Part shown: positions 1 through 64,000 of the stretch, piece after piece | Numbering within the stretch: the stretch's first letter is position 1 | How the letters are laid out: every line of letters begins with the position of its first letter | NCBI GenBank assembly: GCA_002104945.1 | Contig: MCFH01000075.1 | Coordinates: 124,001-188,000 of the forward strand | Length of the DNA: 64,000 nucleotides | From: Piromyces finnis finn | Taxonomy: Eukaryota; Fungi; Neocallimastigomycota | Direction: 5' to 3' | Translations under genes and position numbers: made by a program | The notes under the pieces: model-generated | What the model was told of the DNA's origin: nothing | What the model saw: only the letters and a program-made list of their open reading frames with translations | The model's database searches: none

Positions 1-121
1 TAGCGTTTGTTTTAATAATTATTAATTTCTAAAACTATTTTTTTCAATTTCGATTTAATAAATTAAAATAAAGAATTACTATAAATGACTTATAATAATT
101 TAAAATTCATTATAATTTGAA

Positions 122-1573
122 TTAATTGGTTTTAGTTTGAGCAGATAACCAAGCCCACATGTTACCATCAACGGAACAATTGGCATTGGTAACATAATTA
201 TTGGTGGAAGTAAGTTCACCACCTTCAATAGTAATGTTAGTAAAGTCAGCAAGAGTCTTGGAATTATCGAATTCCTTCTTAACATCATCATTGAAAGCAT
301 AAACCCAAGCGTAGTGACCAAAGTAAACGGATGATGGATCATCAGAACCAACAACACGATCTTTTAAGGTAAAGTGAACATTCTTAGCACCAGCATTAAT
401 TAATCTGTAGTAAGATGGGATGGTTGTCATTAATGGGTTAACGGTAGTATCATCTTCAGATTGTAAGAACCAAATATTGTAATCCTTAACTTGTTCAATC
501 ATTTCATCAGAAATGTTTTTGTTCATGTAGGCTTCACAGATTGGATAGAAAGCAGTGAAATAGTCACCATGTTCAAACATTAAATTCATAGTCATGTATC
601 CACCATTGGAGCAACCACCAAGGTAAATTCTACTAGTATCAATATCAGGGTTACTGGCAACATAATCTTGAATAGCTTCGAATAAAGCAGCATCATACTT
701 TGATCTTTGTCTTTCACCAGCTGGAGTATTATCATTGTATGTACCATCACCCTTGTCCATCCACATAGTTGGATTTTGAACAGCAAGAACGTAAGCACCT
801 CTTTGGGAACCAGTAGTAAAGTATTTTTGAATTTCATATCTTGAAAGGGCAGTAACTTCATTACCTAATAAAGCAATATCAATATCATGACCACCTTCAC
901 CAGCACCATGTAACCAAATAAGTAATGGATTCTTAACACCATCAGTTTCAGCACCTACTGGAGTAAAAGCAGCACGTTGTAAAGTGAAATCAGCATTAGT
1001 TGGTTGGAAAGTATCTTTTTTCCAGGTAGCAGTTTCTGGAATAACATAATTTTCCATTAAATTCTTCTTGTAAGTGGTCCAAACGTTTTCGTTACCATAT
1101 TCAGTTCCACCAACCTTGAAAGTCTTATTGTCAGCTAAATCTAATTCTAATTCATAAGAAGTAGCCCAATCATTTAAACCGGTGGCATTATCATAGACGA
1201 ATGGACTAGCATCACCAAAGGAAGCATTTATGAAATCAATGTAAACAGTACCAACCTTTAATAAGAAAGTTAAATATTTAGTGGCAGCATCAGTAATTTT
1301 AACACCATTGGCATCTGATGAGTAAACATCAATAATTTCACGTTCAGCACCTTCAGTTTTAATTATGAAAGTTTCTTTGTCAAAACCAAAAACAACATCT
1401 TCAAATTCAACAACAATCTTTGGGACGGCTGGACCCCATTCATAACCTTGAACAAACATTTGAGCATTAACAGCAGTTTCTACAGTGGTATAATCAATAG
1501 CACCACCTAAAACTGAAGTAAAGAGGAAGGTTAAAGCATATAAAAATGCTTGAATAAATATTGTTTGATTCAT
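122..1573 (-). CDS. Secreted alpha/beta-hydrolase (COG4099 predicted peptidase/esterase-like, N-terminal Ig-like region as in Thermotoga EstA), paralog A, intronless
   Basis: Likely start MNQTIFIQ (cat at 1571-1573) followed by a hydrophobic signal peptide (AFLYALTFLFTSVLG). Oxyanion motif LLIWLHGAGEGG, nucleophile elbow GGCSNGG (GxSxG), candidate Asp in SEDDTTV and His in GHYAW. Stop TAA at 122-124. Confidence 0.85.
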   Translation of the reverse strand: MNQTIFIQAFLYALTFLFTSVLGGAIDYTTVETAVNAQMFVQGYEWGPAVPKIVVEFEDVVFGFDKETFIIKTEGAEREIIDVYSSDANGVKITDAATKYLTFLLKVGTVYIDFINASFGDASPFVYDNATGLNDWATSYELELDLADNKTFKVGGTEYGNENVWTTYKKNLMENYVIPETATWKKDTFQPTNADFTLQRAAFTPVGAETDGVKNPLLIWLHGAGEGGHDIDIALLGNEVTALSRYEIQKYFTTGSQRGAYVLAVQNPTMWMDKGDGTYNDNTPAGERQRSKYDAALFEAIQDYVASNPDIDTSRIYLGGCSNGGYMTMNLMFEHGDYFTAFYPICEAYMNKNISDEMIEQVKDYNIWFLQSEDDTTVNPLMTTIPSYYRLINAGAKNVHFTLKDRVVGSDDPSSVYFGHYAWVYAFNDDVKKEFDNSKTLADFTNITIEGGELTSTNNYVTNANCSVDGNMWAWLSAQTKTN

Positions 1574-3506
1574 ATTTTGATTATTTAATTTTTTTTTAAA
1601 ATATTGCGAATATAATGAAAAAATATTTTGTACCAATACTTTATTTATATAAGAAAATGTATATATATAATAAATAAGCCCTTTTTTTTTTTTTTTTCTA
1701 AATCAAAACTACCGTTATATTAATTATTGAATAGAATATTACGTTACACATTTTTTTAATATATATATATGTAAAATATAAATGAATATAAACAAGTTCT
1801 TGATATTATATATATTTTAATTCTCCTATAATACATTTTAATTTATAAAATTATTTTTTCTTTTTTACTTTTGATATATTGATTTTGATATAAATAATCC
1901 TTTAATTTATTAGATTTAATTTTTAAATGTACAAAATTTTTCTTTGGTTACACAAAAGTATAACCAACTTTTAGTTGTTACCGTAAACAATATTAAATAA
2001 TAATATTGCTTAAATATAAGGGAAATTAAATAAATAATTTAGTTTAATTAAGGTTGAGACTTTTTTTTTGTGATAAATTGATTTAAATATTCTATAGTGA
2101 AGTTTTAATTGTAGAGTTAGAAAAAAATGATAGTGGATCTACTAAGGAGAATTAAATTTTGATTTTAATAAAAAAAAGCTCTTTTTTTTTTTAACTTTTA
2201 TAATTTATTTAATAAATTACAAAAATTATAATACCATTGTTCTACTCTTATACAATTTTATAACTTTACAAGTTTATGTTTATAATAATAATAATTAAAA
2301 AAAAAAAAACATTAAAAATTGTTGCCTTAAAAAAAATATAGAAAATAAACAATTCATTTTTATTATTAAATAAACTTTTGTTACACTAAAAAATTTTTTT
2401 TATTAATAAAATTTTCAATACAAAAAAGGAAAGTTATGATAAAATGAAGGTGAAACCATACTACTTTTTTTCCAAAAACAAAACAAAAAAAAGTTGATAC
2501 AAATTATAGTAAAGAAAATTTGCCTTTATATTTATTCAAGTCATCTTTTTTCATAAGAGAGAATAAACATCATATTTATTTTTTATATGTTAAATTAATC
2601 ATAATAAACATTTATTTTATTATATTTTATAAAAATATTTGACCATTTAATTATTTAAATACTTTTATATAGGATAGAAGCTATAATACTATTTGAATCT
2701 TATGAAATATTATAACACCCTCTTTAAGAAAGAGTAAATTATATATATATTATATTTATTTAAATATTTGTATAATAATTAATATGATAAAAAAATTAAT
2801 ATTAAACAAATAATAATGACAAAAAGTGATACTTTAAAAGCGATTATGAAAAATTATAAAGAAGAAATGAATTATTATATAAACAAATTAGTTATTAATA
2901 AATATTTAATTCTTTAAGCATGAATGTTTAATATAAGTAAAAGTATAATTAATATTTTATTAGATAATGTCTCTTTTCATAAATAATAATACTATAATGA
3001 TTATTAATAATAGCGATAATTAATATTGATGGTAATGATAATAATATCATTATTAATATTATTATTATATTAATATTATTAATTATTTCTTTTTTTATAG
3101 TTTATTTGTTTTAAAAAAGAAATCCGCAAATTCGTAATATTTTACTTTTTTTCAATTTTCTAAATTAATTTAAAATTTCTGTAAATTATTAACGGCAGGT
3201 AATATTGAGATTATCATTTTTAAATACTAATAAACTACTGGCTAATAAAGTGTTACACACAACGGTATATAGTTTTATTTGAAATATTTGATAAAAGTAT
3301 GAAATGTACACAATGTATACAAAATACATTATAATTATTTTTATTTAAGTATTACATAATTATATATTTCATTCATTATATCATTATATATACTAAATGC
3401 TATATAATTGGTAGTGGGAAAATTGTCCATCTAAATTGGAGCTTAATTTAACTAAATTTTTTTGAAAAATTTTTTTTGGAAAATTTTTGCCACTTTTTCG
3501 AAATTT

Positions 3507-3578
3507 TTCTGGCTAGAATTCTGCCTGAGGAAAAATTTCTTCTGGCCAGAAAGTCTGGCTAAAATCGCCCAAAATCTA
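3507..3578 (+). repeat. Dispersed repeat, copy A (partner at 7028-7099)
   Basis: Ungapped hand alignment to 7028-7099 gives 54/72 identities. Both copies are built from TCTGGCTAAAA-like subunits. Confidence 0.65.
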
Positions 3579-3589
3579 AGATTTATACT

Positions 3590-3636
3590 AAATCCACAGG
3601 CACTGAAAATCCGCAGATGTCAGTGCCTGTGGATTT
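3590..3636. other. Perfect 17-bp inverted repeat (hairpin) with 13-nt loop
   Basis: aaatccacaggcactga (3590-3606) is the exact reverse complement of tcagtgcctgtggattt (3620-3636). Confidence 0.85.
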
Positions 3637-3699
3637 TCCCACTGGGTTTGCCATGGGTTGGGTTATGATATTCAGGTAAGTATAAATGAACTTTCTAAT

Positions 3700-4097
3700 T
3701 TACTACTATGATAATAACACTCGTCTAGCCGGCCTGAGAGGGTCTAATGTACATGGTATATTCCAAATTAGAACTTAATAAGTGGTGACTTAGGCTATGC
3801 CAAAAACACATAATATTCTTTAATCAATTTAAGTGTAAACATTAGGGGGCGGTTGACACGTGATCAAATTGACTATAAGAGGCTTAGCATTGTAGTTGTG
3901 AAATATCGTACAACGACATGCATCTAATGTACATGGATTAAGTGAGCGTCGAAGCTGAAGAAACAGTATGACAGACCAGGAGGGTCACAACCACCTAGCA
4001 ATAGGAATGAGCCAACGTTTCTCTAAGAACCACCATTGGAGCTAACTCTGATCGATGGGAGAAATGCACTCGGAAGTTAAAAAAAAAAAAAAAAAAA
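3700..4097 (+). mobile_element. GC-elevated island ending in A19; probable 3' remnant of a non-LTR (LINE/SINE-like) element
   Basis: Much higher GC than its flanks. Ends GGAAGTT then poly(A) at 4079-4097. 3944-3992 is homologous to 54523-54574 (minus strand). 14-bp direct repeat tctaatgtacatgg at 3743 and 3923. The left boundary is approximate. Confidence 0.4.
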
Positions 4098-4576
4098 TAT
4101 TTTATAAAACCATGGTAAATTGAGTATAAAGCATCCAATAGCAATACTTTAATATACTAATGTTGACAATTAAGTGATATCATTTATTCATATTATAGGT
4201 ATAAAAATATGTATATATAAGGAGGTAATATTTCATATTTGTTATAATCAAATAATAGTCATTATTATTATTTTTGTGAAATACATTATATACATAAAAT
4301 TGTTAATAATTATGATTAAATTTAAGATACTTAAATAGCAATAACCTTTTATTATTTTTTTAATGTGTAGAAATTATATAGAAAAATTATATATCATGAT
4401 GGTATTAATATATTTCTTAATGTATATTATAATAACACTTTTTCCCCTTACATTATTTAATATTTTTAAATATATTCATAGTTAATTACAATATCAATAC
4501 TTTTTTTATAGTATATACTCATTAACATATTTATTTATTGCTTACCAATTATTCATTAATTCTATATTTTTGGACT

Positions 4577-4790
4577 TTATTATTTAATATTTTAATATTT
4601 CATTATTTCATTACTACCATCAAGAGATAATATACAAATTTTTATCATTATTATTATTAATATTAATAGTTATTAAACATTTATTATTATTTAATATTTT
4701 AATATTTCATTATTTCATTACTACCATCAAGAGATAATATACAAATTTTTATCATTGTTATTATTAATATTAATAGTTATTAAACATTTA
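4577..4790. repeat. Tandem duplication, 107-bp unit x2
   Basis: ctaccatcaagagataatatacaaatttttatcatt occurs at 4614 and 4721; the two units are nearly identical. Confidence 0.85.
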
Positions 4791-5142
4791 TTAAATATAT
4801 TAGTACATATTGTCTCTATTTGAATTATTTTTTATTCATAAATATTATAATTGTAGGTTTAGTAATATTTTAAAATATATTTTAAGTAGTATTGTTTCTA
4901 AAATAAATTTGTTTACTTTTTTTTTTTTTTTTTTTTTCTATTTATTTATTTCTTATATTCTCATTCTCAGCTTTTTTCTGAAACCTTGATATAAAATATC
5001 AAAATACATATAAAAACTATTGAATAAATAGCTTACTTATTATAAAATAGTACATTACAATATAAGCGATTTTAAAATATTGACATAGTTTATTATAGTT
5101 AAATTTTAATACAATATTTATATATTTTGAATTATTTTTTTA

Positions 5143-5169
5143 AAATAAATAAATAAATAAATAAATAAG

Positions 5170-5252
<83 letters not shown>

Positions 5253-5254
5253 AT
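5143..5254. repeat. (AAAT)n microsatellite
   Basis: Seen directly; one AAGT variant. Confidence 0.95.
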
Positions 5255-5520
5255 CATATTAATTATTATTTTATAATAATTAAAAATAAAAAAAAAGATT
5301 TCAATATTATAATTATATTTATTCTATTGAAAGAAGAGATATTATATATTAATAATAATAATGTTACTCTAAAAAAAAAATCATCATTATTTCCATTATA
5401 ATATTAATTATATTAATATATTAAAATCAAATATTTTTAAAATACAAAATACAATATATTATAATAACAATATTGTTATTATTATAGATATTTTAAATAA
5501 ATAAAAGTGAAATTGGATGA

Positions 5521-5924
5521 TAACGTCCTATTAAAAAAAAGCAATAGAAAGTAAGAAAGGAAAATTTAGACATTATAAATTTCGTAGATATTGCATCAAA
5601 AAAGGTCACCCACTTAAATATAATTCATTTTCTAATAAAACATGGCATCAATAAGGATATAATATATTAATGTTTACCTCCAAATTTGATCATATTGAAT
5701 ATGGTGGTAGATTGTATAATTAATAATAAACTTGATATTAATGAAGTAGATAATATATAATAAAATTGATATTAATGAAATAACAATAGAAAAGCTACAT
5801 TAAAGAACTTTGCGATGCAATTTCAGAAACGGCAAAATTATTGTATCATAAAACTTTTTCGAAAGAAAGTAATGAATCAGATACAATACCAACAATTACA
5901 ATAACAACTACTGAAGACTTTTAA
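5521..5924 (+). pseudogene. Degenerate ankyrin-repeat gene fragment
   Basis: The frame reading through 5581 gives ...ENLDIINFVDIASKKVTHLNIIHFLIKHGINKD, resembling the ankyrin A..GHL.IV.LL..G pattern. A downstream fragment reads YIKELCDAISETAKLLYHKTF...TTTEDF*. Interrupted by stops and frameshifts. Confidence 0.4.
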
Positions 5925-7027
5925 TATAATATATTTATGACTTTTTATTTTATAATTAATATATATTTAGATTTTATTATCCGTTAGAACTAAATTACAA
6001 TTTAAAATTTTTTATGAATTATTAGAATATTTAAATAAAAAAAATTCTGAATTTATAAGTTCTAATTATTTAAAAAACAATATGTTAATGCTATTTTATA
6101 ATAAAGAGCTCTTTTCATTCAATAAAAAAATAATAATAAAGATTTTATAAAATATAATTAATTCTCTTACACTAAATAAACTTAAATTACAAAATTTAAA
6201 GTTTCTACAAGTTTTTATAATTGAAATTTTATTATAACTCATAAAAATTATTCACTATTACAAAAAAAAAAAAAAAATAAACATATTCGTAAAAATACAT
6301 CTTTCTAAATCTTTTTTTTTAAACATACACACAACCTTTCATGTATAAAGGTATGTTGAAAATATATATAAAAAAAGTAAATATTTAATACTAAAGTTCA
6401 TTGGTTATGATAGTTTCATATTACCTACCAATTACCTAGAGAGTAAATTTTAAATAGTATTAAGCTTGATGATATTATTATATTAACATAATAAAATATA
6501 TATTATTTTATAATTTTTAATAATTTTTAATATACACTTAAATAAACATTTACTATTTTAAAATTATATTATTTTTAATATATATGTCAATAGAGTTTAA
6601 AGAAGCACAAAAAAAAAAAATAAAATCTTATTAAATATTAAAAGGGAAATTTTTATTAATTTTTAGTAATTTATCTCATTTTAAAATCTCAAAATTATAT
6701 AAAATAAAGTTTATATATTAATTAATTTTTATATTAATTAATTTTATTATTGTTTCACAAAAAATAAAAACAATGTGATTTTTTTTTTTATTAAAACATC
6801 GAAATTTAAATTAGTTGTAGTTTTCAGAGAAACATTTAAAAGTGATGGCTGATGAAATTCCAAAAGTTAAATCATATTAAACTATCAGCAAAATTCAACC
6901 TTAAAAATTTTGTTGTTGTTTGTTTGTTGAATTTATTTAATATTTCTTTAATACATCCTTTTTTTTACACCTAACATTCTAAATTGAAAATTATATTTTT
7001 TTATTTCGATTTAACTACAAAAAAAAA

Positions 7028-7099
7028 TTCTTGCTAAAAGTCTAGCAGAGGTCGAGTTTATTCTGGCTAAAAAGCTTGGTTAAAATCGTCAAAAATCTA
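7028..7099 (+). repeat. Dispersed repeat, copy B (partner at 3507-3578)
   Basis: About 75% ungapped identity to copy A, same orientation. Confidence 0.65.
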
Positions 7100-7201
7100 G
7101 AAGAAAATTACTAATTCATCTCAATTTTTAATCATTTTGATAAAATATGAAATTATTAATAATAAATTTACAATAGAAAAATCTAAATAAGTTCAGTTAC
7201 A

Positions 7202-7274
7202 ATCTAGTAAAAAAAATCACGGCCATCAAATGGCTCAGATCCCTACAACAAAAAACCGTGTACTTTTACTAGAT
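7202..7274. other. Small inverted-repeat element (MITE-like or hairpin)
   Basis: atctagtaaaa (7202-7212) and ttttactagat (7264-7274) form a perfect 11-bp IR. Inner arms cacgg (7218-7222) and ccgtg (7256-7260), plus an internal gccat-caa-atggc hairpin. Confidence 0.6.
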
Positions 7275-7660
7275 CATCAATATCAATTCCGTCTGTAGTA
7301 ATGTATATCTATTTTTGGGATAATCAAACATAAACAATAAAAATACCTTTACACACTTTTTAGATTTATTTATTTATTTATTTTTATTATAGTTTTTTTT
7401 TTTTTTTATTTTTTAACAATAAAGTTTTTTTTTTATTTTTAATTTAATATTTATTTTCTTTTTATAGTTTTTATATGAAAATAAATAAATCTATTTTTAT
7501 AATATTACACATTTTACATTATATATCAATTCTTCAATTTTTTTTTTAAAAAAAAAGAAAAATTATAGTAATTCATTAAATTTTTTAATAAATTATTTTT
7601 ATATATATATTTAGTTTTTTATTTTTATATCTATCTATAATAAAAAGATTATTTTTAAAT

Positions 7661-9124
7661 TTACTTAGTTTGAGAAGCTAACCAAGCCCACATGTTACCA
7701 TCCTTAGAACAGTTAGCGTTGGTAACGTAATTGTCCTTTGAAGTTAAAACACCTTCTTCAATAGTGATGTTATCATAATCTTCAAGAACCTTGGCATTAT
7801 CGAATTGTTCCTTAACATCATCATTGAAAGCGTAAACCCATGAATAGTGACCCATATAAACAGCAGAAGCATCATCAACACCCTTAACATGATCCTTTAA
7901 AGTGAAGTGAACATTCTTTGCACCAGCATTAATTAATCTGTAGAATGATGGAATAGTTGTCATTAATGGATCAACAGTAGTATCATCTTCAGATTGTAAG
8001 AACCAGATATTGTAGTCCTTAACTTGTTCAATCATTTCATCAGAAATGTTCTTGTTCATGTAGGCTTCACAAATTGGGTAGAAAGCAGTGAAGAAATCAC
8101 CATGTTCAAACATTAAGTTCATGGTCATGTATCCACCATTGGAACAACCACCGAGGTAAATTCTCTTGGTATCAATATCATCATTGCTTTCAACGTAATC
8201 CTTAATAGCAGCGAATAAAGCAGCATCATAGTAAGACTTTTGCTTTTCACCAGCTGGAATATCATCATTGTAAGTACCATCACCCTTGTCCATCCACATT
8301 GTTGGAGTTTGGACAATAAGAACGTAAGCACCCTTTTGCTTTTCAGTAGTGAAATACTTTTGAATTTCACCTTCTCTGGAAAGAGCAACAACTTCATTAC
8401 CAAGTAAAGGAATATCGGTATCAACACCACCTTCACCAGCACCATGTAACCAAATGATTAATGGGTTCTTAACACCATCAGTAGCAGCACCCTTTGGAGT
8501 AAAGGAAGCACGTTGTAAGGTAATTTTATCACTCTTGTTGGTGAATGAATCCTTCTTCCAAACAGCAGTTTCTGGAACAATGAAATTTTTCATTAAATCC
8601 TTTTTGTAGGTAGTCCATTCATTTTTGTTACCATATTCAAAATCACCGATTTTGAAACTCTTACCTTCAGCTAAGTCTAATTCTAATTCAAATGATTCAG
8701 CCCATTTGTTTACAAAGGCAACGAAATCATAAGTAAATGGACTAGCATCACCAACAGATGAATTCATAAATTCAATGAATAAAGTACCAACCTTTAAGTC
8801 AAAGGAAACATACTTTGAAGCAGATTCAGTTTCCTTACCTTCCTTATCAGAATTGTAAACATCAATGATTTCACGAGTAGTGTTAGCAGTTTTAATTAAG
8901 AATGTATCTTTATCAAATCCAGTGACATCATCTTCAAATTCTACAATAATTTTTGGAACAGCTGGACCCCATTCATAACCTTGAACAATCATTTGAGCGT
9001 TGACGGCATTTTTAGCGTCAACTGGGGCAACTGGTTTTGGCTTAGTTACATAACACTTTTTTCCAAAAGTGGAAAGAATTAATAATGCAAAAGCAAACAA
9101 ATTAACAAAATTCTTATTAATCAT
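7661..9124 (-). CDS. Secreted alpha/beta-hydrolase (COG4099-like), paralog B, intronless
   Basis: Signal peptide (FVNLFAFALLILSTFG), WLHGAGEGG, GGCSNGG, SEDDTTV, GHYSW. Colinear and highly similar to 122-1573 from AVNAQM onward. Confidence 0.9.
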   Translation of the reverse strand: MINKNFVNLFAFALLILSTFGKKCYVTKPKPVAPVDAKNAVNAQMIVQGYEWGPAVPKIIVEFEDDVTGFDKDTFLIKTANTTREIIDVYNSDKEGKETESASKYVSFDLKVGTLFIEFMNSSVGDASPFTYDFVAFVNKWAESFELELDLAEGKSFKIGDFEYGNKNEWTTYKKDLMKNFIVPETAVWKKDSFTNKSDKITLQRASFTPKGAATDGVKNPLIIWLHGAGEGGVDTDIPLLGNEVVALSREGEIQKYFTTEKQKGAYVLIVQTPTMWMDKGDGTYNDDIPAGEKQKSYYDAALFAAIKDYVESNDDIDTKRIYLGGCSNGGYMTMNLMFEHGDFFTAFYPICEAYMNKNISDEMIEQVKDYNIWFLQSEDDTTVDPLMTTIPSFYRLINAGAKNVHFTLKDHVKGVDDASAVYMGHYSWVYAFNDDVKEQFDNAKVLEDYDNITIEEGVLTSKDNYVTNANCSKDGNMWAWLASQTK

Positions 9125-11266
9125 TTTGTTGATTATTTTAAATTTTTTTATGATTTAATAATAAAAAAATTTTTTTAGAATTTTTTTTATATATTTATAT
9201 AAAAAAAAAATAAATACTAAATAAACTTTATTAAATATTAATATTTATGAATCATATTCTTTATTACACAAAAACTATGTCACATATACCGTTAAAAATA
9301 ATAGACAATAAAATAAATTAAACAATATTTAGAAACTGCATTAATATCATTATAAATATTAAATTAATATATGAATGATGTTTATTATTCATAAAAATAT
9401 TATTTTTAACTTTATTAATAGTTACCAATAAATAAAAACATTACTTTACAATATTAAAAACATTAAATAATAATATTTCTATATTAAAAAAATTTTTTAT
9501 TATTATTTTATTATTTTTAAATAATTTCTATTATAATAATTAAAGTATAATTTATATAATTTGTTTTTTATTTCATTATATAATATAATGAAATAAAAAA
9601 AAACATAAACAATTTAAACTTTTTTACTATGTTTTTTTTCAGTAATTTTTAAAGTTACACGTCAAAACAATAATTTTAATTAATTTAATATATAATTAAT
9701 TAATTAATTATATATTAAAGTTTAATTAAATTTAAATTTTCCATATATCTAATTTATAAATTTGATAGGATTTTCTTGCCCAAAGAAAAAAAAAAGTTAT
9801 TTTAAAATAAACTATTTTAAAATAAAAATTAATATGGTTAAATAATACAAAAATTATCCACAAAATCTTATACTTTATAGAAAAAAAAAGTTTAAAATTG
9901 GAGTCACGTTTAAAAATAGTAAAAGAAAAGAGTTTTTTTTTATTTATTTATTTAATTCATTACTTAGATTACTTAGCTTTTCTATTTTTTGCCTTCTTTT
10001 TTTTATTTTAAAATTTATTATTAATAATGTCACCATCAGAAAAAAAAAAAGTTTTAATGCTATATAAATACAAATAAATAGAAATAAAAAAAAATATTTT
10101 TTTGCATAAAAAATATTATTATTATCATTTGAATTTACTATATTATTATATAATATTGTAATATTAATAAAACTAAATACTTTATTAATGATAATAACAT
10201 AAAAAAAAAGAATAGGAGAAAAATCAAATAAAAAATTCAATTTAAAATAGTTTGATTTTTTGTATCACCTTTATGTAACTTTTTTTAATAATAAAAGGAA
10301 TTTTTTTTTTATATATTTTTAAATTAATAAATAAAAAGTTACTGATATTAATTTATTTACTATTATTATTACCTATTTATCCAAATTAAAAAAAGGATCT
10401 ATATATAAATAAATGAATAAATGAAAAATAAAAGATTATGAAATAAAACTATTTCTAGTAAAAAACATAATAATAACTAAGAAATTATAATTGATTATTT
10501 TTGTTAATCATTGATAATTACAAAGTTTTTAAAAGATTTCAATAGTAGAATGTATCATTCAAAATATGAATAATATTAAACGATTATAATAATGAAATAT
10601 TTTAATAGTACTTGGCATTTAAATAATAGGATAAATTTCAAATATAATATTAATAGTATATTATCTTAAAAATAAATAAAATAAAAAAAAAGGGTTTTAT
10701 TAATTAATAAATAAATAAACAAAATTTATCAATTAAAAAAAAAAATAAATAATAATTATCATTATATAGTTTGTTTTTATTCATTAATGATTTTTATTTT
10801 TATATGAATTAATATATGTTAATAGTGATAATTTATAAATAATCGTCAAAGTTATTCGGATAATTATTGAGAACTAAATTAATAATTTAATAGGATATCA
10901 TATATTGTTGATTTTAATTCGGACAATTCTAGAGGAATATATTAATAATTTAATAGGATATCAAATAAGCTATTATGATATTATCAATAATGTTCAATAA
11001 AATTATCATATCATATTAAGCAAAGATGGAAAACTTGAGTGATAGATCAGTCTTATATACTTTTAGGAATATAGATTCAGCGGAGTAATTCATAGATTTA
11101 TAAAAAAATTATTATTTAACTCTTCATTAATACACTCTAAAAATCAAGTTAATATATAACTTGATTTTTAATATATTGAGTCAAAAGTTAAAATTAATAT
11201 TGAAGATGTTAACTATAAAATACAAAAAATGTTCATTTGATTTACCAGCCTTTGTTGCTTCATTGA

Positions 11267-11494
<228 letters not shown>

Positions 11495-12632
11495 TAGAAT
11501 AATAATAGAATTTTTGAATAATTGTGTCAGTGGATTTCTGTGGTAAAGCCTTTAGTTAATAAGGAAACAATCAATATTCAACTAAATCTTTAAGATTATC
11601 AAAACTGTTTTTCATTTTATAAAAAATCAAAAAATATTATTGAAAATAATTTGTTTAAAATCACCACTAACGCACAAAACGTAAAAAAAAAAAAAAAATT
11701 ATATCTAATTGATAAAGAAAAACATAAATTACACCTTTATAAACTAAAAAATTGACTAGATCCACTGAATATTAAATAGTTTAGCCATAATAAACAATTT
11801 TATGAAAATTTTGTTAAAATGTTGGTTCAATATTAAACCTTTTTTAATTAATGATTATTTAGTTAAATTGTATGGAAAACATAAAATTTACTTCTTACTT
11901 AAATATAGTAATAATAATGATAATAATCAAGAAATGGAAATATATGATAAATCATTATTTGTAATAAATAAAATAATTTTTATTTTTTTATTTTTTATTT
12001 ATTTTTTTTTTTATTTTTTATTTTTTCATTTTGCTTTATGTTTACTATTTATAATATATGAATTTTCGTTTATCTGATGATTTTTAAGAATTATTATTTA
12101 TGGAACTTCGTATAAAAGAAAAAAAAAGCAAAAATCTTTACTATTTTTTTCTATACAAAAATAAATTGGTAAAATAATATAAATATAAAAATAAAGATTA
12201 TGATGGGATAATAATAAATTTATATAATTTTATAATATTGAATGAGTTAATATTAATAATATAATATATAAAAATAAATATGAATAGATAATTTTGATAA
12301 TTTATACTATGGATTTTAATTGCTATAGCAATTAAATAGATTAATAATGCTTTTTTTTTTTTTTTTGTTTTTGTTTTTGTTTTTTGCATTTGTATGTTTT
12401 GTTATTTTCTGGTTTATTTACTTATATTATCTTTACTTTTTGATATTATTAATTAAAATGAATGAAACTATTATGAAACTTTTATATTTAAAAAAAATAT
12501 TTATGAGACTTTTTTATTATATATATATTAGTTATAATCATGAGAATGAATTTATGAGATACGTTATTATTTTTAAAAAAATTTAAATAAATATAGATAT
12601 TTCTTGATTCAACAAGACTTTATGATACTAAA

Positions 12633-15563
12633 TCACTTAGCAACCGGTGTGGTAGTACCTACTGGAGTTACAGTGATAGCTGGTACAGTATCTGATGAGT
12701 TACTAGGATTAGATGATGAAGAACTTGTAGCAGCTGCGGCAGCTGCAGCTTCTAATTGCTTTTCTTTTTGAAGACGTTCATATTCTAATTGTTGTTGTTG
12801 TTGAAGAATACGATGTTGTTGCTGACGAATTTTTTTAGCAAACGCCATATCAGCTTGATAACATGAACTTGTTGGTCTTGTACGATGACGAACCAAAGCG
12901 TCACCTCTAGCAAACTTACGTTTACATATTTTACACTGATATGGTCTTTCCTTACTATGGATTCTTTGATGACGAATCATATCATGTTTACGACAAAAAG
13001 CACGTTTACATTCTGGGCATTCAAAAGGACGTGAATTTTCATGACTTCTTTCATGAGATTGACGATGACATGGTCTAGAGAAGGACTTTACACATCCAGG
13101 ATAAGTACATGGATACTTCTTTTTTGCACGCTTCTTTACTAACTGAATATTTGAATTGAGATTAAAAGATAGCGGTTTTAACAATGGTGAATTTAAACTA
13201 TTTGGCACTGAAATGCCCAAAGAAGCTGGACTTAACATGTCAATATTTGGGGTATTACCAAGCTTTATGGTTGGAATATCATGGTAATCCATCTCTTCAC
13301 TGGGATTTATATTGCCATTAGGATAGGTAGTAGTATTTTGTGGAACTAAAAAGCCATTGGTATCCATTGCACTTGCTTCTGCCTTTTTTACTTTGACGTC
13401 CATAAATTCACTATTTTCTGAATTTACATTAGCTTTGGTACTATCTATTTCAACTGCTTTACTTTTATTTGAACGTCTTCCTTTCTTCGCTGTTGCCTTT
13501 GTTGTTTTAGTAGTTTTTGACTTTGAACCTTTTTCATTATCTGTAGCTCTAGCAGCTTTTGTATCTAATTTAATACCTGCCATACTCACAAGAGTAGGCA
13601 TTTGTATTTTAGTTGCAAGCATTGCAGATGGATTATTTAACATCATATCAGAATACTCTTTTAATATTTGAGTGGTTGGACTACATTTTGGTGGTAATAA
13701 TTGAGCTTCAGCATTACATGTATTTTTCTCTATTTTTTCTTGCTTTATTACTGAAGTCATATTGGCAACTGCATTATCATTGAAAGGAACTTTATTCATT
13801 TTATTAGCAGAGAATGGTAATTGTGATGTAGCACCACCAAATGAAGATGTCGCTGTATTTGGTGAAGGTGTAGTATTTGGTGTTATTAAAGCTGGATCAA
13901 GACTATCTGTTATTTTTACAGTATTAATCTTTGGATTGGTGTTTAAAAACGATGAGCCTTCAACTGGTATGGGTTGATTTGTAAATGGTGCATTTTCAAC
14001 TGGCTCAATATCAATACTAGATTCTTGAAGCAAAGGAGAAGGCTTAATTGTACTAGAATCATTCTTTATAAGAAATCCAGAAGAAATTTCTTCTAATGCA
14101 CTTCTTTCCTTTCCCTGAATTCTTTGAATCTTTGGAATTGGACCATAAGGATAATTCATAACACCTAACTTACGCTTTTTATTTATAAAGTAAGCTGGAT
14201 TAGTTTGGTTTATCAAACCTTTGGAATATGCAACAGCATAACGTGGATCCATAAGTAATGGAGAGGTAGTCTTTTTTCTTAATGTACCAGCTACTTGTTC
14301 CGGAAGACATGGAGAATCATTCAAAGTAATAATGGGTTGTTCACCTACATAGGGAGAATTCAATGGTATTTGAGATTGTTCATTTATAAATGGTGAATCT
14401 TTGATCGTTAAAGGAGCTACGGATTCAGGTAAGAATGGAGATTGATTTAAAGCTACATTATCTTGATCAGTAAGATATGGAGAATTCATTAAAAGAGGTG
14501 ATACTTGATTTAAAGAAACATTATCTCCGGTTTTTAATAAATCTGAACTATTAATATCATTGATAAAGCTTGTTGATGAACCCGCAATATTTGGATCTAT
14601 TTCATTATACACCATAGAGGAATCAACTTCATAACCTTCATCTGGTTTTTCCATTAAAAATGGAGACTGTACATCATACATTCCGGTGTTATATAATGGT
14701 AAAAGACTACTAGTAGTTGCTTGTTCATCTTGTATTGGTAAGAGAGGTGAATTAACAATTGGATCATCTAAATAGTTGTAAGAGGAAGGATAAATATCTG
14801 TTATAGCTGTATCTTCACCATTTGGTGAAAAAAGAGCTAATTTTTTCATTGGTAAATTTAATGCAGGTGAAAAAACTGTAAGATTATTTTCATTTTCTAA
14901 AGTCGTTGCAATTTGTTTATTAATACCATTTTGAGTCATGAAATAATCTGAGCATAAAAGAGGACTACTTTCAACCATTGTATCCAATGAATCAGCTGAA
15001 GGTTTGTATATATTCTTTAATTTAGAAGATCCATTAGTACGAGTGTGTGGAGGAGTAGATGGAGGTGTAAATTCAAAAAGTGGAGATGAAACTCCACTTG
15101 TAGCCATAGTAGAGCTATTTAAGTAAGAATATGTTGGAGTAGAAAACATTGGATGAAGAAATGGGGTTTGATTCATTGGGGATGGAATTGAATTCTTTAT
15201 ATTATTACGAACTGGATTATTAAGTAATACATTATTGAATGGTATTGTATTATTTACTGACAGCTTGGAAGTATCTTGTTTAAGTGGAGCAATATTAGTA
15301 TTGGTTAATGAATCATTTAATTGGCTTTCATCAATATTCATAAGACCTTGATTTTGGGTTTCCATAGGATTTTGGAAAATTTCATTATATAAAAGGGAAA
15401 TATCATTGTCAGCCTCTTCCCCTTGTTCCTGTAAAAAATTCATTTTTCCTTGTTCCCCATTTGAAAGTGGTTGTATTTTTATGTATGGAATATTGTTCAT
15501 TTCTTGCTTTTTTTGACTAAATGGTGGTGTAAGTATTGTTTTATTGTTTTGATTTAAAATCAT
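12633..15563 (-). CDS. C2H2 zinc-finger transcription factor, Crz1/CrzA-like
   Basis: Three C-terminal fingers: CTYPGC..H...H, CPECKRAFCRKHDMIRHQRIH, CKICKRKFARGDALVRH. Fingers 2 and 3 resemble Crz1 (FARQHDRKRH, FARADALGRH). SP-rich N-terminus, PxIxIT-like PYIKIQ and PAITVT, NLS-like KKRKLG. Confidence 0.8.
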   Translation of the reverse strand: MILNQNNKTILTPPFSQKKQEMNNIPYIKIQPLSNGEQGKMNFLQEQGEEADNDISLLYNEIFQNPMETQNQGLMNIDESQLNDSLTNTNIAPLKQDTSKLSVNNTIPFNNVLLNNPVRNNIKNSIPSPMNQTPFLHPMFSTPTYSYLNSSTMATSGVSSPLFEFTPPSTPPHTRTNGSSKLKNIYKPSADSLDTMVESSPLLCSDYFMTQNGINKQIATTLENENNLTVFSPALNLPMKKLALFSPNGEDTAITDIYPSSYNYLDDPIVNSPLLPIQDEQATTSSLLPLYNTGMYDVQSPFLMEKPDEGYEVDSSMVYNEIDPNIAGSSTSFINDINSSDLLKTGDNVSLNQVSPLLMNSPYLTDQDNVALNQSPFLPESVAPLTIKDSPFINEQSQIPLNSPYVGEQPIITLNDSPCLPEQVAGTLRKKTTSPLLMDPRYAVAYSKGLINQTNPAYFINKKRKLGVMNYPYGPIPKIQRIQGKERSALEEISSGFLIKNDSSTIKPSPLLQESSIDIEPVENAPFTNQPIPVEGSSFLNTNPKINTVKITDSLDPALITPNTTPSPNTATSSFGGATSQLPFSANKMNKVPFNDNAVANMTSVIKQEKIEKNTCNAEAQLLPPKCSPTTQILKEYSDMMLNNPSAMLATKIQMPTLVSMAGIKLDTKAARATDNEKGSKSKTTKTTKATAKKGRRSNKSKAVEIDSTKANVNSENSEFMDVKVKKAEASAMDTNGFLVPQNTTTYPNGNINPSEEMDYHDIPTIKLGNTPNIDMLSPASLGISVPNSLNSPLLKPLSFNLNSNIQLVKKRAKKKYPCTYPGCVKSFSRPCHRQSHERSHENSRPFECPECKRAFCRKHDMIRHQRIHSKERPYQCKICKRKFARGDALVRHRTRPTSSCYQADMAFAKKIRQQQHRILQQQQQLEYERLQKEKQLEAAAAAAATSSSSSNPSNSSDTVPAITVTPVGTTTPVAK

Positions 15564-18500
15564 GATATTAATATTTAATTTTTTTGTCTATTTTATTTTA
15601 TTTTTAATAAAAAAATAAATAAAATTCAAAATTCAATATGTTATGTTTATTAATAACTATTGTATTCCTATTATTCCTTGACACTTGTACTTTAATATTA
15701 TTATTTTAAATGATATTTAAATGATATTCAATATCTATTAGTCTAATAAGTCTAAAATTTATATTTATAAAATATGGTTCTATTTAATAATGTGCGTATG
15801 GCTAAAGCGTTCAACATACAATTGGAATGTTAATGTTTGTATATAATATACAAATGAAATTTAAAAATTCAACGACATAAATTAAAATTTATTTGTTGTA
15901 TTAGTTATTAATGTAATATATAATATTTTATATTTTATAATAATTTTGGTTTCCAAAATATACGTTTTTTTTATTTTTCTTATTGCTTTATTATTACTAA
16001 AATGGTATGAATTAATTTATTTTTCTTTTAATTGAATAATATTATTTAAATATTTTATTAATAATTATCATCAATCAATAGATTGACAATTTTTTATTAT
16101 TTAAATACTATTCTTTTTTGGATATTAATTGATATTAATTAATAATCAGAAAGGAATATTATTTGTTTATGCTTTTTTTTCTTGGTTTATTTTGTTTGTT
16201 TTTAATATTGTATTGAATGATTTTTCTTAATAAAAAGCAAAATTCTATAAAAAATTTTTAAAATTAGTTTATTGCTATAAATATTTTAAATGCAACATTA
16301 TTTCTTTTCCTTACTTTTAGTATATTTAATTTTAAAAAGAATAGAACTCTTTTACAAGTTCTTAGTTCATGAAGAAAAAAAAACTAATTTATATATATTG
16401 TAACAAAATAGTTTCTAAATTTTAATAAAATTTGAAAAAAAAAAAAAAGCCTATTATAAGGAAAAAATATTTTTATATATATGTAAAAAAAATTATCAAT
16501 TTTTCTTACTATTTATTTACCCAAAGTAACTTTATCCAATAAAAATGCTGATATTCTCAATTGATAAATAAATCTAATAATATTTACACTTTTACTATTA
16601 AATATTTTACAGTTTATTATAATTTTAATATATATAAAGATTTAAATATTGATTTATTTCATTATAATAGTAATATATAAAGAATTAAAAAATAAAAAAT
16701 TGCAGTTTATTTATTATAATCTAATTATATGAATAATTGAAATGGCAATTTATTTTATTATAATTTAATATATAAGTAACAATTCATTACTATTTATGAT
16801 ATTAATAAATGTAATGAATTGAATTTATAAAAGAAAATTTATACTTTGGATTTAAGAATTAAAAAATAAGTTTATTTCAATATATAATAGAAAATATTGT
16901 ATTATATAAAAACTACATATTATTGCATATATAACTTTTGAAAGATGACTAGTTTATTATTTAATAAATTATTATTATATTAAGAATTATATTGAATATA
17001 TATTATTTATTTACATTTATAAATTAATCTACGATGGAAATATATAATTTTACATAGTTGTAATTTAATTAAATAAATCGAATTTAATATAACAATATAT
17101 TAATAGTTAATTTTCATATAGTATGAACTAATTTATTTATTGTTATATTAAAATAAATAAAAATTTAAATATTGATAAATTTATAATCCATATAAAATAA
17201 TATATTTTTATATTTTTATTTATTTTATCTAATTTATTCTTATATATATTATTTATTAATTAACTATTTATATCAATATATATATTTATTCAATTATTAT
17301 ACATATTCATTATAAATATATTAAATAATGTTGTTATAAATAATATTTATATTATACAATATATTTATATATTATTTAACTATATTCATAGTAATAAAAT
17401 TAATTAGTAAAAGTTTTTTTTAATGAATAATAGGGTTTAATATAATTTGATAAAAAATAAATTTATATTTCTGCAATTCAACTATATTGATATAATATAT
17501 TATTTATATGTCTATATTATACGTTATTTTATAATGTTTCAACAAAAAATTATTCATTATAATTTTTAATGGTAGGACAGACGAAATAAAAATAAAAACA
17601 TATTGAAACATACTATAATAAAGCAAGTAATTATAATAATAATATAATTATGTTTTATGTTTTTTTTTATTGTATTAAGCATAATAAAGTATTTAAAGTA
17701 TAATTAATACGAAGTGAATATAAGATAAAATAAACTAGAATAAATTAAAAAGCAAAAACTTTTTTATTTTATTATAAAGTTTAAAAATGAAAAGAATGTT
17801 GTGATTAAAAAGTAGGGAAAATGAATTATGTAGAATGAATGGTTTAGCTTACTTTAAAAAATTATTTATTAGCCTAACTTTTCTTAAAAAAAAATATATT
17901 AAGGAGGGTAAGTAGTAGTCATAAATTATATTTAATATTATAATATATATAATTATTTAATTTATTATTTTATTTATATATAGCTATTGAATATAAATTA
18001 ATACATAAAATAGCTTTATAAAAATAAATTAAAAATTTTTAATTTGTACAACCTATTGAATAAAGTAATATATTTATATTAAATATTTATATTAAATATA
18101 CGGAATGTATTGAATAGAATAGACTTTATATATATACTTATAGATCAAGCTGATACAAAAAGAACTAAAATTTTTAGTATTTAACTTTCCCACTAATACG
18201 AAAAAAAGGTGCTTATTACCTCCCTCATCATAGTATTATTAATTATTTTAATATTATAATCATTAAAGATATGTATTTCTTTCTACATTGTCATTATATA
18301 GATAATTAAAAAAATAAAAAAGAATATTTTTAAAGGATTTTGGGTATAGCATTATAAATTTTTATATGAAACAGTAATGATGTTGCTAATAATAATAATA
18401 TTAATTATGCATGTTCATTATATAGTAACTTTTTTAGTTTCTATTTGACTATATAAATTTTTTGATAATAGTAATTTGTTATTTCTTATTTTACTCTATT

Positions 18501-21140
18501 ATTATTTAGAGAGATTAAATGCTTTTCATTTAATTTTAATATAAATTTATTTATACTTTTTTTTAATAGTAGTATTCAGTAATTATGTTAATATAATGAT
18601 CAAATAATTATCATATAAAAAATAATGTATTTATATTTTCATTTATTTATAAAAAATAAGAATAAATATTTAAAGTGAACTTTACTTAAAATATTCTAAG
18701 AAAATCAACTTAAAAAAACAACCTTTAAAGGTTTTGATAAAAAATCAACTAGAAATAAAACAGAGTTTTATAAATAAAATCTATATAAATTAAAATATTT
18801 TTTATTTTTTTTATTAATTTTGAAATTATTTTTAATAATATTTAAAGTTTATAATTAGTATTAATATAGAATTCTATTTAAATTAAATACTAAATAATTT
18901 TATATAAATTAAACTTTACTACCAAAAAATTATTTATTAATATTATTACAATATGTTATATATATTTCAATTTATTGTTATATATTATTTTTGTAATCAT
19001 TGATTTAATTAAATATATTAAAATATTAAATTAAAAATTACTAAACACAGTAATTCAATTTGATAATAAACAAAAACATTTTTTATTTCCATTAGAATTA
19101 ATAATATAACACATAAAAAATTAATTAATAAATTTTTTTAAGGCTTAAATATATTAATGTAATAACTTAAATCCTATTATTTACATTAAATCTTAGACTA
19201 ATATTAATTAGGGGGCTTTGTATATATAAAATAGAATGTATATAATATAATTTATAATAATGTACAAAATAAAAAAAAGAGATATTAAAAAATGAAAAGA
19301 TTTATTAAACTATTCTATAAATTTTTTATTATGAATAGTGCATTGATTCTAATAATAATATATTGCTTTTGATAAAGATATAATATTTATATACTATTTC
19401 TTTTATTGTAATAACCAAAAACCTAAATATACAATGAAAAAAAAAAAAAAAAACTCATAGCATAAAACTAGAGAATGAAAATTGCGTAGTATCAATTCAT
19501 AAAAACAATGAATTATATAGGATGAACAAATAGCATGATCTAAAAAATAACAAAAAACTATTGATTTATGGTTGTTATTTCTATATTATTACTGTTTAAT
19601 GAAATAGAAACTAATTGGAAAAAATTAAAAGGTAAAATGACTTTTTTTCTCTTTTATATAAATAAAATATTCAAAATATAATTTTATTTTATATTGAGCT
19701 TAACTTATAATAAGAGTAATTTGACAAAAAAGAATATTTTTGTAATTTTTGTAATAGATTAGTATTCCTACTTTTTTAAAAGAAAGGCTAAAAAGTTGAA
19801 TAAAAGAAAATTAGAAATAATAGGAATAATAACAAGGACAGGCAATAATTTTTATTCATCCTTTTAATTTATTTATTAATAGATTAGTGATTATTTATTT
19901 AGTCATTTAATTATTCATTCATTTAATTATTCATTCATTTAATTATTTTATTATTGATTTAATGCTTTATTTATTAAATTATTTATTCATGCATTTAACT
20001 ATTTATTATGCTAATTATTTATTTGTTCAGTTTTATCCCTATTGTCTAATTTACTTTTATTCATTTAGTTATTCCTTATATTTATTTAAGTATATACTCA
20101 TTTAATTAGTATATTTATTTATTAAAGTATTTATTCATTCATTAAGATTATTATTGGTACCTTACAATTTAATTCCTTCCTAATTTTTCTCGTCACAAAT
20201 GACCTTCAAAAAAACAAAGCTTTCCTTGCCTTATTAATTGGAGTCAAAAAAAGGCTAATTCAATAGATTAAAAAAAATTAATTTAAATTTAATCTAAGTA
20301 AATTAAAAACAATTATCCATAAAAATTTTTATTATTAACAACGTGATATATTTAATAGATCCTAAATTTATTATTCACTTCATTGTAAATGATATAGAAC
20401 TTTACCATTTTAATAGGATTTCAACATAATTACATAATATTTATATTTTATTTTTTCTCCTCTTTTACATTAGCTCCAACAATCTTATAATAGAGTTATT
20501 TTGAAGAAATGAATGCGTATTAATTAGCATAATAATTTGTACTTTTACTGATCAATGAATTTTCCACATTTTAATTTATATCAATAATTTTAATTATTCA
20601 ATAGAATGCTAATATATTATAATATAATTATTGGCATTTAAATTGATATAAATTGATTTGAAAATTGAAAATAAAATCAAAAAAGGAAACTAATAAATTA
20701 AATTTGACAAAGTTTGATTTATATAAACGTATTATAACGTAATTCAATGTAATAAGAAATATAAACTATTATATTAAATCATTTTAAAAAAAAAACAATT
20801 AAACATCATATACAATATATATATATTTTATCAGTAATTAAACAAATTTCATATTAAAATGTAAAAGTTATTTTTAATAGCATTGATTTCATATAATGGT
20901 AACATTAATTAATAATTTATATGATGATAGAATAAAAATTATCAGGTACGTACTGAAAATTTTAAGCTTTTTTTTTTTAGTTAAAAACATAACAAAAAAT
21001 GATTTGCTAGTGTGTGTTTGGAAATTTTTTAATTTAGTAAACTATCTAAAAAAGGAAATAAAATGAATAACAAAATTTTTTAAAGTTTTCTTTTGTAAAA
21101 ATAATATTAAATAGAATTCAAAAAGAATATGAAGTTATAT

Positions 21141-21215
21141 ATACAAAATATATGGTAAATTCAATAAAAATTTTAATTATACAAAATATATGGTAAATTC
21201 AATAAAAATTTTAAT
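21141..21215. repeat. Tandem duplication, 38-bp unit x2
   Basis: atacaaaatatatggtaaattcaataaaaattttaat at 21141 and 21179. Confidence 0.85.
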
Positions 21216-22562
21216 CATATTTAATTCTTTGAAATATTTAATATTAAATATTAAGAGGAATAAAAATAAAAGGAATAACCACCACATTTATAGGTTAATA
21301 AATAGAAATGAAAATTTATAAGGCGAAAGGAATTAGAATACTACTTTTATTTAGTATCATAGAATGTGCCACTATTACATCAAAATTTTTAATATCATAT
21401 AAATTTGAATAATCATTACCATATTCTTCATCAACTTCATCAAATTTTTTATCAATTTCATCAACTACAATAATTTCTAATATATATAAAAATAATATTT
21501 TTTCAAAATTTAAAATAATATATATTTATATTAAAAGTGGTATTTTTATTAATTAATAAGATTTAAATATATATAAAATTTTAATATTTGGTGTAACATT
21601 AAATTTTTACACAAAATCTTAAATATAATAGTTAACATTATTGAAAATTTTATATATCAATATCCTTAAATTAGATTTATTATGAAAAATAATAAAAATA
21701 TAAACTGTACCACTAAGAAAAATATTTATAATAGTTTTATAAGAATACAAAAAAAAAAGTGGATATAATAAAAATTATAAAAGTCAATGCAATTTAAAAA
21801 AATAATAAAAGAATCATTATTGATGACAAAAGAAAAAAAGTTGAATAAAAATAATATTATAAATAGACTACTAATTGAATAGTTCATTAATACTATTTTT
21901 AAAAATTAAAAAATAAATATTAATCCCTAACCTTTTTGTCAATCTAACCCATTTAATTATTAAACGTTTATCCTTTTAAGAAGTATTATACTATTACAAT
22001 AATTACACAATTATTATAATTTGTTTCTTAAAAACAAATAAGATATAACCCTATTTAAGACAGAAAACTAAGTACATATATGAAAGGGAAATACAATAAG
22101 ACAATTTGAATTGCATACCATAATGGAAAAAAAAAGAAATGAATAACTTTAAAAAAATTTTATAATAAAAGTGAAATATACCAATATTCGAGATTTAATT
22201 TAAATAGGAATATATATCTATATATGTATATATAGTTATTATTTATTATCTATAAAAACTGATAATGGATTGGAAATAATAATAATAATAAAGTATGAAT
22301 TAATAAGATAGCCTTATTTTTTAAAATTTTCTTTTATTTTAAATTATAGATTATGGATATTATCTGTATACGATGTTGATTTTATTGCGATTTTATTATA
22401 ATCCAATTTTCAGGATTATTTTAATTCTAACGTTCATCGTTAGTAGGGTACTACAAAATTAAAATAAATTCTATAAATAAAAAAGGGGAAAAAATGTAAT
22501 TTCTTCTCCTTATATAAATAAATTTATTAGTTCTTTCTTTTCTTTTTTTTTTTTTTTTTATT

Positions 22563-25500
22563 TTAATAATAATTACTTCTTCCTTGTTTCTTAAATGTTG
22601 TAGAGGTAGTGGAAGAAGTGGTGGATGATTTTGGAACAAGGTTAAGTAAATTTTTAAATTCATTAGATTTTGTTCTGTTGGTGGTGTTAAGGGAAGCTTC
22701 TGTTGAATTTGCTGATTTAATAGATGAATTAGATTTGCCCCATGGGGAAGAAGGTGGAAGTGAAGAAGATGTGGATTTTTTACCCCATGCTGAAGTTGAA
22801 TTAGAAACGGGTACTGTCTTTGTACTCTTTGCTGTATTACCATTGCCCAAACTTGGAAAGTCATCCTTTGGTTTTGATTTTGATCCAAGGCTTGGGAAAT
22901 CATCCTTTGGTTTTGATTTTGATCCAAGACTTGGAAAATCATTCTTTTTAAAGGAAGTAGGTAATGATGAAGAAGATGAGGCAATCGAATCCTCCTTTAA
23001 ATAATCTTTTAATAAAAGGTCTTTATCAATACCTTTGACATACTTTTCATAATATTTGTTTTGTGTATTTTTAGCATTATTATTGGTATTGATATTAGCT
23101 TCTTGACCTTCTTCTGTATCAACGGTACTGAAACTTTCTTGACTATAGGCACTATTTTGACTATTAACACGTGAATTCATAAAACTATTTTGACTGTTGG
23201 CGCGTGATCCCATAAATCCTGATTGACTATGACTACGAGAACCCATGAGATTTGAATTTTGATAAGGTGGGCGACTTCCAGATCCAGTTCTGTTGAAGGC
23301 ATTATTAGAATTGTTAACGCCGTTAAAGTTTCCACCGTTTAAAGAGTTTATCATTTCATTTTGACTTGGATAAATATTGACAGGAATAGCTTTATTATCT
23401 GTTTGATATTGATACCATTTGTATTTATGAAGACACTTAACTTCTCTGGCATATTGAATAAGACTGGACCAACTATCGTTGGAAAGTAAAGTTTGGGTAT
23501 CTCCCAAGACAAAGAGTGAACTACAAGCACGAGTAATGGCTACATTCATACGACGAATATCAGCTAAGAAACCAATACCATGATTATGTTGGTCTGAACG
23601 AGTGTTAGATGAGGAACGTACACAAGAAAAGAAAATAATATCTTTTTCTTGACCTTGGAAACTATCTACAGTATTGATTTCAATATATTTCAAAATTGTT
23701 TTACCAAAGAGATGAATAAAGTGTGATCTTAATTTACGAACTTGACCACGATAAGGAGTAACAATACCTAATTTATAGGCAAAAATAATTTCTGGGTAAC
23801 TGAAACAAAGACTACGAATAATTTGTGCAATGGCTCCTACTTCAGCTTCATTTACCAAGGATATACCTCTATCACGATTAAGACGTTCTTGACCCTTGAC
23901 ATCTAAGAAAAGGAAAGGTGGGAATCGATGATTTGGATCATTATGCCATGGTCGAGTACGTTTTTCTAACATTAATTCATGATCTTGTAATTTGTTTTCA
24001 TAAAAGTATTGACGTGGGAACTGACTGATCATAGGATGCATACGGTACTGAACATTTAACATTTTTACTATGTCTGGGCGACAATTTTGGATACGTTTAA
24101 AAAGACTTTGTTCATAGAGGTAGTCTTGTGCTACTTTTGAAATAATGGTTGGTGGTAATTGATTTGGATCACCAATAAGAATTGCATGTTTAATACGGTG
24201 CTGTAATGGAATAAGTGTAGTTAATTCAGAAGCTTGACCAGCTTCATCAATAATAATAGTAGAATAATTATCCCAATAGTCAATAAGGGCACTTTGGGTA
24301 CTAATAGAAAGAGTAGTTAATACTACATTTACTTGCTCGAACACTTTGTGTTTTGAATTAATAATAATTTTAGAAAGATTTAAATTATTATCGATGGTAC
24401 GAAGACATTGAATATAATCTTTGAGATAGGCACTCTTACGACTCTCGGCTAATTTTAATTCATTACTTAAAAAGTTTACAGAATCTTGATCAATTTTACC
24501 GGTTTTAATAAATATTTCATATTCTTTGTTTAAATCCTCCATAATTGTGGCCATTTTACGCTGAAAATATACTAAATTTTTAGCAAGATCAGTTAATTCT
24601 TCATTCTGATAGGAAAGAACCATTTTTTCATTGGCAAGTTCATCTATTAAATTATCAGTAGCAAGAACATCCAAAGAAAGATCCTTACAGTCTTCACTAA
24701 TATCACTAATACCATATCTAAGAATAGGTAATTTTACTAATTGATCTGAGGCTTTAATACCCATTTTAAGTCTTCGTGCAATTTCATCACAGGCAGCATT
24801 ACTTGGCGTACAAACTAAGATTTTTGGACTGCTTTCACTGTATGATAATTTTTTTAATATTTCGTTAATAAGAACTAATACTGTTTTAGTTTTACCAGTA
24901 CCTGGTGGACCTTGAATTAAAGAAAAACCATTATTCTTTTGCATTACTAAATCAACTGCTTCTGCTTGAGATTTATTTAATTCATAGTCTTTGATTACCT
25001 TTTCAATATAATCAGGACGATTACTATAGTTCTTTTCTATTGTTGGATTGAAAATAGATTTTCTAAGTGGGGATTTAATAATTAATTCCATAACTAGAAA
25101 CTCTCTTCTGAGGGTAATTAAGGTAAAAAGTTTAATACAACGCCAGCTAGTATTTACATTAAAAAAGCGTGAATTTTCTGGTAGAAAACCACTACACTTA
25201 AAACTAACTTCATGTTCTTTATTAAAAGTAGCATTAATTTTATTACTTTGGAAAAAGGATTGTGTTGGTGTTTCTAATACTCTTACTAATATAGAATCTT
25301 CTAATGAATACATATTATCTCCTTGATAAAGAACAAGTACATCATTTACTAAGAATTTTCCTTCACAGTATTTTGAGGATCCTGTCAATAAGATTTCGTG
25401 TTCTTTAAATTATAGTTTTATAAAGTATAATTTATTGTTATGATTGTATTAGAGAAATAACAGAGAAATGAATTAGTTTTAACACTACTACAAATATTCT

Positions 25501-26313
25501 TATAATATTAAGTATCATTGTAGATTAAATTTATTTTTATTAAAAAATTCAACAATTCAAAATAATAATCATTGAAGTCTTAAAAATGATAGTTCATTTA
25601 TATTCATATTATAAAATAGTAAAAATAATTTATAGCATTTTAAAATTATTATTTTTAGAAATTTAATTTGAAATCTTTTTCCTACCTTGAATTGAAGCAT
25701 CTCTTCTATCTTTATTAAAATCTTTTATTTCTACATTATCGATATAAACAGGAAAAGAATCATTTTTTAAATTTAATTCTTCTAAAGAAGTAATAAATTG
25801 TGACCAACATTCTACTAATAATAATTTTTCAAAAATCTTAATTATTTTGATAATATCATCAATTAAAATTTATTATCAAATAAAAATAAAATTGTTACTA
25901 TTGTCATTATTATTGTATTAGTCTTTACTTATTTATTTTCTATGGAAATTTCTATAATTTATATTTAATTTTAAATAAATATAGAAATATAACATTATGA
26001 ATTGAATATTATATACCTTTCTATATTGTAATGCACTTTCAAAAACGTCTGGAATGGATTCTAAATCTTCTTGCCTTATATTAGGTGGATAACTACCTCT
26101 CATATGTACATTCCATGATAATACTATTTCATAAAAGTGTTCCAAAGAAGCTATTAAAAAACTATTTCTATTCTTATTATACATATACAAATCATTTTTG
26201 TAATCTTCTTCTACATCCGAATCAATGTCATAAAATTCAATATCTTCATCTGGAACATTATTCTCGTTTAAATTAAGTTGAGAATTAATTAGATCTCCTA
26301 AATTAATATTCAT
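22563..26313 (-). CDS. Sen1/senataxin-like superfamily 1 RNA/DNA helicase (AAA_11/AAA_12). Exons 26313-26017, 25836-25686, 25402-22563
   Basis: Walker A QGPPGTGKT, Walker B IIDEAGQ, LIGDPNQLPP, QYRMHP, TVDSFQGQEKD, RRMNVAITRA. The rebuilt exon 2 reads IFEKLLLVECWSQF, typical of Sen1 just before the helicase core. GT-AG junctions keep frame; an extra small exon in intron 2 is not excluded. Confidence 0.9.
22846..22942 (-). repeat. 39-bp coding tandem repeat, about 2.5 units, encoding three DDFPSLG motifs
   Basis: cttgg at 22852, 22891 and 22930; protein NDFPSLGSKSKPKDDFPSLGSKSKPKDDFPSLG. Confidence 0.9.
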
Positions 26314-26418
26314 TATGCATACAATTCATTAAATATATATATTTATGATTATATAAAATAATTGTTTAAACAATTCAATTTTTTTTTTTTTTTATTTATG
26401 TTTAAATTATATGTATTT

Positions 26419-26450
<32 letters not shown>

Positions 26451-27226
26451 GTAAAGTAAATGAATAAATAAATAAAATTTGAATTTTATAGCCAATAGTA
26501 TTTCTTTAAAATTTTGAATAATAGATTTTTTTTAAAATATTTTTATTTTTTTGTTATTGCTATATAAAGTATTTATTATTAAAAAATTAAAGATAAAGAC
26601 AAGTAACGAAATAATAATAAACTTTTTTTTAGTTTTAATCATTAATAAGACATATATAAATTTATTTATACTCTTCATTTAATTATTTGGATGCGTTAAT
26701 ATTGATTTTATTTATTTATCTTTCTTAAAAAAAAATAAAAAGTTTTTGTAATACTTTTAATTTATTTCATTTTAAAATGGGTATAAATATTCTGAATATA
26801 TTTAAAACTTTTTGTTTTTTAAAATACATATATTTAATGAATTCTTAAATAACATTATATTATATTAAATTTTATTTTCAGAAGAACAGTTGATTACAAA
26901 TTAATGCTTTTATTGTTAAATAAAACTTCATTAAAAAAAATAAAACCAAAACCTGAAAAAAAAGATTTTAGTTTAATCTAATCTTTATAATAAATATCTA
27001 TAAAAAATTTTTTTATTCAAGACTTAATCCTTACACTTTAGTTATTTCAATTATTTAATAATTATTTAATGTTAACATCGTTATATCATCAATTATCTTT
27101 TATAGAAGAAAAGGATAATAAATTTAGTGTCATAGAGAAATTTTTATTAGCTTTCTTTAGAATTTTTTTTTGCTTATGGCGAAAAGAAATTTATTACTTT
27201 AATATTCAACTTTGAATTTTGTTTAT

Positions 27227-27298
27227 GGGGTTGTAACTCAGTGGTAGAGTGTTCGCTTCGCATGCGAAAAGCCGCGGGTTCGATTCCCGCTAACTCCA
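27227..27298 (+). tRNA. tRNA-Ala, anticodon CGC, no intron
   Basis: Full cloverleaf: acceptor GGGGTTG/TAACTCC with the Ala identity pair G3:U70, D arm ACTC/GAGT, anticodon arm TTCGC-TTCGCAT-GCGAA, T arm GCGGG-TTCGATT-CCCGC, discriminator A. Confidence 0.97.
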
Positions 27299-27863
27299 TA
27301 TTTTTATTTATGAATTGAAAATTTTCATTTTATTGTAGTTATATTTTTAATTTTTATTATCACTATTATCATTATTATTTAATTCTAAAATATATCATTT
27401 ATTCAAATGTTTTTATTGAATAGACTACATTCTTTTCATTGCACTTTTTTTTAATATTCATGATTATTTTACTACCGCCGAATCACATAAATTTATGGCT
27501 TTTTATTAATTGTGGCGTTTATTATAAATCATTCAAACCTTATATTAAAATTTGTTCACTTGATTTCATCAAAAAAGTATATATTTTTAATTAATATTTT
27601 TTTAAAGTTATAATAAATAAGTAAATAAATAAAAATAAGCTTTTAATAATTATTAAATAATTAAAGAAATTTTTAAAAATTATAGGTGCCATTAGACTAT
27701 TTTACGCCTTATTATTTTTTTTTAAAAAAAAGTTTATTATATAAATACCTTAATAAATACTTTACTTTTTTTATTGTTAAAAAAAAAAAAAATAACATAA
27801 AATAAAAAAATAATTATCAATATATCCTTTAATAGAGGAAAAAAATAAACTATTATTAAAAAA

Positions 27864-28674
27864 ATGGTTGTTAAACAAAATCAAGACGATTTACTTTATC
27901 CGGAAATAGAAGCCTATGATACAGGTTTTCTTAAAGTATCAAATATTCATAACATTTATTATGAACAAAGTGGAAATCCAAATGGAAATCCAGGTATGAA
28001 AACTGATTTTATTTTACTTTTCAAAAGAAGAATTGATTTTGATTAAATGAATAATTTTCAGTATTTTAGTAATATAAAACCAATAAAACCAACAATTAAT
28101 ATTTAATAAAGAATTAAAAATAAAATTGAAATTTGGAATTATGAATTAAAAACCTGAAATTTTATATCTAAAAAATTTTGAATTAAAAGATTTTGAATTA
28201 TTTTACTCAAGTATTTTTTATATTTTATTTGTGATATATGATATATATGTATTGTAATAGATAATAATAATAAATATTATTAATCTATATATAGTAAATT
28301 AATGGAATAACCATCAAAAGAGATTTCTAATTAATTATAAACATTATTAATTAAAAATTATTATTATTATTTTAATAATTTAATATGAAATAAATAAATG
28401 AATAAAAAGTAATTTATGTACATGGTGGTCCAGGAGGTGGTACCTTTCCAAAAGATAGACGCTATTTTGATCCAAAGACATACAGGTGATTTATTATTAT
28501 TACTATTATTATATTAATTGTATTATAAAATAATTATTTAATTTTTAAAATATGCATATTAATAAAAAATAAAAGAATAATATTATTTGACCAAAGAGGT
28601 TGTGGTAATTCTACTCCGTAAGCTTTTTTTTTTTTTTTTTTTTTATTTGAATAAAATTTATTTACATATTTATA

Positions 28675-28741
<67 letters not shown>

Positions 28742-30089
28742 ATCATGTAATACTAAATATTGCTATATATCATTCCAATTTATTAGAGCTGCATGTTTAG
28801 AACAAAATACCACTTGGGATTTGGTTTCTGATATTGAAAAACTAAGGTATATTAGAGTATATATATTTTTTATTGCTATTATTTTTTTTATTATTTTTAT
28901 TATTAATATATTAATCTATGATATTTTATTATAATTTATTTGAATTTATAGACAACATTTAAATATTGATAAATGGCTTGTTTTTGGTGGTAGGTTATAA
29001 AAATGCATTTTATTAGTTTTTTATTTATCGAATCTATATAGTATTATATATATATATAATAATTAATTATCTTTAATATATCAGGTTCATGGGGTTCTAC
29101 TCTTTCTTTAGCATATAGTGAAAAATATCCAGAACATGTAAAAGGTTTAATATTGAGAGGTATTTTCTTAGGTCGCGATAGGTAAATCTATCTGTATATA
29201 TTCGTAAAGGTTTAATTACTCTATACATTAATTAATTATTTATAAATATATAAATAAAAATCATTAAAAGTGAATTAAATTGGTTGTATCAAGGTGGCTC
29301 TGCTCACCTTTTCCCTGATTATTGGGAAGGCTATATTGAGCCAATTCCAGAAAATGAAAGAGATAATTTTATTGTTGCTTACTATAAACGTTTAACTAGT
29401 AATAATGAAGAAGAAAAACTTAAATGTGCTAAAGCTTGGACTAAATGGGAAGAAGCAACATCAAAACTTTATATTGGTATTTATTCTATTATTAAAAAAT
29501 ATTAAGCATCAATTATTTCTTATTTTACAATAACTCTTCTTTAATCGTTTTATTTTTTTTTTATTGTATTTTTTAATACATTTCTATAATTAAATTTATA
29601 ACTGCAATAAGACGAAGATCAATTCTTTATTAATAAAAGTGAAGATAGTGCTAAATTTGCTGCTGCTTTCGCTAGAATTGAAGTAATTATACCTATATAT
29701 ATTTAAAAGCTATATATTAAAACTAAAAAAAAAAAAAAAACTACAACTTTTTATATTCAAATTATTAAAAAAAATTTTTATTTACATAATCATTGTTATT
29801 ATTTTTAATTATAGTGTCACTACTTTATTAATAAATGTTTCTTTGATTCCCAAAATTACTTATTAGAAAATATTGAAAAAATTCGTAATATTCCAGGTAT
29901 AAATTATTTCTTTACTGTATAACAAAAAATAAAAAAATTTCTTTTTTTTTCTTTATTTATATATATTTCAAAAATAAATATTTATCATTTTTTATATTTT
30001 ATTTCAAAAGGTATTATTATTCAGGGAAGATATGATTGCGTTTGTCCAGCTACAACTGCATGGGATTTACATAAAAAAGTAAATTTATC

Positions 30090-30126
<37 letters not shown>

Positions 30127-30397
30127 AAAACTAACAATATTACTAATTACTAAAAATATCTTTTTTTTTTTTTTTTTTTTTCACTATTAAATATTAATTT
30201 AATAGTGGCCTGAAGCCGAATTTCATATTGTACTTTTTATTTTAAATCACAATAAATTAATTACGATATACCTATTTTGTACTAACAACTATAAATTATA
30301 TTGAAAATAATAGGTTCCAGATTGTGGTCATTCAGTAAGTGAGTATGGTATTACTAAAAAAATAATGGAAGCTACCAACAAATTTAAAAATATATAA
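27864..30397 (+). CDS. pip: Proline iminopeptidase (peptidase S33), 12 exons: 27864-27993, 28410-28485, 28576-28617, 28787-28846, 28952-28989, 29085-29181, 29271-29476, 29612-29682, 29815-29896, 30011-30078, 30206-30229, 30314-30397
   Basis: The spliced product contains HGGPGGG, FDQRGCG, NTTWDLVSDIE, FGGSWG (nucleophile), LILRGIF, QGRYD and GHS. All junctions are GT-AG and in frame. Confidence 0.93.
28676..28743. repeat. (AAAT)n microsatellite in intron 3 of the iminopeptidase gene
   Basis: Seen directly. Confidence 0.95.
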
Positions 30398-30986
30398 TAG
30401 GAATAACTATTAAAAATATTATTATCAAAACATTTCTGTAATATAAAAAAAATAAAATCATTAAATAAACATTAAACAAACTATTAAAATTTGTTCACTT
30501 TTATTTTAATTTATACAATATTAATTATTATTTTACATAAAATAATAAATCATTTTATTTAAAAGTGTTAAATAAAAAGTTTTATTCTATGTAATTGCTT
30601 TAAAATTAACTTTTTTTTATTATGTGAATATATGACACCTTGGGAACGCTACTCTAATCAATAGTAAAATAACGCTTTTATGATGCAATGCCAAATCTAT
30701 TCTATGCAGCCTTTCCAAGTGAATAACCCATCTTTTTAGAGTCAACACAGGATAAACTGCAATATTACTTTTTTTATATATAAATTATTTTATAATACTT
30801 TTTATAAATATTATTCTAATTTATATATATTAATTTTTTAATGTTTTTTAATATTTTTTAACAAAAAGAAAAATGATAAAAAAAATTTTAATATTATGAA
30901 TATTTATATTAAGAAAAAGTCAATTATATTTTTTGATTGGTTAATCTAAATCATATTATAAATTGATTCGCAACAATATCTTATAG

Positions 30987-30987
<1 letters not shown>

Positions 30988-31021
<34 letters not shown>

Positions 31022-31026
31022 GTAAG

Positions 31027-31079
<53 letters not shown>
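30988..31079. repeat. (AAAT)n microsatellite
   Basis: Seen directly; two AAGT variants. Confidence 0.95.
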
Positions 31080-31081
<2 letters not shown>

Positions 31082-32632
31082 AATTTCAAGTTACATTAAA
31101 TGATTATTTTATATATTTATTTATTTTGAGATTTAATAATAAAGTTTAATTTTATCTTATTTTATTATCTTGTATTATTACCTTCTCGTATTTTAAATAC
31201 TTTTATTTATTTATTTCTATTATATATTTTAATTATTTATTATTATTATTGTTGATTTAACATATCTAGATTATAGTTTTATATTAATATGTGCAAGTTA
31301 AATATATTTTTTATTTCATAAAGTTAAAACTGCTTGAATGAATAATTTATTTATTTTTTTTTATTTTTAATGTATAAATTCTTCTCATGTATCATGAATA
31401 AAAGTTGATATTATTAAAGTTTGCAAATATTCATTATATATTTTTTTAAATGCGATAAATATCCTAAAAAAAAAAAAAGAAAATATGCTTTAACTAAGAA
31501 AATCAAAATGTGATATATAATAATTTTTTCTATTTAATAATTTTTAAAATTTTTAAATTTTGTTTAAGATTATTTGGCTTTGTAACAAAAAAAAACTTTC
31601 AAAGTCCTACAAAAGAAATAGAATAATGAATTTTGTAAATAACGACATGTTTTACTTATTTACTAATTGATATTTTGTATTATCTATTATTAATTAATAA
31701 AAATAGCAACAACAATAAAAGTATATATATTAGCATTTTAATATATATATTTAAACTAGAATATACTTCTTGTATTATAAATATTAAGAATAGTATATAA
31801 ATAAGCAAAAAATATAAATATAAAATAAATAAGATAATCATTTAAGTTGAAAGTTGAATAAAATTCAATGAACTCTGCAATTTGTACTGTGGTGTGAGAT
31901 TATATATATATCTTAAAAAAGTACTATTAACCATTTTTAAAATAAATACAGTAATGAAATTATTAAGAAATGTTAAGTAAAAAAAAAAAAAGATTTATCT
32001 TAATTTCATTTTTTCTTTGCAAAGAATAAATTATATAAATAATAATACCAACGATCAGTTGTTAACAAAACTATTTTATAATATACTTTTCATGATAGAC
32101 ATTTTAAAAATTTCTTATTGAACCTTATATTAGAATACAATCCTTAAAAAAGATTATACTTCTTACATAATTCAAATTAAAAACTATATCAACAAATATT
32201 AAAAACTATACTACTTAATATTAATTTTAAACACAATTACATTCCTCTCACTAACACTTTCCTCCTTTTTATTTCTTAAAAACTATTCTTTTAAATCTTT
32301 CATTTTCTTATTCTGATAATTCAACTTTTTGTTCATTTTTAATACTATTTTTGTTTTTATTTTAAAATCTAAATTTACATAACTATTAATTATTTATTCT
32401 TAACATATCTAAATAGTTATTCATTAATTATTATACCTTCGTAAATATTGAGGCTTTAAAAATAATATATAAATTTACTTTTATATTCAAAATCCACCCT
32501 TTTTCCAATAAAGTCATACTGAAATACACTTTTGAATCATCAAAAACAATCATATGGATCTTTATATTAATTTAGTTTTAACTTTTTTTATTATTATATC
32601 TCAAATGAAATTTTATGATATAATCAACAAAT

Positions 32633-33553
32633 TTAAGCCTTAACGGCGAATTTGCGTTGAGCGAAGTGAGTATCATGCTTTTGTTGACGAACAGTCTTTT
32701 GGGAAGCTTCGTAAGCAGTTAATCTACGACGGATAGCACGAGTCTTCTTGACACGGAGATCGAGTGGGAGGTACTTCTTACCCTTGAATAAAGTACGTTG
32801 TTGTTCACGTTGGGCTTGGCTGATGACAGTGTTAACCTTAGCAATACCCTTACGGACTTCTTGGCTATATATTATTAATATATTTATTTTAATTATATAT
32901 TCAAATATATTTTGTGTTTAATATTTAATTATTCTAATGATTCTTACATCTTAGATAACTTGGCGTTGTTACCACCATTGACCTTTTGGACTCTTAAGGA
33001 AGCGAGTTCAGCCTTAAGTTCAGCGAGCTTGCTAACAAGTTCGGCCTTGGTCTTGTTTCTTAATTCGTAAGCTTTGATTTCAGTCTGTATATTATTAATT
33101 TATATATATTTAGTTTTCATATCTTTGATTTAAATTATAATTTTCTATGAATTTATTTTAAATGTATATTGTGATGTTTTTTATTTCAATGTAAAATTAA
33201 AATAAATTCGTTATAAATTGATTTAATTGTTAATGGATGAATAAATAGTTTTTGCATTAAATTGTTCTTCATTTTTCATAAATTTTTACCAGCATTGTTA
33301 ATAATTCATTTCCTTTTTCTACACATTGAAACAATATCAATCTTCTTATATAGAATCTCAAACGTCCATGAAACATTTCACATTCTTCATGTCAATCTTT
33401 TAACACATTCATCATTTAACCCACTTATTACAACATATACAACTAAATTTATTTCATTATTTTTACATGTTATAACAACACATAATACATTTAAAAAAAT
33501 TCACAATATTCATTATTAATAAAAATACATTAAAAAACATTCATCATTACCAT
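32633..33553 (-). CDS. RPL35: 60S ribosomal protein L35 (uL29). Exons 33553-33551 (ATG only, inferred), 33084-32948, 32864-32633
   Basis: The spliced protein is [34 protein letters not shown]...[23 protein letters not shown]...FAVKA*, with strong C/G-ending codon bias. ATG|GTAATG at 33553 is the best candidate first exon. Absent from the ORF track. Confidence 0.95.
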
Positions 33554-33584
33554 TGTCACTCACAAATAGGGTCAACTAAATTTT

Positions 33585-33594
33585 AAGAGAGAGG
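33585..33594 (-). promoter_or_regulatory. TCT/5'TOP-like pyrimidine tract CCTCTCTCTT upstream of RPL35
   Basis: About 32 nt upstream of the inferred ATG; the same 8-mer lies upstream of RPS14. Confidence 0.45.
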
Positions 33595-36500
33595 TGTTAA
33601 ATTGGAAAAAATAGTTAATTTCTTTTGTTAATTCTATTTTTTGTTTTGATTGGCAACAATAACAAATTTGTAGATAGTTATTTTGTTATGATTGGATAAA
33701 ACTGATTTGTATATAAAATGTATGTACATTTGTAATAAATTGAAAATTTTTCACTTTTAAATTATAAATTTTTAACTATTTAATTTTTTTTTTTGATTTA
33801 AAAGTTACAAATTTAAAATATGTATATTAATAATTTATATAGTCAGTTTTTTTTTAATTTATTGTAATCATCACATCTGTTTTATCTATTTAGTCTCTTT
33901 TAAATTTAAATAAATAATAAATATATATTATGTTTATATTTAATATTTATAAATATTAATGTTATTAATATTTGTGTTTATAGACATTTATTCTATCTAT
34001 TATAGTATATCAAAAAAATAAATTAATAATTAAAATATTAGATTGTAATGAAAAAAATAGCAGTTAAATATTCATAAATAGCTATTTTCATGCAAAAGTA
34101 TAATAAGAAAAAATATATCTTATGATGTATATATCGAGATGTTATTGATATTATATTTATAATTAATTATAATTTTTCTATCTTTTATAGATGAAAAAAT
34201 TTTTTATTATGTTATTAACAATTATTATTACAATATCATATTTTTATAAATAAAATAATCAATCATAGCATGTTAAAATTATAATATAACAGTGATATTA
34301 TTTGCAATTAGGATAATAGTACAGTGAATATATATAAATTACTTTTCCAAATTTAAAGCATCAATCTATAATAGAAATATGTTTAATGAAAATTTTATAT
34401 TATATATCCTAATATACAATTCAGAAAAGAAAGAAATTTTTAAGTCTTATGAGAATAAATTCAACAAATAGTAATGAAATAATAATGAATTATATATATA
34501 ATAACATTGTCAAAAAAATAAATAAATTACATTTTATTATTATTGTCGTTATTTATAAATAATAATATATTAAATTTAATATTAAGATTAATATTAAATA
34601 TTCTATCTGTTACTTTTCCTACTTTATAATAACAATAATTATGAAATATTTTTAAATATTTTGTTAAATCATCTACAAAAAAAAAAGGATAGGTATAAAG
34701 GCTTAACCTACTTTTTTTTTTTAAGAAATGCTGAATTTCTGTTACCTTGAAAAATAAAGTTTATTCCACATATTAAAATTAAATTTATAATTAAAAATCA
34801 AAATTTTTAATTTCATAATATAATTCCCATAATAGTTAATAATTTAATCTTTAATTAAAAAAGTAAAGATATGGATAATATAATTTAAATTAAATATAAG
34901 ACATTTATTTAAATTATATTCATTCATTTATAATTATACAAATGGACGATAATTTATTTATCAATTAATTATCAAATTTTAATTATTTATTTAATAATTA
35001 ATATTTTATTCATTCACTTTTTCTAAATTAAAAATTTACAATCTTAATGTATTCCAATATATATTAAATGAATAAAAGTAATTATTATTCATTATATTCC
35101 TATATATTATTATATATTAAATTGTATTTATCTAATTCAATTTTAATTATAACTTAATTAACATTAATAAAAAGATAATATTTTATTTAGTATGTTATTA
35201 TACCAACCAAGTATTATCATGTACGGTCAATGCTAAACTATAATTATAATAAACCAAGAAGAAGTTATATTATAAGAAATAAAGGTAGTGATGCAATTAT
35301 ACCATTTACAAATAAAATATGCCAGAAAGAATAAGCATTTCATTGAATTATTTTCTATAATAAAACAAGAATAAAGAATTTAAGTAAAGAAATTGTTTTA
35401 CTATTATACATAATTATTTCTATTTATTCTCTTAAATCTAAACGGTTATATTTTACATCCACAATTAAAAGTTTTTTTATCCTTCAGATAGTTTTATTAT
35501 TAACTTTTTTTAATTTATCGAATAATTATATTTTTTTTTTTTTTAGTATTTATAAAAGTTTATTTTAATTAAATAATTAATTAAAACTTAAATTTCTACC
35601 GCTATTTCATATTTATAATTCAACACATGTCTTTTTTTTTTGTTTGTTTGTTAATATTTGTTTTTGTCTCGGCTTGTCTTTTTTTTATTATTATTATTTT
35701 TATTATTATTAATATTGTTATATTAATATTATTAGTAGTGGTATAGTATATGGATTATAAATGAAAGCTTAACTACTAATTCAATAATGAAGAATAATAA
35801 TTAAATAATTTAAAAGAAATAATAAAATTAATGCATCCAATATTCTTTCATATTATTATATTATTATTAAATTAATCTAATTTATTATTGTTTATTCAAA
35901 ATTAATTATTAAATATATTAATTTAAAATAATTAATAAACTTTTCTGAATTCGCTAAATTTCTCCTTTTTTTTTTTTTTTTTATCAAATGTAGCATTATC
36001 AATTATCAAACTTTTTTTTTTTTTTTTTTTATCTTTAAAATATATAATTACAATATTTTTCTTTTCTTTTTTTTTTTTTTTTTTTTTATCAATTTCCTTT
36101 TTCTAAAGAATTCAAAAATAAAAATAATAAAAATAAGAATATACATCAAAATTAAAAAAAATAAAAATAATAAAGAAAAGAAAAACAATTATAATAAATT
36201 AAATATAATTTATTATTAATAGTAAGAAATTGGAAAAATATATTAAACAAAAACAACTTAATAAAAAAGAAAAAGGTATATTAATGAATGATAAACCTAC
36301 AAAATAACACAATAAAAGAATAATAATTGATAATTCAAAATTAAAAAGAAAATAAAAACTTTTATAACAAATCTCAAAAGAAACATATATACATAATAAA
36401 AAATAAATAAAGAAAAAGAAATTGAAAAAGAAAAAGAAAAAGAAAAAAATACTTGTTAACATAAAATATTATCATTATTTAATAAAAAAAGAATTATCAA

Positions 36501-36913
36501 AAAACAATTATCATATATTATTTATTTATTTATCCTAAACTATTATTAATAAATATTCAAAAGCATAGATATAATTTAAAATAAAATTTAAAAGAAAATA
36601 ATAATAATAAATGCAATAAAAAATATAAAGAAAAATATAACTAAAATATAAACTATTTATAAGATAAAAAATATTTTATTTAATAATCATTTTTATCCAA
36701 CAATTTTATAAAAGCATCATATTTAGAAAGGAAAAAAAAAAAATAAAATAAAATAAAATCTTTAACAATACTTGAAAAAACAATTTAATAAAAAAAGAAA
36801 AAGAAAAAAGAAATAAAATTATATATAAAGTTTAAAAAGTTAAAATATTATTTACATAAATTATAAAAAATATATCAAATAATAAAATATTAAAAATAAC
36901 AAAATAGGATAAA

Positions 36914-39900
36914 ATGGAAATAGATACACAAAATATTTCTAATACCCCAAAGAACGTTCATTTTGATAATAAAGGCAAAAATGTCGAAAATGAAATGAAC
37001 TCTATGGAAAATTCAGAAGAGAGATTACAAAATACAGAAGAAAACACTAATAGCAGTGATGAAGGTGGAAATTTAGAATATATTAATGGTGAAGACGATT
37101 ATGTTGAATACGATGAATATAATGAAGAAGATGACGAATTTCATAATGTCAAAGATAGACAAGAGGTAAAAAGAAAATAAAAATATTATATAATTGCAAA
37201 TAAATAAATTTATGGGTTATTTTACATATCAATATAAAATGTGTTTAATCCTGATTTTTTAATAATTTTGGTATACTTTATTAGGCAATTAATGTAAGTC
37301 ATCCATTCGGTCTTCGTCTTTGGAAACCTGCTCTTTATAAAAAACATCGTTCAATTTTTACAAAAACACATGAAGCCCTTCACTCTAAACCTGGTCAATC
37401 ATATTCAAAAGCGGAAATCTTCCTTTTCCCCGGTAATATTATTTGGACTATTACCTTTGGTTGGATGGCAGCTTTAACATATTTATTTGTAGCTATTTGC
37501 CTTCTTATACCAGTATTTATTGTAGTTTTTATTCTTGAGCATGTTTTAAAACCACATCAAGCTATCTCTCTTTCACCTAAACCAAAACAATCAACTATAT
37601 TAGCCAGATATATTAGAGTAAACTTATTTTAAGTTATAATATATATTCAATATATATATATATAAAATTAATCAAATAATATTAATATATACATATATTT
37701 AGTTATTGTTTGGTATTACACATTATATTTTATGGCCTTTTGGAAAATACATTGAAAAAGTTAAAGGAAACTTTTCCGAAGATATTGATTACTACGCTGC
37801 AATAAACGAAGAAGATAATGATCGCTACAATAATTTCTTCAATCATGATATTGTAGGTGATTATTCAAGGAAAAGAAATGAACATTTCGCTCGTAAATAT
37901 GGTTATGAAGAAGAAGAATTAAAATGGGATTTTAAAAAACTTTTAAACTTATTCTTAAAAAATGGTATTTCAGGATTCTGTTATTACTTATTCATATTAA
38001 CAATAATTGCACCAATGCATTTAATTGTTGCTGCTATTTGTTGGATGTTCGTTGTTTCAATTCCAATGAGCAAATTAAATTTTGTTCTCCTTAACCACAT
38101 GTTATACGAACCATTAGAACTTTTTGTTCACTCTTCAAGCCCTCCACCATTCCAATTTAGTACAATATTTAAAAAAATAAAGAAAAATGATGATGATGAG
38201 GCTATTCTTCCTCTCATGAGCTCCCAATCAAATTCTCAATCCAATGATTTCAATAGTAATTATCAAGTTTCGGGTCAAACAGAAATTATTTTATGTACTT
38301 ATCGTGCTATTGGTCTTCGTTACTACAAATATACTTTTGGTGGTATCAACGTAATTTTCTTCAATTCTCTTCTTTTTGTCGTCTTTACCCTTTTAGACGC
38401 CTACATAATTTCACCAAGTACCGGAAAAACAGGAATTGGTCATCCATTAGTAATTTTCTTTTCATCTTTAATTTCAGTTATTCCATTAGCCTACTTTATT
38501 GGTATGTCTGTATCTTCTATCACTGCACAAACCAATTTAGCTCTTGGTGCAGTTATTAATGCAACTTTTGGTAGTATAATTGAAGTAATTCTTTACACAA
38601 TTGCCTTAGCTGAAGGAAAAGCGAAAATTGTTGAAGGTTCTTTAATTGGTTCTGTATTAACTGGTATTCTTGCATTACCAGGTATGAGTATGTTAACTGG
38701 TGGTATAAAAAGAAAAGAACAACGTTTTAATGCTAAAAGTGCTGGTGTTTCATCTACACTTTTAATTCTTTCTATCATTGGTATATTTACACCAACTCTT
38801 TTCCAAAAATTTTATGGTGCATACAATTTAGTTTGCGAAGAATGTCCTAATAACTTAAGTTCCTCTAATAATTCTACCTTAACGGATGCCACCACAATTA
38901 TGACTCAATGCAAAAATTGTCGCTTTAAACAACCAGATCCATTAGAAGATGAATTCTACCATAGTCACACTAAATATTTAGTTTGTATTTGTGCTGTAGC
39001 ATTAGTATTAACCTATGCTGTTGGTTTATTATTTACTCTTCGTACTCACGTCAAACAAATTTATGAAAAAACAAAAAAGAATAGTCAAAGACGTAAATCT
39101 CGTTCAAGAACTCGTCGCTCTTCTCGTACTCGCGCCAAAAAGAATTATTCAGGTTCATCCTACGATAATACAACCAACCGTAGCACTAATACTGCTACTA
39201 GTAACAATCTTAGCTATCCAGATGAAGATATCATATATAACTCATATGGTGAAATTATTAATAAAGACAGTAATATAAAATATGAATTTAATAATTTAAT
39301 AAATAGTGGAAATGAACGTTATTACCGTTATGATTCCGAAGCATCTTCATCATCTAAGAAAAGTCAAAGAAGTAGCCGTAGAAGAGGTCGTAGAAGTAAT
39401 AGCAGAAATAGTAGTATTAATAAAAATGAAAATGTTGATAAAACTCAGGATATTCTTTTAAAAGAACAACCCCATAATGACAGTGGTAATAACAATAGTA
39501 ATAAGGTTGATGCTGAAAATGTTGTTACCATTTCAAATGATAAATCAAAAGAACAAAAACTCTATACTATATTAAATATTCAAGCCGAAGAACCTTCCTA
39601 CCAACCAAAAATTCGTCGTCGTAATATTAAATCTAAGGAAGACAATACCTCTATTTTATCTGAAGATAGTGATACTGATAGTAATGAAGAAAAGGAAGTT
39701 GGACATGAAGCTCCAAGTTGGACTAAATTAGAAAGTGTCATTGTATTACTCGTATCAACTATCATCTTCTCATTATTAGCCGAAATTTTAATTGGTTCTG
39801 TTGATGTTGTATTAAAAAGTATTAGCTTGGATGAAAAATTCTTAGGTGTTACTTTATTCGCTCTTGCACCAAATGTTTCTGAATTCTATAATGCTATTGC

Positions 39901-40207
39901 TTTTGCTATGTATGGAAATATTGCTCTTTCTTTAGAAATTGGTAGTGCCTATGCTACTCAAGTAGCTATGCTTCAAATTCCTGCTATTATAGGTATTTGT
40001 AGTGTTCGTCACTTCTTTATTGATCTTCCATATGAAAGTAAATATTTCTTTACCTTAATCTTCAGTAAATGGGATATAATAACTATTATTATTGGTGTCT
40101 TTTTATTATCTCATGTTTATACTGAAGGAAAAAGTAATTACTTTAAAGGGGCAATGCTTTTAATGGCTTATACCGTTTTTGTCATTTCTTATTACTTTGC
40201 TGTTTAA
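36914..40207 (+). CDS. VNX1: Vnx1-type (type II CAX) cation/H+ exchanger. Exons 36914-37165, 37285-37617, 37703-40207
   Basis: Exon 2 has the Vnx1 family signature HPFGLRLWKPALYKK. YccF-like segments (LWPFGK, IPMSKLN). Alpha-repeats NATFGSIIE/GSLIGS and PNVSEFYNAIAFA/GSAYATQVAMLQIP. Many TM helices. Confidence 0.88.
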
Positions 40208-40599
40208 GCAAAATAAACTATCTTTTTTTTTCAATATATATTTAATTAAATGTTTTAATGAATTATTAGGTTTAATATTTTTTTTTAATTGGGTTAAATA
40301 ATATAATATTATTAATAATTTTTTTATAAGATGTATATATATATACACATATATTTACTAAAAGTTATATATATTTATATTATAAATTATTAAATAAAAG
40401 CAAATTTTGATATATAATAATAATAATAAAAAAAAAAAAAAATACATATTTTCAATCTTTATTTTTTTTTTTTTTTTTTTATAATTTTGTGTAGCAATAC
40501 TTTATTTTTACTTTTATAATGTAGATAGAAATTTTTTATATTATTTATTATATATATTGTTATTGTTATAATACTGCATGCAATATATGTATTTAAAAA

Positions 40600-40647
<48 letters not shown>

Positions 40648-40727
40648 GATAATAATGATAAAATATTAATTCTATAAAAGGGATTAAAGTATTTTTAAAA
40701 AAAAAAAAATAATAAAGAATAATTATT

Positions 40728-43700
40728 TTAATTTGTATTTTTTTCTAAAAATTTTATGGTTTTCTCTAACATTTCTGTATCTTCAAAATTAATAGAACTT
40801 AATTCTTCTAATTCTTTATCTAAATCATTTTCATTTTCATGCTTAGCTTGACTTTTAAATTTCATTGATGATAGTAAAGTATCTACATTTTCTTCCTTTT
40901 CCTTCATATTATTCTTTACAGAATCCTTAACCGACGGGATATCCTGTTCAATATTTTGTAATAAATCAGTAATTCCTTTCATTTCATCAATTTCTTGATG
41001 AAGATGGCTTATAAGAGTATCAATATTATCATCGAATGTTTCCTCTAATTCTTGTTGTTTTGAATTATCAGATGGTGATATTGAATTTAATTGAGGAATT
41101 GTGGATAATGTTGTGGAAGAATGATCTTTACCCTCTTTTTTATCCAATGAATTTAACTCAACATTATTCTCTTTAAGTAAAGATGAAATTTCACTATTAT
41201 TATTTTCAAATTCTAAAATTTCTTTTTTAATATTATAAATTTCTACTTCATTCTCATCTATATCAGAAAAAATTTGTAAAGGTAGGGATGGCTCTATTAC
41301 TGATAAGGAAGATGGTTCAACATCCTTAGTTTTACTACTACTTGATACCGGAACTGATAAACTATTATTATTTACTATTTCATTTGATGCCATTGATTCT
41401 TTTGTTGATGGTTCTAAATTAATATCATTCTTGGTATTACTATTATTAGTAATAGTAGTAGCATCATTAGTGTTAGTATTAGTATCATTGGTATTATTAT
41501 TAATAGTTGTAATAGTATTTTTATTAGTATCATTAGCATTATTATCAATAGTTGTAGTAGTAGTAGTATTTTTATTAGTATTATTAGCATTATTATTAAT
41601 AGTTGTAGTAGTAATAGTATTTTTATTAATCTCATTAGCATTATTCTTAATAGTTATAGTAGTATTATCAGTATTTGTATCAGTATCGATATTGTTAATA
41701 GTAATAGCATCATTAATAGTTGTAGTAGTGGCTGCAGTTGTTGTTATTGTTATATTTTCTTTGTTATCTTCTTCTAATTGTTCTATCTGTTTTTTTAATT
41801 CAAGAGCTATTGATTCTTGTTCTTCGATATTTTGATAGCTATCATTCAACAATGATGTATCTGATCTATTTAATCCTTCTGAATCTAATAGATTAGGTTG
41901 CATTGAAGATACCTTTGCTTTCTTTCGAATATGCTCATTATCAGATAATTGATTATTGATAGTATCTACAGTATTTTCCTGTATTTCAGAACAACTACGC
42001 TTATTATTAAACAATGATAAAGAATTTTTATATAATTCTGAAATTGGATATTTTTTTAATTCTGGAGAAGTAGAAGAAGACGATACAATATTATTCTCTT
42101 GTGGAATAATATTTGAATTATTGAATGATGATGGTAATGTAGAAGTTGAAACTTCGGGAATATTGTTACTGGTAGATGAAGAGGCAAAATCTAAACCTAA
42201 TATTTCATTTATTTTACTTAATTCTAATAAAGGTTCTGTGGATGGAATTGCACTTATTATATCATTACTACCAGAAGGTATAACAGTTGCCTTATTTGAT
42301 TGATCGAGAGTTAAATCGGATGTATGATTAATTAGATCAGGTTGTTGAGTAGTCTTAAATAAATCTAAATTAAATTTATTATTATCAATATTAATAGGAA
42401 GAGAGGATAACACATCACCCTGAGATGAAATATCTGAAATTTCATTAACATTTTTATTTAATATGGTTGAAAATAACGATGAACTAATTGGTTCTATTCT
42501 TTCAGTATTTTCTTTACCTTCGTTACTATAATAATTAGATAATAAATCTAAATCAATAGGTTGAATTGAAGATGATGATAGATCATCATTAATAATATTC
42601 AAATTTGTATTTGAATTCGTAATTTGATCTGTTATTAAGTTGGTATTTTCATTTTGCTTTAACTGTGGTACGTTTATAAAAGAAGATGAAGAAGAATGAG
42701 GAGTAGAAACTTTAGGTGGTTTATTTAATATATCTAAAGGAGATGATATATTGTAATCTAACGGTAAAAGAAGAGAAGATGGAAAAAGAGAGGGTGTAGG
42801 TATTTTCTCAGTTAACTGAGCTTTATCTAAATCGTATGAAAAATCTGATGATAAACTATTGACTTTCTTTCTTTTATGTGTATTACTAGTATTAGCACTG
42901 TTATTTGAAAGATTAAGAGAATGATAACGATTATGTTTATGATTATTATTTCTAGCGATTTTTCCCCATTCTCTTTCAGCCCTTTCCTATTATCAATAAT
43001 AAAAAAATTTTAATAATTTTATAATTTATATATTTATATATATAGTAATAATATATTTGAATTCAAGGTATATAATAAATTCAAATTTTTTATTTATTCA
43101 TTTATTAATGCTAATAATATAATAATTATTAATATTTACCCTAACAGTTAACCCTTCTAAATTTTCTTCTTCAAATTCATTTTCATTTTGACCTAGGTTT
43201 TGCATTATATCATCATCATCATCATCACCTTCTTCATCAATTTCTTCATCCGAATGATTATACTTTCCTATTAGTTTTTCTAAATAATTGGCATTATCTA
43301 ATTTATCAAGTTTAAGCGAATAACGATGCTGATAATAAGAGATATTGTATAAATCGTTTTCATTTATATTATCTAAAAAGGAAGAGAATTCATTTCTCTC
43401 AAATAAATTATTTGAAGGATTTAGTTTTACAGATCGTCCTATAGATTTGATATCGGTATTTTTGACTAAATTACTTTTTTTTTCAAAATATTGATTAAAT
43501 ATATTATTAATATCTTCCAATTCATTATCGTTTATGATATTATGCTATGGTTTTTTAAAGTTTTACGGAAATTAATACGTTAAAATATTATATATTGTAA
43601 TTATAATAATAGTATAAATAATCAACATTCAATAAAATATTATTAGTTTTAATTTCATAAGCATTAAATTTAAAATGATACAATTATAATAATTTGTATT

Positions 43701-44407
43701 ACTTACAAAATTGAAATTTTCTATATAATTTTGAATATTTTCTAATTCTTCTGATATACTTTTTCTTTTTGAAATGGTGATATTATAAAATAAATATATA
43801 TTGTATATGTAATAATAAAAAAAGTAAAATAAGCGTTTATATATAAAGAAAAGATGCATAAGTTTATAATAAAACAAAAAAAAAAAAAAAAAAAAAAAAA
43901 AAGTTGATTATTAATTAAATATTTATATATATAATTTATAATTAATAATAATACTTACTTTTTTGTAAACTCTAATCCTTCTTGGCCTTTACAATATGCT
44001 ACAAATTCAAAAATTTGGTCATATTTCATTTTATAAAAAATATACATTGTATCATAAAGATTATGTTTTTTTGCCCATTCATTGATATTACATAATTTTA
44101 TCCAAACATCTATGTATAGAGTAAAATAAAAAGAAATAATGAAATTATAAATAATTATATGTTACATGTATATATTAAAATTAAAATAATTCAAATCTGA
44201 AAATTATATTCATTATCTTACATTGTGTAATTTTAATTAATACTTTTGGAAATGCGTTTGGTTGGGTATAATAAAGCATATATAAAATATATAAATTACC
44301 AATATCCATATAGGCATTATTAAATTGAATTAAGTAAGCTAAAAATTTAAACCAAAAAAATAATAAAATTTAATTTATATAATTTGAAATTTGAAATCCG
44401 AAATTGC

Positions 44408-44442
<35 letters not shown>

Positions 44443-44910
44443 TACTTACAAATAGGAATTTCATACAATCCCATTAAATATTTATTTCGATAGTTTTTAT
44501 CCGTACAAATAAATTGGATTAAGGTAAAATCCAATTCTTCCCATAAATTAACAAAATCTTTAAATTTTAAAGATTTTAGCTTTTAAAAAAATAAATGTAT
44601 TTTTATTATTTTATTATTGTCAATAAATATTTGTTGTTGTTGTTATTATTAAAATATGAAAAAATAAATTATTGTTATATTATATTATATTCTATTATAT
44701 TATAGAAATGATGAAAATACATTCCATAATGAAAATCTACTTATAAATACTTTTATATACCTTAATAAATTCCTGTAATAAGTATCTTAAATCATTCTCA
44801 ATTGCTTTTTTTTCAATTGCAATGTCACCAATAACTAAAGAAGGTGGTCCATATATAATTTTGTTAGTTACATTTGTTGTTGAAGTTGTATTACTACTAA
44901 TAATGCTCAT
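40728..44910 (-). CDS. SNAPC1: SNAPC1/SNAP43-like snRNA-activating complex subunit with long low-complexity C-terminus. Exons 44910-44761, 44579-44450, 44338-44222, 44109-43959, 43764(or 43758)-43707, 43544-43140, 42986-40728
   Basis: The rebuilt N-terminus ENDLRYLLQEFIKLKSLKFKDFVNLWEELDFTLI...LYILYMLYYTQP..PKVLIKIT..W..........LYDTMYIFYKMKYDQIFEFVA lines up motif by motif with human SNAPC1 as I recall it (DCEALLSRF..SVRFEDFTELW..MKFGTIF; LYLLYGLYNTQ..PKQKIRV; HFDAAYIFRKL..RAFHFTA). All junctions are GT-AG and in frame; the exon 5 acceptor is weak. Confidence 0.8.
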
Positions 44911-45132
44911 TCCAATTAAAAATTCTTTTTTATTAAGAGTTACAAATTTGTTTGTTTTTAATTAATTACATCCATATAAAATGAATTATTAAATATTTGA
45001 CTAAAAGAAATATATAATATTATATAATGAAAATATATAGTAGCAATCAATTTAATGTATAAAATATAAATTATTAAAATACAATGATGTAATAAAATAT
45101 TAACGCACTATTTATAATATTTTTAACAAATA

Positions 45133-45165
<33 letters not shown>

Positions 45166-46760
45166 AAATTATTTTTTATATTAATTAAATATTAATTTAT
45201 ATAATTAAATTTTATAAATTTAATAAATCTAATCATTAAATTTTAAAAAAAGTATTAAGTAAAAAAAAGATATTAAAGTATATGTGTATTGTATACTACA
45301 TTATGTTATGTTTTTTTTTTTTTTTAATAATTTAACAGTAAAGAAATTAGATTTAAGATTTTACAAATCACTATTATTTATATAAAAAAATAAATATAGC
45401 AATTTCTTTAATGCTTATATTTTATCTTCATTTCTTATTAATATTTTTTTTTTTAAGTAATGATATCACATCTACCTTATAATAATTATAAAAATTCTTA
45501 TTATATGATATATTACCTATTTGTGATATTCAAAAATACAGTATTGAAAAACGTGCAAATAGAAAAGATAAATTAATATATAAATTTTGTTTTTTTAAAA
45601 AAGCTGTTATTTCATATAATTATATTTTTTTTTAAAAAAAAAATAATACTACAATATATATAAACATTTTTCAAACTTATTTGATAAGGAAAAAGAATTA
45701 TTAATACAAAATAATATTCAAATACTGCGTCATTAAATTTATATAGGTAACTTTTTAAAATTTATTATTAATTACATCAAGAGAGGATATTGCTCGATTA
45801 ACCTAATCTTTTAAAATTTCATAAAATAACCTAATCTTTATAGAAAAAGTTGTTCCAAAATTTTTTAACTTGGTGATTCCTTATAATATTATTATTATAT
45901 AATATAATTTAAAAATATTTTGTATTATATTGAATCTTAATAATTATATTTTATAATATATTTAATATATTTAATATTGATGTATAAATAATCATTTAAT
46001 AAAATATTAAAGAATTAACTTTTGATTTTATTTTTATATTTTTTTTTTATTTCTTTTTATTTTAATATATAAATACAAGAAAATAGACACTTTATTATAA
46101 ATAATATACATTGGCAATTATACTTATAATGCCTTATTTATTTATATATTAATTTATTATTAACTTTCTTTTTCATCCAGATAACATTAAAAAGTAATTT
46201 ATTGTTGATATATATATATAAATTATTATTTATATTTATTTACTTTTTCATTAATAAAAACCAAAACAATTTTATAATCCAAAAAACAATAATAAAAATA
46301 AAAAAATAAAATAAAATAAAATTATATATATCGTAAAAATATTCAATGAATGAATTGAATAAGTGATAATTTATGATATGGACGAATAATTATTATTAAT
46401 GTTTATAGATACTCATACTTCTATTTAATTTTTTATAAACATTATAAATATTCAAAAACATTGTTTACAATCAATTTAAAATTTGCAATATTGAAACAAG
46501 TATATTTATATTTAAATTTAATTTTTTTCGAGAATTGGAAAAGATATTTTAATACCTGTTATGTATTATGTATTATGTTGGTTACAATTAAAATAATAAT
46601 AATAAATATATAAAAAATTTTTTTATCAATTAATGAAATTATTGAAGACAACATTCAATTTAAAACATAAATATAATGTTTATAATAAATTATCTTTATT
46701 TACTTTTTAAAATATTTTTTTTTATTAACATATTTATATAATTTAGTATAAATGCGTATT

Positions 46761-46792
46761 TTTTGGAGGGGCCGGATTTGGACCCTCTAAAA
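46761..46792. other. Isolated GC-rich imperfect palindrome about 300 bp upstream of SEC7
   Basis: ttttggaggggcc-ggattt-ggaccctctaaaa: 13-bp stem with one G.U pair and one mismatch, in an almost pure A/T background. Confidence 0.55.
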
Positions 46793-47093
46793 TTGAGCAT
46801 TTTTATTAAAACTGTAGATATTATAATATTATAGTATTTATTTTTATTGTATTTGAATCTTTATATTAATATTTATTTATTTTTAAACATATATATATAT
46901 AGATTATATTAAAGAGGCTAATTTAAAAAGAAAGTTATTAGTAAAATAAAAGCAAAGTAATAATTTTTTTTAAATTCTATACATTTTATTTTAATTACTA
47001 CAAACAAATTTAAATAAAAATAATTTTGTGAGAGAAAATCAAATCAATTACAAATTACATCATAATTATTTAATAACTTCATATATACACAAA

Positions 47094-50000
47094 ATGAAAA
47101 AACAATTGTACAGTAACGAAGACTTGATAGTTCAGGTTCAAAATTATTTAAAAAAAATTTTAGCAGAAACTGGCTCAAGACAAAAGAGCTTGAAAGAGTC
47201 AATAAATGCAACACTTGATATTTTAAAAGAAGATTTAAAATTAGTACAGGAACAAAAAGGTCAATTAGTAAATCAAGTAGACGAAACAGAAGCGGAAAGT
47301 AATAACGACGATACCACTAATTTACCCGAAGATAACAATGAAGATTTAGAAAAACAAGATAGAACTACTGAAATTAGTAATATTACAGAAATTGAAGTAA
47401 AACCAGTTCCACTTATTGGGTAAAGTTTATAAATATATTAGTAATAAAACAATTTTTTTTATTAAATTATGAAATTTTGATTTTATTATAAATCATTTAA
47501 ATTTAATATAGAGCTGAAAAATATTGGGAACCATTTAAATTAGCATGTAATCCAAAAAACACTGTTAAAATAAGAGAACTTGCTTTAGATGCTCTTCAAT
47601 ATTTAATTTCACATCGCATGTTAACTGGTTCAACCCCATTAGATATAAATCAAGAACCAATACAAACACCAAATATTACATCTGGAATTATTAAAGATAT
47701 TAAGAATAGTGAAAATGAAGAAACATTAACTCAAAATTCAAATGCTAGTGTAGTATCTGAATCTGAACCAACTACACCAACTGATAAAAATACTAAAAAT
47801 CCTCAATATCCATCTCCAGCATTTTTAATTGATGAAATTATACATGTTATTTGTTCATCATTTACATTGGCACCAGCCGATGAAACAGTTCAATTGAGGG
47901 TTTTAAAAGCTTTGTTAACATCAGTTACTTCAACATCATGTGAAGTTCATCATGTTACCCTTTTAAAGTTAATTCAAACCTGTTTTAATATATACATATA
48001 TTCAAAAAATTCTAACAATCAAATTACTTCAAAAGCTGTTCTTACTCAAATGATTAATTTAGTATTTTCACGTATGGAACGTTATTCATATGTTCTTTCA
48101 AAACACATTGAAAATGGTACTTTATTAAAAATTTCAAAGAATACACCATTAAGAGAAGTTGTTGAGCAATTCTCTGATTTCCCAAAAGACACCCAATCAA
48201 ATCAAACTGATGATCAAAATATACCTCAAGATACAACTGAGATTGATTCTCATATTAAAAATACCCAAGATGAAAATTCACAAGTTATTCATGAAAATGA
48301 AAATATAAATGAGAAGACTGATACTGCTTCAGAAGAACATGGTAAAAAGAACACATCAAAGATACATATTAAAACTCATTCAACTTCATATTCTGTAAGT
48401 AGTATAACTACTTCTAATTCAGCTCGTAATCCATATGATCCAACAATTGCATATTATAATGAGTTATTAAGAAAAGACGTTTTTCTTGTTTTTAGATTAC
48501 TTTGTCAATTATCTCTTTTTAAGGATAATGGTCAAGCTGTATCATTTAATAATAATATTTCAACTTCACAAAGTTCAGTAGATCTTTCACCTACTTCTAT
48601 TAGAGCTAGAACTATTGCTCTTGAATTAATTTTATCAATTATAACTAACTCTGGTCCTGTTTTCCAAAAAGATCCATTATACTGTGATATGATTAAAAAT
48701 TATCTTTGCATTTCAATTTCTAAAAATGGTATTTCTGAAAATCCACTTGTTTTTGAATTAAGTTTATCTATTTTTATTATGATGCTTAGATTCTATAAGG
48801 CTCAATTAAAGTCTGAAATTGAAGTTATTCTCAATACTATTTATCTTCACATTTTAGATATGGGTAGTGCTAGTTTTATTCAAAAGAAAAAACTTTTAGA
48901 AGGTCTTTTAAAGGTTTGTGAAAATCCTCAAACTCTTGTTGATATTTATTTAAATTATGATTGTGACTTAAATTTAGAAAGTATTTTTGAAAAATTAATT
49001 AATTCTTGTGCTCGTGTTGCCCAAGGTCATGGCCTTAAAAAAAGCAGTAAAAACTCAAACCAAAGCGAAATTTCTATTCAACAAGAAACTGAACTTCGTA
49101 TTTGTAGTACAAAATGTTTAGTTTCTATTATCAACTCTATGGTTGAATGGTCAAAAGAAATACAACCATCTGGTGATTTCTCAAATGATCTTAGTTTAAA
49201 TACAATTGATGATGAAGTTGAAAATATTTCAGAAGGTACTTTAAATAACCATAAAGAAAAGAAAAGAGGATCTAATGTTAGTAGTGCTGCTTCTTCTTCC
49301 CTTAATTTACAAGCTTTAAAGGAAGAAGGTAAAACTATTGGGGTTCAAAGAAATAGTTCTACATCTAATTTAAGTACTTATTCTAATGCTAATTCAGCTA
49401 GTTTTAGGGATGCATTACTTCCACAAAATCAAATTCACAATGTCTTAATTTATAAGAATCCATTAGGATCTATTTCTTTAAATGATATTAGTCGTCAAAA
49501 TAATAACCAACAAGTACAATCCAGTATGTCCAGTGAAGCTCTTAATACTAAGTTTGAAGAGGTTCTCTCAAAAAAGCATGCTCTCACTAAGGGTATTAAT
49601 CTTTTCAATATTAGACCAAAGAAGGGTATTGAATTTTTAATTAATGAGGGCTTTTTAACTAGAGATTTAGATGCTATTAGTCAATTCCTTCATAATACTT
49701 CTGGTCTTAATAAGGCTGCTATTGGTGAATATTTAGGTGAGGGTGATGAATTTAACATTCAACTTATGCATAAATTTGTTGATGCTATGGACTTTTATGA
49801 TCTTCCATTTGTTGGAGCTATTAGAAAATTCTTACAATCTTTCCGTTTACCAGGTGAATCACAAAAGATTGATCGTTTAATGGAAAAGTTTGCTGATCGT
49901 TACTGTGATAATAATCCAGATGTTTTCGCAAATGCTGATACTGCCTATACATTAGCTTTTTCTGTTATTATGTTAAACACTGATCAACACTCCTCACAAA

Positions 50001-53000
50001 TAAAGAATAGAATGGAAAAATCTGATTTTATTAAGAACAATAGAGGTATTAATAATAATGCAGATTTACCAGATGAATTCCTTTCAGATATTTTTGATGA
50101 AATTGCTAATAATGAAATTGTTATGGAAGAAGAACAAGCTAGTAAAATTGCAAGAATTGCAAAGGGTCAACTCTTAACCGAACAAGAACGTAAGGAACTT
50201 TACCACAAAGAAATGGAAAAGATTCAAAAACTTAGTCAAGAATTGATTAAGGGTGGTTCCAATAACAAACGCAATGTTGATAAATACAAGATTGCTACTC
50301 AACGTGAAATTGTTAAGCCAATGTTTAGTGCTTCATGGTGCCCAATTATGGCTACACTTAGTTTAATTTTTGAAGACATTGATTACAATTATGAAAATGT
50401 TAGTGATGTTCGTAAAACTCGTGAAAATAATGAAATTTTAAGTGAACTTTGCCTTTTAGGTATTTCAGGTTCTATTAGAATTGCTAGTATATTTAACATG
50501 GCTATTGAAAGAAATGCTTTTATTTCAACTCTTACTAAGATGTCTGGTCTTTTCAATATTAATATTTCTAGTATCAGACCAAAGAATATTAAAGCAATTG
50601 AAATTTTAATTCAATTAGCTGCTACTTATGGCGAGTACTTTGATGATAATTGGTATGATTTCTTTATTTGCCTTTCTCAAATAGAAAGAATTCAATATTT
50701 ATATAAGCGTCAAAATCCAAATAGTAACGATAAAAATGCTGAAGGATCTGATCCAGTTTCAAATCCATCTAGCCCAATTGTTCCAGAACCAATTATTCCA
50801 AGAACTGTTTACATGGATTCATTAATGGAAAAGATTAATTCTCAATCTATAGTAATTTTAATTGATAAGGTCTTTTCTAATACTGTTTTATTGAGTGGTA
50901 CAGAAATAGTTCATTTCTGTAAATGTCTTTGTGATGTATCATTAGAAGAAGTTCAATTAAATAAAAAGCCAAGCCGTATGTCTGCTAGTATTTCCTCATC
51001 ACTCCCAAGAATGTATTCACTTCAAAAAATTGTTGAAATTACCTATTATAATATGGATAGAATTCGTTTGGAATTTGCTAAAATTTGGAATATTATTCAA
51101 CAACACTTTGTTATGGTTGGTTGTCATACAGATATGAATGTTGCATCTTTTGCTATTGATTCTTTACGTCAATTGACTATGAAATATCTTGAACGTTCTG
51201 AATTAACTCACTATCAAACTCAAAATGAATTCTTAAAGGGTTTTGATAGTATTATGCGTAAAACCGAATCAGTTGATATTAAGGAAATGATTATTCAAAG
51301 TATGTCTCATATTGTTTCCCTTCAAGTTGATAATATTCGTAGTGGTTGGAAGGGTATTTTCACAGTTCTTTCTCGTTCTGCTCAAAATAATAATAGTTTA
51401 AGTATTTTAGAAAACTCATTTAATTTAATGCAAGACATATTCCGTAGTTATAGTGACAAGGTTATTTCATCAGGTTCTTTTGTATCTTTTGTTACTAGTT
51501 TAAAGGACTTTTTACTTATTGATCAAGTTACTCCAATTGGTGAACGTATTATTATCAGTACTTTCACTTTACTTCAAGATTGTGTAAATCAAATTTCAGC
51601 TGCAAATCTTATTAAATCTAGAAGGGCTGAAAGCAAGAAAAATCTAATTAAAGAAAAATCCGAAGTTGATAGTAATATTGAAGTTGAAGAAGATAGTAGT
51701 ACCATTAAGGCTTTATTACAGATTTCAACTGAAGATCAATACTATTTAATGTGGTTCCCAATTCTTTCTACTTATTCCCAAATTTTAATAAGATCCAACA
51801 ATTCCACTGTAAAGAATCGTGCTTTAACTAGTTTATTTGATACTCTTGAAACCCTTGCTTCCACCTTATTTGATTCAAACTTCTGGAAGAATATTCAAAG
51901 AAGTGTTATTTTCCCTATCTTTGAAGATTTAATGGAACATGATGAAAATGATACTAATGGTAATCCATATGATTCTGAAATGATGGTTCCATCAGCTGAA
52001 AATCTTGAAAATTCATCCAAGATTCAAAATGAGGATCAAAACTTTACTTCTTCTTCTGCATTATGGACAAATGTCTTTTTACGCCTTTTAGATTTATTTA
52101 AACATCACATTCCTTCATTTAGCGAACATTCATATCTTATTAGTGGTTTTCTTGATCTAATTGTAAGTTTAGTTCAAAAGCCTCGTGATGAATTACAAAA
52201 TATGGGTGTAACCTTTTTACAGCAATTTTTACAAGAAAATGTTGAAAAAATTAGAGGGGATAATATTTGGAAAATTGTCACATCTGCTGTTGAAAAATGT
52301 TTTATTTTTACTGCTCCAGATGAAGAGGCCATGAATAAATCATCCGTAAGAGGTAATAAAGAAGCTTTGAAGAAGACTATGGAACAGATGACTGCAAAAT
52401 ATATTGTTCACCTTCGTCTTTTACAAGAAGTACATAAATTCTGTAATATATTAGTTCATCATCGTTTAGATGAAGAAGAAGGTGACGTTTTTATCGATGA
52501 AAAACATAAAAATATAATTTTTGATCATTTAAATAAACCCGAGTACTCTGAAGTTCCAATGATTTCAGTTATTCCAATTCCATACCAAACCCAATGGCTT
52601 AACCTCTTTTATAACTCTTACAAAACTTGTCATAGCTTGAATGAAGCTAAGATTCTTCAGTTATCTTCCTATCAACAACAAGGTATTACCGAACATATTC
52701 CATTGTTAATTGAAGTTATCAGTTTTTCATCGTATCTTCAACTTCTCTTCTGTATCTATTCCGTATACGGTGACAGTCGTGTTAACTCTAAAGATATTAT
52801 TGATAACAAACTTATTCCATTATGTATGGCAATTTTGAAATCTTTTGTTCGTTCAGAGTTAGAATCAAAGTATCAAAGCAAGATTCTTACTATTGTTAAA
52901 ATGATTTATGAAGAAATTATGAAGATTTCAGGATGGCAACATGCTCCAGGATCTAATAAGAAATTAACTTTGAAAGATAACGACAGTAATCTTTCCTTAG

Positions 53001-53342
53001 GTAGCATTGAAAATATTATTAGTAATGAAACTGTATATTCTAATGAATTACAGTCTACAGGAAATGCTATCAATACTACTAATGATACAGAGGGTACCTC
53101 CTCCCCATCCTCCTTACCTGTTGATAATAATCAAACTAATGAAGAATCCAATAAAATTGACTATCCAGAATTATGGGATGGAATAAGGAAAGAAATTCCA
53201 AGTTTCTTTAAATATTCTATTCCAATTGTTCAAATTATCAGTAACAGTAGAAATATTAATAACAATACCAACTATGCAGCTCAATTAGCTGATTTATCTC
53301 ATACTATAAAAGAATTTTACGAAATTGTAGCTTATAATTTTA

Positions 53343-53347
<5 letters not shown>
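47094..53347 (+). CDS. SEC7: Sec7/BIG-family ARF guanine-nucleotide exchange factor. Exons 47094-47419, 47512-53347
   Basis: DCB region (WEPFKLAC, QLRVLKALL), HUS box (YLNYDCD), Sec7 domain with the Glu finger FRLPGESQKIDRLM, AFSVIMLNTDQH, and HDS regions (YSLQKIVEITYYNMDRIR, NIRSGWK). Confidence 0.96.
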
Positions 53348-53377
<30 letters not shown>

Positions 53378-54216
53378 AAATTAATAGTATTAACGAAATC
53401 CAATGTTAACAGCAATAAAATTAAAAATTTTAATACAAATTAAAATAATCTCCTTCCTCCTCTCCTTCCTCCTCTCCTTCCCTTTTCCATTTTATATGTA
53501 CACTCTATACTACAGTACAGTAATATTTAATCGAATAAAACATGTACTTATACCTACATTTAAATATTAATAGAATTTAGTAATATACTACAATAACAAC
53601 AACAACAACAACAACTACTATTAATACAACTATCAGTAATAAAGAAAATAACAGAAAAAAAAAAAAAAAAAAAAAAAAGCTAACGAACAACTATACAATG
53701 CAAAGATAAATTCAACCTTCATATATTATTTTCTCATATATTGTATTTTTATAAATGATAAAATAAACAAAAGGATATAATCCAATATTTTTATTTTTTC
53801 ATATTATATTATAAAAAACAAATAAACAAAGACAAAAACAAAAACAAAAACAAAAACAAACAAACAAACAAACAAAAAAAAACATACAATAAATAATAAT
53901 AATAATAATAGAAATAATACAAATAAATAAAAATAACAAAAAATAATAATAGTAAAGGAAAACAACAACAACTATAGAAATGAAAACAATAAATATATAA
54001 AAAATAGAAAAAAAAAAAAAAAAAAAAAAGTCATAGAAAGACATTTTTATTCATCAATTTTTTTTTTCTTTATATTATAAAAATAAATTTATATTAATGT
54101 TTTTAAATATCCATACATATATTTTTATTCTTTTAAACATAATAATAAAATAATAATAATAATAAAAAAATTTTTTTTCTTTCTTTTTCCTTTATATTTT
54201 TTATTTAAATAATTAT

Positions 54217-54258
<42 letters not shown>

Positions 54259-54457
54259 GGCATCAAATATTTTAAACTTTATTATTAATTTAATTAAAAT
54301 TATAATACATGTAATAAAAAATTAAAAAATAAAAATAAAAATAAAAAAAATATGTTTAAATAAACACAAATGAATAAAATTTGGGTATAATGTATTCTAG
54401 TAATTTTAATTAAAGTAAGAAAGCCACTATCATACTAAAGTATAATAATTGTATTTG

Positions 54458-54981
54458 ACTTCCAATGGGACACCGAGCCAAAGATCAAAATTTTGTCATG
54501 GAACAAAATTATGATCTCCATTGGTTGCGCTGGCCCTCCTGGCCTGTCTTACTGTTTCTTCAGCATTGACGCTCTTGGATGTTGCTTCAAACCTTTTGAA
54601 CATTGACCATTGCTGGCCAATAGCAAAAGGCATGATTTTGGTTAGAAGTTCCGCGGTTACCGTCAAGAATGGTGTTCCTTCGTTAGTATCAGATTGAATC
54701 TGACGCTTACAAAGTTCTTTCCATTCCCTTGAATTGTAATTAATATTGTTAAAACTTCTTCCCCCAAGAAGGAATTTAAATATTTTACTGCACACACTAG
54801 AATAATCATACACATTAATATTCACCGGATTATTAGAACTATTACTATCATTAACTAAATTACTATCTAAATTAGAATTATTATCTTCACTATTGCTATC
54901 ATTACTAATATTATTATTTCTATTATTGTTATTATTACTATTGTTATTATTACTATTTCTATTATAAATAATTATAAATTC
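54458..54981 (-). mobile_element. GC-elevated island with an ATG-less open frame; probable 5'-truncated LINE-like ORF C-terminus plus 3' UTR
   Basis: The open frame 54981-54496 (N/S-rich, then KIFKFLLGGRSF..REWKELCKRQ..TPFLTVTAELLTKIMPFAIGQQWSMF) has no in-frame ATG upstream. It shares a core with 3944-3992, has a 14-bp hairpin at 54483-54516, and ends GGAAGT like island 1. The LINE call is inference. Confidence 0.4.
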
Positions 54982-55436
54982 CTACTGAAAAGTATTTATT
55001 AACATAAGCAAGATGTTAAAAAAATATGATTATATACTTTTTTCTTTTAGTGTATAAATTGGTAATACAATGCCTCTTTAAAGAATGAAATGTTTTTTTT
55101 TTATTTTGGATTGGATAAACTGAATATAAAAAATTAAAAATTAAATAAAATGACAGAATCATGATAATAAAATTTTGATAGAATTTTATTACATAACTAA
55201 TATATTTCATTATTAAAACATGATCAAATTCACTTTTTCTAAAACTTTAAAAAATTACCAAAAAATCTTAATAACCTTAATATAAATTATTTCCATTCCC
55301 ATTACTATCATATTAGAATCACACATTTTAATAAATAATAATCTTTTATATTTAATTCAACTTTTATTTAAGTTTTCTGAATCGAAACATATATAATAAA
55401 CACATATATGTTTTTATACATAATAATGTAATTAAT

Positions 55437-56399
55437 CTAGTTACGACGACCACGACGACCACCCTTTCTTCTGGTAGAGTCAGTTGGAATTGGAGTAACA
55501 TCTTCAATTCTACCGATCTTCATACCAGCTCTAGCTAAGGCTCTGATGGCAGCTTGACCACCTGGACCTGGGGTCTTGGTACCAACACCACCAGTAGCTC
55601 TGAGCTTAATGTGGACGGCGTTAATACCGAGTTCTTGGCAACGGGCAACAACATCTTGGCAAGCTAACATAGCAGCGTATGGAGAAGATTCATCACGATC
55701 AGCCTTAACCTTCATACCACCTATTTTTTTTTAAAATTTAAATTTACACAGAAAGATTATCAATTTCAATTCTTTTTAAAAAATTAAGTCTATCAGAGTA
55801 TGTGTTTTCAGCACTAATCCGATGTGACTTTATCATTTTTTTATAATTGTTTAATTTCTAATCTTTTCATTTAAAAAAAAGTACTGCTTTCTTTTTTTTT
55901 TGATTTAGATAATTAAAACAATTCAACCACAATCTGAAAATTTATGCCACATAACATTGTTCTGAATTTTCCACATTAACTGATAGACAAATCAACAATA
56001 ATATTGTATTTGTAAAACAATTATTTACCAGTAACTCTGACAAGGGTTTCTCTACCAGTTAAATCAGTAACGTGCTATTATTTAGAATATTATGTATTTA
56101 AACATAATAAATAATATTAATATTAACAAATTGTTTTACTCATTATATTACTATTATCATTACTTACAATGAAGGTATCGTTGAAACCGGCGTAGATGTG
56201 ACAGACACCGAAGACAATTTCTCCTTCCTTGACCTTTGGACCAAGTTGAACGACTTCTTGTTGTTTGGTAGCTTTACCGGCACGCTTGGACTATTATTTT
56301 AAATAATAATAATATAAATTCATTTAATATTTATTATCAAAATAAAAAAAATTCATCCATCCATTAATAATTTTTAATATTATTATCAAAACATACCAT
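55437..56399 (-). CDS. RPS14: 40S ribosomal protein S14 (uS11). Exons 56399-56397 (ATG), 56290-56168, 56074-56029, 55720-55437
   Basis: [49 protein letters not shown]...[24 protein letters not shown]; canonical splice sites. Confidence 0.97.
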
Positions 56400-56425
56400 T
56401 ATTACTAATTTTTTATTATAAAATC

Positions 56426-56433
56426 AAGAGAGA
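56426..56433 (-). promoter_or_regulatory. TCT/5'TOP-like TCTCTCTT upstream of RPS14
   Basis: 26 nt upstream of the ATG; fits YCTYTYY. Confidence 0.45.
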
Positions 56434-56777
56434 TTACTAACCGTATTAAGGTCAAGTTACTAATATTCATATGAAAAAAAATTATCCAATCATGAACCCA
56501 TTATCGATCCAATAAAATTTATGTATTAATCAAAATTTCAATTCATAATATAAAAATCAAGAGATTTTTATTATATAAAAATGTAAAAAAAAAATTTAAT
56601 TATTTATTACAAATACAAAAATCTAATATTGAAATGTACATTATAAATACATAAATACAATATATCATAAAATTATTGATTATATAAATCGTTAAATATT
56701 GGGAAAAACTATTTAATATTATTATAAAGTTGTATCATATATAAATAGATCTATTAATCTATAAAAAAATAATCAAT

Positions 56778-56825
<48 letters not shown>

Positions 56826-56918
56826 AGAAAATTTAGAAATAATAAATATACTTTTTTTTTTCTTTTTTTACATTTAGCCTTTTTTTAATTATTAAATAAA
56901 TGTAAGAGTGTAGTGTTA

Positions 56919-59900
56919 TTAAGAAAGATTATTTACTTCTTCAACTAATAAATCCCTTTCAGATTTTAATGAAGTAATTTGGTTATTAAGATAGTCAATA
57001 TTCTTTTGTTTTACAAATACTTTTTCTAAATCTGTTTTGTTTGTTTCAAGGATGGTTTTAATAAATTTAAATTGGTCTTTTAAGTCTGTATCATTACAAA
57101 GAGTATCGGTACTACCAATAATAGTTTGAATTCTTATTAAACTATTATTTATAGAACTAACCAATTCTAAGGTTGCGTTTCTAGTATCCATTGAATTGAG
57201 GTTCATGGATGAGGATGTTAATCTTGATAAAGAATTTTGTTTGGATAACAAATTCATGCTACTATTATATTTACTTACTTCTTTGAGTACCCTCTTTAAA
57301 CTACTTTCGATACCTACAATTCTAGAGTTATCAATGGAGGCTTCACGATCAAGACTAACATTACTGTATCTTAAGTTTGCTACATTTTGATAATCTATGT
57401 ACTCTACAGTTGTTGGATCAACAGCACACTTTAAAGAATTAGAATAGGTATTGATGATAATCTTTAATTCATCCATACGATTTTCAAGACTAGCTAAATC
57501 GTTCTTCTTTTCATCTTGATCTTCTATCATGAATTTTCTAATTTTTTCGGTTATTACTGTTAATAAATGTTGTTGGAAGAAGTTAATTTTATCATTCATA
57601 GCTTTAATAAGTTCAACGGTAATGTCATGATTTGATTGTTCTTGACCCTTAACCCTAGAAATTCTTGTTTCAATGTCTGATAAGGCAATTCTTACATCTC
57701 TCATAAACTTTTCGTAGTCATTAAGGATGAATGAATTACTGTTTGAGACGTTTGCTGCTGATGAAGATTTAGTATTCATTTCAATATATTCATAGAGTTC
57801 ATCAAGTTTTCTTGATAGATCATCATTTGCGATATTAATATAATTTTTACTTTCCATATTATTACATTCAAGTTGAGTCATCATTCTATTAACTAATTTA
57901 TGATTTGCATCTTGTTTAGCATTCATTTTTTCGGCAGCTGCTGTACAAAGTTCTAATAGCTTAACTTGTCGTTCATTCATAGCGTTCATTTCTTTTGTCA
58001 TGACATCTAATTTGCTTTCTAATTTTTCATCTAGAATTTTTTTAAAGGTAATTTCCATAGATTCTGGAATTTCCTTAGCAAAACGTTGTACTTCAGTACG
58101 GATTTCACTTAAACATTCTGCTTGAGTACCATTTTCTTCACTCATTCTTTGAACCTTTTCTTGAGATTCATCTACCATTTTTGCTAATTCTTGAGTTCTC
58201 TTTTCTACCATATCCTTTAAGGAATTTAAGGTTTCACTAAGGGCATATTGACCTTCTTCGTTCTTTTGAGTGGATTCTTTAACTTCACCAGAATAACAAT
58301 CTATTTTTTCATTTAATTTTTTAATGCCATTTGTGAAGATATCCTCGATTTTTTCTTGTTCACTGACCTTATTGTAGATCTTATCTAAGTTTTTGGTCAT
58401 ATTTTGGTTTAAATTTTTAATATGCATATTATTATTAGTAATTTGTTGGTTTGAATTTTCTAATTTGAAAAGAGAAAGTTCATCCTTTAATCTTGTAACT
58501 TCTCCTTCTAATTGTTTATTTGTTTCTTCTAAAGATTTAACATTTTTTTTATAATACTCTACTAATTCCATGAGTCTGCTATTTTCCGCTCTTAGGTTAG
58601 ATTCAGTAGTATGTAAATTATTAACTTCTTGTTGTAATAAATCATAAGCAGGTTTTGAAATTCTTGGTAGAAGTTGTTTAATTGCACTAATCCATTTTTC
58701 GGTATTTTCGTGTGAATTAGTGGCAAGATGCAAATCATGTTTTCTAAGATATAATTTAAATTCATAACGTTGGGAGGAATAACTATTTACTGAAGTTGAA
58801 TAATTAATATCTGTACATTCTGATAAATCAATGGTAGAACATGGTTGAGATAAGTTATCCTGTATAGTTATAAATTAATTAATTAATTAATATTTTGAAA
58901 CATAAATATTTATCAATTTTAGTATGCTTGAACAAAAAACTCAATTTTTTTTTTTTTATAGATAATCTAATGATACTTACATGTTCACTTTTATAGAAAC
59001 ATAAAATACCAGCTTTTGAATTTCTCTTTTTAGCAATCATATAATATTTTTTAAAATTCTAAAGGATAATTAAATATCAAAATATTATTTGTTTAATTAG
59101 TTATTATATTTTTAATTATGAAAATAATTGAAAATATAAAATATATAAATAATTTAATAAAAATTTCGTACTTGGAGTTGTTTTTTACGAAGAACCCATC
59201 CTTCCATTATAGTCTTTTTATTTTTTTGTATGTGTATTTGTGTATATAAATAAAATGAATTTAAAGTAACGAAAAAAAAAAGAAAAGACCAAATATATAT
59301 AAATATTATATAATTTAATATTTTATTTTTTTTTTAATGATAAACTAAATTAAAAATAAAAGAATCAAGCTTTAATTTTATTATTATTATTATTATTTTT
59401 TTTACCTCTGATGTGGATAAATTTAGAGTTCCACTATAAGCTATATTTGAAGTTGAACTTAAATTTGTGTTGGAATTCAAAGAATCATCAGTGTAGGAAT
59501 TGTTTTTATTTATGGATCCAATATTTGAATTAAAGGTACCGAAATCATTTTCTGATTCATCATCTATATTTGTATATGAATCATTAGCATCATTTATTGT
59601 TGTACCTTCTACCGATGTACCTTTTGAATTACTAATATCCATTTGTGAAGCTGCCATTGACATATCAACTAATGATCTTTATATATATGTATATGTATAA
59701 ATTAGTATAACTTTATGTCTTTAATTTTTACTGCTATTAAATTTAATTAAGCTTAATATATTAAAAATAATAATAATAATATAATAATTTTTTTTTTTTA
59801 ATCTTTATCTATATATTTTATTTAAAAATAATCAATAAATTAAAAAAAGGAAGAAATTATAATCATTACTTTGTATATTTTTGTGATTTTTGTTTTATTA

Positions 59901-60033
59901 ATGTTCCATTACGAGAAGCCTTGATTACAACAGGTGGTTTTGAACTGTTATCCACAGTCGAACTAGAATTTTGATTATCAATTGAATTATTTGGTGCTGT
60001 TTTTGCAGCCAAGTATGAATTTAAAGTACTCAT
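56919..60033 (-). CDS. PH-domain plus long coiled-coil protein. Exons 60033-59870, 59676-59406, 59213-59172, 59058-58981, 58859-56919
   Basis: The rebuilt PH domain reads MEGWVLRKKQLQNFKKYYMI...ILCFYKSE...TIDLSEC...YEFKL...LATNSHENTEKWISAIKQLL, followed by about 580 aa of heptad-rich sequence. In-frame GT-AG junctions. Confidence 0.8.
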
Positions 60034-61591
60034 TTTCTTTTTTTACTATATAATGATAATGTAATTATTTGTTTGAATTGACAAAAATTTGATTAGAAAT
60101 CAATTATTAACAATGGATTTATTGTTGTAGTTTATTCTCTTATTATATTATAATAAAAAAACGCTTATTATTGAATTTTATTTTTATAGATTAATTATTA
60201 AATATATATATATATATATATAACTAATTAGATGTTCGTTATTAAATTGATATATATATTTAATATTATTTTTGATATAAAAAAAATACTTTTTTAGAAT
60301 TTTTTTTTTTTTATTTTATATTTAAAATTTCAATTATTATTTTTTATAAAAAAAAAAATATTTTAAGAAAGAAATAAAATATCTTTTCAAAATTAAAGTT
60401 TAATTAATTAAATTAAAAAGGAGAAATTTTATAAATAAAGTAAAAAGAGAATAAATAGAATAAATAATAATTAATAATATTATATACAAAAGAAAAGTTT
60501 TTTTTTTTAAAGTATTTTTTGTAGAACAAGATAATACAAAAAATAAAAATTAAAAGTTAAAATAATAATAATGTATAATTAAAGTTATGGATGATTAATA
60601 AATTTGGTTGATAAATTTGTGTGTGTGAATTTAATTTTTAGATGTTGATTAAACTTTAATTATAATAAAATTGGATGTAAAAGAAATATAAATTTATTTT
60701 TTAACAAAAACTTTAATAATAATTATTAGAATAAGATGGCTCATGGTGGTTGCATTGCTCACAAATATTATATTTCAATTATGAACAATTCAATATTTTT
60801 TTTTTTAAAATAATCAGTTAAAAGTATTTTTTAGTATTGATTTATTTCTTTTCTCTATCGAAAATATTTATATATATATGATAAAAAGTTTCTTTTTTCA
60901 TCACACAAAACAATTTCATATAAAATATAGTTAATAGGTATAAGTGTTGTTAAAAAAAAAAAAAAAATGAGAATTACTAATAATCAAAATAATTAAAATA
61001 TTATATTGCCTTTCCTAGTATAATTAATTATTTTAATAAATAAATGTTATCATTTATTCCTACCTAAAATATAAAATGAATAATAGTAAATATGTTTTTT
61101 TTTTTTTAATTTTATTTTATTTTCATATTTATTTTTTCTTTGCTTATTAGCTTATTAATTAGAATATTCATTTAATAAAATAAAATATTATTATTTAAAA
61201 AATATACAATTTATAAATATAAATAAATACTATGATTAAATTAATATTGTTACTAATAATATTGTATAATACAGTTTAATGATATAAAAAACATTATATT
61301 AACAATAACATTTTTATTAAAAAAGAGAATTTCTAAAATATGAAAAATTTTATAAATAAAAGAATATACATACTTAAAAAAAAAATATTTATAATAAACT
61401 ATAATTATGTATTTTAAAATGATTAAATTCTTTTTTTGTTATTATATATGTCTTATTAAATTTTCTTTCTATATTCCCTCTTTTCTTGATAGTTGAATAT
61501 TTTGTTTAAAAAAATTTTCAATTGATAGAATTGAAGCTATACAATGGTTTGTTTTTTTATATTTCCGTTTCTTAAAAATTAAATACAGAAT

Positions 61592-62488
61592 TTATGGACA
61601 TTTCTTGACATTCTTTGGACGACCATTTGGTGATTTAGCAAAATTTTGGGTCCAATATAAACCTTTAACACCAGCACCAAAATGAGTATATTGTTTGTTT
61701 AAAATATTATTTTTATGACCTTTAATTGATATTGATGGATAATTATTATTTTTTATATATCATATATATTATTTAAAATTAATTTTATTACAATAGTAAT
61801 AAAAAGTGTTTTCGAGAGAATAATAAAATATAATAGAAAATATTTAAAATAAAAGTACCATAAATATTAGTTATTTATGAATTTGATAGTGTTTATTTTT
61901 TTTTTTTTACAAATTCGGTTAATTTAATAAAAAGTTTGCAAAAAAAAAAAAAAAAAAAAAATACCTTTAGAATTCATCCAAGCTTTCATAACCTTGCTAA
62001 TACTTTTTTGGTTGTAGGCAACATTTTCGGCACAAGCTCTTGGATTTTTGAAACCACTTTTCTTAATTCTTTTCATTGGAGTGGAATAACTACTACTACT
62101 TTCACTGTGGGTCATTTTCTTTTTCTTGTATTGATAATTACTGTGTTTTTGAGCACTAGAAGCTAATTGACTATATCATTCAATTAAACATTTATAATTA
62201 TCATTGAAAAAGCAACAATAATAATAACAATAGTAATAAAAAATGAAATATATATATTTATATGGACAATTAATATTTAGTTAATTTTTAAAAGAGGTAA
62301 AATTCAAATTTCTAAATTCCCTATATTCTATAAACAAATATTTACCTTGAGTAAGCAAGGTATGGAATACCTCTCTTTCCTCTTTCTTTATTAACCATAC
62401 AAATCATCTCACGATTTAATTGTTTTAAGGTTATAGCATAAGTATATGCGATAAAAAATAATAAAAGACAAAATTTTATGAAATTCAT
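61592..62488 (-). CDS. Secreted CAP/SCP-domain protein (YkwD-like). Exons 62488-62346, 62170-61965, 61719-61592
   Basis: Signal peptide MNFIKFCLLLFFIAYTYA, then VNKERGKRG, LASSAQKHS, CAENVAY, VMKAWMNSKGHKNNIL, YWTQNF. These are the canonical CAP motifs. Confidence 0.92.
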
Positions 62489-64000
62489 TTTTTAAAAGTT
62501 ATTAATATTTATTCTGAAGAAATAAAACTTTATATCTAATGTATTTATTGTTGTTTTTTATACAGTCGAATATTTGTTAAAGTAAGTATTAATATTGATG
62601 TACTAATTTTAGATTTTATTTTATAATTTTAAGATTGTAAATAAAAGTTGAAAAAAAAAAAAAAAACAAAATGTTGTATATATTAACTTGTATATAAAAA
62701 ATTAATATATTAAAAGTTTCGATATTAAATTTTTAAAAAGCAAGAAAGTAGCCAATTTTCATTTTATCATGTACATTCACCAATAATCAAAAGATTTTTT
62801 TAATTTATTACAATAAAAAAAAAATAATTATGTAATTTTTTATTTTTTTTTTTTATATTTTTTCTGTATTAATATTTATTATTTATTATATAATATATAT
62901 AATAAACAATATATTTTAAATATAAAGAGGCTATATATTAAATAAATTATTTAATAATTATATTTTAAACTATTTTATTATAAATTAAAATTTAATCATA
63001 AACAATACTATTCTAATTAAATATTATGATATATTATCTAATATATAATTAATGAATGAAACTATATTAATATATATTCTCAATTAATTATTAAAAAAAT
63101 ACAAAATGTATGAGCATAATGTATTTAGAAGTAAAAATGTACCGCTTATTTTATTGGTTGAAACTTATATACAAAGTAATGACACACCATATATTAATTT
63201 ATATTGATAAAAAATTACCGTTTTTGAAAATTTTAATTTATTAAAAGTTTGGAGATGAAAATGCTGGCCAAGAGAATTTAAAAGTTGTACTTTGAATAGT
63301 GGATATTTTTTAGTAGCATGTGTATATAAAAATATAAAAATAGCTATATAAAAAATAATGTTTTATTTTATATTAAAAAGGGGAGTGGATAACCACACTT
63401 TTTTGAACTCATTATTATTATCATTTTAAAAAAAAAAGAAAAAGGAAAAAAAGATAAAAATGTTAACATTGGAATATTGTAGAAAAAAAAAAGTGAAATA
63501 TTTACTAGTTGAAATAATTATAGATATTACATCTTTAAAAATGAATATAATTAATCTGTTTAGTTGTATGTTATAGATAATGACTATTTATATATATGTA
63601 TATATTACTTTAATTCTGATTTCGTAGAACCTTTAAATTTTCTCTATAAAAAAAAGTAAAATTTTAACAATTACAATTGAAATACAATAATAAATATTGT
63701 ATATAAATATTTTCTTTATTACCAATATCTAGAATATTAGAATTTAATTTTAATACAACTACTATTACACTTTTAAAATACCAGAATATAATAATTTGTA
63801 TTAAAAAAAAAACTTGATAAACTAATAAAACTTTATAGAAAAATACACAATACACACATTTCTATTTATTTTATTGAAACATTTATATTTACTTTTATTT
63901 ATTTTACTTATTTTAATTAATTTGAAGGTCTAAGATAATAATTATTTAAATTAATATTAGTTTTTTTTATCTTCTTTTTTTTTTAAATTCTATAAAGTTT

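Follow-up and report, generated by a model that had tools for sequence, protein, structure and literature searches.

The minus strand of the 64-kb stretch of Piromyces finnis contig MCFH01000075.1 analyzed here (the window) carries one gene of seven exons between positions 44910 and 40728. From its sequence, the locus was confirmed as an intron-split gene of the SNAPC1/SNAP43 type, which most probably joins this known family as a new member. Exon 1 (44910-44761), which was read directly, begins with the ATG at 44910 and comprises 50 codons in phase 0. Exons 2 (44579-44450), 3 (44338-44222) and 4 (44109-43959), all on the minus strand like the remaining exons, hold the first, second and third part of the SNAPC1 domain, respectively. 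The borders of exons 1 to 4 are GT/AG. The domain is connected to a tail through exons 5, 6 and 7. Exon 5 is short and ends at 43707; its acceptor lies at 43764 or, as suggested by the orthologous contig of a related gut fungus (L005), at 43758, and the frame is unaffected by the choice. Exon 6 (43544-43140) has 135 codons and includes an acidic stretch, and exon 7 (42986-40728) forms a low-complexity tail of 752 codons with the stop codon at 40728-40730. The predicted fungal protein has ∼1,090 residues, ∼750 of which belong to the low-complexity tail; with intron 6 retained, it would be shortened to ∼350 residues.

An earlier note on this DNA had stated that the ORF track misses four small exons at 44910-43959 and shows only a 624-aa tail. 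The four exons were placed as claimed, with their GT/AG borders, and over this region the ORF list contained just junk ORFs of 42-57 aa. The 624-aa ORF was found in the list at 40728-42602, where it begins at a TTG and lies inside exon 7. In a genome of ∼79% A+T, exon 7 is open over all of its 752 codons. Its first ATG is codon 362, with none in the 361 codons before it, and the reading frame therefore requires the upstream exons for its start.

Conservation and domain content of the gene

All seven exons were present in the same order in L005, and the synteny with a Na/Ca-exchanger gene was kept. The DNA of exons 1 to 4 was 88-91% identical between the two contigs without gaps (exon 1 89%, exon 3 91%), and the introns were 45-59% identical and contained indels. 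Every GT donor and AG acceptor was shared, including the donors of exons 1 and 5 and both splice sites of exons 2 and 6; the exception was the ambiguous acceptor of exon 5. This conservation between species supports the exon junctions. At the residue level, the identity was 91% for exon 1 (residues 17-50), 93% for exon 2, 97% for exon 3 and 94% for exon 4, followed by 67% for exon 5 and 68% for exon 6 (tblastn E 9e-46). Over 489 aligned coding bases of exons 1 to 4, 51 base changes resulted in just 10 residue changes, and the domain exons are under strong purifying selection. The exon 7 tail was 47% identical to its counterparts in L005 and P0001 across an alignment of 466 positions that covers query residues 1-405, with better-kept stretches at its two ends. 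P0001, an orthologous tail from metagenome contigs, was the only match in a word search with the tail; it has no name and no Pfam domain.

The exons were searched singly against Pfam, in which the SNAPC1 family (PF09808) has a profile length of 191 and a curated cut-off of 23.8 bits. PF09808 was the sole match for exon 2 (16.1 bits, E 0.012, profile 16-55) and for exon 3 (22.2 bits, E 1.6e-4, profile 64-94), and the best match for exon 4 (23.7 bits, E 5.6e-5, profile 98-144). Each exon alone scored below the cut-off of 23.8 bits, against a simple sum of ∼62 bits for the three. The matches are collinear from exon 2 through exon 3 to exon 4, so that the family order is kept along the protein; the N-terminal SNAPC1 motif order read in the earlier note was thereby borne out exon by exon. 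For exons 1, 6 and 7, whose 937 aa have the same composition, the search piece by piece yielded no match to SNAPC1 or to any other Pfam family. Base composition hence does not account for the SNAPC1 matches.

Searched in six frames with PF09808, the genome gave no match, owing to the shortness of the exon pieces. No SNAPC1 chain was retrieved when exons 2, 3 and 4 were compared singly with the PDB sequences by phmmer, the single fungal exons being too diverged to match the human chain, and a search of the ESM Atlas with exon 4 returned no usable match. Among 1.84 billion representatives, exon 4 had one real match, a 90-aa fragment (P0002) with 82% identity, besides one spurious match, and no full-length relative carrying this domain exon was found. 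As this fragment was the only representative with the domain exon, the gene models of these fungi may miss N-terminal exons.

Human SNAPC1 (SNAP43, PTF gamma) likewise has an N-terminal PF09808 domain with its segments in the same order. SNAP43 residues 4-147 are contained in the human SNAPc structures 7ZWC and 7XUR. Human SNAP43, at ∼370 residues, is far shorter than the fungal protein. The fungal gene would consist of a conserved N-terminal SNAPC1 domain split over small exons and a spliced-on, probably lineage-specific low-complexity tail of ∼750 residues.

Probable SNAPc partners in the genome

The SNAPC3/SNAP50 partner that the earlier note expected is clearly present in the genome. SNAPC3 (PF12251) was matched by four collinear pieces at C211:105925-106803 with 53.9, 39.3, 33.1 and 21.9 bits (cut-off 23.8 bits), which together span profile positions 2-197 of 199. 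For the expected Myb-type partner SNAPC4/SNAP190 a candidate was found, in a Myb gene on contig C112 (L041). The gene encodes a half repeat and three repeats (3.5, against 4.5 in human SNAPC4). Its Rh-Ra piece matched human SNAPC4 best in the PDB (E 8e-18; c-Myb 4e-13), a later repeat piece matched c-Myb best, and the N-terminal pieces had no PDB or Pfam match. The C112 gene is SNAPC4-like, and its assignment to SNAPC4 itself is weak. Several other Myb loci were rejected as SNAPC4: two large ORFs on C194 with Myb matches are NCoR/CoREST-type SANT corepressor proteins, the locus on C166 is CDC5-like, and the locus on C201 has a single repeat. On C220 a quick look revealed no Myb-bearing frame.

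As in the human system, SNAPC3 is encoded in the same genome as SNAPC1, and the fungal genome also holds the SNAPC4-like Myb candidate. SNAP190, SNAP50 and SNAP43 make up the conserved SNAPc core (PMC9652321), SNAPC2 and SNAPC5 have been termed non-conserved (Sun et al. 2022), and plant SNAPc comprises three core subunits only (PMC10533338). The three fungal proteins most likely form a three-subunit core SNAPc, as in flies, worms and plants. In literature searches, no report of SNAPc in fungi was found.

Promoters of the snRNA-type genes

The earlier note had predicted a shared upstream element for the snRNA genes, and such an element was present. It is common to the U1, U2, U4, U5, U6, U6atac, U12, U3 and 7SL genes, whose upstream regions are otherwise unrelated. 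In 15 of the 18 snRNA-type promoters a CCAAT(CA) starts within -104 to -88 (P 4.5e-24), and the held-out genes that lay outside the motif definition (U12, three U3 and U6atac) fitted in 5 of 5 cases (P 1.8e-9). Nearly all promoters contain CCAATCA, CCAATGA or CCAATAA, which fits the NF-Y pattern of CCAAT followed by (C/G)(A/G) on the 3' side.

The CCAAT box is followed at set distances by a second box (box 2) and a TATA box, and two spacing classes were observed. The Pol II-type layout (U1, U2, U4, U5, U12 and U3) has the CCAAT box at ∼-100, a TCATYCA-like box 2 at ∼-80 and the TATA box at ∼-40. The Pol III-type layout (U6, U6atac and 7SL) has them at -89 to -91, ∼-65 to -70 and -31 to -35, respectively, and box 2 in U6 and U6atac reads ARTCGT. 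The U6, U6atac and 7SL genes all end in T-runs, and no B-box core was present within -50 to +450 of these genes. The U6 and U6atac genes provide a compact, apparently gene-external promoter (CCAAT at -89, ARTCGT at -65, TATA at ∼-31 and a T-run terminator), a candidate for driving guide RNAs in the Neocallimastigomycota, which are hard to engineer. Apparently, this snRNA promoter layout has been undescribed in fungi.

When the whole genome was scanned for the pattern of three boxes, 12 sites were found (control, 2), among them six snRNA genes already known and a new 7SL RNA gene. Having led to a 7SL gene, the promoter signature can serve to detect or vet further small-RNA genes in these AT-rich genomes. 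The other five sites were AT-rich downstream, had no Rfam match and were taken as chance. The two GC-rich islands within the window contained no snRNA-type promoter. Of two metagenome scans for the U6 genes of relatives, one gave none and the other led to an unrelated, GC-richer contig.

Proposed factors acting on the promoters and comparison with known systems

We consider it probable (roughly 0.7) that the gene is the SNAPC1 orthologue of an anaerobic gut fungus and that its product works within a SNAPc acting at the upstream region of the snRNA-type genes. The interpretation of the locus in the earlier note as part of a SNAPc-type system is supported; of its proposal that this lineage retains SNAPc, the SNAPC1, SNAPC3 and promoter parts were found, and SNAPC4 stands as a candidate. 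The putative SNAPc would bind the conserved upstream region and, in concert with TBP at the TATA box a set distance away, would recruit Pol II or Pol III, the choice of polymerase being set perhaps by the spacing or by the box 2 variant. We infer SNAPc to be the factor on CCAAT and box 2. This would put a SNAPc-type snRNA transcription system within the fungi, for which the TFIIIC-dependent model from yeast is the prevailing view.

It might be argued that the SNAPC1 matches arose by chance in low-complexity, AT-biased coding sequence and that the gene encodes an unrelated protein, as every exon score is under the curated cut-off and both the phmmer and the six-frame searches were empty. We hold this to be very improbable, because the same family was matched in the right order in three adjoining exons, as the sole match in exons 2 and 3 and the top match in exon 4, while the 937 aa of like composition elsewhere in the gene gave no such match; furthermore, conservation within the gene is highest in exons 2 to 4. 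A SNAPC1-domain protein could also be real and yet not be a factor of the snRNA promoters, which NF-Y, TBP and others would then run, with the SNAPc-like proteins serving another gene class, in the way that duplicated SNAPC1 paralogues serve piRNA genes in nematodes, or persisting as relics. The box sequence is unlike the PSE and USE consensus, the ∼750-residue tail is absent from human SNAP43, and a precedent for other roles of SNAPC1 family members is given by C. elegans SNPC-1.3 (PMC7884074). The strong purifying selection on the domain exons, the retention of SNAPC3 and the U6 genes without a recognizable B box nevertheless make this improbable.

A more serious competitor, though in our view still unlikely, accepts a true SNAPC1 and a SNAPc at the snRNA genes but takes the CCAAT box as an enhancer-like site of NF-Y (HAP2/3/5) and box 2 as the actual counterpart of the PSE/USE, to which SNAPc binds. 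The NF-Y consensus is CCAAT(C/G)A, and this element occurs in almost every gene. The CCAAT-to-box 2 distance is off by 4-16 bp in the tandem U2 copies U2a and U2c and in U5c, whereas most Pol II-type genes keep box 2 and the TATA box ∼41 bp apart; in the Pol III-type genes this distance is shorter, ∼33-35 bp, which recalls the USE-TATA spacing rule of plant snRNA promoters. On the other hand, 11 of the 14 Pol II-type genes share with 7SL a fixed CCAAT-to-box 2 spacing of ∼20-23 bp, and all three U6-type genes have one of 24 bp, as would be expected of a single composite site, and the core of box 2 is short and degenerate (TCRT). Carrying the preferred reading, a SNAPc at the upstream region, further is tentative: it is possible, though we would not count on it, that in anaerobic gut fungi, and perhaps in other early-diverging fungi, all spliceosomal snRNA, U3 and 7SL genes use a SNAPc-dependent, gene-external promoter whose recognition element came to resemble a CCAAT box by convergence or fused with one, and in which a shift of ∼8 bp between box and TATA together with the box 2 variant sets the polymerase. 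If true, these fungi would possess a Pol III promoter of type 3, a kind that is generally held to be missing from fungi.

The fungal promoters share features with several known systems. As with the plant USE and TATA box, an upstream box and a TATA box occur in both polymerase classes and the class correlates with their spacing; plant 7SL RNA also uses an snRNA-type promoter, as does the fungal 7SL. The plant promoters differ in the sequence of the box (the USE is RTCCCACATCG), in a spacing difference of ∼10 bp compared to ∼7-8 bp in the fungus, and in lacking the extra CCAAT box. Baker's yeast, to our knowledge, is without SNAPc. Yeast U6 (SNR6), a Pol III gene, has a TATA box upstream and depends on two blocks occupied by TFIIIC, block A within the gene and block B downstream of it (PMC5855946). 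The upstream TATA box at a Pol III U6 gene is thus common to both, whereas the fungal U6, U6atac and 7SL genes are without the B-box core in the region searched. In insects, where DmSNAPc acts on a PSEA accompanied by PSEB or TATA, the 5' part of the element is common to the classes and the 3' part is class-specific, which we regard as a likeness to the fungal arrangement. The invariant core in flies is ATTC-CAA (PMC1761439), and it loosely resembles, by eye only, the fungal (T/A)CCAAT core. In contrast to the insect promoters, the fungal boxes lie at -100 or -89 instead of ∼-60, span ∼28 bp and are accompanied by a TATA box in both classes. No PSE or USE is known to lie as far upstream as the fungal CCAAT box.

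Exon structure and conservation of the SNAPC1-like gene

The stretch has an A+T content of ∼79%, and the mechanical ORF list showed a 624-aa ORF with a TTG start (40728-42602, minus strand), preceded upstream by just junk ORFs of 42-57 aa. Direct reading of the minus strand resulted in seven exons with GT/AG borders: e1 (44910-44761), e2 (44579-44450), e3 (44338-44222), e4 (44109-43959), e5 (43764 or, as its acceptor is ambiguous, 43758, to 43707), e6 (43544-43140) and e7 (42986-40728). The first four coincide exactly with the small exons that the earlier note had claimed at 44910-43959. The predicted product has about 1,090 residues. Exon e7 is a 752-codon open frame that cannot begin translation alone, since its first ATG is codon 362.

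The exons were compared with the orthologous contig of a related gut fungus by exon-wise tblastn. The residue identity was 91% for e1 (residues 17-50), 93% for e2, 97% for e3, 94% for e4, 67% for e5, 68% for e6 and 47% for e7. At the DNA level e1-e4 were 88-91% identical and gap-free, and the introns were 45-59% identical, with indels. All donor GT and acceptor AG sites were conserved except the ambiguous e5 acceptor. Within the 489 coding bases of e1-e4, 51 base differences led to only 10 residue differences, which indicates strong purifying selection. We take the SNAPC1-like gene to be real and functional.

A search with the low-complexity e7 product (the tail) returned one relative, P0001, on metagenome contigs with a matching Na/Ca-exchanger neighbor gene. 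Conservation in P0001 was far higher for the last ∼100 residues of the tail (40731-41100, minus strand) than for its middle part, which points to a functional C-terminal motif. The neighbor, an Na/Ca-exchanger-type membrane protein gene (37706-40207, plus strand), is convergent with the SNAPC1 gene and kept in related contigs; the recorded Pfam match (PF01699) is on the related contigs' copy only.

SNAPC1 assignment and SNAPc partners

Pfam scans and other protein searches were performed on each exon separately. PF09808 (SNAPC1) was the sole Pfam match of e2 (16.1 bits, profile 16-55) and e3 (22.2 bits, profile 64-94) and the top match of e4 (23.7 bits, profile 98-144). Each score is below the 23.8-bit cut-off; the three matches are collinear, in the SNAPC1 motif order noted earlier for the N-terminal part, and by simple addition reach ∼62 bits. 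Composition was ruled out as their cause, because e1, e6 and e7, which share this composition and total 937 residues, yielded no PF09808 match in the per-exon Pfam scans. Three less sensitive tests, a six-frame PF09808 search of the genome, a phmmer comparison of individual exons with PDB chains and a protein atlas search, returned no match. Among 1.84 billion protein representatives, a 90-aa fragment (P0002) was the sole holder of the e4 domain exon, and the N-terminal exons may be absent from public gut-fungus gene models.

The conserved SNAPc core consists of SNAP190, SNAP50 and SNAP43, while SNAP19 and SNAP45 are not conserved (Sun et al., 2022, PMC9652321). The earlier note had expected SNAPc partners in the genome, and for SNAPC3 this was shown at the sequence level: four collinear pieces at C211:105925-106803 (53.9, 39.3, 33.1 and 21.9 bits) cover nearly the full PF12251 profile. 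For SNAPC4 the expectation is likely correct, but not proven. Of 24 Myb matches in the genome, those on contig C112 formed the sole array with at least three repeats, in a multi-exon gene that has a half repeat and then three complete ones. The piece with the half repeat and first repeat had human SNAPC4 as its top match (E 8e-18; c-Myb 4e-13) and spans the human Rh-Ra junction, whereas the next repeat piece matched c-Myb best. The N-terminal pieces had no match; the helical one and a YFKD-containing piece resemble SNAPC4 motifs but likewise matched nothing in the databases. This candidate (G000:C112:1156500-1163000, minus strand) is itself composed of numerous short exons, with a very long poly-Asn tail at its end. 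The other Myb candidates checked were SANT corepressors, a CDC5-like protein and a single-repeat protein, and a brief inspection of contig C220 revealed none.

Shared promoter layout of snRNA-type genes

Rfam searches of the genome identified two U6, five U2 (and one decayed copy), two U1, one U4 and three U5 genes. Their upstream regions were unrelated (median ungapped identity 0.38) outside three boxes. The Pol II-type genes (U1, U2, U4, U5) had CCAAT(CA) at -99 to -103, box 2 (TCATYCA) at ∼-80 and TATA at ∼-40, and the Pol III-type U6 genes had CCAAT at -89, box 2 (ARTCGT) at -65 and TATA at -31 to -33. Five genes had been held out from the pattern definition. Among these, U6atac showed the exact U6 layout (-89, -65, -31), U12 had CCAATCA at -103 and TATA at -42, and in the three U3 genes CCAAT(C/G)A occupied -98 to -101, with TATA at -38 or -39. 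Given a chance expectation of 0.018 for each 17-nt window, the CCAAT position fitted in 15 of 18 promoters (P 4.5e-24) and in all five held-out genes (P 1.8e-9), and the common upstream element predicted for the snRNA genes is therefore present.

A genome-wide three-box scan returned 12 distinct sites, and the reversed control returned 2. Of the 12, six were known snRNA genes and one preceded, by 25 bp, a 7SL/SRP RNA gene (RF00017, 145 bits; G000:C172:267923-270988, locus 1592-1888, plus strand), which was found through the promoter pattern alone and has the snRNA gene layout (CCAATCA -91, TCATCCA -70, TATA -35). The five remaining sites are probably chance matches. Two GC-rich islands (54462-54786 and 3944-4040) had no three-box layout upstream on either strand and so are not snRNA-type genes. 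No B-box core was present within -50 to +450 of U6, U6atac and 7SL, and each of these genes ends in a T-run, which fits a gene-external Pol III promoter. The U6-type promoter, being apparently gene-external, differs from that of yeast U6 (PMC5855946).

SNAPc and NF-Y as candidate factors

The upstream element common to both polymerase classes and the rigid box spacing argue for a SNAPc-type system at the shared boxes. The layout also parallels that of insect PSEAs, whose 5' half is common and contains an invariant ATTC-CAA and whose 3' half is class-specific (PMC1761439). Alternatively, NF-Y may use the CCAAT box as a site of its own and box 2 may be the PSE equivalent, because the CCAAT box is NF-Y-like, sits at a greater upstream distance than the PSE or USE elements described so far, and has a variable distance to box 2 in the tandem U2 copies and U5c, while the box-2-to-TATA spacing is fixed. 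The NF-Y consensus also reads CCAAT(C/G)A, with which the box coincides. Because animals, plants and trypanosomes are known to have SNAPc, its retention by an early-diverging fungus was to be expected rather than startling. The literature searched contained no description of SNAPc in fungi, nor of a fungal promoter element shared by snRNA genes; fungal members may already be listed in family databases. The added value is that the promoter architecture is now defined and that it offers a practical lead for a U6 promoter.

Several snRNA-type genes showed further features. Three U2 genes form a head-to-tail array (G000:C146:599794-601833, period 923 bp), in which the gap between the CCAAT box and box 2 is 10-16 bp longer than in the dispersed copies. 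Two U3 genes (G000:C183:70550-73019) of the same strand are separated by 2.25 kb and have near-identical proximal promoters, with CCAATGA in one and CCAATCA in the other. Both U6 genes (C90:380707-380814 and C154:509082-509190) carry an extra CUUCGG-capped hairpin directly before the 3' T-run, and their 5' stem-loops differ by a compensated change.
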